Shown here in pieces: positions 1 through 64,000 of a stretch of DNA of 64,000 nucleotides; position 1 is the stretch's first letter; each line of letters starts with the position of its first letter. The position numbers were made by a program, and so were the translations under genes. Origin of the DNA: Phaeosaccion multiseriatum (lineage: Eukaryota; Protista; Ochrophyta, other classes); assembly GCA_965112735.1 (NCBI GenBank), contig OZ218960.1, forward strand, positions 3,286,001 to 3,350,000. Reading direction: 5' to 3'. The notes under the pieces are model-generated. The model worked only from the letters and a program-made list of their open reading frames with translations, did no database searches and was not told where the DNA came from.

Positions 1-223
1 AGGCCCAGCAGGTAGACTCAGGACAAGCACCTACTTTGACCACCACGGGCAGCGGATGATAGTTGTGTGCACCGTACTGATCCTCAAGTCCCATGTAGCC
101 AGGGCTGAAGCTTAAGTTACCGCCCAACTTGTTTGCTGCCTTACAAATTCCTGCCGTTACACTCTCGTCTCAGTGTCCCACAGACAAAACAAAAGCAAAA
201 ACAGCACGAAGGGCGCGGCTACG

Positions 224-1939
224 ATGGACATGGATGATGACGAGCAGCAGCAGGCGGCCATACGCCTCCAAGCCCTGCACCGGGGAATGCGGGCGCGACA
301 GAAGACGCGACAGCGGCGACAGCTCAAGCAGACGGAACGGGCGGAGCGTGAGAAGATGGCCACACGGCTGCAGGCTCTCAGCAGAGGCAAGAGGGAAAGG
401 CAGCTTGCGGGGGAGCGGAGGGAGCGGGTGGCCGCAGCCACTGCGATTCAGACCAAGATACGCGCCAAGCAGGCCACCAGAGGAGGAGGCGGGGAGGCGC
501 TGAGTGGGCCTGGACATTTCGAGAAGCACTCCATCGCACTCAATGGGGCGGACATTAAGAAGGGCCTTCATACGGTGGGCAGGAACCCGCACACGCTCAC
601 GCACTGCTACACGGGCCTGACCTTGAAGGACACGCACATTGGCAGCATCGCGGCCATTGCAGACTACCCTTTGCTGCAAAGCGTGGACCTCAGTGGGAAC
701 TGCATCTCTGACCTGCGCCCGCTGGCCCGCCTTCCCTTCCTCCTCGAGTTTAAGGCGTCCAGCAACTGCGTCAAAGAGTGAGTGATGTGATACTCGAGGG
801 GTCGAAGCGAGGGGCAAGGCGACGAACCATTGCATCACCTAAACTCATTGCTATCTCTCCCTATCTCTCTCCGCCCCCCGTCCCTCCCTCCCCCCCCTCC
901 CCCCTCTCCCACTCCCCCCCCCCTCTCCCCCACAGACTACCTGACTTGTCGCTGGTACGTGACGAGGATTACTCGTGGCGGGCCTCGGAGGCGGTGCTCC
1001 AGGATTGGCGCAGCGAGCTCGTGCACAGCGTCAGCATGCTGCACAATCTCGAGCTCGACTGTAACGAAATCGAGGTCATCCGCCCCATGCACGAGCACCG
1101 CTACCTGCAGCGCCTGGTTCTCAGCCACAACAATATTGGCAAGATAGAGGGGCTAGAGGGGCTCCACAGTCTCACTGACCTCGATCTCAGCTTCAATCGC
1201 ATCTCCGCCATTGGTACGGCGCTGAGCGGGCTCGGCATCACGGAGCTCAACCTCGAGCACAATGCCATCTGTGAAGTGGAAGGGGTGGACTCCAACCACC
1301 TCCCCCACCTGGCGACGCTCATGCTTGGTCACAACAAGATCACCACCTTGGGCGGGGCCAAGGGCTGTCTGCAGTTGCGAGCCCTGCACCTCGAGAACAA
1401 CTCCATCACACACATCCGCCAGGTGGAGTGGCTCACAGAGTCCACCGCGCTCTCCTGCCTCGTGCTGGAGGGCTGCCCGGTCATCGGGGAGGAGCTGTAT
1501 CGCCTGCGGGTCATCGCTCGCCTGCTGACCCTGCGCCTGCTCGACAGGACAAGCGTGAGCGCAATGGAGAAGGTGCGAGCGCTGAACCTGCAGGGAGGGG
1601 CCGACTCGGACCTGCCCAATCGCATCAAGACGCACATGGAGGCCTTCCGCGGGCCTAGGGGGGCAGGGGTCTGCGAGGGGGAGGAGATGGCAGTGGATGG
1701 GGAGGGCGAGTGCCTCAACGAACCCTTCTACCACGACATGTTGCCCAAGTGAGTGCCCTGAGTGCTGAGGAGTGAGTGGTGGGTAGTGAGAAGGGAGAGT
1801 CGACCATTGGGTACGGCATGCCGGCCACCCAACCGCATGAGTCCCCTCCCTCCCCCCCCGTCACCGCTGCCCTACCCGTACCCGTCTATCCTGCCCTGCC
1901 TGCAGATACGAGGAGCCCGAGCCGGAGCCCATCTTCTAG
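224..1939 (+). CDS. IQ-motif + leucine-rich repeat protein, LRGUK/LRRC23-like (axonemal type); 3 exons 224-777, 936-1748, 1906-1939
   Basis: N-terminal IQ-like motifs (LQALHRGMRAR, LQALSRGKRER, IQTKIRAKQA). SDS22-type LRRs (LQSVDLSGNCISDL, LQRLVLSHNNIGKIEGL) and an LRR cap (YRLRVIARLLTLRLLD). GT-AG introns keep the frame. No guanylate kinase domain. Confidence 0.75.
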
Positions 1940-3103
1940 ATAATTTACGCTCTGGGCCCTGCTGCCTCCAAGCAGATTAACAGATGGCTTGGAGGGGGAG
2001 TTGTGTGTCCGCCGAGGGGGGCGCTTTCGGCAAGCTAGAGCAGTGTGGGGAGCAAGACTGATTGATTCAAACGCCCCAGCTCAGCAGCCGATGCTTGCTG
2101 CCTGACGCTCTGCTTGACTTGGCCTGCCTCGAAGGTGTGGTGTGTGTGGTGTGGGCCAAAGGACCAACGGCGCTCTCCTCTCCTCTCCGCCTATAGAGTC
2201 ATTGAGTCCAAGCGGAGGGAGGCCCAGGCTCATGCAGCTGCACAAGCAAGGAGAGGATCAAAGGGCAGCGCAAGCTTCACTGCCTCGTGACTGGTGCCTC
2301 GGCTTGATGGCTTGCTGGGGCGCTGCTGGTCCTGCTGGCTCTGGCGCCGCCCGTCCAGCAGCATCCTCGGCCGCACAGAAAGTGCGCTGTTGGGGTCTTC
2401 CAAGGAACCTTCGGGGCGCAAGAAGCTTGGGGTTAGGGTGAGCGCCGATGTCAAGGCCTTCTTGCTCTCTTGCCGTGGTGGGGTACTGCTGCTTGGCTGC
2501 TGCCCTTGACCCAATGCCTGCGATTGCAGTCTTGCTGCTGCGCTGCATCGAGCGGGCCCCACAGGAGGGGCGGGACAGGCAGGGGTGGACTCTTACAATA
2601 GAGCAGTCATAAGGGCAAAGGGAAGGCAACTGCTTCGCCAAAGGATAGACGCTCGCGCTGGGATGCCTTTGCGTCTTCCGGCTGTGCTCACTCGAGGGAG
2701 GCATACATTCCCCCTTGTGTGACGAGAATGACAGAAAGAAAGGGGGTGTGGCTCTACATCTGCCCCTATCACAGATGGCTGCACCGGCTGGTAGGTCTGA
2801 AATGTCCTCATTCAAATAATTACCAAGTAATTAGCGCGAAGCACTCTCCCCCAATTTGATTGGGGGATACCTTGGGTTTTTTTTTGGTTTTTTGTTGGGA
2901 TTGGGGAATATACACTTGATTGGAGGATACCTGTAAACTCAGAGCGTTACCTCTTCCTCTCTGACGCCTTTCGTACCTCCTCCAGAGAGACTTAGCAGCA
3001 CAGTAGCAGCGTCACTGCCCCTCCAGCCCCGCCTCAGACCCGCGGAATAGTCACAAGCGACTCACGGTGCCGTAGCTTCACTAAGAGGGCCCCTCAGGTC
3101 CTC

Positions 3104-4105
3104 TCAGGCCTCCGCCTCTATGATGGTGCCGTCGTTCTCCATGTGCGGGCCCCCACCGAAGGCCTTATACTTGGGCAGGCTGTCGGCCCAATCGAAGAGC
3201 CTGTTCTCGTAGTTGGTATGGGCCTGACAGACAGACAGACAGACAGACAGACACAGACAGACAGACAGACAGACAGACAGGGGGAAAGTCACGACAGAGG
3301 TGACGAAATGAGTGTGTGGTGCGGCGTGTGTGCGGTGTGGGCGGACTACAGCACCACATACATACATACATATATATATACATACATACATACATGCATA
3401 ATATACATACATACGTATACACATACATACATGCATACATACATACATACATGCATGCATGCATGCATACATAACATACATACATACATACATACATACA
3501 CACATACATATACATACATACATACATACATACATACATACATACATACATACATACATACATACATACATACATACTCTTTACGAACAGAACAGAACAG
3601 AACAGAACAGCGCAGGCACGTGCGTCAGTGCGCGCCCCTCACCTTTGGCCACCACTCTTTGGGCAGGGGCCTGGGGTGTATGCCATCCACAAGCAAGTTC
3701 ATTGGAGCTATGGCTCTGAAGTTTCCCCCCACAGGGCCTTGGTGCACGAGCGAGCCGCACGTCGAGCAGAAGCAGCGAGAAACCTGGGACAGTGGCAGGT
3801 ATGCATTCATGCACATCAGAGGATAAACAATAGGACAGTTCAAATCAACCTTAACTCCCCTCTCTCTCTTTCTCTCGCTCTCGTTGTACCTCCGTTCCGT
3901 GTGTCCGGACGAATTCATGCCCCTCGGTGACGACTACACCGCTTGCAGGAGATACAGCTAGAATATGCATAGGGCCAGCACCGCGGTTCCTAGTGCAATT
4001 GAGGCAATGGCATAAAACAATCCATTCAACCTCCCCTTCCACACTCCACTTGACCTTCCCACAGTGGCAGGTGCCTGTACTCTCGATTCTCTCCTTTGTG
4101 CTCAT
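3104..4105 (-). CDS. GFA/CENP-V family zinc protein, copy 1; exons 4105-3890, 3783-3643, 3223-3104 (158 aa)
   Basis: Family Cys pattern GTCHCGKV...CHCLNC...RCFCSTCGS, plus DSLPKY near the C-terminus. Both introns are phase-0 GT-AG. Confidence 0.88.
3225..3610. repeat. Compound intronic microsatellite (ACAG)n, (TACA)n, (AACAG)n
   Basis: Directly visible in intron 2 of GFA copy 1. It produces the spurious MYVC/HTYI ORFs. Confidence 0.95.
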
Positions 4106-4909
4106 GTTATACCCTCTGGATTGAGAGTGCAGTAGGAGGAGGCGAGGGGAGGGGAGAGGAGGGGAAGGGAGGGGGTGAGGGGATGAGGGGGGTAGGGCAG
4201 GGGGGCGGGGGTTAGGGCGGGAGGTTTTTTTGTTTTTTTTTTGGTCATTTGTGCACTGGTAGTTGAAGGAAAGGAGGGAGGTGGTTTATGGACTAAACGA
4301 GGCAGTTGCTGGCCACCACATGCCAACACCTGGCGTTGATTCTGCACAATAGGCCTGAGCAAGACACTGCATCGGCTTTGGCGCCCTTGGATGGGCTCAC
4401 CCCAGCCTGTTTTGGTCCACTACCAGCAAAAACAGTGCTCTCTCACTCCCTCCCTCCTTCTCTTCGTCCCTCCTCCTCCCCCTTCCCAACTCACCCTACG
4501 CACTTGGCCTCTGTGAGTTGATCTTGCCTGTGAGCTTAATATTAACAAAAAAAAAGCTTAATTGCTTAATTGCATCTTCGGATCTTCCCCGGCGAGGGCT
4601 TGAAGGGCCAGCCAATTAAATTCAAATCCCCCCACCACAACTGGCGACTGGCTAGTGGATTACAACAAGCGAAGAGACTTTATGGGTTGAGGATGTAGCT
4701 CCTCCGAGCGAAGCAAAGATACGCAGTGGATGCCCGCAAGTGTCCGATGCCGAATCTCCCGCGCATAGAGGGATCACTGGAGACCCACAGCCAACCTTCG
4801 TCTAATGGCGCACATAGCACGCGCATAGACTGCCATGTTCAGGTGTTCGCCCCCCCCAGCAATGTGGGTGGCGAGTGCTTTAATAGCATCGCCCTCCTAA
4901 GTCAATAAA

Positions 4910-5899
4910 TTACCCAGGGCCCGTCCCGTCCGTCCTCAGATCCGCCTCCTTGATGGTGCCGTCGTTCTCCATCTGCGGGCCGTCCGCAAAGACCTTATAT
5001 TTGGGCAGGCTGTCCGCCCAATCGAAGAGCCTGTTCTCGTAGTTGGAATGGACCTGATCGACGGGTGACGAAAAAGGCGACGAAATGAGTGTGTGGTGCG
5101 GCGTGTGTGCGGTGTGGGCGGACTACAGTACCACATACATACATATGTACATACATACGTACACACATACATCAACCCCTGACGCGCTGTTGAGCTATCG
5201 CTGTTGCCGGCGTCAGCCGGCACGCTGTCGCTAATAGCTATTGCCGGCGCCAGCCGGCACGCTAGGAGCTATTGCCAGCGCCAGCCGGCACGCTATCAGC
5301 TATTGATGCGTGCCAATAGCGCGCTATTGGGCCCGAAGGGACGATAGCTGAGATGTCCTACATACATACTTCGTACTGTACTATTTATGGACAGAACAGC
5401 GCAGGCAGCGTGCGTCAGTGCGCGCCCCTCACCTTTGGCCACCACTCTTTGGGCAGGGGCCTGGGGTGTATGCCATCCACAAGCAAGTTCATTGGAGCTA
5501 TGGCTCTGAAGTTTTCCCCCACAGGGCCTTGGTGCACGAGCGAGCCGCACGTCGAGCAGAAGCAGCGAGAAACCTGGGACAGTGGCAGGTATGCATTCAT
5601 GCACATCAGAGGACAAACAATAGGACAGTTCAAATCAACCTTAACTCCCCTCTCTCTCTCGCTCTCGCTCTCTCTCGTAGTACCTCCGTTCCGTGTGTCA
5701 GGACGAATTCATGCCCCTCGGTGACGACTACACCGCTTGCAGGAGTTACAGCTAGAAGATGGATAGGGCCAGCACCGCGGTTCCTAGTGCAATTGAGGCA
5801 ATGGCATAACTCAATCCATTCAATCTCCCCTTCCACACTCCACTTGACCTTCCCACAGTGGCAGGTGCCTGTACTCTTGATTTTGTCCTTTGTGCCCAT
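4910..5899 (-). CDS. GFA/CENP-V family zinc protein, copy 2 (tandem duplicate); exons 5899-5684, 5573-5433, 5053-4910
   Basis: Same exon structure and Cys motifs as copy 1, with near-identical exon 2 and intron 1. The C-terminus is extended (…IKEADLRTDGTGPG*). Confidence 0.88.
5173..5356. repeat. Insertion in GFA copy 2 intron with three GCCGGCGCCAGCCGGCACGCT-like units
   Basis: Interrupts the (TACA)n array and is absent from the paralogous intron of copy 1. Confidence 0.7.
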
Positions 5900-6226
5900 T
5901 TTTTTTTTTTGAAGAGGGGTACCTTCTGGATCGAGAGTGTAGTAGGAGGAGAGGAGGGAATGGGGATGTGGGTGGTAGGGCGGGGGGGCGGGGGTTAGGG
6001 CGGGGCTTATACTTGTGTAGTGTACTGGTAGTTGAAGGAAAGGAGGAAGGAAAGAGAGGAAAGGCATTTTCTGGCCACAATAATACAGGATTACAATCTC
6101 GGGTAGAAAAGGAAACATCTGTCTAAAAGTAATGGAAGACCCGACCCATAGTCTGGAGAACCGGAGAACCAACGCTCCCCCCTTCTTACAATCACGGGTG
6201 TAATATACTTCGAAGTAATTCTTATC

Positions 6227-8041
6227 ATGCCCCTAATCGATCTCCCTCCAGACAACGTGACACTCTTCGCTGGGCTGAGCGACGACGATGATTCTGAGGA
6301 AGATTTTGAGGAGGAAGTGAGCTTGCCGAGCTTGTCCCGCACGAGCAAGAAGGGCAGCAGCGGAAAGGAGCGGAAGGGGAAAGCGGCCGATGAAGCGTGG
6401 TCTTCTCTGCCAGTGCCTGAGCTTGGACCAAGTACACACGACGGGGAGGAGGAGGAAGCTGGGGGGCATACTGAGGAAGAGGATGGGGGGGAGGGGGAAG
6501 AAGCGGAAGCGGCCAACCCTTTCGCTTCCTTTGGGTTTGGGTCTTCTTCCGGATCGGGGGGAGGGGAAGCACCAAAGCGGAGGCCCTCCATTCATGTGAA
6601 GAGTGGATTCAAGAGAAAGCTTCCTGGAGCAGCGTCGCATGGCTCAAGGGCAGACGCTGGGCATTTGCCGCCCTTTCTTCGCCAGCAGCAGCAGCAGCAG
6701 GAGGAGGTGGAGGGGGAGAATGTGGTAGCGACCGCAGCGGAGGGGGTCAAGGATAAGGGCAAGGGCAAGGGCAAGGGCAAGGGTAAGGGCGCGGCACAGC
6801 CGCAGCCCCGGAAGCAGAAGAAGCAGAGCAACGTGGCGCTGAGTGTGGAGCAGCTGGGGGCGCTGGGCCAGGAGGAGCGTGCTAAGCTCAGGCTCAAATG
6901 GAGAGATATGGTCACGCCAGATGCGGCGAGGGGGGAGCTTGGGGAGGAGGCTTACCGCTTCCAGGTAGGCGTAGGGGCGATAGGGCCAGACTTCTCTCTC
7001 TCCCTCTCTCTCTCACACACACACTCTCTCTGTGTGTGTGTGTGTGTTCCACAATGCCTGCCTATGATACTTTTGGACGCGTGTGCGTGCGTGCGTACTT
7101 GTGTGCGTTCGTGCGTGCGTGTACAGGTGTTTGCGGGGGTGCTGTTGTGCAGTCGTGCCCGGAGGGATGTGGTGAAGGCGGCCATGCTTGACCTCCACAA
7201 GGCCCTCTTGGAGCAGCAGCAGCAGCAGCAGCAGTTGGTGAAACAGGAGGAACAGGAGAAGGACAAGGAGAGGTGCCTGGGGCTATGCGTGGACAGCGTG
7301 GCGGCTATGGAGGTGGAGGAGCTTGCCACTGCAATCAAGACTGTGCACTTTAACAAGGTGAGTAGGGACTGGGTTCTAATTGGGGGGGGTATCTCTACTT
7401 GTTACTGACCGCCTTCCTCCAACGTATGTATGTACCAACCAAATGACTACAGGCGAAAGCCAAACATTTGTGGGTGAGTGGGTCCGTGTAGGGGGAGGAG
7501 GGGGAGGAGGAGGAGGAGGAGGAGGAGGAGGAGGAGGGGGGGGTGCCTCAGACATCACACTGACTCAAACAACACACACGGTCCTGCGAGTGTGTGTGTC
7601 GGGTCTCTATGAACCAACCAACGACCCCACCACCCCCACCACCCCCACCACCGCCACCACCACCAGGAGTCTGCTCACATCATTAGGTCCAGATTTGGAG
7701 GAACGGTTCCTAAGGAAGAGAGGTCTCTCCGCACGCTTCCCGGAATCGGGCCCCAGCTGTCTGCACTTCTCTGTGTGGTCAACCAAAGAATGCCTGGGCT
7801 GACCCCCCCACCAGCAGCCAAGCCACCAGCTGAAGGGGGCCCAACCGAGGTGGGGGCATTTAAAGTCGTGGACCTCGCAGCGAGTGATGAAGAAGGGGAC
7901 AAAGAAGAGGACATGTCCCCCGGACACGCCACGCAGGAGCTGGCGGGGAGGAGGAGAGTACGGGGGCGCCCTTGCCTGAGAAGGAGGATGGGCCATGATC
8001 CCTTGCCCTCGGACAGGACGGACCCGCGTCTCCCGTCATGA
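6227..8041 (+). CDS. Endonuclease III (Nth/NTHL1)-like HhH protein with long disordered N-terminus, probably non-catalytic; exons 6227-6964, 7127-7357, 7453-7473, 7667-8041
   Basis: Spliced sequence RFQVFAGVLLCSRARRDVVKAAM…GLCVDSVAAMEVEELATAIKTVHFNKAKAKHLWESAHIIRSRFGGTVPKEERSLRTLPGIGPQL follows the Nth helical domain and HhH hairpin. Confidence 0.72.
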
Positions 8042-8324
8042 TAGTAGCAGGAAGGCAGGCTGCGCACGGCAGCGCACGCACACACCCTCACCCTTGCTGG
8101 CTCTGCAGCTGCAGCTTCTTCAGTAAGTCAGTAAGCCAAAGCAAAGCCGGACCCACACGTTATTGTTATAAAAAAAATACTTCGATGACAATGCCCACCT
8201 GCAACAATGACATGCTTGCCCTCGGTATGCCTGTTGGTCTCTTGGTCCTTCGCATCTCATCTCTCTCTGTCTCCGCCGTCGTCGCCAGCCCTCCCTCTCA
8301 AAGGCCTCTCGTACCACAGGCCTG

Positions 8325-9114
8325 TCATAGGCCGTGTGTGAAGGTCTCCCCCTTGGCCTTGGTGCCGGGGGCCACAGTTGCATGCGCACCCACTTGGCAG
8401 TCGTTGAGGTTGCAGCCCTCTCCGACGGTGGCGTCGCTGCACACGATGCTGTTCTGCACAATGCAGTTGTCTTTGATGGTGACTCTCTGCATGAGCAGGC
8501 AGTTGTTGATACGGCAGCGGGGCCCGACAACGCAGCCCTCGCCCAACACGGAGAGCTTACATGTCACCTTCTCGGCCACCTGCCACACGAGTACCGCGAG
8601 GGAGGGAGGGAGGGAGGGAGGGAGGGAGGGGGGAGGGATGGAGGGGATACAGACACAGACATACACACAGAGACGTGGATTCGATCCTGCTGAGTAACCG
8701 CGCAACTTGGTGGGGGAATAGATGGGGAAGGGTCTGATGGAGGAGGAGGGGGCAGGGGGGAAGAATGAAATGCAACCAAAGGAGTGCATCACACCCCTTT
8801 GGTACTTTGGATACCCCGACCAGGAAACCCTTCACCACCGCCGGTGCTAGGCTCTCAGGACAGAGAGACAGGAAAGAGACAAGGACTGAGAGAGAACACA
8901 CAAGAGAGGGCAAGAGAAATAGAGATTCCCCTGATTCCACTCTCCACTCCACTCCACCCCACTCCCGGACCCTCCCCTCCCCTCCACTCCACTCACTTGG
9001 CAGTCCCTGCCTTTGACCGTCTGGTCCTTCTTGTTGACCCTCTCCGGCGCTGGCCATGGCCGCTTGTAGCTTGCTCGCCTCTGACCGCCCTTGATGCTGC
9101 TACTGCTGCTGCTA

Positions 9115-9148
<34 letters not shown>

Positions 9149-12130
9149 CGCCCCCCTCTAGCACTTGGCGCTGCATGGCGGCGTACTGTCCGAGGCTTTT
9201 GGCCTGCAGGCACTGCCCCTCCCCTCCGCGGAGCATCTAAGGGGAGGGGAGGGGAAGCCGGTGAGAGACGATGAGGTGAGGGGGTGAGGGGGTGAGGCAA
9301 AGGAGAGGACAACAAGTCGCTCTCTTGGTCTCTCTCTCTCTATCTAGCTGTATGGTAGTGCTCGGCTCGTGTCACTTTGACACAAAGGGCATCAGTCACG
9401 GCATATTCATCGGTCGTTGCACTGAGAGGAGCTGCGCATCTGCCCATCACCGCAGTTTCAGTTTCCAGTTTGTGTGTGGCCGTATGAGAGTTCTCCGAGC
9501 TGGTGTGCATTCGTACGACGCGCTTACCTTGGCGAAGCAGCGAAGTTTGTCCTCCCCCTCTCCGCCGTCTCCTGCCGATGCCGAGGACCCGCCGCTTTGG
9601 TTGTGCTGATCGGTGAGTCTGTCCACCGGGTTATCCGTCTGCACCACACGCGCGCAGCACGCACATGTACACAGACAGACAGCGCGCGAGAGAGAGGGGG
9701 GAAGAGGGAGAGTTGGAGGGAGAAAAAGACAAGTACTGCGGAAGCTCACTCGTCGCGAGAGAAAAGAAAGAGCGTCCTCAGCAGAGGTTCCCCTCCCTCC
9801 TCTCCCTGCCTGTGACTAACCTCCATGGGCCCATCATCGGCCGAGGGCGTTGAGGAGATGTTTGGTTGAAACTGTCTCCTCACCAGGGCGGGCACGAGGT
9901 CGTTGGAGAGGGAAGAGAGGGTGCGGTGCTCCTGCTCCAGCGGAGCCAAACACGCACGCACGCACACACACACGCACACACACATACGGAGGCGGAGCCG
10001 GAGAGAAGGACAGACCGAGAGAGAGGGGAGGGAGGGGCTGAGGTATATGCACACCCGAGCTTGACTCGGCTCAGCAGGCTCCGAAGAGGTGATGGAGAGC
10101 ACCGGCCCCTCAGACCCCTCCCTGCCTGACCATATGCCCCATGCCCAATGCCTACTATGCCTGCTGCCCATATGCCTGCGTATCCAAATGCCAGCATGCC
10201 CATATGCCTGCTCTGCCCATACGCCTGTCCGCCCGTACGCCTCACCTCCAGGTACTGCAGGGCCGGCTCGGAGAGGATCATCACCCCCATATCCACCCAC
10301 TTGGTGGTGATGGTGATGGAGCGGTGGTGGTGTAGCAGGCTCTTCTTGATGCTCAACAGCTCCTCCACATCCCTGGGGCAGGGGGGGAGACAGAGAGGGA
10401 GAGAGAGGAGGGAAGTGTGTGTGTGAGATAGGGAGAGGAAAACATGAAGGACGGAGAGAAAGAGGGAGAGCAGCTGGGGGCGATGAGCTCTGTCCGTGGA
10501 GACAGAGACAGACGCCCACCGGGGAAGCGTGCTTGTTGTCTGCGTGCCCCCCTCGCCCCTCGCCCCTCGCCCCTCCCCTCTTCTCTCTCTCTCTCTCTCT
10601 CTGTCGGCGCTTACAGCTGCGGCGTCTTGATGGCGATTTGGCCCTCATCCGTCATGCCGATAAAGTCCACGTCCTCCGCGTCTCTGCGAGTAGAGGCATG
10701 CAGGGAGGGTAGGAGAAAGGGAATTAGAGGCATACAGGGACGGGAGAAGAGGAGCTGCCCCGCCCTCCCCCCGGCCCCCCCCCACAAGGAAAAGCTTTGC
10801 TCTATCGATCTTCCCCCCGCCTCACCGCTTCGGCCTCGTCCGCTTGCCCTTGATCTCCGTTGGCGCCGGCTCCTGAAGCGGACGGAAGAGGGGGGAGAAA
10901 GCTTGAGGTGGGAAAAGGAAGACACGGGGCCCCTCCTTAAAGCCGCAAAGGTGGGAGCACGAGTCACCGCACGCAGGCACATGGGCGGTATGTTGGCAGG
11001 CATCCTGAGTGCCGCACTGTTAATGGCTGGGCCAAAGGATGGGCGGTGCACACGAGCCCCCAACCTCCATGCTCCACCCGCCCGCCCCCCTGTCTCTCCC
11101 TGCCCATATGCTGCTGCATGCCCGGCTGCCCGGCCGACCTACCTCTGCCAGCAGGAGCGTGACGTCGCTCTTGTTCATTCTGTGGGTGCGTGCAAGGTCC
11201 CTCACCACCTCGTGGCACATCAAGTCGCCGGGCAGCACCAGCAGGTCCGTCGTGATGCGCGGCCGCAGCTGAGGGAAGGGGTCGGAGGGGGGCAGACCAG
11301 TCAGGCAGTCAGGCAATCAGTCAGTCAGGCAGCAAGCAGGCAGGCAGGCAGGCAGCCAGCCAGCCAGGCAGTCAGTCAGGCAAGCAAGCAGGCAGGCAGC
11401 CAGGCAGCCAGGCAGCCAGGCAGCCAGGCAGTCAGGCAGTCAGGCGGTGAGGTACCAGATAGTCAGGCTGAGTCCTCTGCCAGTGGATCTCTCCACCGCC
11501 CCTCTCGCCCCCCCCCACCCCACCCAACCATCCACCTACCTGTCTGATGACGTCAGCGCTCTGCTGCGTGCCCGAGATGACCACGAGCTCCACCTGCAGT
11601 GGGCCCGTGTAGCCGTCGAGGAAGGCCTGCACCTGGCCCGCCCCATCGTCGGACACCACCACCAGCACGGACTCGAAGGTGGCCATGGCCAACAGGTCCA
11701 GCTGGTACGCCAGGATGGGCCTAGCCATCATCCGTAGGGGGCACGAGTTAAGGGTAAGGCGTTTATTATTGTTAGGGTAGGGGCGGAAGGGAGGCACATC
11801 ATCGCACAGCCACTACGCAAGCAGGGTTGTGGGGGGCGGAAGCCAGGCAAGCATTCATAGACGATTTGTGTGGAAGACCCGCGGAGACGGAAATACAACA
11901 ATGCAGCCTTTTCCATTAGCGCAAGTCCCAGAAAGGATGCCCTTTCTATCTTCTTCTCTTCGCCCTCCCTCCATCCTTTGCCTCCCAACTCTCACTCACT
12001 TGTTGAGCACGGGGAGGAGCGTGGTGGGGCAGTGGGCCGTGAGTGGGTAGAGGCGCGCTCCGTCATCGTTGGCGATGATGACCACCTCTAGCTCTGCGCG
12101 TCCGAATGGCCCCTCTTTGGCGGAGGACAT
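8325..12130 (-). CDS. EIF2B3: Translation initiation factor eIF2B gamma subunit (multi-exon)
   Basis: N-terminal nucleotidyltransferase-like domain (GARLYPLTAHCPTTLLPVLNKPILAYQLDLL; DLLVLPGDL). C-terminal hexapeptide left-handed beta-helix (CKLSVLGEGCVVGPRCRINNCLLMQRVTIKDNCIVQNSIVC). Exon 1 is 12130-12000. Confidence 0.88.
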
Positions 12131-12391
12131 GACGCTTTGGCTGAGGACAAAATCCCCCCCTTTGCTTATGAGCTCCCACCGCCACCGCTCCGGCGCAAGT
12201 CTGAAGTAAGGACTCAGAGAAAGAGGAAACCACGATCGCCTCGACCCCTCTCCTTTGCTCGTGTGTGCATCGAATTCGATCCATCATTACTCTCTCGGCG
12301 AAGATGGCAGCAGACGGGAGCTTTTGCTTGACTTACTACTGGATAAATTCCGTTACAGCCTCCTTCCTTCTAATCGTAATCGTAGAGCAAA

Positions 12392-13458
12392 ATGTACACG
12401 ACAGCGGGGATGCTGCTCCTAGCAGTGGCGGGGATGCTGGGAGCGAGGTCGGCAACGGCGACTACAGACAGCTACGGAGCCTTCCCATCGGCGGCCCCCA
12501 CAGCCTCGCCCAACTCCTTCGAATACCTCGACCCCTCCGCGTCCGATAGCTACGTGTACTGGAACCTCACCATCGCCGTTAGCGCCTACAGCGAGTGCGA
12601 GTTTCACACGTTCCAGGTGTGCAAGGTGGGAAGCGTGTTTGGCACGGAGGAGGGCTGCACGGCAGAGGCCCTCTCGCTGTTCCCTGGCGAGTCGTTGGAC
12701 TACTCGTACGGGTGAGTGAGCGAGCCAATTGCATGGGGAAGGGCGCGATTACTGGGATGGACTACACCTCTTCTGCACCGCTCTGTACCGCTCTCACCAC
12801 AGCCGTGCCGCCTCCTGCCTCTCCTCTGTCCTCTCTCTTCTCGCCTCCTTCCTTCACTGTGGCAGGTGGGTGCCTGTGACCGCTGACGACATGGAGACCA
12901 AGGTGTACTTCACCAGCCACACAGACGGCTCTCTCAAGGACGTGGACTACACAGTGCTTGACATCGTGTTGGGCAGCGACGAGACAAGCTCCGACACCGT
13001 CACCGTGCAAAGCACCTACGCTTCCTCAGGCACGTTGACCCCGAATTATCGCATGTCACCGCCGCCACGGACGTACTCCCTCCCTGCGCTTGCCGTGTTC
13101 TATCGTGTGGTTGGAGGGCGGGTTCCTTTCTTCAACCTTTGCTCTGTCCTTGCCAACTACCTGCCCTGTCCACGACGCGCCAACTCTTTGATTTGCTGTG
13201 CTTGACCTTTGCCCCCCTCACCCCTGGAGGCACAGCTGCTCACCTATCACAATGTGAGCTAACTTACGCCGCTCTGCACCATTCTCTCGTGCAACAGATG
13301 GCGACTTCTACAGCAGCCTCCAGACGGCGTATAGTGTTGATGAGGCCGGGCGGGTAACGGGCATGGTGGAGGTGTTCGTAGACACGGTTGACGGGGCGTC
13401 TTGCGCGGGAGGCGCCTTCCCCACAGCGACGCCAACGGCCTCACCCCTCGAACTCTGA
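12392..13458 (+). CDS. Small secreted protein of unknown function; exons 12392-12711, 12866-13029, 13298-13458 (second intron GC-AG)
   Basis: Signal-peptide-like start (MLLLAVAGMLGARSATA) and an acidic core with Cys. GAFPxAxPTASP occurs at both ends. The frame is preserved using a GCACGT donor at 13030. Confidence 0.68.
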
Positions 13459-14620
13459 GGCAGGCGGGCAGGCGGGCAGGCAGGCCGGTAGGCTGGTAGG
13501 CTGGCAGGCGGGCAGGCAGAGCAGGAGGAGGAGGAGGAGGAGGAGGAGAAGGAGGAGGAGCTGCAGCAGGAAGAGGAGGAGGAGGAGGAGGAGGAGGAGG
13601 AGCAGCAGCGGTGCACTCAGGGGGAAGCTCTCACGGCATTGAGAGCGAGGGGCTTGTAGCGCCTCCACTCCTGTCTCGCGGACTCACTCCCCTCGCGCTG
13701 CAATCTGTCCAGCCTTGGCTGCTGCAGTCCAGCCTTGGCTGATTAGCTGCAGGATGGCCACGGGGACGGCAGCAGTAGGAGCGTCAGGCGCAGCTCGTGC
13801 TCTATCGCTGAGAGGTCCAATCGACGCGGACCAACAGACCAGATCCTTCGCCAGATGCTTCACCATATGCTTCACATCGTGGAGGTGGAGCGACGGGGCA
13901 GACTGCCCCTGAGCGGTGGTGCCGATGAGGAAGCGATGAGAGAGAAGCCCTCTCACCTCTCACGGGGACTCACTCCGGCGGCCGGGGATGGAGGGGCTCC
14001 GTCTCAGTCGAAGGGCAGATGCTCGTAATGCCAGAGCCCCTGAGACACTGGGTAGCTGCTGGGCCTTGAATAGCTGCTGCTCGGGATGCTCCGACCCCTC
14101 CCCCAGCCTGAGCCAGAGCAGTCTCTGAGCAGTCTCTGAGTAGTCTGTTGAGTCCGTTGAGTCTCTGGATGGAGCCAAGCCTCGAGCAAGTGGTGCTCCA
14201 GAGAGCGGCGACCTCGAGAGACCCAGTCAGTAGTCAATAGTCAATAGTCAAAGGGGGGGATTTCTCTATACGGAGCATCTGCCTGAGCCCTCTTCAAATA
14301 CATCGCCACAGAGCTTGTAGCAAGGGGTGGGGGGGGGCGTGATGGAGTAGTTTCAGTTTCAGTTCTTCAGACCTCAAACCATCGCTTTGCTTCTGCGCCA
14401 AGCTGCGCCACCAAAAGCAGTCCAAGAAGCGTAAACCACGTAGTGAGACCGTGCCTGCTGATTAGGCTCTCCTGTCCCGCTAGAAGATACAGTTTTCAGT
14501 TTTCAGTTTAGGTGGTGAAGGGGGGGAAAGATGAGGCGGTGGAGAGAGCTTGAATATGACTGCAGTCTTGGCATGCCCCCATCGCCCCCCCTGCCCCCCC
14601 TCTGCTGCTGAGCCCCGACC

Positions 14621-17395
14621 TCAGTATCCCTTCGCCACTTGCTGAGCATCCTACCAGGAGAGTCGCAGTCACATCAACAGACACACGGGGCACGCGAGAG
14701 ATCGACGCGGAAGGGCAAGGGGAGGGGGCGAGTGTCGTAAAGTGGTTGCAGCAGCAGCAGCAGCGGCAGCAGCAGTTGATGATACACCAGCAGGGGATAG
14801 TCCAGCCAAGTCCAGTCGAGAGATGTCGCGAAAGCAAGCAAGCACGCGAGGCAGCAAGGAAGGAAGGAAGCGTGCGTGCGTGGTGTGTGCCCCCGTCATG
14901 TCTGCTGACCTTGTGGTAGCGGGGCAGGGCCTTTGCCTTGGGCTGTGCCATGGGGGTGAGCTTGGCCTTGCTGCTGCTCGCCTGCTGCGCCTCCTGCGTC
15001 TTGGCGTAGCTGTACAGGAAGCCCCCTGCCATGCCCACGGCGATGAAGATGGCAGTCTGTGGCATGGAGGTTCATCACAAGTTGGTCGGCCGTTGACGCG
15101 ACAGAGCACAGGCGAGAGAATCTTTGCCTACCGATCGCCCCCCAAAGAGGACTGCCATCTACTGCCATCTCCTCCTCCCTCTCTCCCTCCGTCCCCTCCC
15201 CTCCCTCACCTGTCTGGTGATGGCTGTATCGAACAAGAAGTATCCCAAAAAAGTGGTGGGGATCTGCGGAGGGAGGGGGGGAGATAGGGGGCAGGGGACG
15301 GACGCCACGCCGGGTCGGTGGGCTGAGACACACACGACGCACACACACACACACACGACACAGACACGACACACACACACTCACACTACGCAACAACCCC
15401 GCTCCACACACACCCAACCCATCGCCGACCCTCCCCAACGCCCCCACGTCCCTCGTTGAAGCCCCTCATTGAAGCCCCCGTTCGTACTTCAACTTCAACA
15501 CACTGCCCTGCTCCTTCCGTCCCTTACCTTGTTGATGCTGCCTATGATGGAGTAGGTGGTGGCCGATGTAACGGATATGCACCACAGAGAGGCGTAGTTG
15601 AGGAAGAAGCCTGCCCCACCCGCGAATGTGTTGAGCAGCAAGTATGAGGGCGTGTGCAGATCAGTACGCTGCGCCCACAGAATGAGCTCCCCCCTGCTCA
15701 CGGCCAGAGGCAGCAGCAGCGCCACGCTGAGGGCGTTGTTGTAGTAGATCATGCTGAACTTCGACAGTTTGATGGTCTGCAGAGAGGGGAAGGGGCAGGG
15801 GAAGGTGAGGGGAGCCACAGGGATAGTTGCAGTTGCAGTTTACTCGTCTCGGTCTACTGTTGAGGGTCCATCGACACGATCCAACGCTAAAGGGCAAACT
15901 CGCCGAGGACCCCAAAATTCCCAACCACGCACTCACGCACCCACACCCTTCCCCCCTCGCACCACTCACCTTGGTGGCGAATCGCATGGCGAGCACATAT
16001 CCAGCGGTGCAGCAGCAATTGGCGCTCATCCACAAATAGCCCCAGAACGAGAAGGAGATGTCGTGATAGGAGGCCATCACCGCCCCCACCGTCATCACCG
16101 CCAGACACGCCACGATGGGCGGGGACACGCGTTGGCCGTTCAAGCGCCAGTCGCCAGCGGTGATGATGATGTTCGTGAGGTTTTTGAATACCGTCACCAT
16201 AGGCACGCTCACGAACTGGAGGGAGGGAGGGGGGGGCAGGGAGAGGGAGGGGGGGAGAGGGGGAGGGAGAAAGGTGAGTGAGTGAGTGAGTGAGTGAGTG
16301 AGGGAGGGAGGGACGGAGGGAGAGGGACAGGCGGGGGAGAAAAAGGGGCAAGAGTGTGTGGTATATGTCCTTGAGAAGCACGGCCGTGTGTGCGTGTGCG
16401 TGAGTTTGCGCTTGCTTGGGTTGACTCAGCTCACGCTCACGTCACAAGGCCCAAGGCGGACGGGTGTCATTGGGTGCCATCGTGCCAGTATCAATCACGC
16501 TAACGCTAGCGAGCCCATCAGCACAGCTCCGCTCTATATCAAAGAAGGCTGGCGTAGGGCTATGGCTGGGGCTATAGCTAGGGTTACGGGTAGGGTGAGT
16601 AGCTCAGCTCTACCTTGAGGGCAAGGAAGTTGGTGGCGAGCATGGACACGAAGAAGAGGTTGACGGGCAGCCACCGCAGGGCCGTGCGCACTTGGAAGGC
16701 CTCCACTTCTGCATAGCCCATCCGCTTGGCAAGCTGCACAAGCACAACAGCCACCACGCACTGATACACCACCACCAGCATGTCCAGGTTAGAATGGAAG
16801 CTTGTCGCCAGGCCCTGGTGCGGAGAGGAGGGGAGGGAGAGAGGGGAAGGAGGATGGAGCGAGAGCGAGAGTGAGAGTGTGACGAAGAGACACAGCGAGG
16901 AAGGGAGGGAGGGAGAGAACGTGAGAGAATGAACGGGAGAGGGAGAGAGAGAGTATGAGGGGGGGAGAGAGAGAGGGAAAGACAAAGTGAGGGAAAGACA
17001 GAGCAAGGAAGGGAGGGAGAAGGAGCGGGAGAGTGAAAGTGGGAGGGATAGAGACGGGGGAGAGAGTGGGAGAGACAAAGGGAGGGAGACGGAGATTTAA
17101 CGGACAATGGGGAATGGCCACTCCAGCAGGCTATACGTCGTTCACGCCGATGAAATGCACCGTTGGCTACTTCTGTACCCTGCGCTTCAGTAGCCCTGAA
17201 AGCAAAGCAAGAGCGCCTCACCTTGTTAGCGATGACCATGGACACTGAGCACGCGCTGTATGCGAGGCATGGCAGTAAAACACTGACAGTTCTGACGCCG
17301 TTCCTCGGGCGGTCTACTGGCATCTCCCTCTCCTGGCTGCTGGTGCTAGTGTTGGTGTGGTGGAGAAGGGAGGACGCCGCCGAACCTCCCGCCAT
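14621..17395 (-). CDS. Golgi nucleotide-sugar transporter, GDP-mannose transporter (VRG4/GONST1-like); ~7 exons, last exon tentative
   Basis: Motifs YSACSVSMVIANK, WLPVNLFFVSML, SVPMVTVFKNLTNI, MIYYNNALS and SATTYSIIGSINKIP (GALNK-type GDP-sugar motif). Confidence 0.9.
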
Positions 17396-17734
17396 GTTGG
17401 GTTAGATGCCCAGGTTGGTGCTGCTGCTGTGCTGCTCCGCGGCCCTGATCACCTTCTGAAGTCACTACGACACGTCACTACGACTCCTTGATACAGTTAT
17501 TAAGTGGGAGAGGGATAGAAGATAACGTCTTCCTCTGGTTTGATTGCTCTATGTCTTTTTTTGCAGCTGTGTCTATATCGCTTATGTGGATTGATTTTGC
17601 AAAATCGTGGGGAGGGTCTCCGCCTTGGGACTCCGCATCCCTCATTTTTTCCCCCACGATCCTGGATCTTGGAAGCAGGATATAATCGATAAAATAGGAA
17701 GGAGGAGCAGGGAATAAGGAAAACACAAGGCAGA

Positions 17735-18299
17735 ATGACGCCGATGTCTATGATGCTCACTGTTCTCTTTTGTCTTGCGGGGAGTATGCTTCTCCTCGCT
17801 CCTGCATGCGCCTTTGTGACCGGACCAGGCCTTCCTTCGCAGACGCGGAGTAGTAGTAGCAGCAGCAGCAGGAGCAGCCGCGGGCTCGCTGTAGGCCAGC
17901 AGCAACGGGGAGTACGTGCGAGAGCAAGTCAGGTGCGCGGATGGTACCAACAGCAGGGAGGAAGAGGAGGAGGAAGAGCGGGAGGGATTGGGAGAAGGGG
18001 GAGACGGGGCGAAGGCAAGGGCGTAGGTAGGGGGGGGGGGTTGCTTGGCCTTGTCACGGGTACATACGCCGAAGAGCTCTCTCCGTCCCTGTACTTGACC
18101 TTGCAATGGGCACATACGCCGAAGCGCCCTGTCCGTCCCTACCATCCCTGCTCCCCTTTCTTCCGCACGGCCACCCTCTCGTATCTGTGTCAACATGCAC
18201 GGCCCAAAGGCATGCTTCTGCGTACCATACGTGAAACGACACGCTCACGACGCTCTCTCTCTATCCTCTTCCTCCCCCCTCTATTCTTCTCTTTCCCCT

Positions 18300-18352
<53 letters not shown>

Positions 18353-19126
18353 CCCCCTCTCCTTCCTCTCTCTCTCTCGATCGGCACTCTGCTGGGCTCA
18401 GCTGTGCATGGGGCTGGAGGACCTTGCCAAGGGTTCCTCCTTCCAGGAGAAGGTGCTTGACGCCTCAAACGACCTTCCCGTCCTCGTTGACTTCTACGCA
18501 GACTGGTGAGTGAGTGGCTGAGTGAGTGAGTGAGTGAGTGAGTGAGTGAGTTGAGTGAGTGGGTGAGTGAGTGAGTGAGAGAGTGGCTGAGTGAGTTGAG
18601 TGAGTTGAGTGAGTGAGTGAGTGAGTGAGTGAGTGAGTGAGTGAGTGGCTGAGTGAGTGAGTGACAGAGTGGGCGAATGAGGAGAGAAACATGCTCTGCT
18701 GGTAACTGTACTGTACCCCTGCTAACCGAGCCTGCCCTTCCCTTGTCACGACAGGTGCGGCCCTTGCCTGCTCATGAACCCCATCATGACCAAAGTGTCT
18801 GCCCAGTACGATGGGAAGATCACCTGCCTCAAGGTAAGAGTCACTCATCCATCTGTGACTTCCTTCCCTTGCCGTGTGTACGTGACTCGCGTACTGCACA
18901 CTTTGAGGTGCTTATGCTCCCTTCGTCCCGCCCTCCCTCCCTGTATCATCAACAGGTGAACACGGAGTTCTACGAGGAGCTGGTGGCCGAGTACAGCATC
19001 TACGGACTGCCCCTCATCGCCATTTTCAAAGACGGCAAGCTGCTGGGCAAGCACGAGGGGGCGGGGGGCATTGTGCAGGTGCAGAAACTCATCAAGGACC
19101 ATCTTCCCGACATCGCCGAGGACTGA
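17735..19126 (+). CDS. Plastid-targeted thioredoxin (m/y-like); exons 17735-17932, 18402-18505, 18755-18833, 18956-19126
   Basis: PVLVDFYADW-CGPC active site is split by intron 2. Cis-Pro motif YSIYGLPL. Signal peptide ends ACA|F, followed by a Ser/Arg-rich transit peptide. Confidence 0.92.
18506..18664. repeat. (GAGT)n microsatellite starting at the 5' splice site of thioredoxin intron 2
   Basis: Directly visible array beginning at the GTGAGT donor. Confidence 0.95.
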
Positions 19127-19913
19127 GCAGTGACTTGGGCAGTTGGTGATACCCTTCTGCCCGACGTGACTAGCGGAGGACTGAGCAGGGGGGCAGTTGG
19201 TGATACAGCAGCAGCAGCAGCAGCAGCAGCGGCAGCAGCAGCAGCAGCAGCGCCACCGATCCGCCTGTATTTGGCTCGCCCTTGGAGCGAGCGAGCGGAG
19301 CAGGAGGAGAGGAGAGGAGAGGAGAGGAGAGTTGAAGTGAGGCTAGGCTCTCTGTTGTTCTGTGCCCCCCCCTCAAGGGTACCGTACCCTTCCTTCCCCC
19401 CCTCGAGTCGGACAGCAACGTACCGACACGCATTGGCCACTGACTGCTCTTGGATGAGTGGTGATTGGCCTGTTATCGACATCCTGTCTGCCCTCTCCGC
19501 ATGGGGGTGGGTGGGTTGGAGCCTCATTCCTCATTGCCAGCGAGTCAGCCGTGCTGTGCTTCGTCCGCTTACGCTTGTTGCCATCAATGCCGTCAATGGC
19601 AATTGCGATACTTCGATTCGATGGGATGGGATGTAAGGCATTGGAAGGAAGGTATCGATGTTATATACTTATGTTATATACAAAGTCAGGGAGAGATTTC
19701 AGGCCTCGCTTCCTTTGATACGGTTTATTGATTGAATTGATTTAATCACAGCATATGATTCTCAAGAAGAAAGGGGAAGTGGACAGATGGCCCGGCCTCA
19801 GGTCTTTGCACATTTTCTCGTTTCGTACAGCGGCCTTTGATTGGGGGGAATGCTGCCCCTCCCCAAGGCCGGCCTCAATTCAGTGACATGACACACCTCT
19901 GCTCTCCCTCCCC

Positions 19914-22900
19914 TCAATCCTCCCACACCCTGGCGAGTCTGTCCGCCACTGCCCGAGCGATCTCGTTGGCAAGCGCCTCTCCCTCTCCCCCATCCTCGGC
20001 CGTCTGTTGCTGCCCGCCCTCCTCGCTGCCTCCGCCCTCACTGACGCCCCCCTCCTCCTCCTCCTCCTCCTCCTCCTCCCCCTCCTCCTCCTCCTCCTGC
20101 TTTTCCTGCTCGTCCTCCCCCCCCCCCCCCTCCTCCTCCTCCTCCCCCTCTCCATCCTCCTCGTCCCTCGCCTCCGCCGCCGCTGCCACAATGTGCTCTA
20201 GCCTTGTGACTTCTTGCACGAGCCCCTCCACCATTCGCTGCAATCGCAACACTTCGCCTCTGCCTTCCCCTCCTTCTCCTCCCCCACCACGGGGGAAATC
20301 CTCGCCCTCGTCCTCTCCATTTCCCCCCACTGCTGCCCCAACTTGGGTGCCCCCCCCGACTCCCAAGTCCAACTTCCTCAGCACGTCGAAGCTCTGCAGT
20401 TGCTGCAGCTGGGCAGTCATATGGGCCACGGCCTCCGCCGCCTTTGCCGTCATCCGCCCGCCCATGGCCTCTCGATACACGCGCTCCTTCTCCGTCTCTC
20501 TCTGCTCCACCTCCTCCGCGCTCTGCCCCCCCCCCCCGGGCCTGCCCTTGCCCGTGGCGCTACTGCTGGCCTTCCTCCTCCTCCTGCTCCTCCTCTTGGT
20601 ACCTGACCCTGATCCCCCCTCCCCGCTGCCACCCCTGCTCTTCGCCACCTTCTTCCTGACCTTCCTCCCATCCTCTCCGTAGCTCACCGCCCTGCAGCCT
20701 CTCGCTCTCCGCTTCACTCCACCTCCTCCTCCTCCTCCTCCTCCTCCTCTTCCTCCTCCTCCTCCAGCCTTGGGGGCATCCCCTCGCCCGCCAGACGCCC
20801 TCTCCTCCCCGTCCGTCTCTCTGTGTGGCCTTGGCTCCTGCGTTGGCTGCTGCCCCACCCACTGATCCAGTGCCTCGTCCACCCCCGCAAGCCCCCCGGT
20901 ACTTGCCCCACTTGCCCTCGCCCTGCTTGCCGCACTTGGCCCCCCCTCTGCACCCTCCGTGGTACCCAAGAAGCCCTGCTGCTGCAAGCTCTCCAAGTAG
21001 CCAAGCCGCTCCCTCAGCTCGCCCTCCACCGCCCATCCACTGCCATCCCCCTCAGGCAACTGCAGCAGTTGGTGCTCCTCTATTCGCCCCCCCTCATCCC
21101 CCTCCTCCTCCGTCCCTCCCATGCCCCTCCTCTGCCCCCTATCCCCTCCCCCTCTCCCCTCCCTCTGCCCCTCCCACCCATTGCCATCTCCCAGCCTCTG
21201 TCCGACCCATCCACTGCCATCCCCGCCACCCGTGACCACCTCCTCTGCCGAGAAGCCCCACTGCGCCAGCCTGTGCACCACATGTCTCTGCCTCAGCGTG
21301 ACGTCAGGCAGCCTCCTCTCCTCCAGCAAGGTGGCCAAGGCATCTTGTTGACTAATGCCCATCCGCTCGTTGCCGTCGAGCACGAGAGCGCATAGAGTGG
21401 TGTTGTGCATGAGCATGACGCTGAGGGTGTCCGCCGACTGAGGGGGGGGTGATGGCAGTGGATGGGAGGAGAGAGGGAGGGGCTTGTTCAGGGGCGGATA
21501 CACAGACGGAGCGTTTGAGTGGACAGGACAGCATGCATCATACGTATGTACATACGTGTATGCATGTGTGTACGGATAGACGGAATGGACGGATGCAGGT
21601 GTGTCTCCCGGTACCCACATAGGTGAGTGGGTACCAAGACAGACAGATGAGTTGTACTCACTGCGTCAATACCCCACTCTGCCTCGCTGCCCCACACCCC
21701 TCACCTTTGGGCCGAGCTGATTGAGGCTGAGATTGGCCCCCACCAGCCATGAGTCCCCCTGCAGCGCCTTGGCCACGCTGTACAGCCCTTCGTCCCCGAG
21801 GGCATTGCCGCTGAGGTCCAGCACGAGCAGCCCCTGCAAGGAGATGTGGGGCCGGGCAGAGGCGGAGGTGAAGTCCGCACCGCTGTAGCCCGAGGTGCCA
21901 CGCAGCCCGGCCGCCCAGCCTGCGTTGTTGCGTCTGCAAGGGGGATGGGGGGGGCAGGGAGGGGCAGGGGGAGAGAGGGGGGAAGCGCGACTGGGGTGAG
22001 CTACGACAGAGCAGCAAGTGCCTCTCTCCACCAGGGCCATACACACACACACACACTGGGCCATCCCCCCTCCCCCTCCTGACTGACAAAGCCACTGACC
22101 TGTTGGCGTGAGCCTTGAGCACGCTGGCGATGGTGCTGCCCCCCTCCCTGCCCAAACTGCACTCCGTCAGCGCCAGGCTCAACAGGCCGGTGTGCGCAGA
22201 CAAAGCTGCTCCCAGCGCGTGGAGGGCCTTGGCGGCGTGGGCATTGCCGTCCCGCAGGGGCACCTTAGACAGCCGAAGAGAGCGCAGGGAGGACTTGCCG
22301 GAGAGCTGGGCAGAGGGACCGGGGCCAGTGCTAGGAGACTTGGTGCTACAGTTGGTGCTACAGGCATTGTTGGCCCTCAGCCCCTTGGCCAGCTTCACGC
22401 AGCCCTCGCCGGAGCCGCCAAGCGCGAGGGGGAGGTAATCCAGCTCCTGGGAAGGGTCAGGGGAGTTTGGAGGGGAGGCGGAGTAAGAGGCGGAGTAGGG
22501 GCATGTATGGTACGGGGAGAGAGTGGGGCAAGCAGGGGCACATTGGGGGAGGCCCCTGTCTGCACTGGGAGCCGCCGCTGCTGACACGATGGACTCACTG
22601 CCTTCCCTGTCTGCCTTGCCAGAGCTGCATGTGTCCCCACTTCTCAGATCTTTGGTGCCTCTCCCTTCCGCCCTCTCCCTCCCTCCCTCTCTCACCAGCT
22701 CCTCCAGCGCTTCCAACTGGCCAAGCCTGCTCATGGCGGCGTCAAAGAGGAGGCGCTCTCCGTGCGGGTCCTTCTGCTTTGCCGTTACGGGGGGCGCGGT
22801 CTTGACAGTTACACGCTTCCCTCCCGTGCCGAGCAGCGTGCGCTCTCCCCCAATCGCTGACGTACTCGTGCGCTTGCGGACAGAGAGGTGCTCCGCCTGG

Positions 22901-23760
22901 AGTGGAGTAGAGGTATATGGGGAGGTAGAGAGGTAGGGAGGGGCGGAGTGGGCGCTCTAGCCATACATAAACCCTGGGGGCTACGTTCCTCAGCACATGC
23001 GTACACACGCCCGACATTCAACCATCCAGGGCCATCCTGGGCACCATCCAGGGCCATCCTGGGCACCATTCTGGGAACTATCCACGGCCCTCCCTATGTG
23101 CCCCAGTGCCCCCTTTTTACAGACGCACACACACGCACCGCCAGAGAGGTGAGGCGCAAGGCTTTGAGCCCCTCCCTTGCCTCCCTCGTCTTGAGTAGGT
23201 TGGCCACCGCCTCGCTGTCCTCCCTGCTCACTGCGCTGAAGTGCCACACGAGCACACCTCGGCCCAGCGCAGTTACCACCTCCTTCGCGGGACGCGTAGG
23301 CAGGGTCGCGCTCTGCAGGCAGGGTGGGGGGTAGGCGGGGAGGGATGAGGTTGAAAGACTAACGACTTTACACATTGCTGTGGGACTGGACTCACCGTGC
23401 ACAGGGAAATGTACTTCTTCTGCAGCGCGTTGAAGCTCCCCCCCGTGAGCATGCGCTTGATGGCGTTGGGGTTAGCGTGTCCACCAGCCACGTTGGCGAG
23501 ATCGTCGATCTCCCTGTGCAGTGTTGAAGGGAGGACGCAGGGGTAAGAACGAGCAGGAGAGAAAAGGAGCGGGGACATGCTTCGATTCGGGACTCCGTCG
23601 ATCGAAAGGGAGCAATTTACAGGCCCCCCTTTTCGAGTCCCTTCTTCTTTCCCTCCTCTCCTGCTCGTCAAGCCCCTTACCTGACGCTGGATCGAAGGCT
23701 CCTCCGGCTCGAGCACCGAGAGAAGCCTCCGACGCTCTGCGAGCGGGCCGTCAACGCCAT
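19914..23760 (-). CDS. CEP78: Centrosomal protein CEP78-like (RI-type LRRs, acidic/coiled-coil tail; multi-exon)
   Basis: IASVLKAHANRRNNAGWAAGLR…GLLVLDLSGNALGDEGLYSVAKALQGDSWLVGANLS…NTTLCALVLDGN parallels the CEP78 conserved block (H..AWAESLR…IGD.GA…L.EDLWL…NTTL). Confidence 0.78.
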
Positions 23761-23965
23761 CCCACCTCCTCTGTCCTCACACTTTACACTTCCACTCCTT
23801 CTGTTTGTAGCGGGCAGTGATACTGCTGCTGAGGTGCTGCAGCGACAAGAGTTACATCGCCATGTAAGCTGTACCTCATCATCACAAATGGCAGGCAGAT
23901 GTCGAGTCCTGATCCTCATCCTTGGAGCGGGATACAGAGAAAATAGAAAATAAAGCGAAAAGCAA

Positions 23966-26900
23966 ATGCAACAACTTGATTCCAATGCGGGGCTGGGGGG
24001 CAGGGGAAGGAGGAGGAGGCGGCGGCCACTTCCGTCGCCCGTGAGGAGCAGGAGCAGTAGAATCAGGCGAAGAAACGCTACCTCCTTCCTCCGCTCTCCC
24101 TCCCTTCTCCTGCTGTTGCTGCTGCCGAGCGCCCCCTCCTGGCTGGGGGAGTCCCTCGGGTGGAGAGGCGCTGCGGGAGTGTCGGCAGAGGTGCAGAGCG
24201 TGAGCAGGGTGTACGCCGCCGCGTGCATGGAGCGCGGGCCGGACTACTTCGACTACGAGCGCTTTGAGCTCGAGCTTCACCCCTCGGACCTTCCCGCCCT
24301 CAGCAGCAGCAGTAGTGGGAGCACTGGTAGGAGGAGGAGCAGCAGGACCAGCAAGACCAGCAGGACCAGCAGCTACGGTGGACAGCAACACCAACAACAG
24401 GATCAGCAGCACCCGCAGCGGCAGCAGCCCCCTGTTCACGACATGGACGCCTTCGAGATCGTGCGGCACCTCGGAGGCGGGAAGTTCAGCGAGGTGGGCG
24501 GCGAGAGACGGGAGGGACAGGGAGGGTTGGAGAGGCAGAGGGAGAGGGGGGGGAAGACAGGGAGAGGAGACAGAGATGGAGGCAGAGTGTGTGCGTGACT
24601 CACTCACTCACCCAGTGTTGTGCGTGTGCCAGAGTGGAGGGGCGGGGAGGTTTATTTTCGCACCATGTCAGCGTCTGAAGATGGCACTTAGCCCGCTATT
24701 TCTCTTCCCCCGATCGGAGGGTCCCGAAGTGGGAGAGGGCCCATCTTGGCCATCTTGGGGTGTGGCAAGAGGTGGACGGCAGATCAATATCGCAGAGGAG
24801 GGCCTGACTCCCGTGCTCCATCTTGTTCCTCGTTGTCTTCGCTCTACTCCCCCCTCTATGTACCCCGCGCTAAGGTGTTCGAGGCTCTTACGTATCTGCC
24901 CGCCCCGAGCGACAACCCCTCCAGAGCCGTTCCTATTCCGATTCCTTGTCCTACGCCCCTCGTGGCTTGCCCCGTTGCGGACGTGTCGAGCAGCAGCAGC
25001 GGCCTAGATGGCAGCAGAAGCAGAGTTGTCGTGCTCAAAGTGCTCCGGCCCACGCAGGTACGATAGGCACCACTTTATCATGTTGCACTTGCTTGTTTGC
25101 TTCCCTCCCCGTCCCTTCAGAGAGCCGCCACCCACGGTACTCCCATCGATGGATCCACCTGTTCTCGGGGTACTCCTTGCCCGCACCCATATGCCTCTAC
25201 CTGTTCCTCCTTGCCCGTATGCCTGCGCCCCCCTCACAGCTGCGGAAGATCAAGCGCGAGGTGAAGATCCTGCAGACGCTCAACAGCGGCGCCAACACGA
25301 ACACCATCAAGCTTGAAGGGCTCTGTGCACACCCCGTCACACAGGAGGTGAGAGAGGGGGGGGGGGAGAGAGGTGGAGGGAGAGAGGAGGGAGAAGGAGT
25401 AGGGGAAGAGTGAAAGAAACAAGGCGGAGAGAGAGGTAGAGAGAACGGAGAAGGGAGGGAATGTGAAGAGTGCGTGTCAGAGAGAAAGACGAGAGAAAGA
25501 TTGGACTCTGTTCGCCCGTGTTCGCCCGCAAGCCCAGCCCCAAACCAGCGCCTTTGTTCTCCCTCCTCCTCCTGCGCCCAACCCAGTTCCTCGCTCGCCT
25601 CCTCCCTCTTATTCTGCCTAACCCACCCCCCCCCCCTTCCCTCCCCTCCTGCCCTCTGGTTCGACCCGCCCCTCCATCCCCTCCCCTCCGCTCCCCTGCC
25701 GGTCCATGCGATGAAGGTGACGCTGGTGTTGGAGCACGTGGGCAGCGAAGCGCAGTGGCTGTGTCACGGGGGGAGGGAGGGCAGAGAGAGGCTCAGTGCA
25801 GAGGAGGTGCAACTTTACATGTACAAGCTGCTCCAGGTGGGTGTCAATGTCGATGTCGACACAGAATGTCGATGCCGGCTCAGGATATTGATGAGAGGCA
25901 GACAAGCAGACAAACAGGCAAGTGGGGTGATGACGGATCTGACTTCATCATGGCGCCCTCTCCTCCGCCCCTCCTGCTCACCAGGCGCTTGACTACTGTC
26001 ACTCTGTCGGTATCATGCACCGGGACGTCAAGCCGCGTAACGTCATGATCAACCGCCGCACCAAGGAGCTGCGCCTCATTGACTTCGGCCTGGGGGACTT
26101 TTATCTGCCCGGCAAGAGGTAAGTCAACAAAAGGGGCAGGACGTCAGCAAGAGGTTGGACTGGGCTGGCTGGCTGACTTACTTACTTCCTTACTTCCTTC
26201 CTTCCTTCCTTCCTTCCTCCCTCCCTCCCTCCCTCCCTCCCTTCCTTCCTTCGTTGCCTCTTCCCCCATCTCCCTAACCCTTACCGTAAGGTACCCTGCG
26301 CGAGTGGGCAGTCGCTACTACAAGGCCCCGGAGCTGCTCCTGGGCTACCGCTTCTACGACTACTCCGTTGACATATTCAGCGCCGGGTGTGTGCTCGCGG
26401 GGCTGATCTTCCAGGTGTGTGTGTTGGCGGGGGAGATTTGGGATGGGGTCATCACCTGCTGACCCAATTTGTGCCCCGCCTACGACCCACTCACGTCGGT
26501 CGCCCTCTCTTGTTTGCCCTCTCGTGCTTGTGTCTACCCTTCTGCGCGTGTGCTTGTGCTTGCAACAGAGAGAGCCTTTCTTCCGAGGCACGGACACGGA
26601 GTCGCAGCTCGTGTGTGTGGCACAGGTGAGTGAGTGGGTGGGTGTAGGTGGGTGCATGTGGGTGTATGTGGGTGTATGTCTATGTCTATGTGCGTGTGTG
26701 TTTGTCCGTGCCTCTCTTCTCTCTGGGTAGGTGTCTGTGTGTGCGTGTATGTGTGTGTCAGTCTCTCTCTCAATGTGTAGGTCTCCGTGTGTGCATGTGT
26801 GTGGTCGAGCGCCGCATGTTCACAGCATCGATTGATGGGCCCGCTGTCCCTCCCCCCTGGGTCCCCCCTCTCCCCCCTGGGTCTCCCCGCCCCCCTCTCC

Positions 26901-27490
26901 CTCCCCCCCCCCTCCCGCTGCTCTGCTGGCAGGTGCTGGGCTCAGCGGCGCTGCACGAGTACGCGGGGAGGTACGGCGTGAAGCTCAACAAGGCTCTCAA
27001 GGATGGGCTCGCCAGGGCAGCGGTCAGGCAGGCATATGGGCAGGGATCGCAACAGACCAGTCCACCGCAGAGGCAGCAGAGAAGGGGCCAGGCTCAGGGA
27101 CAGCACCAGGGTCAGGCTCAGAAGCAGCGCCAAGGCCAGGGTCAGAGTCAGAGTCAGGGTCAGGGTCAGAGTCAGGGTCAGAGTCGGGGTGATGGTCGGG
27201 CTCCTCCCGGCGAGATGCCGAGTGTGGCGTGGAGCTCTCTGGTGCGCGCCCTGTCCCCGGGGGGCGGGTCTCCTCTCTCTCCTTTGCTGTGCTCGGACGA
27301 GGCGCTGGACCTGCTGGGAAAAATGCTTTGCTACGACCATCAGCAGAGAATCACCGCCGCTGAAGCCCTCAGGCACCCTTTCTTCCGGGGGGTGGCGTCC
27401 AGCAGCAGCAGCAGCGGCAGCAGCAGCAGCAGTGGGGGTGGTGGTAGTGGTGCTAGTAGTGGTGGTGGCGGCAGCAGCGGTTCTTTTTGA
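23966..27490 (+). CDS. Divergent casein kinase II alpha-like Ser/Thr kinase with N-terminal hydrophobic segment (8 exons)
   Basis: SVSRVYA…[112 protein letters not shown]. Confidence 0.9.
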
Positions 27491-28413
27491 AAGGCACCAT
27501 CCCCCCCTCGCCCTCTCAGCTCTCAGCGATGGGGCGGTCGGGCGGGTGGCGCAGCTCTGCCACCAAGGCCAAGGCCAAGGCTAAGGCGGACAAGAAGAAG
27601 GGGTGGGGGCGCTTCTCTTCTCCTCCCTTTCGTACACCGTAAACTGCTCACGGCCCTCGCCTGTCTGGCTGACTGACTGACTGACCGACTGATGTACGAT
27701 CGATCCATGTAAGATACTTGTAAAACACTCTCAAGCTCCATGGCACACAGCACATGTCTAAGAGTTGAACACGGCGGCAGTGCGCACAAGCTTCCTCAGC
27801 CACACACCTCACTCTGATCATGATGATCATGATGATGATGGCGCACGGAGGAAGCAGTTGACCTAAAGAAAACACTCACACAGGTTAAGACATGGTCCAC
27901 GCGTCAGGACAGGGGTGGACTCATTCGACGGAGACCCTCCCTTCGTTCGTGTTGTTGTGGCCTGTCTGTCTCAGGCACTCGGTTCATTACCACACGGTTG
28001 GGTCGAAATCCCCACTAAAACAACTACAATCGTCCGACTTGATGCCATCGCCAGTCCGCTCTCTTGCCTCTCGGCCCCGCTTCCCCCTCAGTGTCTCTCA
28101 AACAGGCTTCCCTCCCTCCCCCCCTCTCCGGGTGACTGACTCGCGACAGCAGCCGCCCCCCCCCCCCCCCCCAAGGTGCCTCCCTCTGCAGCTTGTTCGC
28201 TCGTCCTCCTCTCACCATCCTCCTCGTCGAGGCTGCTGCCGCCGGCCCTCTCGCCCCCCCAGCACTGACGCCCGCCCTGACGCATGCCTCGCCCGTGCAC
28301 TGCCATCCCCCCAAAACTTCCAGCATATGCTTCCACCCTCTGCTCGGGACAAACGCTTGCCATCCCTCCTTCCCTGCCATCCCCTGTCATCCACTGACAT
28401 CCACCCTAGGCCT

Positions 28414-31066
28414 TTAGGGATCGACGAGGTCGGGAAGGTCATCATCGTCATCGCTATCCTCGTCGCTGTCCCCCCCCCCGCCAGGCATGCCGCCCCCCAT
28501 CCCCCCCATCATGGATGCCATGTCCATGCCGCCGCCTGACAGAGAGCAGCGCAGCGCAGCGAGTGTAAACAAGGGCCAAAAGGAGCGACAGCGCGACGGC
28601 AGTGCGATGACAGTGCGATACGCACAGAGTGAGGGAGCGATAAGTGAGTGCGAAAGAGTGAGAGAGAGAGTACGAAAGTACCCAACCCTAACAAGAAATA
28701 CTTCGTACGCCATACCATATACTCACCTCCTCCTCCGCCGCCGCCGCCCTGCATGTTCGCCATCATCTCTGAGAGAGAGGAGGGAGGGAGAGAGGGAGGG
28801 AGGGAGGGAGGGAAGGGTACGTGATGCAGCCTGCTAGTTGATGTACATGCATTTTGATCATGGAGTGTGAGTTTGGTTGATTCTGCTGTCCTGCGTGACG
28901 ATGATGCCTTCCTTACCTTTTAGCTTCGCCATGTCCATGCCTGCTCGGGGGGATGGAGGGAGGGAGTGATTGAGTGAGTAAGTGAGTAAGTGAGTAAGTG
29001 AGTGAGTCTGTGAGTGAATAAAAGGGGCACAGAGGGAGTGGTGAGGTTTGAGTGGGGTCAGTTGAGAAGGTAGCAAGTGAGTGAGTGAGTGAGTGAGTGA
29101 GGGAGTGAGAGTTAGTATTTCAGCGCCAATTCTTCGCCCGTCTTACCTTCGGGCATGCCTCCCGCTCCGCCTCCGCCTCCCATGCCCCCCATCATGCTAC
29201 AGAGGGAAAGGAGAGAGATTGGGGGGGGGGGGGTAGAGAGAAGGCAAGCACGTGTGAGTTTCACCTTCTGGACAAGATTCGTCCGGAGGACTCTACGGCA
29301 CAAAAAGTATGGCGCTCTCTCTACGCGCTTCTTACGGCACCATCACCCCTCTTCTCCCACTTGTTCTGTGACGCCCGAGTGACTTGTGGGGCTGTCTGTC
29401 CCAGCTACTTAGCAAGATGATGAATGAGTGGCGCGTGAGTGTGAGCTACTTAGCAACACGATGAATGAGTGGCGCCTGAGTGTGGTCGTTGTGCAGGGCA
29501 GGCCTTACCTTTCCATGCCTCCCATGCCTCCCATGCCTCCCATGCCCCCCATGCCTGGCCACACAACGAGCAAGAGAGAGCAAGAGAGGACAGTGATGGA
29601 GATGGCAGGCAGAGAGTGAGTGAAAGTCGTGAGAGGCACACTGAGCCTGTGAACAGCACTGGAGATGGTGTCTGCCAGTCTGGGTTAGCAAGCAAACACT
29701 GAATGGCAACATGTGATACCCCACATCGATGGGCGCAGCAAAGGAGCCGCAAGCACACATCCCATCCATATTTACCATCTCAGGGAAGGCCCAGTCAGTG
29801 GTGACACGATATTTGAACATGGCAAGAGCTAAAGGGAAGAGTGTAGGGCCTGCTGCTGCCGAAGCACCTATACGTGCAAATCGAATTCAGGAAGCTCACC
29901 TCCCATTCCTGGCATGCCTCCTCCCATCCCTGGGGGCCCACCTCGGCCCCCCATGCCGGATCCTCCGTCGAGAGCGGACTGCGAACGACAAAAGTGCAAG
30001 GGCAAGCCAGGCACAGAAAAGGGGGGGAGGGGGGGCAAGAAAGGGTAATACGCTCTCGTCAGTGCATCGGCAGTAGAGCAGAGCAGAGCAGCGGTGCGCT
30101 GCGGTGCGGTGCGGTGGGGCTCCACGTGAAGCCTCAGGTGAGCTTCTGTCGCCCTGCTGTGGTGTTGAAGGCAACAAGCCGCAGCCCTTCCCTTCTTTCC
30201 TCTCTCCCCAACGGGTGATTCGAGCACTGAAGCCGATATGCCGTCCCAGCTCTCCTTGGTGGCCACTGCCCCCCCTTTTGCTCGCCCACTGCCATCGCCT
30301 CTTGCCCCAGACTCACCATGTCGAAGCCTTCGTCCTCGTCCTCGTCCTCGTCCACATATCTGTCCCAGTCGATGGTGACCATGTTCTTCTCGAGTTTCTT
30401 ATCCTCCATGAGGCGGGGCCAGAACTCCTCGGCTTCCTTGTCCTTCTTTACAATGTTCATCTTACAAGGCAGGAAGAGCGAGAGAGAGAGGTAGTGCAGT
30501 GTGACGCCGGTGAGAAAGCGTATTACACTGTGTGGCTCGCTGGCTGTGTAAGCAAGTAACCAACCTGGATACTTCTTGGGAGGACTTTGGAGATGGACTC
30601 CTCCACGTTGACCTCGTGCAGGAACTCCAGCTCCAGGGTGTACGCCTTGCCATTTGACGTGCCGCTGAGAGGGGGGGGCGGGGGCGGTGTTGGGCATCAG
30701 ACAAGAAGGCGGCGCTGGGAGCGAATACCGTCCTGGAGGCTGTGAGGACAGGTGGAGTCGAATGCAAAACGCTGAGGGTGGAGGCTGACCCCACCACATG
30801 ATTGGCGGAGATGTGTTCCTTCCACACAGCCGAGCTTCCTCTCGTTCTTCAAGGGCCTGGCGAGCCGGCTTTTACTTTCCTTTTCCTTCCGCTCGCCCCC
30901 TCTCCCCATCCGTTCCCGAAGGCTTTGGATCGGACACTTACGAGAATGAGAGCTTCTTCTCCTCCAGCTCGATCTTCTCGTCCTTGACGTCCGGCAGGGC
31001 GATGGTGAGGTAGATGCTTTCTTTCCTCTGCGCCCACTTGACCGGTGCTGTGCTTGAATCGCTCAT
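28414..31066 (-). CDS. PTGES3: HSP90 co-chaperone p23 (Sba1/PTGES3) with Gly/Met-rich tail; 9 exons 31066-30942, 30664-30565, 30460-30317, 29978-29900, 29554-29509, 29196-29147, 28940-28917, 28768-28727, 28535-28414
   Basis: VKWAQRKESIYLTIAL, FWPRL, IDWDRYVDEDE and terminal DSDDDDDLPDL. All junctions stay in frame. Confidence 0.93.
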
Positions 31067-31660
31067 CCCCTCCGCTCTCGTCTCTCCGTCCGTGCCTGTA
31101 TCTTTTTGCTTTGAGCGAGACAGAAGAAAGGATCGAGGGCACGAGATTCCAGGGAGTACCTGAGTACTCTCTCGGTGTCTTGTGGAGAGAGAGAGAGAGC
31201 GAGAGAGAGTAACTTGTCGTGGATGTGTTAAACCCCCCATATCCACCCCACCTTCTTCCACATAAACATACGTAAGGATACGTAATCAGTTTAAATCCTT
31301 GTCCATTCCATCCCTTCCGCTCCCTCTGTCTTTTGTTGTCGAGGGGACAAAGAGACGGACCAGCTCTCCTTTAGCCGTAACAATCGAAGCAGTAGAAAAT
31401 TCTTCTTCGGGGCGGGCCACCGACGCCTCCGACAAGCCACCGTTTCAGCGAGAAGTGGTCCTATTGAACGGGACCATTTGAGCTTGCCTTGCGCGGGAAA
31501 AGAGCCGTCAACGACCCTGGTGCTGCTGCTGCTGCAATTGGGGAGCGGAAGAGCTCGTCCAGAGGAGGAGGAAAGGGACGAAAGGCGCCGCGAAGACTCG
31601 CATCATGGACGTGAGGAGCCCCTCCCCCCCCCCTTAGACACATCATCGATATCGATCACC

Positions 31661-34600
31661 ATGCCGCCGCGCAGAAAGAAAGTGCTGAATGTTGCAGAGA
31701 AACCGAGCGTGGCTCGTGCAATAGCGGGAATTCTCAGCGGCGGGTCCGACAGGAACAGGCAAAGCCAGACCAGAGTGAGTGCAGGTGTCTTCGCTCTTCA
31801 CTCCTTATCGAGGCCTTATCGCTTATCCCCCCCCTCCTTCTTTAGCTCCTCCCCTTCCCCCCTCTACTCTACGATTCATCGGTCAATCGTGGCGTGGGTA
31901 TTGTGAATGTGGTAGGGGAGGGCAGAGTATCTGAGTGCCTGCAAGTTAGCGTGGGCCTGTGCCGCTGATGTCTCGTGTCGTGCCGTCCTTTCCCCCTCTT
32001 GCCTCTCCCCGCAGTGGAACAAGCTGCACGACTTTAGCAACTGCAACGTCATGGGAGAGAACGTGGACATGGTGAGTGAGTGAGCTAGTGAGGCCATGAG
32101 GCGATATGACCCCATACTCAGGTACTTCCCTGTATAGAAGGCAATAAGGCTCCTTGACCCCTTGATGCAATATGGATGCAATTCCCAATGCCCAATGCCG
32201 TGCCGTGCCAGGTGGTGACGTCAGTGACGGGGCACCTCATGGAGATGGAGTTTGATCAGCCCTACGGTAACAAGTGGAGCGCCTGTGCCCCGGGGGACCT
32301 CTTCCACCTGCCCATCATCAAGTACGTCAAGGAAGACAACAAGTGAGTCATTCAATCGGTATGCCAAGGGACAACACCAGTAGACGAAGCCAGGCCCTCG
32401 TAAGCTTCCTTCCAGCCCCCCACCTCCCCCCTCTCAGTCTCACCTTTACTTAGCCCTCTCCTCTCACCCTCCACTCATCCTCCGCTGACCTCCGCTTGCC
32501 CTTGTCGCTTGCCCTCCTCCGTTTTTGTCCTCGGTGCAGAGACACTGAGCAGCAGCTGCGAGACGAGGCGTCCAACGCCAACTGGCTCGTGCTGTGGCTG
32601 GACTGCGACAGGGAGGGGGAGAACATCGCATTCGAGGTCATCGACGTAAGTCAGTCTGGAACGGATGACAGTGGATGGTCTGTCCTCCCAAGGAACAATC
32701 CTCGTATGCCTCTCATGTCCACCGACGGCCACCCCCCCCGCCTCGTATGTCCCTCGTATGTCCCTCGCATGTCCCTGGTATGTCCCTCGCATGTCCCTGG
32801 TATGTCCCTGGTATGTATGTCCCAGGTGTGCAAGCAGGCGAATCCCCGCCTGCGCGTCTTGCGTGCCCGCTTCTCTTCCCTCATCGAGCGCGAGATCAGG
32901 GGGGCGGTGCAGACGCTCAGAGCTCCTGACGAGCACGCCAGCAATGCCGTTGACACCAGGTGTGCGGGGGAGAGGGGCGAGGGATAAGATTCTACTATAC
33001 TGAAAGTGGAGCTGAAACCGCCTGCTGCTCCTGCTGCTCCCCTCAGGCAAGAGATCGACCTCCGCCTGGGGTCCGCCTTCACGCGCTTCCAAACCATCCT
33101 CCTGCAGAAGAAGTTCGAGGGGCTGGGGGAGGGGGTCATCAGCTACGGACCTTGTCAGTTCCCCACACTGGGCTTTGTGGTGGAGCGCTTCCTCAGGAGA
33201 GAGAACTTTGTGAGTGAGGAGTTCTGGACGGTCAAGCTCGAGTACAGAGAGGAGAGGCAGGGGGAGGACGAGGAGGAGGACGAGGATGATGAGGATGATG
33301 ATGATGAGGATGATGATGATGATGATGATGACGACGACGAGGAGGGGGAAGACAACGGTGATAGTAGTGATGACGAAGGCTGGCACGGGCAGGGGCAGGG
33401 GCGGCCGCGGCGACGTGGGGTGCAGCAGCGGCGGAGGGAGCTCCAGAGAAGGCGGCAGCGCGAGGCGAGGGAGGCGAGGAGGAGGCAGGGGGTGCCCAGC
33501 GCATCCTTCGCGTGGGGGCGTGGGCGTGTGTTTGACAGATGCATGGGCCTCGCCGCGCTGGACCTGTGTGTGGAGGACGGTGAGTCATACACGGGAGGCG
33601 GTAGAGCAGTTGGTGATACAGAGGCCAGGGGAGGGCAGGAGAGGGCAGGGGAGGGGCATTGTCGTGCGTCGTGTGGTGTGACTGCTCCCTGCCCGCGCCT
33701 GTCTCCAAACGGCGGCTCTCCCCGTCCCGCCTTCCCGTCCACTACCATCCCATCCTGTAGGCTCTGCGGTGGTGTATCACCTTGACTGCAACCGCACTAC
33801 CCGCCAGAGGCCCGTGCCCTTGTCCACTGTGGAGCTGCAGAAGAGGTGAGAGGGTGGGAGAGAGGGGGAAGAGAGAGGGAGAGAGAGAGAAAGGGAGAGT
33901 GAGAAAGGGATGGAGGGCTGCTCGAGCCTCATCTGTGCCCCCCCCTTTCTCCTCTCTCTGTCCTCCACTGCCATCCAGGGCGAGTCGTTTCCTGCGCCTG
34001 ACCTCTGAGCGGACCATGACTGTGGCGGAGAAGATGTATCAGAGGGGCGTCCTCTCTTACCCCAGGACAGAGACAGAGAAGTTCAAGCCGGACCAGGTCA
34101 GTACGTCAGGGGACCAGTTTGTCAGTGTGCCGTAAGTTAGTGGGTAGATACTGTGTGTGTATGTATTTGTGTGCCTATATCCTCACACGTGTCTCACTGT
34201 CCCGAGCCGTTCTCGGCCCCGCTCCCCCTTGGACTGGACTGATGGATTGATGGATTGACTGATGGACTGATCGGTGTCAGGACCTGCTGGGCAGCATCGG
34301 AGAGTTCCGCAGGCACAGCCGCTACGGAGACTACGCCGAACACCTCCTGGACGGGGGCGGATTCCAGTAAGTCAGGGAGTGAGGGGCTGCGTGAGCGAGG
34401 GATTGAGTCAACGAGTGAGGGAGGAAGAGAGAGAGCGTACCGTTGTGCTGAAACTGAAACTTACCCTATCTCCTTGCCTGCCCCCAGACTGCCGCGTGCG
34501 GGTGCGGGCGACGACGCCGCGCATCCCCCCATCCACCCCACCAAGGCCGTGGAGCCGCAGCAGCTCGACAACGACGACGAGCGCAAGGTGATACAGCGAG

Positions 34601-36904
34601 ATGGGGGGATGGTAGTGGATGGCAGGGGATGGATAGGCTCTGTCCTGGCACCGAGGACAGCGTGGTGCTGATTGGGACTGATTTTCGGTCTGTGCTGCCG
34701 TGTGCCCTGTGACCTGTGGCATTTCACCAACAGGTGTACGACCTTGTGGTGAAGCACTTCCTGGCGTGCTGCAGCCGAGACGCGGAGGGGCAGAAGACCA
34801 CCGTCAAGGTGGACTGCGGGGGGGAGGAGTTCGTCACCTCAGGTAAGAAGGGGGGGCATTCTCAGCAACTGAAAGGCATGCTGGCCTCCCCCTTCGCCCC
34901 CTCACCCCCTCACCCCCTCACCCCCTCACCCCCTCACCCCTTCACCCCCCGCCTTCCGCCGCACTGGAGGGCTCATGATCACCACGCCAAGCCCCTCACC
35001 CCCCCCCTGCCATTCCCTGCCATCCCGCGCCCTCCCCGCTGTATCGCCAACTGCTGCACTGCTATAGGGCTGATGATCACGGCCAAGAACTGGTACGACA
35101 TCTACACGTATGAGTCGTGGAACAGCCGAAGCATCCCCAACTTCTACCAGGGGCAGATCTTCACGTAAGTCACTGAAAGGCACTGCTTCTGACGTACTTC
35201 TCGGGCAGCAGAGTAGCTGCAGCTCCCTCTCCTCTCGGAGACCCGCTCCTCCCCCACCGCTCACTCTCTCTCTCTCTGTCCACGTCCCTTACCTTCCATT
35301 TTCACCGACGGGGCTCAATGGACGGCAACCCATGGCCCTATTGACCATTTCATCAATGGCGATGGATGGCAATGAATGGCGATGGGTGGCAATGCACGGC
35401 AGGCCGTCGGAGCTGTCCCTTTCGTCGGGCCGCACGGAGGCGCCTGTGCTGCTGTCGGAGAGCGACCTCATCGCCCTCATGGACCAGGAGGGGATTGGCA
35501 CCGACGCCACAATCGCTGAGCACATCAAGAAGGTCCATGGATGGCAGTGGATGGCAGTGGATGGCAGTGGATGGCAGTGGATGTGGGTGATGGAATTGAG
35601 GGGAAGGGAACGGCAGGGAGCCCTCTCCTTTACACGAGCCACACCCCTTGCGTGGAGAGATACAATCGTCAGTCGCCAGTCGTCAATCATCAATCCCCGA
35701 ACCCCCCCTGCCCATGTGCCCCTCTCTACCGTGCCTGCCCACATGGCTGCCCATATGCCTGCCCATATGCCACCCACATGCCCCCCCCCCCTCCTTAGAT
35801 CCAGGAGCGCGACTACGTGGAGTGTGTGCAAAGGCGCTTCGTGCCCACCCGCCTGGGCAGAGCGCTGTACCGGGGCTACGAGGACATCGGCTACAAGCTC
35901 ATGAAGCCGTACCTCAGGGCGGCCATGGAGGTATACCAGTTGGTACTATGGGGAGGGAGGGGATTTAGAGGCATATGGGTAGGGAAGGGAGGGCGAGAGT
36001 GTGCACGTTGGTGACGTCACGCGCTGAAGAGACGGGATGGACAGGCGTTGTTGTACAGCGAAGCGAAGCTCAAGCTCAAGCTCAAGTGCGTGTGCTTGTT
36101 GCTTCCCCCTCCTTCCATCCACTGCCATCCTCTCCCCAGAGAGACTGTAAGAGGATCGCCGACGGGGAGGAGACGAAGGAGAACGCGGTGCGGCGCTGCC
36201 TCGGCACCATGGAGGTGGCCTTCCAGACTTGTCAGAGGTACTTGCTTACCAGCAGGGGGGGAGGAAGGATGGAGAGGCGTATTTCAAGATGTGGGTAGGG
36301 TTGAGTGGGAGTTGCAAGTGCATGCATGTGCCTTACCTTCTTTCTCTCGTTGTGTGTGGACCTCATGTGGTGCCTCTGAACAAACCCCTGCCTTCTTCCG
36401 CCTTCTTCTGCCTTCTTCTGCCTTCTTCTGCCTTCCGCTGCCTTAGCAACTCGCACAAGCTTGACGCAGCCGTGGCCGCGCTCTTCGCCCCCCTGGGCTC
36501 GGGGGCCGACACCGTCACGCGCAGGGGGGGGCGCAACTTCTCGCGCTGCTCGTGCGGAGGGGGTATGGACCTTCGTGACACCGCCTCTGCCCGCCGCCCG
36601 ATGCCTCTGCTCTTCTGCTCGGCGTGTGAGGTGAGACTCAGCCTTCCCCCCCCCCCCTCTCTCACTCTGAGGTGCAGCTCAGCCTCCTTCCCTTCCCTTC
36701 CCTTCCCACTCTTCCCTACTACAGTGACTTGTCTCGCTCCGCCTCACGCCCTCACTCTCACTCTCTCACTCCCTTCCTTTCCTTCATGCTTCATTAGATC
36801 GGCCTGAGTTTGCCGCACAAGGGGAATCTCAGCAAGCGAATGCCCCCAATGCGCTGTCCGCTGTGCCACTTCGAGGTGAGGGGCCGAAGGGGGGTGGAGC
36901 AGTG

Positions 36905-36972
<68 letters not shown>

Positions 36973-39900
36973 CGCGTTTTTCTCTCCCTGTCTCCACTGT
37001 CTCTCCCTCCCCCCCTCTCCATCTTTTCCCTTCTTCTCTCCCTCCATCCCTCCCTCCCTGGCTCGCTCTCTGGCCCCCACCGCAACGTGGGCTCGCATCC
37101 ATCGCAGACACGAGAGCATGCCGCACTCCGAAGCGCGGAACCCACCCCATTGACTTACTCTGCCCCATTGACTCACTCTGCCCCATTGACTTACTCTGCC
37201 CCATTGACTTACTCTGCCCCGTGACTCACTCTGCCCCATTGACTTACTCTGCCCCATTGACTTACTCTGCCCCATTGACTTACTCTGCCCCATTGACTCA
37301 CTCTGCCCCATTGACTTAACTCTGCCCCGCGGCATACCCCTGCTGCCTCCTCCCTCCTGCCTCCTCGCTCCTCCTTCCTCCCTCCTCCCTCCTCCCTCCT
37401 CCCTCCTCCCTCCTGGCCAGGTGCTGAGCGTGAGTGCGGGCAACGACTACACGGGCAAGGGCTACTCCGTCTGCCCGAACTGCTTCAACCATCCCCCCCA
37501 GGGCCACGAGGGAGAGTCGGGCTTCAGGTGCTTCAAGTGCACGTGAGTCGTGGGGTAGGACTCCGCGTCGGCATAGACACGCACTCACTCACTCACTCAC
37601 TCACTCACTCACTCACTCACTCACTCACTCACTCACTCGCTCACTCACTCACTCACTCACTCACTCACTCACTCCTTCTCACTCACTCGCTCACTCACTC
37701 ACTCACTCACTCACTCACTCGCTCACTCACTCACTCACTCACTCACTCACTCACGTACTCACTCACTAGGGCACCCCTTTACTCACTCGCTCACTCACTC
37801 GCTCACTCACTCATGACTCACTTTTCCACTTGCTGGAACTGAGACTGACACTCTGAACCTGTGTGTATATATGTGTGTGTGTGGCTTCACCCTACCCCGC
37901 CTCCCAGGGCGGCGTGTCCGCTGGCCACAGGCACGGACGACTCCCCTGTGGCCACTTGTTCCAAGCCAAACTGCGGACAGAGCCTCGCGCTGCGCAAAAC
38001 GGAGGCGGGCAAGTGGAATCTTGCCTGGTGAGTGGGGGGATGGCAGTGGATGGGGGAGGGGAGGGGAGGGAGGTAGGGAGAGAGAGAGGGAGGGAGGGAG
38101 GGAGGGAGAGAGAGAGAGGAAGGGAGGGAGACAGGGATGTAGGAAGGGAGACAGGGAGGGAGGGAGGGAGCAAGATGGATGGATGGAGGAAGGGAGGGAG
38201 GCGGTACACTATCGACAGGTCCGCGTGAAGGAACACAAGCGCAGGACCAATAAGGCAATGATGGCAATCCCCCATAGAACGCTACTCAGCCAGAGTATGC
38301 CATTTGCTGCGATTGATTAGGACTGGGCAATTTGCCGTTTGCTTGTACCCGCTCATCCTTCACGCTCTCCCCGAATCTGCCCCCGTCAATGCCGAATCTG
38401 CTCCCATCAACGCCAAAATCTCCTCAACCTCCTCCCCTCTCCCCTCTCACAGCAAGGGCTATCCCGCATGCCAGGGGAGCACAGTTTGGCTTCCAAACGG
38501 GATCACGAGCGCATCACGATCGGACTCGCTCTGTCTGCGGTGCGGAGGGCAGAATGAGGACCAGGTCCACAAGCTGAAACTCACATTGCGGCCGGGCTCC
38601 TTCCCCCCCGGAACACCGGCTGAGTACACGGCCTGCCCGTTTTGCGACGAGCTGCTGAGGGAAAACGGCGGCAACGGGAGAGCCAGGAACTACCAGGCGA
38701 GGGGGGGGCAGCAGCGGGACAACACTCCAAGGGGGGGCAGGGGAGGAGGAGGAGGAGGCGGTGACGACGATGGCAGAGGAGGAGGAGGAGGAGGAGGAGG
38801 GGGAGGAGGAGGGGGAAGGGGGGAAGGAAAGGAGAACGATGTGTATGGAGACGCAATGAAGGGCATTGGCCCTGCCAAGGCGGCGCGGAGAGGGAGAGGG
38901 AGAGGCGGGCGGGGGGCGGGGGGGGCAAGGGGCAGCGGGGGGAGAGGAGGAGGGGGGGCAGGGAGGGGGGGAGAGGCCGAGGAAGAGGTGCGCGTGTGCA
39001 GGTGTGAGGGCTCCCCACAGGCCAGCCTTAACACCACACGCTCGGGACAGAACGAGGGCAGGCAGTTCTACGCGTGCCGTTTGGGCAGGTGAGAGGAGGC
39101 CTTCAGATGCCTCCAAAGGCCTACAGATACCTGCAGCCTGTCAGCATCACATACCACCCTACCCCTCTCCCTCTGTTCGGCCAACTCGATCTCTGCCTTT
39201 CCCCTCCTCTCTCTGTACGCCTGGGAAGTCTTGCCCCGCCTCTACCTCTCTGTACGACTGAATCGTTTGTGCTGCATGGCCTTGCCCCATCCTCCTCTGC
39301 CCTTTCTGTACAACCAACTCGCACACCATCCTTATTGCAGGGATGACGGCTGCGGGTACTTCTCGTGGGCTGATGAGCCCGAGCGGGGTAAGTGCACCAA
39401 GTGCACCCACACCAACGCAGCAATGCCTCAGGCCTGAGATATGATGATGTCACAATAGGGGACTTTTTCGGAGCCCGCCTTGCCCTTCCCCAGTGCTTAC
39501 TCCCCGCTTGTGCTCTCTTTCTGCTGCTTCCGCTGCTGCTGGCCCCGCAGGAGGGGGAGGTGGAGGGGGAGGTGGAGGGGGGGGCGGTGGGGGAGGAGGG
39601 GATGGGCGTTCGTGCCAGTGCGGGGAAGAAGCGGCGTATCGCACCTCTAGATCGGCAGACAACCCAGGGAGGAAGTTTTACACATGCCCCAAGCCAAGGT
39701 GTGTGTGTGTGTTGTGCATTGTGTGTCCGTGTATATGTACGTATGTATGTATGTATGTATGTATGTATGTATGTATTTATGTGTAGGAGATGGATGCATT
39801 CCCTTGACGCTTGCTCGACACCCCCCCGACTTGTCTCTGCCGTCTGTTGCCTTATCATCGCCACAGGGCAGAGCAATGCCACTTCTTCCAGTGGGACGAC

Positions 39901-40005
39901 GTTCCTGACGAGGGAGGGGGGGAGGGCATGGGGGGCGGAGGGGGAGTGAGAGGGAGAGGCCGAGAGGGAGGAGAGGGGGGGCGAGGGCGAGGCAGGCGGA
40001 GATGA
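31661..40005 (+). CDS. TOP3A: DNA topoisomerase III alpha (type IA) with C-terminal Zn-ribbon/zf-GRF domains and RGG tracts (many exons)
   Basis: TOPRIM motifs [18 protein letters not shown] and [10 protein letters not shown]; [14 protein letters not shown]; catalytic SYPRTET; AHPPIHPT; GIGTDAT. Two zf-GRF domains (NEGRQFYAC…CGYFSWAD; NPGRKFYTC…CHFFQWDD). Confidence 0.96.
37145..37328. repeat. Intronic 18-bp minisatellite CCCCATTGACTTACTCTG, about 10 copies
   Basis: Directly visible tandem array in a TOP3A intron. Confidence 0.95.
37582..37812. repeat. (CACT)n intronic microsatellite
   Basis: Directly visible in a TOP3A intron. Confidence 0.95.
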
Positions 40006-40555
40006 CTAGGTCGATGACGCCGCCGATGAAGGCGATACCTGAGCGAGTCATGTGTGAGGGGAAGCAGTGGCTGGCCTGAGGAGGCGAGAGGATGAGCGAG
40101 CGCGCGACGGGAGAAGAAGGTGAAAGATACATGCGTGAAGATGTGGCGGATTCGAGGCGAGCCAAGGAAGGTTGAGGGAGGCAGGCTGCATACACAGCTG
40201 ACGCGCGAGAGTAGTTGCTCTAGGCTTTTTTAGAACACCGCCTTCCCTCCTCACCTTTCTGCCTCTGCCTCTCTCTTTGCCTAGGCTGCGATCGTGTTTG
40301 ATATGTTGCTGCCCCCTCGGCCTTCCCATCGAGGCTCCCAAGTAGTGCAGGAGTGGTTCTAAAAAAAAAAAGGGAGGTTTGAATATGGCCTTCCCGGGGG
40401 GGGCGCCCTGTTGCCCTTGGCAGTTGGGCTCTGTTCTTTGGCGCGAGAGTGCTTTAGTAACTCGCATTAAAAGCTTCCATGCTGTTAGCGGGGAGGGAGA
40501 GAGCTCAGGCTTCACAACCATTCCCACACAGCACATCGCATCCGAGTCGATCATC

Positions 40556-41831
40556 ATGCGCGCTTTCCTCGCTACCCTCCTCCTGGCGTCATGCCTCGCC
40601 GCCCAAGGCCTCTACCTCGAGCAGGCGGATGACCGTGAGCTCGCCGGGAGTAGCAGCAAGAGCAGCAGCGGCTCCTCCGGCAGCGGGAGCTACCCCGCGT
40701 ACTTCCCGAAGGGTTTCAGCGGCTCCTCCGGGAGCAGGGGCGGCTCATCGTCCTCCTCCTCGGGCTCCTCCTCGGGATCGCATGGAGGAGGCATCTACCC
40801 CGTCCACGGCGGCAAGCACCTGGACTATGACGATATCAAGCTCCACCCCCGCTGGATCAAGGATGACCACGGCAAGTGGCTCTACAAAGTCCCGGTAAGC
40901 AAGAGCACTGAAGAGTTTGGCCTTCTCCAGCAACGTTGATCAATCACTTCGCTCACAAAGTACTAACTAGTTCCTCGCTGTCCCATGGCTCGACTTTTTC
41001 AAGGAGCCCAAGTGGCACGAGGAGTACGTGTTTGAAGACCCTGACCACACTTGCACGGTGAGTGGGTGAGCATGAGCGAGCGAGCGAGCGAGTGATTTTG
41101 ACAGAGCATCCAGACTGCATTTGCACCGGCCTTGAGACTCAGCGACTCCTTCTGCGACCCCCCTCCCCCGCTTGCTCGCTCGCCAGCATTACTGCAAGCA
41201 GAAGGACTTCCCCATGTACGGCATGGACTACTGCCACAGCTACTTGCCCTACTACAAGGACTACTGCATGGACTACTACCATCCCTACTACCACCCCTGG
41301 ATCTTCTCAAAGGGCCCCCACGGATTCTCGTCCTCCGGCTCGTCCTCCAGCGGCGGCTCTTCCTCCTCGTCTTCGTCCTCCAGCGGCGACCATAACCGCG
41401 AGCTGTGCGGCACGGAGTGCTTCCCCGAGGAGGACAGCCCCGGGCGCCACCTTCTGACCGAAGAGGGCGAGGCCTTCCACCGCGAGACGGGCGAGTGCCC
41501 TCCTTGCCCCGCCCGCAAGCTCACCACCTCCTCCTCCTCCGGCGACTCCTCTGGATCATCCTTCTCCTCGGGCTCCGGTTCAGGCTCCTTCTCTGGCCGC
41601 GGCTCGTCTTCTGGCAGCGGCTCGTCGTCCGGCTCGTCCAGCGGCAGCAGCCCCTTCTACCGCTACTGGGAGCCCAAGTGGCCCGAGAAGGAGAACATGT
41701 ACTGCCACTTCTACTACTCCATCTGCGGCCAGACTGTGGCGTATCACCTCAGTGGTAGCTACGGCTCCTCCTCGTCCTCGTCCTCCGGCAGCAGCGGCAG
41801 CAGCAGCTCCTCCTCTGGCTCGTCCCACTAG
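40556..41831 (+). CDS. Secreted Ser/Gly-rich, Tyr/His/Trp/Cys-rich protein with four RXL motifs (345 aa); exons 40556-40894, 41004-41057, 41187-41831
   Basis: Signal peptide MRAFLATLLLASCLAAQG. Phase-0 introns and strong C-ending codon bias. Poly-Ser/Gly blocks alternate with aromatic/Cys blocks, and EPKW occurs twice. Confidence 0.85.
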
Positions 41832-42567
41832 AGCTCAGGCCGCGCATTTGGCGCTGGCTTTCGCTAGCTCTCTATCCATGACTATATCTATCAAATGTAC
41901 ATGACCAAACGAACCTTTCAGTTCTCTGACACTTCCTATACCCCTCACGCCTCCATTCTGTGCGTGTGGGTGTGTATAATACCTCTGTGCGAGCTCACCA
42001 GTCGAGAGCGACACCCCTCGAGTTTTGAAGTGCGAGTGTGGGGCTCCTGTGGGCCTCGGGGAGAGAACGGGAGAGGCGAAGAGTGATGGAGTCGGAGAGC
42101 ACAGGAAGCCCGAGGTAGGTGGAGAGATACCAAGCCGTCATCACTCTCGTCACTCGTCGATGAAGCTTCCGGCACACGAGCAGAGCAGCAGGTTGGCCTT
42201 CTCTTGTTCCTTGTTCAGAAGCACGCGGGTAGTAGGGACCCAGTTAACCAGCCGCCCGCAGGGCCCGAAAAAATTGCAATCGCATATGCTATAGCAGGAG
42301 AAGGGTATATACTGCTCGAGGGGAGAGCAATATGCGAAAGCACAATCGCATATTGTGTTTTGTCGACACCCAGTATATGCGTTTTATGATATATATGCGT
42401 ATATTGTGCGGACACCCTATATATGCGTTTGTTACTTGCTCAAATATACGTTCATTCTCTGTCTGCAGCAGATACGCTCCTAATGACCTGCGCCGACGCA
42501 AGAGCTCTCCCGCGTCTCGGCAGCTCGGCAAGCTGCTCAGCTAAAGCAAGGTCAAGTACTTGTCTGC

Positions 42568-42780
42568 TCAGTTCGTCGTCGAATGCGGCCAGCCTACCGT
42601 GTCTGCATGCTCGCGGTTGTGACACAACATCACTGTCAGCTGAAGCAAGTCCTCCTTCATCTTGGCTTGGCCAGGACTGATCACCCTATTTGGGGTGGAG
42701 AAGACCCTTTCCATGAACGCCGAGGATGGCTGGATCAGAGAAGCGAGTTGCATCAGTCGGAAGAAGTGAGGAAGCTGATT
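42568..42780 (-). pseudogene. hAT transposase C-terminal dimerisation-domain remnant
   Basis: QLPHFFRLMQLASLIQPSSAFMERVFS…MKEDLLQLTVML matches the hAT P…LA…P.SSA..ER.FS motif. Confidence 0.78.
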
Positions 42781-43011
42781 GCTACGTGTAGTCGGCGCCC
42801 GACATGCTTCTGAGACAGGCCAGCCCAGAAGCAAGAAGCAGGCTGGCTGGCGCCGACCAGAACCAGGAACCAACCTTGGCCCTCATCATTGCCTTACTAC
42901 ATGGCTTTCCCCCATAACCTGGAACCTGCCGCCGACTAGCACCAGGAACCAGGCCGGCTGGCGCCGGCCAGAACCAGGAACCAGGGTCGCCTCAGAACCA
43001 AGCGGGCCGAG

Positions 43012-43900
43012 TGTAGCCAACCCTGCTATCGCTAGCAAGTCGGAAAGTGAGCCAATAATCTATGAGATGGGTGCAAGGTTGTAAAGTTTGGAGGCCTTGC
43101 CTCAGCTGCAGTAAAGAGCCGAGTACCCTTTGGCTTTAGGGTGGATAAGCTAAGAGTGAGGGAGCGCCACAGGCTACTACTCCCGGTGGGCTGTGTGCCA
43201 CCTCATTGTACATTGTATTATTGTAACGTTATACAGCCTATATGACTGCGTGGTGACAGTTACACGTACTAAGGCAATGAATGAGGCTGTAGGGGCAACA
43301 CTTCCTCCTCGAGAGAGAAGCTCGACTAAGAAGACTAAACTAAATGCTAAAAGAGAAGATGAGAGAGAGAACATGTTCATATGAATAAAAGTACCCAAAA
43401 AGGGTTCCCGAAGGGTTCCTTATCGGCGGCCTGCTCGCGGGCGTCGGCGTGACGAGGGGCCGCGAGACCGAAGGAAGCGTTTAGCGTCCTCCGCCAAAGA
43501 GCGACGAGGGAAAGAGGAGAGGAATTGCTCCCAAGAGAGCGGGAAGGTCATCATTCATGACGGTCAAAGGTTCCCAAGTATCGTCGGTGGCATTAAAGCC
43601 CTTCCAGGAGGTGTGAACCTGCCAGGGTGCGCCTTAAGTGGGATGTTGTAGGTCCTTGAAGGCGGAGACGACCCAGGAGGCTGAGGCGTGTGAGAAACGT
43701 ACTGCATACAGCCTCCGTTGGCCCGGCTCCCGCCGGCAAGCGTACGCTGGATATGCAAAGCATGCGAAGCGAGGGAGGGACAGGCCTGAACATTTCGCAG
43801 AGAGTGATACAGATTGAAGAGAAGGAACAGGCCTACATTGCCGAGAAGGGAACCGTCTCCCCCCGCCCTTCCGACGTCCTTCACCCTCTTCTGCCGAGGA
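43012..43900 (-). mobile_element. Truncated Ty3/Gypsy chromovirus: integrase C-terminus/chromodomain remnant, PPT (43301-43310), 3' LTR (43012-43300)
   Basis: Minus strand 43675-43532 reads WVVSAFKDLQHPT*GAPWQVHTSWKGFNATDDTWEPLTVMNDDLPALL. GAGGAGGAAG directly precedes TGTTGCC…GGCTACA (TG…CA, 289 bp, short terminal inverted repeat). Confidence 0.8.
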
Positions 43901-45026
43901 TGCGAGACATAAATAAATTGAAGTTTGACTTACATTTTTCCCTCCCTCGTGGCCGATGGGATGTACTTCTTAGTATATACGAATATATGGGCACACATTG
44001 GCCATTTATGCAGCTGAGCTGGGAGTACCTTTTACATTCTCAAAATATGCGACCACTTGCATGCTCCCAAAGCCCTGTATATGCGCCGCGATAGGCCGAA
44101 ATATAACGAAAATACAGCGAAGGACCACCCAACCCCATGCAACGTCGCCCGGCTGTAGCGCTACAAGTCCGAACATCCGAAGCTTGAAGGAGCACTGGGG
44201 AGGCACTCAAGACTGCGTACGGGATGTGTGGCGACAATGGAGGGCCTACCAAGTGCGGTGGCAGAGATATATATGCGATCGCGAGACTAACTCAGAATAT
44301 GCGACACCATATGCCCCAATATGTGAAACGCATAATCGCATATGCGTCTGTATAAGCGGTCGCATACTCGTATATTACATCGTATCCCAGCCCGAGCGCA
44401 ATATGCGCCTCTGTCGGGCAGTATATACGACGCAATATGCGATCCTCAAGGTTTGCAAGAATATGAGAATATGGTGGTGTTCTTAACTGGGTCCCACTCA
44501 GTCCGTGTGCTCGTGCGCTGCGTGTGTGCGCAGAGTGGGTCCTTCAGCGCGACCCAAGGGAATCGTCCCACATTCGCAATACATGTCCAAGAGAATAGGC
44601 CGATCGTCTATTACTAATGCAGTCTCCTATGTACCGTATCGCCCTGGCAGATGATTGTATATATAGCGGAAAGTGTAGATCCGTCAACAGGGGAGCTTCA
44701 CTCCGTCCTGGCAGACGCCAGTTCTTGTGAAATAGTCAACAAGCGGCATGTTAACTTTATAGTCGGAGCGAGGCCGGTCCTTTGGTCGGGAATAGAGCGG
44801 ACAGACAGACGGGCGGAGGAGGGCACTTCCCTTCACTTTACTTCACATATCCAATACCAGCCAGTGATTGAGCTGCCATTGATACTGCAGGCGGCGCTTG
44901 ACGCTGTGCTTGACATTCATGTACGGTACGGGCGGCTTGAGGGAGCGTCCCCCCGGTTCCTTAAGTCACTGCCTACGGTACCCGTCGTGAGGACGACGTT
45001 CGTTCGGCTCCTTTGCCCTCAGGCAG

Positions 45027-45428
45027 TCAGCGCTTCCTCTTGCGCGCCCCCTCCTTCCGCCGAGCGGTGTCGCCCGTGCTGCTGCCTCCGGCCTTGCCCT
45101 TCTTCCTCTTCGTACTGCTGTTGCGTGGACCCGCACCCGTGGCCTTGGCTTTGCCTTTGCCTCTCCTCCGTTTGTGCCTCTCTCTGGCCCTGCGCTCTCG
45201 CCGCTCGGAGTCGCTCTCATCGCCGCTGCTGCTATTCCGGCTGCTGCTACTGCTCATGTTGCCGTCCTCCTCGCCCTCCTCGTCGTCGTCCTCCTCCTCC
45301 TCCTCCTCCTCCGGGTCTTCGCTGCTACCGCGAAGGCTTCGCCCCCGCCCCCTCCTCGCTCGTCGCCCCCCCTCACTACCGCTGCTCCTGCTCCTACTCC
45401 AGCTCCTGCTCCTACTGCTGCCATCGCC

Positions 45429-45464
<36 letters not shown>

Positions 45465-47851
45465 AAGGCTCCTTCCCCGGCCTACCCGTCTGCTGCTCCT
45501 TCCCCCGCGGCTGTCTCTTCCGCTGCCTCTTTCGCGCCACTCGTGCTCCAGCCTTAGCCTGCCTGCATTGCTGGGCCTCCGAGCTTTGCCCTTCTGAGCT
45601 TTGCCCCTACTCGACTCGGAGTTCCGCCGTCTTTGCCGTCGCCCTGGAGTGGAAATATGAGAGAGACAGAGAGAGGAAGAGAGAGAGAGGAAAAGAGAGA
45701 GAGAGAGAGTGAGTGAAACGGGGATCATTTTCCTAGAAATCACATCAAATCAGATGAGCAGTTGCTGCGGGCAGTGGCACCTCCCGAGGGATGTGTTCGA
45801 CTCTCACCAACTGCCCCACCGACTGATGTATCACCAATTGGCGCACCTGCTGCCGCCGCCCTGGCCGAGGCCGATCCACGCCTCTCCGCCCGCCCCTCCT
45901 CCTCTGCGCTATCCTCTGCACTGGTCGAGGAGTAGTCCCGGTGCCACGTCCGCCTGCTGGAGCCCGGCCTATTGAACCATCGCCCCGACTCTTTCGACTC
46001 TTTCAGCCGCCGACCGTACCCGTTGTTGTTGACCCCTTCTCTCGCCGCATCGCGCGGTCGCTTGTCCCTCCAGCGCGGTCTTCCCTCCTCCTCCTCCTCC
46101 TCCTCCTCCTCCCTGCTGTGATGTCTGTCGTCCCTCCTTCGCCTGCTGCGCCGCTCACGCGCGTCTCTCTGTCGCTCGTCAGCGCTGTCCGTCTCGTCCC
46201 CCTCACTCCACCCCCCCAGGCCGTGCCGTCGCCCCCCTTTTCTGAACCGCTGGTCCCGCCTGCTGCTGTCCCGCCGCCTGCTGCTGTCCCGCCGCCTGCT
46301 GCTGTCCCGCCGCCTGCTGCTGTGCGAGAGCCGGGACAAGGGCCTTCTCCTCTTTTTGCCTGGGCCCACATAGAGGTCCCCCTCGCTCTCCTCGTCCCCA
46401 TCCTCTTCATCATCATCCTCCTCCTCCTCCTTCTTGACCGCCCTCCTCTTTCTGCTGCTCGAACTGGCAGGGCGCCCTCCCCTTCCCACCCCTCCCCGCG
46501 CCCTCTTCCGTCCTCCTGTGTCCAACACTTTCATGGTCTTCCTATTGCTCTTCCAATCGCTCCCTTGCACCAGAGCACTCGCCCAGGACAAGGTCCTCTT
46601 GAGCCCCTTATCCTCCCCCCCCCTCCCGCGCACGCTCCAGTCCCTTTCCCTCTCCCACCCCCAGGGACTCCTGTCATCCTCGTCTTCCTCGTCGTCGTCC
46701 TCGTCGTCATCATCGTTCTCCTCCCCGTAATACTCGTCCTCATCCACCGAATCGTCGCGTTGGCCCCGCCCCTCTCGCCGAGAGCGCTTCCTGGCCCTCG
46801 AGTGGCCGTTGGAAGATGCTGCGGCTGTACCACCAACTGCTGCGAGGCAACGGCCAAGGCCGTTCATCTTGTCCCTTCCCCGCTTGCCCCTTCCTACGGC
46901 GCCATCGCCACCGCTTGCCCCCTTCCCCCCCTTCCTCCCCTTCGCTTTCCTCCTCCTTCCTCCCCTGCTCCCCCCTTCCGCCGGCTCGTCCCTTCCGTCC
47001 TTCTCACCCCTACGCAGATTGTCGCGATTCGTGCGTCTCTGCTTGAGCGACGAGAAGCACAGCAGAGGCATTAGAGGCAGGCACATGATATTAACACGCA
47101 CGCACACACACACACACACACCCACACATCCCTTTGGAGAAGGCCTCTCTGAGTGTTGTGTTGCAGAGGCCAGACAAGCAAAAGCCCCTTCCCTCCTTCC
47201 CTCCTTCCCTCTTCTCCTCGGCCACTCACTTGTTTCTTGCCGCGCGCTGCTGCCCTCGAGGCGCCCTCCTCTCCCTCCTCTCCGCCCTCGCCGCCCTCGC
47301 TGTCCGTGAGTCTTCCTTGCGCCCTGTGTCTCCCCCCCCCACTGCTGTCTTCTTCCTCTTCATCCTCCTCATCGTCCTGCTCCCTCTTCACTGCCCCCCC
47401 CTCCTGCTCATCCTCCTCCTCCTCCTTCTCCTCCTCATCCTCAGGGTGGTAGTCCTCCTGCGCGAGTTTTTGCGTGCCCCAGAACTGTCCGTGGATGAGC
47501 CCCTGCGTGAGCGGTGGCAACGTCTCCCCCGAGTGCCCCGAGGACAGCTCCGGCTGCGACATGAACGTCTCCGCCTCCCCCTGCGCCTCCGCAGAGCCTG
47601 ATCCTGAGGCTGACCCTCCCGCAGCCCTTCCCCTTCTCCTTCTCCGACTCCCCACCGAGCCGGAGGCCGAAGCCCGCCCAGACGCCGCCGCATCACCAAC
47701 TCGTGTATGTGGCGCCGGTGTCATGGTCCTCCTGGCAGCAGAGGCGGGGCGACTCGAGCCTCCTCCCTCTCCCTCTCCCTCTCCCTCGTCTTGAGCTGCG
47801 AGGGTCGGGGTGAGGGTCGGGGTCGAGGTCGAGGAGGAGCCTCCTGCCGCT

Positions 47852-47883
<32 letters not shown>

Positions 47884-49509
47884 AGAGGCCAGGTCGAGCA
47901 CTTGCCCGTGCCTCTGCTGTGGTGATTCGCCCCCCTCCTCTGCCACGTGGCGGCCGTAGGCAGGCCCAAGCCCAAGTGACCCTCTGCCCCTGCCCCTGTC
48001 CGCGCTCCCACGGACACCGTCAGTGTCGCCACTGAGCTCGAGCTGAGTGGGCGCGATGGAAAACATGTCATCCTCTTCCTCGTCTTCATCTTGGTGATGT
48101 TCGCCCCCGTCCGCCCCCCCCGCCCCCTCGGGTGGTCCGTCTCTCTCTGCCATGTCCTCCCCCTCCTTCTCCTGCTGCGGCGACGGCTGCGGGGGCCGTG
48201 ACGTGGCAAGCCTCACGAGCCTCCGGTGCACGAGGGGGCTGTCCTTCTCGGGGGTGCCCGAGGGAGGAAGCATGCTGACGCTCTGCAAAAGGTCTTCCTG
48301 GCTACTGCCCTCCTCCTCCTCCCCCTCCTCGAGCCCAAGCAAGGCGCCGGCCGCAATGCTCCGCCCGCCTTGCGGCTGTGTCCAGTACTCCGTTTCCTCC
48401 TGGCCGTGGCTGCTCGTCTGGCTGGGCAGCTGGCTGCTCTGGGAGGGGCTGGGGCTGGGGGGGCTCGGGCTGAGGCTGAGGCTGAGGCTACCCCCCGCCT
48501 GGTCCTGCTTGGGATCCTCCGTCGTCTCCTCCCCCTCCTCCCTTTCACTGTCGTCTTCGCTTTGCTCTCCTTCCCCCGGCGGAAGGCAGTCTAAGGTGAG
48601 CGGGTTGCCCTTCCCGAAGGGCTCTGCGATGCAGGTGCCCTGCGCGTCCCTGAGGAAGCACATGCCCTGCCCCCTCGCCAGAGAGCGCCCGAGCTGCGCG
48701 TGCGTGGTGCCGAGCAGCGCCGCCTTGACGGCCTCGTCTTCATTCAGATCCACGAGGAGGGGCCCTGTGGAGCGTGTACCCTGTGCACCCACCATCACTA
48801 CACTGCCCACCTGCTCAGTCGAGGAGTGGGCGGGGTGCGGAGGGGGGGGGGAGAGGACGCGAGGAGGGGTAAGGACACGGTTCGTCCCAAACAGGATGAA
48901 GAAAAAGACTGCCCCCCACCCTCCTTGAATCAACCAACCAACCAACCTGGATGCACAGCGGGCAGGAGATGAGCAGCCCCGCGTCCTGCAGCTTCTGCTT
49001 GGCGGGGTCTGCCCACGCGAAGGCGTCGCACAGGGCCACCACGGAGAAGTGCCAGTCAGTGAGCTTCAGCATCGAGTATCCCAGGTCCTGCAGAGAGCGG
49101 CCCGAGTGCGCCGCGAGGAACTGCAAGGGGGATGGGGGAGGGAGGAGGAGAGGTCTGAGAGTGTAAGACGCGGACCCACACGACTGGACCACCCACAGCA
49201 TGAGGATGTTTCCCCTCTCCTTCCCCTTCCTCTTGTATCGATGACTCTAAAGCCCCTCTGGCATACCTCTTGGCGAGCCTTGGGGGTCAGTATACATGCG
49301 ATGGAGTTGCGGTTGTCGCCGACCACCAGGATGCCCGCATCTGCATTGACCTTGCTGCACAGCACGATCTTGGGCTCGCTCTCGGTCATGCTGTAGGTGC
49401 CCAGCGCCACACTGCTGCCGCCAGGCTGTTGGTTCTGCGGTTGCTGCTGAGGTGCGATCAGGGCCAGCGCCTCCTTGGCCATCCAAGGTTTGTTTCCCGT
49501 CCACAGCAT
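45027..49509 (-). CDS. TPP1/ACD/Est3-like OB-fold protein with long disordered SQ/TQ-containing, acidic then Arg-rich tail; exons 49509-49267, 49120-48947, 48810-47230, 47038-45847, 45643-45027
   Basis: KPWM…GILVVGDNRNSIACILTPKARQEF…SMLKLTDWHF…LCIQVGSVVMVG…DLNEDEAVKAAL resembles the TPP1 OB pattern (RPWI…LLVSDGTHSVRCLVT…LLLLQD…LQVDRF…NQDLDVQKKL). All splice junctions stay in frame. Confidence 0.62.
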
Positions 49510-49983
49510 GGTGGCGGCGCCCTTGGTAGGGGGAGGGGAAAGGGATATTCAACCAACGGCCGTGTGATTCAAACCCAAAGACATACGATTCCGCCAGCTA
49601 AAGAGTACACGCAGCAGGAGGAGGAACACCAGCCCCAGCAGAGTTGCACACACTCGTGGTGTGCCTTGTCTTGTGCTCGCAGGCAAGCGTGGGAAAAGGG
49701 TGGAAATGGAATCGAAATGGGGAAATGTGGACATAGAGGTAGGCTTTAACAACCCATCTCCGGATACATGGATGCATCACCAAGGTGCATTTTGACAGTT
49801 GGATTGTGTGTCCAATATACAATACAAGTAGACGAGATTAGAGGAAGACATGTGTTCATCAACTGCTTTGTCCATACCTTCATGCAGTGAGTGCGTGCAG
49901 CGCCCTCAGGGGTAGCGGTATCCAAATTTAAAATATCCTTACAAGTCGCCTGTCGACTCTGCAGAGTAATACGATAGAAAAAG

Positions 49984-51387
49984 ATGGACAATCCCGGCCA
50001 TGGCGAAGAAGCTGACGCATCAGAAAACGCCGCGCAAGCCGGCAAGCTCTTGGTGCGTGCCTGCTTGGAGGGGGAACGCGGGCCATGAGGAGTGACGGAC
50101 AAGCCCTAACCCCCTTGTCCTCTATCCCCCACCCCGTTTAACGATTGAGTCCTCTCCTCCTGATCACCGTGCCTCTTTGATTGTGCTCCTCCTCTCTGTG
50201 CCCCCCTTCCAGCTGCAAAAGTTCAGGAGGCGGAAGGGCCGAGCCAGAGGAGCAGCAGCCCTATCGTCATCAGTGGTATACAGCCCTGCCGGCCCCTCTG
50301 GCAGTGTTGTCACCGACCCGCACACCCCTGGCGCCTTAGAGGAGAGAGATCTCGGTCTGCACGCCTCAAGCATGATGGGCATGATGGGCAGCACCCCTCC
50401 CCGCGGGGACGGTGCGCCTTCTGTGGACAGCGAAAGCAGCTCCACGGGCGACGAGGAAGGGGGAGCAGGGGGCGACGGGGAAAACAGTGAGGAAGGGGTT
50501 GACCCCCCCCCCCCGCAGACCACCCCCATGCGGGACTTGAACACGAGCATGAACCTGTCGGCTCTCTCCGGTCTGTCTCAGGGCATGTCGCCCGCCCCCT
50601 CCTCGAACACCTTCTCTCCGGCGGCCAACGTGGCTCCCCGCTTCCCGGCCTCGGCGCGAACCACGCACCGCATCACGGCGCTAAATCTATTGCACCAGCA
50701 GCAGGGAGAGGCGCAGGAGCACGAGGCGGAGGTGAGTGAGCTGAGGGGTCAGGGGAGAGGAGAAGAGTAAGGTGGTAGGTCGTGCTGTACTGACGCCGTC
50801 CCTTCAAATAGCTCACTCGGGGGCACCGACTGAGCGTAACCTCTCTTCCTCCTCTCCTGCTGCTACATCTCCACCAATACCAATACGAATACCCCGCCGT
50901 CTCTTCCTCCCCATCCACTCACAGTTGGCAGAGCTCCTGGCGAAGTGGGAGGGGGAGAGGGCGGCCAACGAGGCGTTCCGAGAGGACGCGTGTCAGCTGC
51001 AGAGGCTCCGGGACGAGATGGGTGGGCTGGCGGGCAAGATGCAGCGGGTGCAGAGCGAGCTCAAGAGGGTGCAGACCGAGCTCAGGGAGGCCCGGACGGA
51101 GCGGGAGGCCCTCGGAGAGGAGAAGCGGCGGCTGGAGGAGATGCTCGGTCTGAGCAAGGAGGAACAGGTCAGTCAGTCAGTCAGTCAGTCAGTCAGTCAG
51201 TCATACGGGCTGTGGGTAAGATATGGGCAGGCCAGGCGTATGGGTAGGCAGGCAGACAAAGGGAGGGGAGTGGAGGGATGTGTTGGTCGGGAGAGAGACA
51301 CTCCCTCGCTTTTCCGCCCCGCTGTGCTGTACGCGCCCTTACCTGCGCAGCACCTGTCTTCATCGTGTCCCGTCTCCTCGCTACAAT

Positions 51388-51423
<36 letters not shown>

Positions 51424-54400
51424 CCTCTCCGTCCGTGTGTGTCCAAGCCGTCTCCCGGCTCCTCCACTCCCCCCTCCTTTGCCTGACACTCCCCCCCCCC
51501 CCCCTCCTCCGTCCCCCGCTCCACGTGTACACCGCGCCCGTGCGTGCGCCCCACTCACAGGAAGGCCTCCTGCGGCGACTCGAGCAGCAGAGTGGAGACT
51601 TGTCTGCCACACAGGCCAGGGCCGCCGCCGCAGAGGACGAGACCTCTCGCCTGAATCACCAACTGGCGCAGCTCCAGCACGCCCTCTCAGACTCGGAGGC
51701 CCTGACCTCCCGCCTCACGGACGAGCTGCAGGCCCTCAGAGAGAGGCTCGCTGCGCTTCAGCTCACGTGCGAGGGGCAGGAAGAGGCACACGAGAGGTGC
51801 CGCAGAGAGCTGGAGGGCGACAAGAGAAGGGCGGAAGAGGAGGTGGGACTGGGGGTGGCTCAGGTGGGGCGGGGTTTTGGGGCATCATCCCCGAGACAGG
51901 GAGTGTGATCCGCTGCTTCAGGGCCTTCCCTTTCCAAGCCACAAACGACGCTCAAGAGCTTCTCTGGATGGCGACGCGCTGACGTCTGTTGAATTGCTTC
52001 GCCTCCTCCCTCCCTCCCTGCCTGCCGATATGCCTGTGGTCCATTTACCCTCTGGTGGCAGGCCTCCTCTCTCTCCTTGGAGCTGGGCGTGCTCCGCAAG
52101 GACGGAGGGTCGGTCACTGCGCAGATGCGCGGGATGCGCGACGCACTCGCCGCCGCCGGACAGGATAAGCTCCGGCTGGAGCAGGAGGTGAGTGAGCGAG
52201 TGGATGGCTGGGTGGGCAGGAAAGGGCTCACACAAGGTCTGTGTGCACGTTGAGATGGAGAGAGCGTGCGTATGCACGACACTCACGCACGCCCCCACAC
52301 CCCCTGCCCTGCCTGTTGGTGATTCGTGTCGCCTCTCTCTCGCCTGTTGGTGTGTCGCGTGTCGGCTGCCATCCCATCCACTTACAGATGGCGGCTCTGA
52401 CGGAGGAACTCGGGCACGTGTCGGAGCAGGCTTCGGACTTCGGCACGCGCTCTGAGGAGCTGCAGCAGTTGGTAATGCAGCGGACGAGGGAGAGCGAGGA
52501 GCTCAAGCAGGCGCTGGAGGAGGCACGCGCAAAGTGGCAGGACGAGCAGCGGAGGGCCGAGGGGCTGTCCGAGGAGCTGGCAGAGAGCAGAGAGCAGGGA
52601 CAGGCCGCCAGCCAGGCCAGCGCGGAAGAGGAGCAAAGGCACAGCGACACGCGGCAGACGTGTGCAGAGCAGGTGATGCAGGGAGGGAGTGAGGGAGGGA
52701 GGGAGGGAGTGTGTGAGGGAGGGAGGGAGGGATGAAGGATTGTGTGTCGTGCATGCTTCCGTGTCTGCTTACCGGTTTTCGAGAGTTGAACCTGCAGACG
52801 AGCCGCCTGGCCTCCTCGCGGAGAGGTCGAATCATTTTCGAAAGCTTACCCGTATACCTCCGACCATGCCCCACGCTCACGCACACGCTGCGCAGAGCCG
52901 AGAGATTGGCCTGCTCCGCGACGAGCTGCGCACGTATCAGGAGCAATCGGACGCCCACAGGGCCAAGGCGGAGGCCTACAGAGCGCAGCTGGAGGCCTCC
53001 CAGAGAGACGCAGGAGCCTCTCGATCCGAGCTGGAGGCCTCTCAAACCGAGATGGATGCCCTTCGATCTGGTCTGGAGGCCTCTCAAACCGAGATGGATG
53101 TCCTTCGATCTGATCTGGAGGCCTCTCGAATAGAACTTGACGACTCTCGAATGGAGCTGCTTGAGACGAAGGAGGAGCTCAAGGGGTCGCAGGAGGAGCT
53201 GAAGGCCTATCAAAATGCGCTGGAGGCCTCTCAGTTTGATCTTGAGGCCTCTCAGTCAGAGCTTGAGGCCTTGCAGAATGCGCGGGAGGCCTCTCAATCC
53301 GAGCTGCTGGAGACCAGAGAGGAGCTCAAGGGGTCGGAGGCAGAGCGGAAGAGGGCGCAGAGTGAGCTGGAGGCATCCCAGACCAAGCTAGAGGCCTCTC
53401 GATCTGAGTTGGAGGTATATCAGTCTGAACTGGAAGCGGCGTGCGGGGAGGCGGAGGTTTCTCGATCCGAGCTGGAGGCCGCTCAATCCGAGCTAGAGGC
53501 GGCTCGATCCAATCTGGAGGCCTCTCGGATGGCGCTGGAGGCCTCTCGATCTGAGCTTGAGGCGGCGTGCGGGGAGGCGGAGACGTCTAAGCTTGAGCTG
53601 GAGGCCTCTCGATCGGAGTTGGAGGCTTCTCAGACTGCGCTGGAGGCATTGGAGGCCTCCAACCATGAATCGGATGCGTCTCTGAAGGATCTGGAGGAGT
53701 CGAGGAGGAAAGCGGAGGCCTTGGAAGGGGAGCTTGGGGCGACAAAGATCAAGCTTGAAGAGGCAGAGAGGGCTCTGCAGTCGTCCCTGGAGGCGGGGGA
53801 GGCCTCTCGATGCGAGTTCGAGGCTTCTCAATCAGAGCTGCTTGAGACCAAGCAGGAGCTGGAGGAGTCGATGATCAACGCGGGGGCCTTGGAGGAGGAA
53901 CTTGGGGCGACGAAGATCAAGCTCGGAGAGACGGAGAGAGCTCTTCAATCGACCCAGGAGGCGGGGGAGGCCTCTCGATGCGAGTTGGAGGCCTCTCATG
54001 CCGAGCTGAAGGCCTCTCGAATGGAGATGCTTGAGACCAAGGAGAATCTGGAGGAGTCGATGATCAACGCGGCGGCCTTGGAGGAGGAACTGGGGGCGAC
54101 GAAGATCAAGCTCGGAGAGACGGAGAGAGCTCTTCAATCGACCCAGGAGGCGGGGGAGGCCTCTCGATGCGAGTTGGAGGCCTCTCATGCCGAGCTGAAG
54201 GCCTCTCGAATGGAGCTGCTTGAGACCAAGGAGAATCTGGAGGAGTCGATGATCAACGCGGCGGCCTTGGAGGAGGAACTGGGGGCGACGAAGATCAAGC
54301 TCGGAGAGACGGAGAGAGCTCTTCAATCGACCCAGGAGGCGGGGGAGGCCTCTCGATGCGAGTTGGAGGCCTCTCATGCCGAGCTGAAGGCCTCTCGAAT

Positions 54401-57400
54401 GGAGATGCTTGAGACCAAAGAGAAGCTGGAGGAATCGAGGATCAGCGCGGGGGCCTTGGAGGAGGAACTGGGGGCGACGAAGATCAAGCTCGGAGAGGCG
54501 GAGAGAGCTCTGCAATCGACCCAGGAGGCGGGGGAGGCCTCTCATGCCGGGCTGAAGGCTTCTCAATCAGAGCTGCTTGAGACCAAGGAGAAGCTGGAGG
54601 AGTCGATGATCAACGCGGCGGCCTTGGAGGAGGAACTGGGGGCGACGAAGATCAAGCTCGGAGAGACGGAGAGAGCTCTGCAATCGACCCAGGAGGCGGG
54701 GGAGGCCTCTCATGCCGAGCTGAAGGCTTCTCAATCAGATCTGCTTGAGACCAAGGAGAAGCTGGAGGAGTCGATGATCAACGCGGGGGCCTTGGAGGAG
54801 GAACTGGGGGCGACGAGGATCAAGCTCGGAGAGACGGAGAGAGCTCTGCAGTCGACCCAGAAGGCGGGGGAGGCCTCTCGATGCGAGTTGGAGGCCTCTC
54901 GAGTAGAGCTGGAGACTTCTCGAATGGAGCTGCTTGAGACCAAGCAGGAGCTGGAGGAGTCGAAGATCAGCGCGGGGGCCTTGGAGGAGGAGCTTGGGGC
55001 GACGAAGATCAAGCTCGGAGAGACGGAGAGAGCTCTGCAGTCGACCCAGGAGGCGGGGGAGGCCTCTCGATGCGAGTTGGAGGCTTATCGAGTAGAGCTG
55101 GAGACCTCTCGAATGGAGCTGCTTGAGACCAAGGAGAAGCTCGAGGGGCCAGAAGTACAGCTGGAGAGGGCGCAGAGCGAGCTAAAAGTATCCCAACAAG
55201 AGCTGGCTGCCTCCCAGTCTAGGCTGGAGGCGGCGCGGAGGGAGGCGGAGGCACAAAAGGATGAATGCGCTTTGTTGAGCAGTGCCTTTGAAGCCAAAGA
55301 GGCCGAGCTAGAGGCTGCTGAAGAGGGCCGAAGAGCGGAAGGGGGGCAGCTGGAAGCACTAAGGCGTGAGGTAGAGGGGCTGAGGACTGAGGCTCAGGAA
55401 CTGAGGAGTGAGGCGGAGGCATCCAAGAGCGAAGCGGTGCTGACCCTGAAGACCTCGCAGGCCGGCCAGCAGAGAGAGCAGAGGGAGGCTTCCGGCCTGA
55501 AGGAGCAGCTCACAGGCCTGAGGGAGGAGTTGGAACGCACGGAGCACGTCGGCGCACAGGCGCGGCAGGAGGCGCAGCAAGCAAGAGGCGAGGTACGGGG
55601 AAGATGGGAGAGGGGGGGGGGGGGCCGGGCTGGGCCGACGGAAGCAGTAAGTCAGCGAATCAGTCTAACTCTTCATGGCCCATCGTACCTAACAACACAT
55701 TAACCGCTCATCTGTGAACTCGCACCGCCCCGCATCCCGTCGCTTGCATCCGTTGTGTCCGTTCACAGATGGCGCAGGCGGTTGCCGTTCGGGAGGGGCT
55801 GGAGGGGCGGGTTGCGACGCTCGAGTCTTGTCTTCAAGCCGCACAAGAGGAGAAGCAGCGCCTCGACGACGCCTTCAGCGAGCAGCTGCAGCAGGTCTGC
55901 AAGGAGCAGGTATGGGGCAGACGGCGGAGAGGGGTAAGGAGAGAAGGAAGGGAGGGACAGGGAGTGGGACCGCGGTGTCAGGGGTTTAGGGTCTCGAGCC
56001 TGGAGCCAGAGGTCATCCGCGTCAAGAAGAAGCTCTCTGGAGGGGAGGCAGCAACAGTCTGCTGGTGGAGAGGGAGGGGGACAGAGGCCCTCGGTAGGCT
56101 CCTTGCCGCTCAGCACAAAGAGAATGGTAAAGAAGCTACTTTGACCATTTGGCGAACCGATTTCTCCCCTGTCTTTCCCCCTACCCTCTCTCTCTCTCTC
56201 TCTCTCTTCCTCTCCCTGTCTGTCTCTCCCCCTCCCCCCCTCTCTCCCTGCCTCTCAGAGCGCTGCCCAAGCCGAAGCGGCGGAGAAGCTCGAGACCGTC
56301 CTCGCGGAGCACAGCAAGAGCGTTTCAGAATTGGCCGAGCACGCCGCCTCTGCGAGCAGGTGGGAGCGCCGCGTGCGGGAGCTGGAGGAGGAGAGGCAGG
56401 CGGAAGTTGGGGCCTTCAAGGAGGCCCAAGCAGAGGCGGTACGGCATGAGCAGCAGTTGGTACTACAGGCCGAGCAGCTGTTGCAGCTGGGTGCCGAGAG
56501 GGGGAAGTTGCTTGAGGAGAAGGAGAAGGATGGGTTGATGATACAGCGGCTGCAGCACAAGGTGGAGGGGGTGCAGGAGGACTGGGAGGAGCAGCAGCAC
56601 GACATCGGCCGCCTGGAGGAGAAGGAGAGGGAGCTGTTGGTCATACAGCGGCAGCAGAAGGAGGCCAGGGAGGGGTTGCAGGCTCTTCTCGACGAGGCTC
56701 GAGCTTCCCTGGAGAGCACACAGCAGGAGAAGCAGCAGCTGCAGGAAGAGGTGCAACAGTTGGTGCTCCAGCAGCAGGAGTTTGAGGACAAGGCGGGGAG
56801 AGGGATGGACATGTCCCAGCGGGAGAAGGAGGCGCAAGAGGGGAGCAGGCAGAACGTGCAGCTGCACGACGAGCTTCAGACGGCTCTTAAGGAGCTCCAA
56901 GCGCAGCACTTGGTGATCCAGCAGCAGGAGCAGCAGCAGGAGCAGCAGCAGAACGAGCTGGGGCGGGCCAGGGAAGACGCGGAGGAGGCGGAGGAGCGCA
57001 ACTCACGCCTGTACGGAGAGCTCGAGCGGACCTTGGCCGAGAGGGACGAAGGGACCACCGAAATTGCAGCGCTGAACGCCGAAATTGCGGCTCTAGAGGC
57101 CGAATTGGAGAGCAATGGAGGCTCTGACGACCGCATCGTCGATAGCTTGAGGGCCGAGGTGGGGCGACTAGCGGAGAACAAAGAGGAGCTGTTGGTGGTG
57201 CAGCGGCAGCAGGAGGAGCAGATGGAAGCGATCCGCACAGAGAAGGAGGCCCTGCAGGAGGGGCAGTTGGTGATACGGCAGCAGAAGGAGGCGCTGTGTG
57301 ACGAGCTGAAGGCGGCACTGCAGGAGAGGGACAGAGCAGGCCAAGAGGCGGAGGAGCAGAGGGAACAGGTGCTCGCCCTGGGGGCGCAGGTGGACGCCTT

Positions 57401-58005
57401 GGAGAGGCAGTTGGTGGTACAGCAGCAGCAGGAGGAGGAGGAGCGGCGGGAGGAGCGGCGGGAGGAGGGCAGGGACCCCACCGAGTGCCTGCAGCAAGAG
57501 GTGAGCCAGAGAGTGCCGAACGTATCATGTCACCAACAGGCTCAGGGGGGGCGAAACTGCGCAGCTCTCTCTCCGTCTCCGTGCTCTTCGCCCCCGTCTC
57601 TATCTCTCTCTTTCTCTCTCGCTCACTGCGTCCCACGAATGGGTATCCCCCCCCCCCCCACCCCCCCAAACAACAACAGCTGAAGGTTGCGCGGGAGGCC
57701 CTCGCTGCTGGAGAGGCAGGGAGGGCCGAGGAAAGACAGACACTCGCCGACAAGAGCGACGCCTGCAGGCAGATGGTGGGTTGGGGGGAGGAGGGGAGGG
57801 AAGGGAGGGAACGGAAGGGAGGGAGGCAGGCAGGCAGGGAGGTAGAAAGGGAAGGAGGCAGGGGGTGGGGGGACGAAAGACCGGCCCTTAGTGGAGAGAC
57901 TATGGACAGAAGTAGAGGGGCGAGCTGAGCAGAAATTGGCGGGGAATGGAGGGGGAGGGGATGGGATGTACAAGGACTCGTATCTTTGATCCTCACCCTA
58001 ACGTA

Positions 58006-58042
<37 letters not shown>

Positions 58043-61000
58043 CGTGCGTGCGCCCCTCAGGAGGAGAAGCTCCAAGCGCTTGGAGAGAGCTCTGAGCGAG
58101 AGGCGCGGCAAGCCACGGCCACCGCACTGGCACTGCACACTGCGCAGGAGCAGCTGAAGGAGGCCCTCTCCCAGCAGGTCAGCCAAAGCCCTCTCGCCAC
58201 AGCCCTCTGTCTCCTCTCCTCTTTTTCAAAGTCCTCTGCTCCTCCATATCTGTGCTTAGTCTCTCTCGTCGCTCGCCCCCCTCCCCCTCCCCCCCGCCGT
58301 CTCCTCCCCCGAGTGAGTCATCCATAACCTCGCCCCCCTCCCCTGCTGTCTCTACTCTGCCCTGCGCAGAGCCAAATGGCGTGTAGTCTGCAGCTGCTCG
58401 AAGCAAAGCTATCGGCAGCTCAGTCCGCCCTCTCTGAGGAGAAGGGCAAGGCGGAGGCCGCAAGGAAGGAGCAGGCAGAGGCGATGATGATGGCCGAGGC
58501 ACGGGCCCACTCCAAGCCCCGGCAGCAGGAGCAGGGCAAGGAGGAGAAGGAGGAGAATGAGGAGGGGGCGCTCCTCACGGGGCAACGGCAGATGCAGCAA
58601 CAGATGCAGCAACAGATAAAGCAACAAGTCACTACGCCCGCACATGGGGAGGCGTCGGAGATGAGGCGGAGAAGGGGGAGCAGGGGAAGCAGGGACAGCA
58701 GGGGCAACAGGAGGAGGAGGCGGAGGGCCCGTAGGGCCGAGCTGAGCGAAGGAGGGAGAGCGCAGGAGGAGGAGGAGGCTGGCGGAGGAGGGGAGAGAGG
58801 GGAGAAAGGGGAGGAGCTGTCTTTGTCACCGCTGTCCTCGTCGGGGGTGTCTTTGTCGTCCTCGTCCTCCTCCAACACGGAGGTGAACGTGCAACGTGTG
58901 ATGATGGCAATGGATGTGGATGTGGGGATGGCAGAGGAAGGGGACATGGAGCAGTCGGGCATCGGCATGGGTATCAGCCCCGTGCTCACTTCGTCGCACT
59001 TCCGGCCCCGACAAGGGGAGGAAGAGGAGGAGGAGGGGGAGGGGGAGGGGGCGGCGGCGGAGGAGCAGGAGGAGGGGGACATGACTGCGGAACAAGTGGA
59101 CGAGTGGCTCTCCAGGGAAGTGTCCATGCAGGCCGTGGAGCTGCGCCAGGTGCGTGGGCGATGATCAGGGATGGCAGTGGAAGGGGCGTGACTTAGCGTG
59201 TGGCTGTGTCTTCGCCGAAGTGCGTGTATTATTCGCGAGTGTCTAGTCCAAGGGGTATGACAGTGAAAGGCGGATGGTAGTGGAAGGGGGATGCCCGAAA
59301 GACGTGCATACACCCATTTACCTCACTCACGTATGCCTGGTTCCGTCCTGTGTGTGTGCGCGTGTCCAGAAGGTGTCCTCACAGGAGGAACAGCAGGAGG
59401 AGGAGCACCAGGGGCAGGGATGGAAGAGAGGGGCGACAGAGCTGAGCCTTAGTTTGCTGAGCGACGGAGGAGGCTTTGTCAACACAGGAGGAGATGGAGC
59501 ACAACAGACGGAGACAGAGAGTGGCCAGATGGCACTAGACACGGTGCGCGGCAGTGGTGCGACAGTGCAGCAGGGGGTGGGTGAGGGAGCCGTCGCACCT
59601 GCTGTACCACCAACTCCTGCCCCTGCTGTATCACCAACTGTCGGGGCGGCACTCGTGTCGGAGCTGACCAAAATGTACGAGAAGAAGGACGCGGAGTGCC
59701 GCCAGCTCCTGTCCGAACTCGAGGCGCTGCGGCACAAGCAGGCGGGGGCCGAGAGAGGCGCGGAGGAGGCGGAGGAGAGGGCGGCAAGGGCGCAGGGCAG
59801 GGCACGGCGGCTGCAGGCAGAACTGCAAGAGCTACAGGCGGAGCTCGACGAGCAGAGCAGGGAGGTGCGCAGGTTGGCGGGAAGGGCCGCGGAGCTTCAG
59901 GCGCGCATTGAGGCGAGGGCCAGCAGCAGCGGGGTGGAGGGCCTCAGGCAAGCGGAGTGGGAGCTTGCCCACTCTCAGGCCAACACCCAACAGGCAGAGG
60001 CTGAGAGAGACCACCTCGAGATACAGGTCAGGGCAGGCTGGCAGGGGCAGCAATTTGGGGTTGGTGGTACTTATTCGAGGAAGGGGAGCTGAGTAGGCAG
60101 GTCACTGGCTGAGTAGGCAGGTCACTGGCTGAGTAGGCAGGTCACTGGCTGAGAGGCAGGTCACTGGGTCGTTGGGGAATACGTGTGGCATGCCGTGCCA
60201 GCTTGTCTTGCCGTCGTTGAGACAGCGTCCCTTTCCCTGCTGGTACATTGCTGCTGTCCGGATAGAGAGTAAAATAGGATAGAAGCAAGCAATCTCCGGC
60301 GGAGTGATTGATTCCACTCATTTCGTGTCTATAGAGGGAGGGAGACATGTCTTTGGTACATCGGCGCATGTGCTGACATCTGTGAGGGTCGCTCTTGCTG
60401 CCCGTATGCCCAACTTCCCTGCCTCAGATGCAGCGCGCTCGGGTGCAGTACTCGGCGCACTGCGAAGCGCTGTCCGAGCTCGAAGACGCCCTCCGAGAGC
60501 TTCAGGAGGCGGAGAGGGGGGAGAGGGAGTCCAAGGAGGGACTGCAGGTGAGGTGCAGTCAGGTAGTGGGCAGGCTAGGCAGGCAAGCAGGCCGCACCTG
60601 CAGGAAGGCGGAGCGGAGGAGGGAAGGGAGAGAGAAGGAGGCCAGCGGGACAAGAGAAGAGAAGAGATGCGTTGGCGCAGCGCAAAGTGCATCCTCCTGA
60701 AGCGACGGTGAATGAGTCGGTCTTTGTGCGTGCGTATGTGTATGTCTTTGTGTGCGTGTGTATGTGACTCCCAGGCACTTCTGGAGGAGCAGGTGCGCAG
60801 AGAGGCCTCGACTCTGTCGGAGATGGAGACGCTCGCCGCCCGAGCCGCGCAGGAGCTGCGCGGGGCGGAGGCGGACAACGCCTGGCAAAGGGGACATGTT
60901 CAGCGCCTTGAGGGGGCCGTGGAGGACCATCGCTCGCTGCAGAGGCAAATGCAACACGCCATGAGGGAGCGAGAGGTGAGTGCGAGGAGGATGAGAGGAA

Positions 61001-64000
61001 TGGGGGGGGGGCTGCCAAGAGAGAGGGAGTGCAGAGGAGCGGATCGCTTCCATGCGTTCGGTGTGTTCAGTGGGCGGCACTGCTCTTCGTGCTGGCTGAC
61101 TGGAAGGGCCCTCCTTGATTCCGTTCGATTGTCCTGCTCTGTCCCACCTCCTTTGCCTGCAGGCCCAGGCAGAGGAGGCCCTGTCACGAGCAATTTGCGC
61201 CGAGGAAGGCGTGCACAGCGCACAGCGCGAGGCAGAGGAGGCAAAGCAGCAGGTGGAGGCGCTGGGAGCGGCCATAGGGAGGGCAGAGGCTGTGCTGGAC
61301 AGCTGCCTTGAGGCGTGTTTAAGAGCCAGGAGAGGGCGAGAGGAGGAGGAGGAGGACTCCGACGACGAAGAGGAGGAGAAGGAGGAGGGGGAGGACAGGG
61401 AGGGGGGCAGCACCGCGGGAGCGTTGTCGTCCAAGCTGGTGCTGCTGCGGCGCGGCTTGTTGTCTATTGTGGCGGAGAGAGACTCTCTGCAGCGCCGACT
61501 CTCTGCAGCGGCGAGGGACAGCGAGGAGCGCCTGAAAGCCAGGCTCGAGGCCGCCCAGGGGGGCACTTCCCAGGGGGGCTCGTCCCCAATGGATTCCGGA
61601 ACGGCAGCGGCTGCGGCGAGTGAGCTGCAGCAGGAGCGGTCGTATGGGGTGGCGCTGGCGCTGGACAGACAAGAGGACCGGGCAAGAATCGAGGAGCTGG
61701 TGGAGCAGCTCTCCCGGGGTGATGCACGGCTCAAGGAGGCGGAGGCAGAGAGAGCGGCGCAGCAGTTGGTGATACAGGCGACGCAGCAGGCCCAGGCGGA
61801 GCAGCGGACGGCAGACGAGGAAAGCGCCAGAATCAGCGCCGGCCTCAAGCGAGACCTCGAAGCTGCACAGGTCCAGCACGAGGAGCAAGTGGAGCGGTTG
61901 GCAGAGGCACAGAGCGGGCGGGATCAGCTCCAGGGGCTGCTGGAGGAGGCAAGGGAGAGGGAACAGAGGCTGGAGGAGGGAAGGCAGCAGATGGAGCAGG
62001 AGAGAGACGGGGCTCGGGCACAGGTGGAGAGGCTGCGGGGAGAAGGGCTCGCCAAGCAGAGGGAGCTTGAACTGCTGCACGAGGGAAGGCAACAGATGGA
62101 GGACCACCTCGCGGCGGAGAGGGCCTCCAGAGAGGATGTAAGACGGCTTTTGGGGGAGCAGAGGGAGAGAGAGGAGGCGCAGGCCAGAGATCTCAGGGAG
62201 AGCGCCAGGGAGAGGGAGGGCCTCGGACGGCAGCTGATGGAGGCGGAGCGGGCCCTCGAGAGGGCCCAGCAGCAGTTGGTGATACAGCTCCACGAGCAGC
62301 AGCAGGAGCACGAGGGCGAGGAGAGAAGCGCGATAGGAGGGAGGGAGGAGGCCCTGCGGCGGCTGGCGGAGAGGGAGGAGGAACTTCGGCAGGCCAGGGA
62401 GGAGCAGAAGCAACTGGTGATTCAGCTCCAAGAGCAGCAGCGAGTGGTGGGCCAGCTCCAAGAGCGGCAGGAGCATCATGAGGGGGAGGAGAGAAGCGCG
62501 GGACAGGCGAGGGAGGAGACCCGGCGGCGGCTGGTGGAGATAGAGGAGGAGCGACAACATTTGGTGATACAACTCCAAGAGCAGCAACAAGTGGTTATGC
62601 AGCTCCACGAGCAGCGAGAGCAGCACAGACAGGCCCTGGCGACCACCCGCGGCGGCGAGGAGGAGCTGAGGGAGGAGAGAGATGAGCTGAGCCGGCGGCT
62701 GGAGGAGGAAAGGCAGCAGATGGAGGAGCTGAGCCGGCGGCTGGAGGAGGAAAGGCAGCAGATGGAGGAGCTGAGCCGGCGGCTGGAGGAGGAAAGGCAG
62801 CAGATGGAGGAGCTGTCCAGTCGGCTGGAGCGGGGGGAGGCGGAGCGGCAGAAAGAAGAACGACGCTTCGAGGAGGGGAGAGCGCGGTGGGAGGAAGAGA
62901 GAGAGGCCCTGCAAGGAGAGGCGGGCGGCGCGCGGCAGGAGCTCAGGCAAAGCAAGGTACGGGGGACGGGAGTGCGTGGGAGGGAGGGGAAGGTGTCTAC
63001 GTATGTTCGTGTATGGTGTCTTTAGCTCGGGCATGGGGAGGAGGTTGGGTGAGTAGTGAGGCACGCATCAACTAATTACACTTTGCTGCCCTCTCTGCCC
63101 CTCCCCTGCCTGCCATCCGCTGCCATCCGGAGCAGGAGCAGCTCGCCCAGTTGGCCGAGGCGGTTAGGGCAGCGGAAAGCCGCGCATCTGCCCTTCTGCT
63201 ACCATCCAGCAGGTCGAGCAGCGGCAGGATCACCCCCTTGATCCCTTCTGCCCCCCCTGGGTCTCCTGGGCAGCAGCCCCCACAGCAGGGCATGTTGGGC
63301 ATACAAGGCATGTTCACAGGCATAGACTTGGCGACGACACTGGAGGAGCAACAGCAGCAGCAGGGCGTGTGGGGCGTGCTGACTGGAGGCTTGGCCACGC
63401 TGGTGGAGGTGTTGGGACGGCTGAGCGGAGCCGTCGAGGAGCGCCGCGAGGAGGTGAATGCACTCAAGAGGGAAAGGGAGGAGGCGGGGAGGAACATGCA
63501 CGAGCGGATGGAGGAGGCAGGGCGGCTCTTGGCAGGGGCAAGGGAAGACAACGCGAGGGCGGTGGGCGAGCTGGAGGAGCTGGGGAGGGGCAGGCAGGAC
63601 ATGGCAAGGCGCCTGGCGGAAAGGGGGGAGGAGCTGGAGCAGGCCAAGGAGGAGCTACGGCAGTTGGTGGTACAGCTCCAAGAGCAGCGGAGGTTGGTGG
63701 TGCAGCTTCGAGAGTCAGGGCGGAAACAGGAGCAGGCAGGGAGGGAGGGAGGCGTCCAGGGGGAGGGGATGGAGGAGGAGCAGAAGCAGCTGGTGATACA
63801 GCTTGAAGAGCAGCAACAGTTGGTGCTACAGCTCCGGGAGCAGCAGCAGGAGCACGAAGAGAAGGAGAAAAATGTGGAGGAAGGGAGGGAGGAGGCCCGG
63901 CGGCACCTGACGGAGAGAGATGAGGAACTGCGGCAGGCCAGGGAGGAGCAACAGCAGTTGGTGATACAGCTCCAAGAGCTGCAGCAGCAGGCCCGTGAGG
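49984..64000 (+). CDS. Giant multi-exon coiled-coil protein (pericentrin/AKAP9- or golgin-like scaffold), 3' end outside window
   Basis: Exon 1 (49984-50052) spliced to 50213 gives AQAGKLLLQKFRRRK. More than 10 kb of Glu/Gln/Arg/Leu heptad-rich exons follow, linked by GT-AG introns. The frame is still open at the window edge. Confidence 0.8.
53690..55140 (+). repeat. Coding tandem repeat: 8 units spaced 168 or 189 nt (56/63 aa)
   Basis: Equivalent positions at 53703, 53871, 54060, 54249, 54438, 54606, 54774 and 54963. Confidence 0.95.
60088..60167. repeat. Intronic 20-bp minisatellite GCTGAGTAGGCAGGTCACTG x4
   Basis: Directly visible; the last copy has a 1-nt deletion. Confidence 0.92.
62684..62815 (+). 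repeat. Coding 42-nt repeat (ELSRRLEEERQQME) x3
   Basis: Directly visible exact two-heptad repeat. Confidence 0.92.

Follow-up and report, generated by a model that had tools for sequence, protein, structure and literature searches.

A candidate multi-copy gene of Phaeosaccion multiseriatum for a putatively secreted, RXL-punctuated protein with Ser/Gly arms and Tyr/His-rich cores

Described RXL-processed, silica-active and Tyr-rich proteins

Diatom wall proteins undergo RXL removal behind the signal peptide as well as between one repeat unit and the next (PMC4557024, PMC5525289, PMC5501833). Silaffins, silacidins, cingulins, frustulins, SiMat7-like proteins and silicanin are cut at RXL by an unknown protease (PMC4557024, PMC5525289, PMC5501833), and RXL is present in parmalean silicanin homologues too (PMC10328945). 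In silaffins, both modification with polyamines and targeting to silica depend on Lys clusters (PMC4557024). Here we describe a candidate gene of the ochrophyte Phaeosaccion multiseriatum whose predicted product is punctuated by RXL, and we compare this product with the described systems. The gene lies in a 64-kb window, by which we mean the whole stretch of DNA that was analyzed.

The silaffins and silacidins (Sil1p, tpSil1-3 and the silacidin precursor) have a signal peptide, a short pro-piece with RXL at its end, RXL where units end and numerous Ser residues open to phosphorylation, as does the protein predicted here (PMC4557024). The motifs of this silaffin-type arrangement, a signal peptide followed by RXL and further RXL at unit ends, are in the right places in our sequence. 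However, silaffins are Lys-rich and polyamine-modified, whereas the products predicted here are long and Lys-poor. The clustered KXXK lysines of silaffins, which bear polyamine or methyl groups and direct the protein to silica, were not found: the 345-aa protein contains no KXXK, and only 15 of its 345 residues are Lys. Silaffins are also extensively phosphorylated on Ser and associated with biosilica; in the predicted protein, Ser makes up 26% of the residues. A reading made from the sequence alone (hereafter, the sequence-only reading) had stated that dense KXXK motifs are lacking, and the count agrees with it. Silacidins are short, acidic peptides rich in Ser, Asp and Glu, which are released from a repetitive precursor by cutting at RXL. 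In contrast, the protein here possesses aromatic/His/Cys cores and arms nearly free of Asp and Glu, and its predicted products (175 and 102 aa) are near neutral.

Cingulins (CinY/CinW) of the girdle-band microrings of Thalassiosira pseudonana are secreted, repetitive, low-complexity proteins with RXL sites (PMC4557024, PMC9650480), and the predicted protein is like them in these features. In both, Tyr/Trp-rich regions alternate with Ser-rich ones. The difference lies in the Ser-rich regions, which carry KXXK in cingulins; the protein here has none, and His and Cys are prominent in it. Of the two kinds of region that define cingulins, Y/W-rich and KXXK-containing Ser/Lys-rich, the second is not represented, since the arms lack KXXK. 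No sequence similarity to cingulins was detected with Pfam or HMMER.

The silica activity of sorghum Siliplant1 (Slp1) and sponge glassin is based on His and not on silaffin-type modification (bioRxiv 10.1101/518332). Like the predicted protein, both are secreted, disordered and repeat-built, and Slp1 has YH-P motifs and RXL at repeat ends (bioRxiv 10.1101/518332). However, Slp1 is basic (pI 9.3) and contains 20% Pro and 13% Lys, whereas the protein here has a pI of about 6, about 40% S/G and about 4% K. There is no homology between it and Slp1 or glassin.

Further likenesses are found among cell-surface and adhesive proteins. AC3362, a Tyr-rich cell-surface protein of Amphora coffeaeformis, is secreted and has Tyr-rich low-complexity domains, as the protein here does; AC3362 proved to be a wall protein, not an adhesive (PMC4220933). 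With the animal underwater adhesives, namely mussel foot proteins and the sandcastle-worm proteins Pc3 (poly-phosphoserine) and Pc1/Pc2 (Gly/Tyr/His), the predicted protein has in common a poly-Ser plus Tyr/His chemistry that would suit coacervation and cross-linking. AC3362 and the animal adhesives differ from our protein in being Lys-rich and basic, and the resemblance is compositional only. Unlike them, the predicted protein has both chemistries in one polypeptide, plus RXL sites. As far as the predicted sequence goes, the resemblance to diatom biosilica precursors is one of layout; the lysine clusters, the acidic arms and homology are absent.

Gene model, genomic neighbourhood and copies

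Reading of the ORFs and splice sites gave a candidate three-exon gene on the plus strand at 40556-41831, whose product is 345 aa. Its parts are as follows.

40556-40894, plus strand: exon 1, 113 codons, ATG at 40556 and GT donor at 40895; signal peptide, pro-piece, arm A1 and the start of core A
40895-41003, plus strand: intron 1, 109 nt, gtaagc...caag, GT-AG, phase 0, GC 0.47
41004-41057, plus strand: exon 2, 18 codons, EPKWHEEYVFEDPDHTCT
41058-41186, plus strand: intron 2, 129 nt, gtgagt...ccag, GT-AG, phase 0
41187-41831, plus strand: exon 3, 214 codons plus TAG

The unspliced frame runs into a stop at 40937-40939 and into another just within intron 2. A continuous frame of 345 codons requires the two canonical GT-AG, phase-0 introns, which the sequence-only reading had left implicit. 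With these, the three ORF pieces are joined in frame at GT-AG sites, and the pieces have in common an odd composition and a bias towards C-ending codons. The GC content at third codon positions (GC3) of the gene was 0.87, against a GC content of 0.47 and 0.62 in the introns and 0.55-0.56 in the flank.

The codon usage was compared with that of nine other long ORFs within the window. C stood at 63% of the third positions in the gene (60% when Ser and Gly codons were left out), whereas the values for the nine ORFs were 17-37%. At four-fold sites, the fraction of C was 0.64 in the gene versus 0.20-0.40, most of the comparison ORFs favoring G; at the two-fold Y/H/N/D/F/C codons, it was 0.88 versus 0.46-0.84. 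The C-ending codon usage noticed in the sequence-only reading is real, and is unlike that of these nine ORFs. Such a bias is good evidence that the frame is coding and has a constraint of its own. By analogy only with other algae, it might also be read as a mark of high expression. Overlapping ORFs are present in other frames of the locus.

Four public runs, which came from one sample and one study, were examined over 39500-43000. All of them consist of DNA contigs. They were recognized as DNA because the contigs cross intron 1 and intron 2/exon 3 unbroken, cover the intergenic flank, reach lengths of more than 200 kb and show no junction of one exon with the next.

The gene stands outside any cluster of similar genes in the 64-kb window. 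The following features of the neighbourhood were found.

Ending near 39.9 kb, upstream, same strand: topoisomerase III gene with C-terminal GRF zinc fingers
40406-42125, no strand assigned: apparent multi-copy segment, outlined by contig depth and contig pieces, with loose ends at both limits
42233 to about 44495: hAT-like non-autonomous transposon, inserted about 400 nt downstream of the stop codon

CK2-alpha-like exons, an eIF2B-epsilon exon and an LRR gene lie at a greater distance. The hAT-like element has perfect inverted ends of 13 nt, subterminal ATATGCG motifs and a weak remnant of the hAT dimerisation domain. In the DNA runs, the stretch of roughly 42126-44726 is missing from other copies or from the other haplotype.

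In all four runs, the contigs over 40606-42232 were 3-9 times as deep as the contig that covers the upstream flank (39789-40435). At the loose ends at 40406 and 42125, other copies run on into different sequence. From the depth and the loose ends, the gene appears to exist in several near-identical copies together with a short promoter and a 3' region. No further copy was detected inside the 64-kb window by tblastn or blastn.

The copies are not identical. An in-frame indel of 3 nt was observed in the DNA runs at 40784 in exon 1 (arm A1), and single-base indels within the gene were found in intron 1 only, at 40977 and 40995. Since the exon indels are in frame and the single-base ones are confined to intron 1, the frame appears to be maintained among the copies. 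In one variant copy, 41389-41512 is replaced by 10 nt (net -114 nt), again in frame (...SSGGDPC-RKL-TTSSS...). This variant has lost the acidic spacer, the second REL and RHL, yet it keeps RKL between the two products. It was seen in two runs, as a single contig in either of them, and on one side of its joint the contig extends over only 22 letters. Nine substitutions distinguish the exons of the copies. Four are synonymous, including one inside RHL, and the other five are non-synonymous (Q17P, Y157H, I170T, H176Y and F178R), Tyr and His being exchanged in two of them. With five of nine substitutions non-synonymous, purifying selection is not strong. Thus, frame and composition are conserved and the exact sequence is not, which is typical for low-complexity structural proteins.

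Our best reading, which as a whole we hold with moderate confidence, is that this would be a real, lineage-restricted, multi-copy nuclear gene with the predicted splicing, and that its product would be a soluble, secreted precursor of about 35 kDa.

Organization of the predicted protein and its relatives

The predicted protein is divided as listed below. The residue numbers are those of the 345-aa product.

40556-40609, plus strand: signal-peptide-like N-terminus, residues 1-18, MR followed by 14 hydrophobic residues and AQG
40610-40642, plus strand: acidic pro-piece, residues 19-29, LYLEQADDREL, 11 aa, net charge about -3, pI 4.05
40634-40642, plus strand: RXL site 1, REL, end of the pro-piece
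40643-40792, plus strand: Ser/Gly arm A1, residues 30-79, 50 aa, with the small aromatic patch YPAYFPKGF
40793-41327, plus strand: core A, residues 80-178, 99 aa, Tyr/His/Trp-rich, extending across all three exons
41328-41405, plus strand: Ser/Gly arm A2, 26 aa, with final DHNREL
41397-41405, plus strand: RXL site 2, REL, end of arm A2
41406-41522, plus strand: acidic spacer, residues 205-243, 39 aa, 4 Cys (CxxxC ... CxxC), RHL inside and RKL at the end
41445-41453, plus strand: RXL site 3, RHL, within the acidic spacer
41514-41522, plus strand: RXL site 4, RKL, end of the acidic spacer
41523-41651, plus strand: Ser/Gly arm B1, 43 aa
41652-41762, plus strand: core B, 37 aa, PFYRYWEPKWPEKENMYCHFYYSICGQTVAYHLSGSY, Tyr/Trp/His, 2 Cys
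41763-41828, plus strand: Ser/Gly arm B2, 22 aa

The sequence-only reading had placed the start of the gene and all four RXL sites (REL at the end of a DDREL pro-piece, then REL, RHL and RKL) exactly where they are listed here, and its acidic Cys-containing spacer between the modules corresponds to the 39-aa segment with 4 Cys. It had also claimed a signal peptide. A signal-like N-terminus was found by a hydrophobicity rule: the mean Kyte-Doolittle value of the 14-residue stretch is 2.27, and small residues occupy positions -3 and -1. Two other destinations were considered for this N-terminus. Plastid or periplastid targeting was rejected: a Leu follows the predicted cleavage, but the ten residues behind this Leu are acidic (net -3), which does not fit a transit peptide. 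PEXEL-like export was rejected because the fifth position holds G or T in place of E/Q/D. At the C-terminus there is no hydrophobic tail, transmembrane segment, GPI tail or KDEL.

The 345 residues include 90 Ser (26%), 46 Gly (13%), 25 Tyr, 20 Pro, 18 His, 18 Glu, 17 Leu, 15 Lys, 11 Cys, 10 Arg and 6 Trp. The sequence contains 24 SG dipeptides and 54 S-x-S, and no N-glycosylation site was found in the protein. The Ser/Gly arms are nearly without Asp and Glu, and acidity is confined to the pro-piece and the spacer. The mature part contains 10 Cys, an even number. The mature protein is calculated at 34.9 kDa with a pI of about 5.95; at pH 5 its computed charge is about +12, and at pH 7 about -9. 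This charge switch is due to the 18 His residues. The AlphaFold2 (AF2) model of exon 3, which was made with no alignment, has a pLDDT of 41; this fits disorder, but such a value is usual for orphan sequences too.

The four RXL sites compare with about 0.5 expected from the protein's own composition, an excess of about 8-fold. At least four sites arose in 0.08% of the whole-sequence shuffles, and in 0.2% when the Ser and Gly positions were fixed. In this R/L-rich genome, the long ORFs of the window have on average about 3.5 RXL per 345 aa, and therefore the absolute number of sites is unremarkable. What stands out is that the few Arg and Leu residues of the protein are gathered in the motif, and where the motif is placed. 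Sites 1, 2 and 4 stand exactly on arm or module borders, and the contexts of the four sites pair up, DRELAG with NRELCG and GRHLLT with ARKLTT. If cut at these borders, the precursor would yield product A (residues 30-204, about 175 aa) and product B (residues 244-345, about 102 aa).

The layout of a Ser/Gly arm, a Tyr/His/Trp/Cys core and a second Ser/Gly arm is present twice. Core A contains 15 Tyr, 11 His and 4 Cys. It is made in part of 12-nt tandem units (YYKD/YYHP), and its EPKW is located where exon 2 begins. The two cores are unequal in length (99 versus 37 aa), and EPKWxE is the sole stretch that they have in common. Recurrence of a bare 4-mer was seen in 18% of the shuffles, and recurrence of the extended EPKWxE in 1% (p about 0.01). 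Beyond EPKWxE, the alignment of core A with core B was no better than the shuffled controls. Homology of the two modules was rejected, since they share EPKWxE alone. Of the two modules proposed in the sequence-only reading, the twofold arm-core-arm layout and the EPKW in both cores hold, and no homology of the cores is detectable past EPKWxE. In the predicted sequence, 'two modules' is a matter of layout and composition and not of a demonstrable duplication.

The searches for relatives were run exon by exon; exons 1 and 2 were covered by Pfam, the ESM Atlas and the local searches. Exons 1 and 3 gave no Pfam-A family at E<=1. A word search with exon 3 was swamped by low-complexity candidates, none of which was significant, and with residues 1-47 of exon 3 (the core) it returned no candidate. 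HMMER with 194 aa of exon 3 against 1.84 billion cluster representatives gave no match at E<=0.001. Since even the protein itself was missed in this search, the gene is absent from the 1.84-billion collection. No usable match was obtained for exon 3 or exon 1 in the ESM Atlas. In a scan of metagenome contigs with a 48-aa core, 81 pattern matches were obtained and none was confirmed. The sole PDB matches were engineered flexible Gly/Ser linkers, which aligned to arm B1. Neither a Pfam-A family nor a natural solved structure could be assigned, the PDB matches being artificial. The sequence-only reading had proposed a distinct family, and the absence of a relative in Pfam, HMMER, the ESM Atlas, the metagenomes and the PDB supports the view that the predicted protein represents a distinct family without a detected relative.

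Possible functions of the protein

We infer that the predicted protein is secreted, that it is modified and has a material function, and, by analogy with diatom precursors, that it is cleaved at RXL. Signal peptidase would cut off residues 1-18. An RXL-directed secretory endoprotease, as in diatoms, would then remove the 11-aa acidic pro-piece and excise the four-Cys spacer, and products A and B would be set free. Each product may act as a sticker-and-spacer molecule, in which a compact Tyr/His/Trp/Cys core is flanked by flexible, hydrated Ser/Gly arms. The arms are probably O-phosphorylated or O-glycosylated, as their S-x-S and SG content suggests. The cores may cohere via disulfides, aromatic stacking and His-metal or His-charge contacts, and possibly through oxidative Tyr cross-links. 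The charge of His could serve as a switch: in acidic secretory vesicles the material may stay dissolved, condensed or inert, and it would set once it is outside the cell. Most likely, the protein would be a structural part of a cell covering, an extracellular matrix or an adhesive, and to this role we assign roughly an even chance.

We considered whether the locus is a functional protein gene at all. A dispersed repeat or a transposon-carried ORF in GC-rich low-complexity DNA, or a wrong gene model, would agree with the multi-copy segment, the hAT-like element directly downstream, the absence from every protein collection searched and the overlapping ORFs in other frames, which are expected of GC-rich repeats. 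About half of the substitutions (5/9) are non-synonymous, which points in the same direction. However, a frame of 345 codons is kept over two canonical introns, the GC3 of 0.87 exceeds the GC of the introns and the flank, the C-bias holds outside the Ser and Gly codons, and the indels in the exons are in frame, with the single-base ones confined to intron 1. Moreover, the N-terminal signal is orderly and RXL is found at the module borders. We regard a locus without a functional protein as rather improbable. Given a functional protein, the Ser/Gly arms could also belong to a proteoglycan or mucin-like core, in which they would carry large, possibly sulfated glycans of a mucilage or glycocalyx and the cores would serve as anchors. 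In animal serglycin, glycosaminoglycans are attached at Ser-Gly repeats, and the Ser (26%) and Gly (13%) content, the 24 SG and 54 S-x-S, the absence of N-glycosylation sites and the secretory features are in line with such a protein. A Thr/Pro-rich mucin signature is lacking, however, and the SG sites have no flanking acidic residues, unlike animal glycosaminoglycan sites; we consider a proteoglycan unlikely. The RXL-delimited units and the small acidic Cys-containing spacer might instead suggest a polyprotein for soluble, bioactive His/Tyr-rich peptides with antimicrobial, metal-binding or signalling activity. The His/Cys/Tyr-rich cores could bind metals, and the family is multi-copy and fast-diverging. 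For such peptides, products of 175 and 102 aa that consist mostly of long S/G arms are large and atypical, and the net charge at pH 7-8 is near-neutral or acidic, whereas most antimicrobial peptides are cationic. Bioactive peptides are therefore a most doubtful alternative.

The sequence-only reading had interpreted the protein as a structural precursor for silica scales, a cyst wall or a lorica. In a biosilica matrix precursor of this kind (scale, cyst or lorica), phospho-Ser arms and His/Tyr cores would guide deposition in an acidic vesicle. Several features speak for it. The signal peptide, the short RXL pro-piece and the RXL between units are like those of diatom precursors (PMC4557024, PMC5525289), and the alternation of Y/W-rich with Ser-rich regions is cingulin-like (PMC4557024). 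The charge of about +12 at pH 5, which is provided by His, would also suit this role, and His/Tyr-rich silica-active proteins exist elsewhere, namely Slp1 and glassin (bioRxiv 10.1101/518332). In contrast, silaffins need Lys clusters (PMC4557024), and the predicted protein has no KXXK and only 15 Lys in 345 residues. Its arms are nearly free of Asp and Glu, unlike silacidins, and neither Pfam nor HMMER gave homology to any silica protein. On balance, a biosilica matrix precursor seems quite unlikely. The more specific proposal of a Lys-free biomineral-matrix family of a non-diatom ochrophyte, built on His/Tyr/Cys and (phospho)Ser with RXL sites and templating independently of silaffins and polyamine-modified lysines, is in our view very unlikely. 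From the earlier interpretation, a distinct, secreted and probably processed structural family is plausible, and biomineralisation is unsupported.

We return to the structural component of a cell covering, matrix or adhesive. What may plausibly be new here is a low-complexity secreted precursor punctuated by RXL, with a Lys-free design (no KXXK) based on His, Tyr and Cys. If the protein is expressed and is processed in the proposed way, a diatom-type RXL route would also operate in a further stramenopile alga, on structural proteins that are secreted and unrelated. This would speak for RXL as a general secretory processing signal of ochrophytes and not a mark of silica proteins, and the screening of candidate biosilica proteins would be affected. 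In addition, the protein would represent a compact natural sticker-and-spacer, composed of Gly/Ser linkers and Tyr/His/Cys knots with a pH-switchable charge. Such a design would be of interest for the biology of algal cell coverings and for biomaterials.

Genes neighbouring the gene for the predicted secreted protein

The gene for the predicted secreted Ser/Gly + Tyr/His protein (40556-41831, + strand) is accompanied by the following features.

754-1749, +: exon of an LRR_8 protein
8328-8831, -: exon for the eIF2B-epsilon left-handed beta-helix
25900-27500, +: CK2-alpha-like kinase with short exons; one 15-residue stretch of it at 25985-26029
about 33000-39900, +: gene for topoisomerase III, with a match to Pfam Topoisom_bac at 34713-35165
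42233-44495: hAT-like non-autonomous transposon; downstream of the gene, at a distance of about 400 nt

One ORF of the kinase contains an insertion rich in Gln and Gly and has a Ser/Gly tail. The C-terminal part of the topoisomerase III gene codes for zinc fingers of the GRF type, with long poly-Gly/Arg runs between them (38304-39800). The eIF2B-epsilon and LRR_8 exons are ordinary neighbours of the housekeeping type. Thus, the gene for the predicted secreted protein does not lie in a secretory gene cluster.

The hAT-like transposon

The transposon possesses perfect 13-nt inverted ends (GGGACCCAGTTAA / TTAACTGGGTCCC) and several subterminal inverted repeats of the ATATGCG type. A remnant of the hAT dimerisation domain was detected on the - strand at 42571-42873, a weak match (E 0.005) under the Pfam cut-off. 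In contigs assembled from public DNA runs, the transposon has a depth of about 4x, and its edge at 42232/42233 is an exact break point.

A short repeat at 42776-43000 is a high-copy element, with 170-300 times the single-copy depth and numerous internal joints in the DNA runs. Translated, its units at about 42840-42985 would give two copies of QAGWRRPEPGT.

Contig joints and copies without the transposon region

Contigs in three DNA runs joined 40673 directly with 41954 and left out the 1280 nt in between, which hold most of the gene; one side of this joint is supported by 21 letters only. The joint may represent a deleted gene copy or an assembly artefact in the Ser/Gly-coding repeats. In two DNA runs, the loose ends at 42125 continued into letters resembling 44727-44757. 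Therefore, about 2.6 kb (42126-44726), including the transposon, is missing from other near-identical copies of the gene segment or from the other haplotype.
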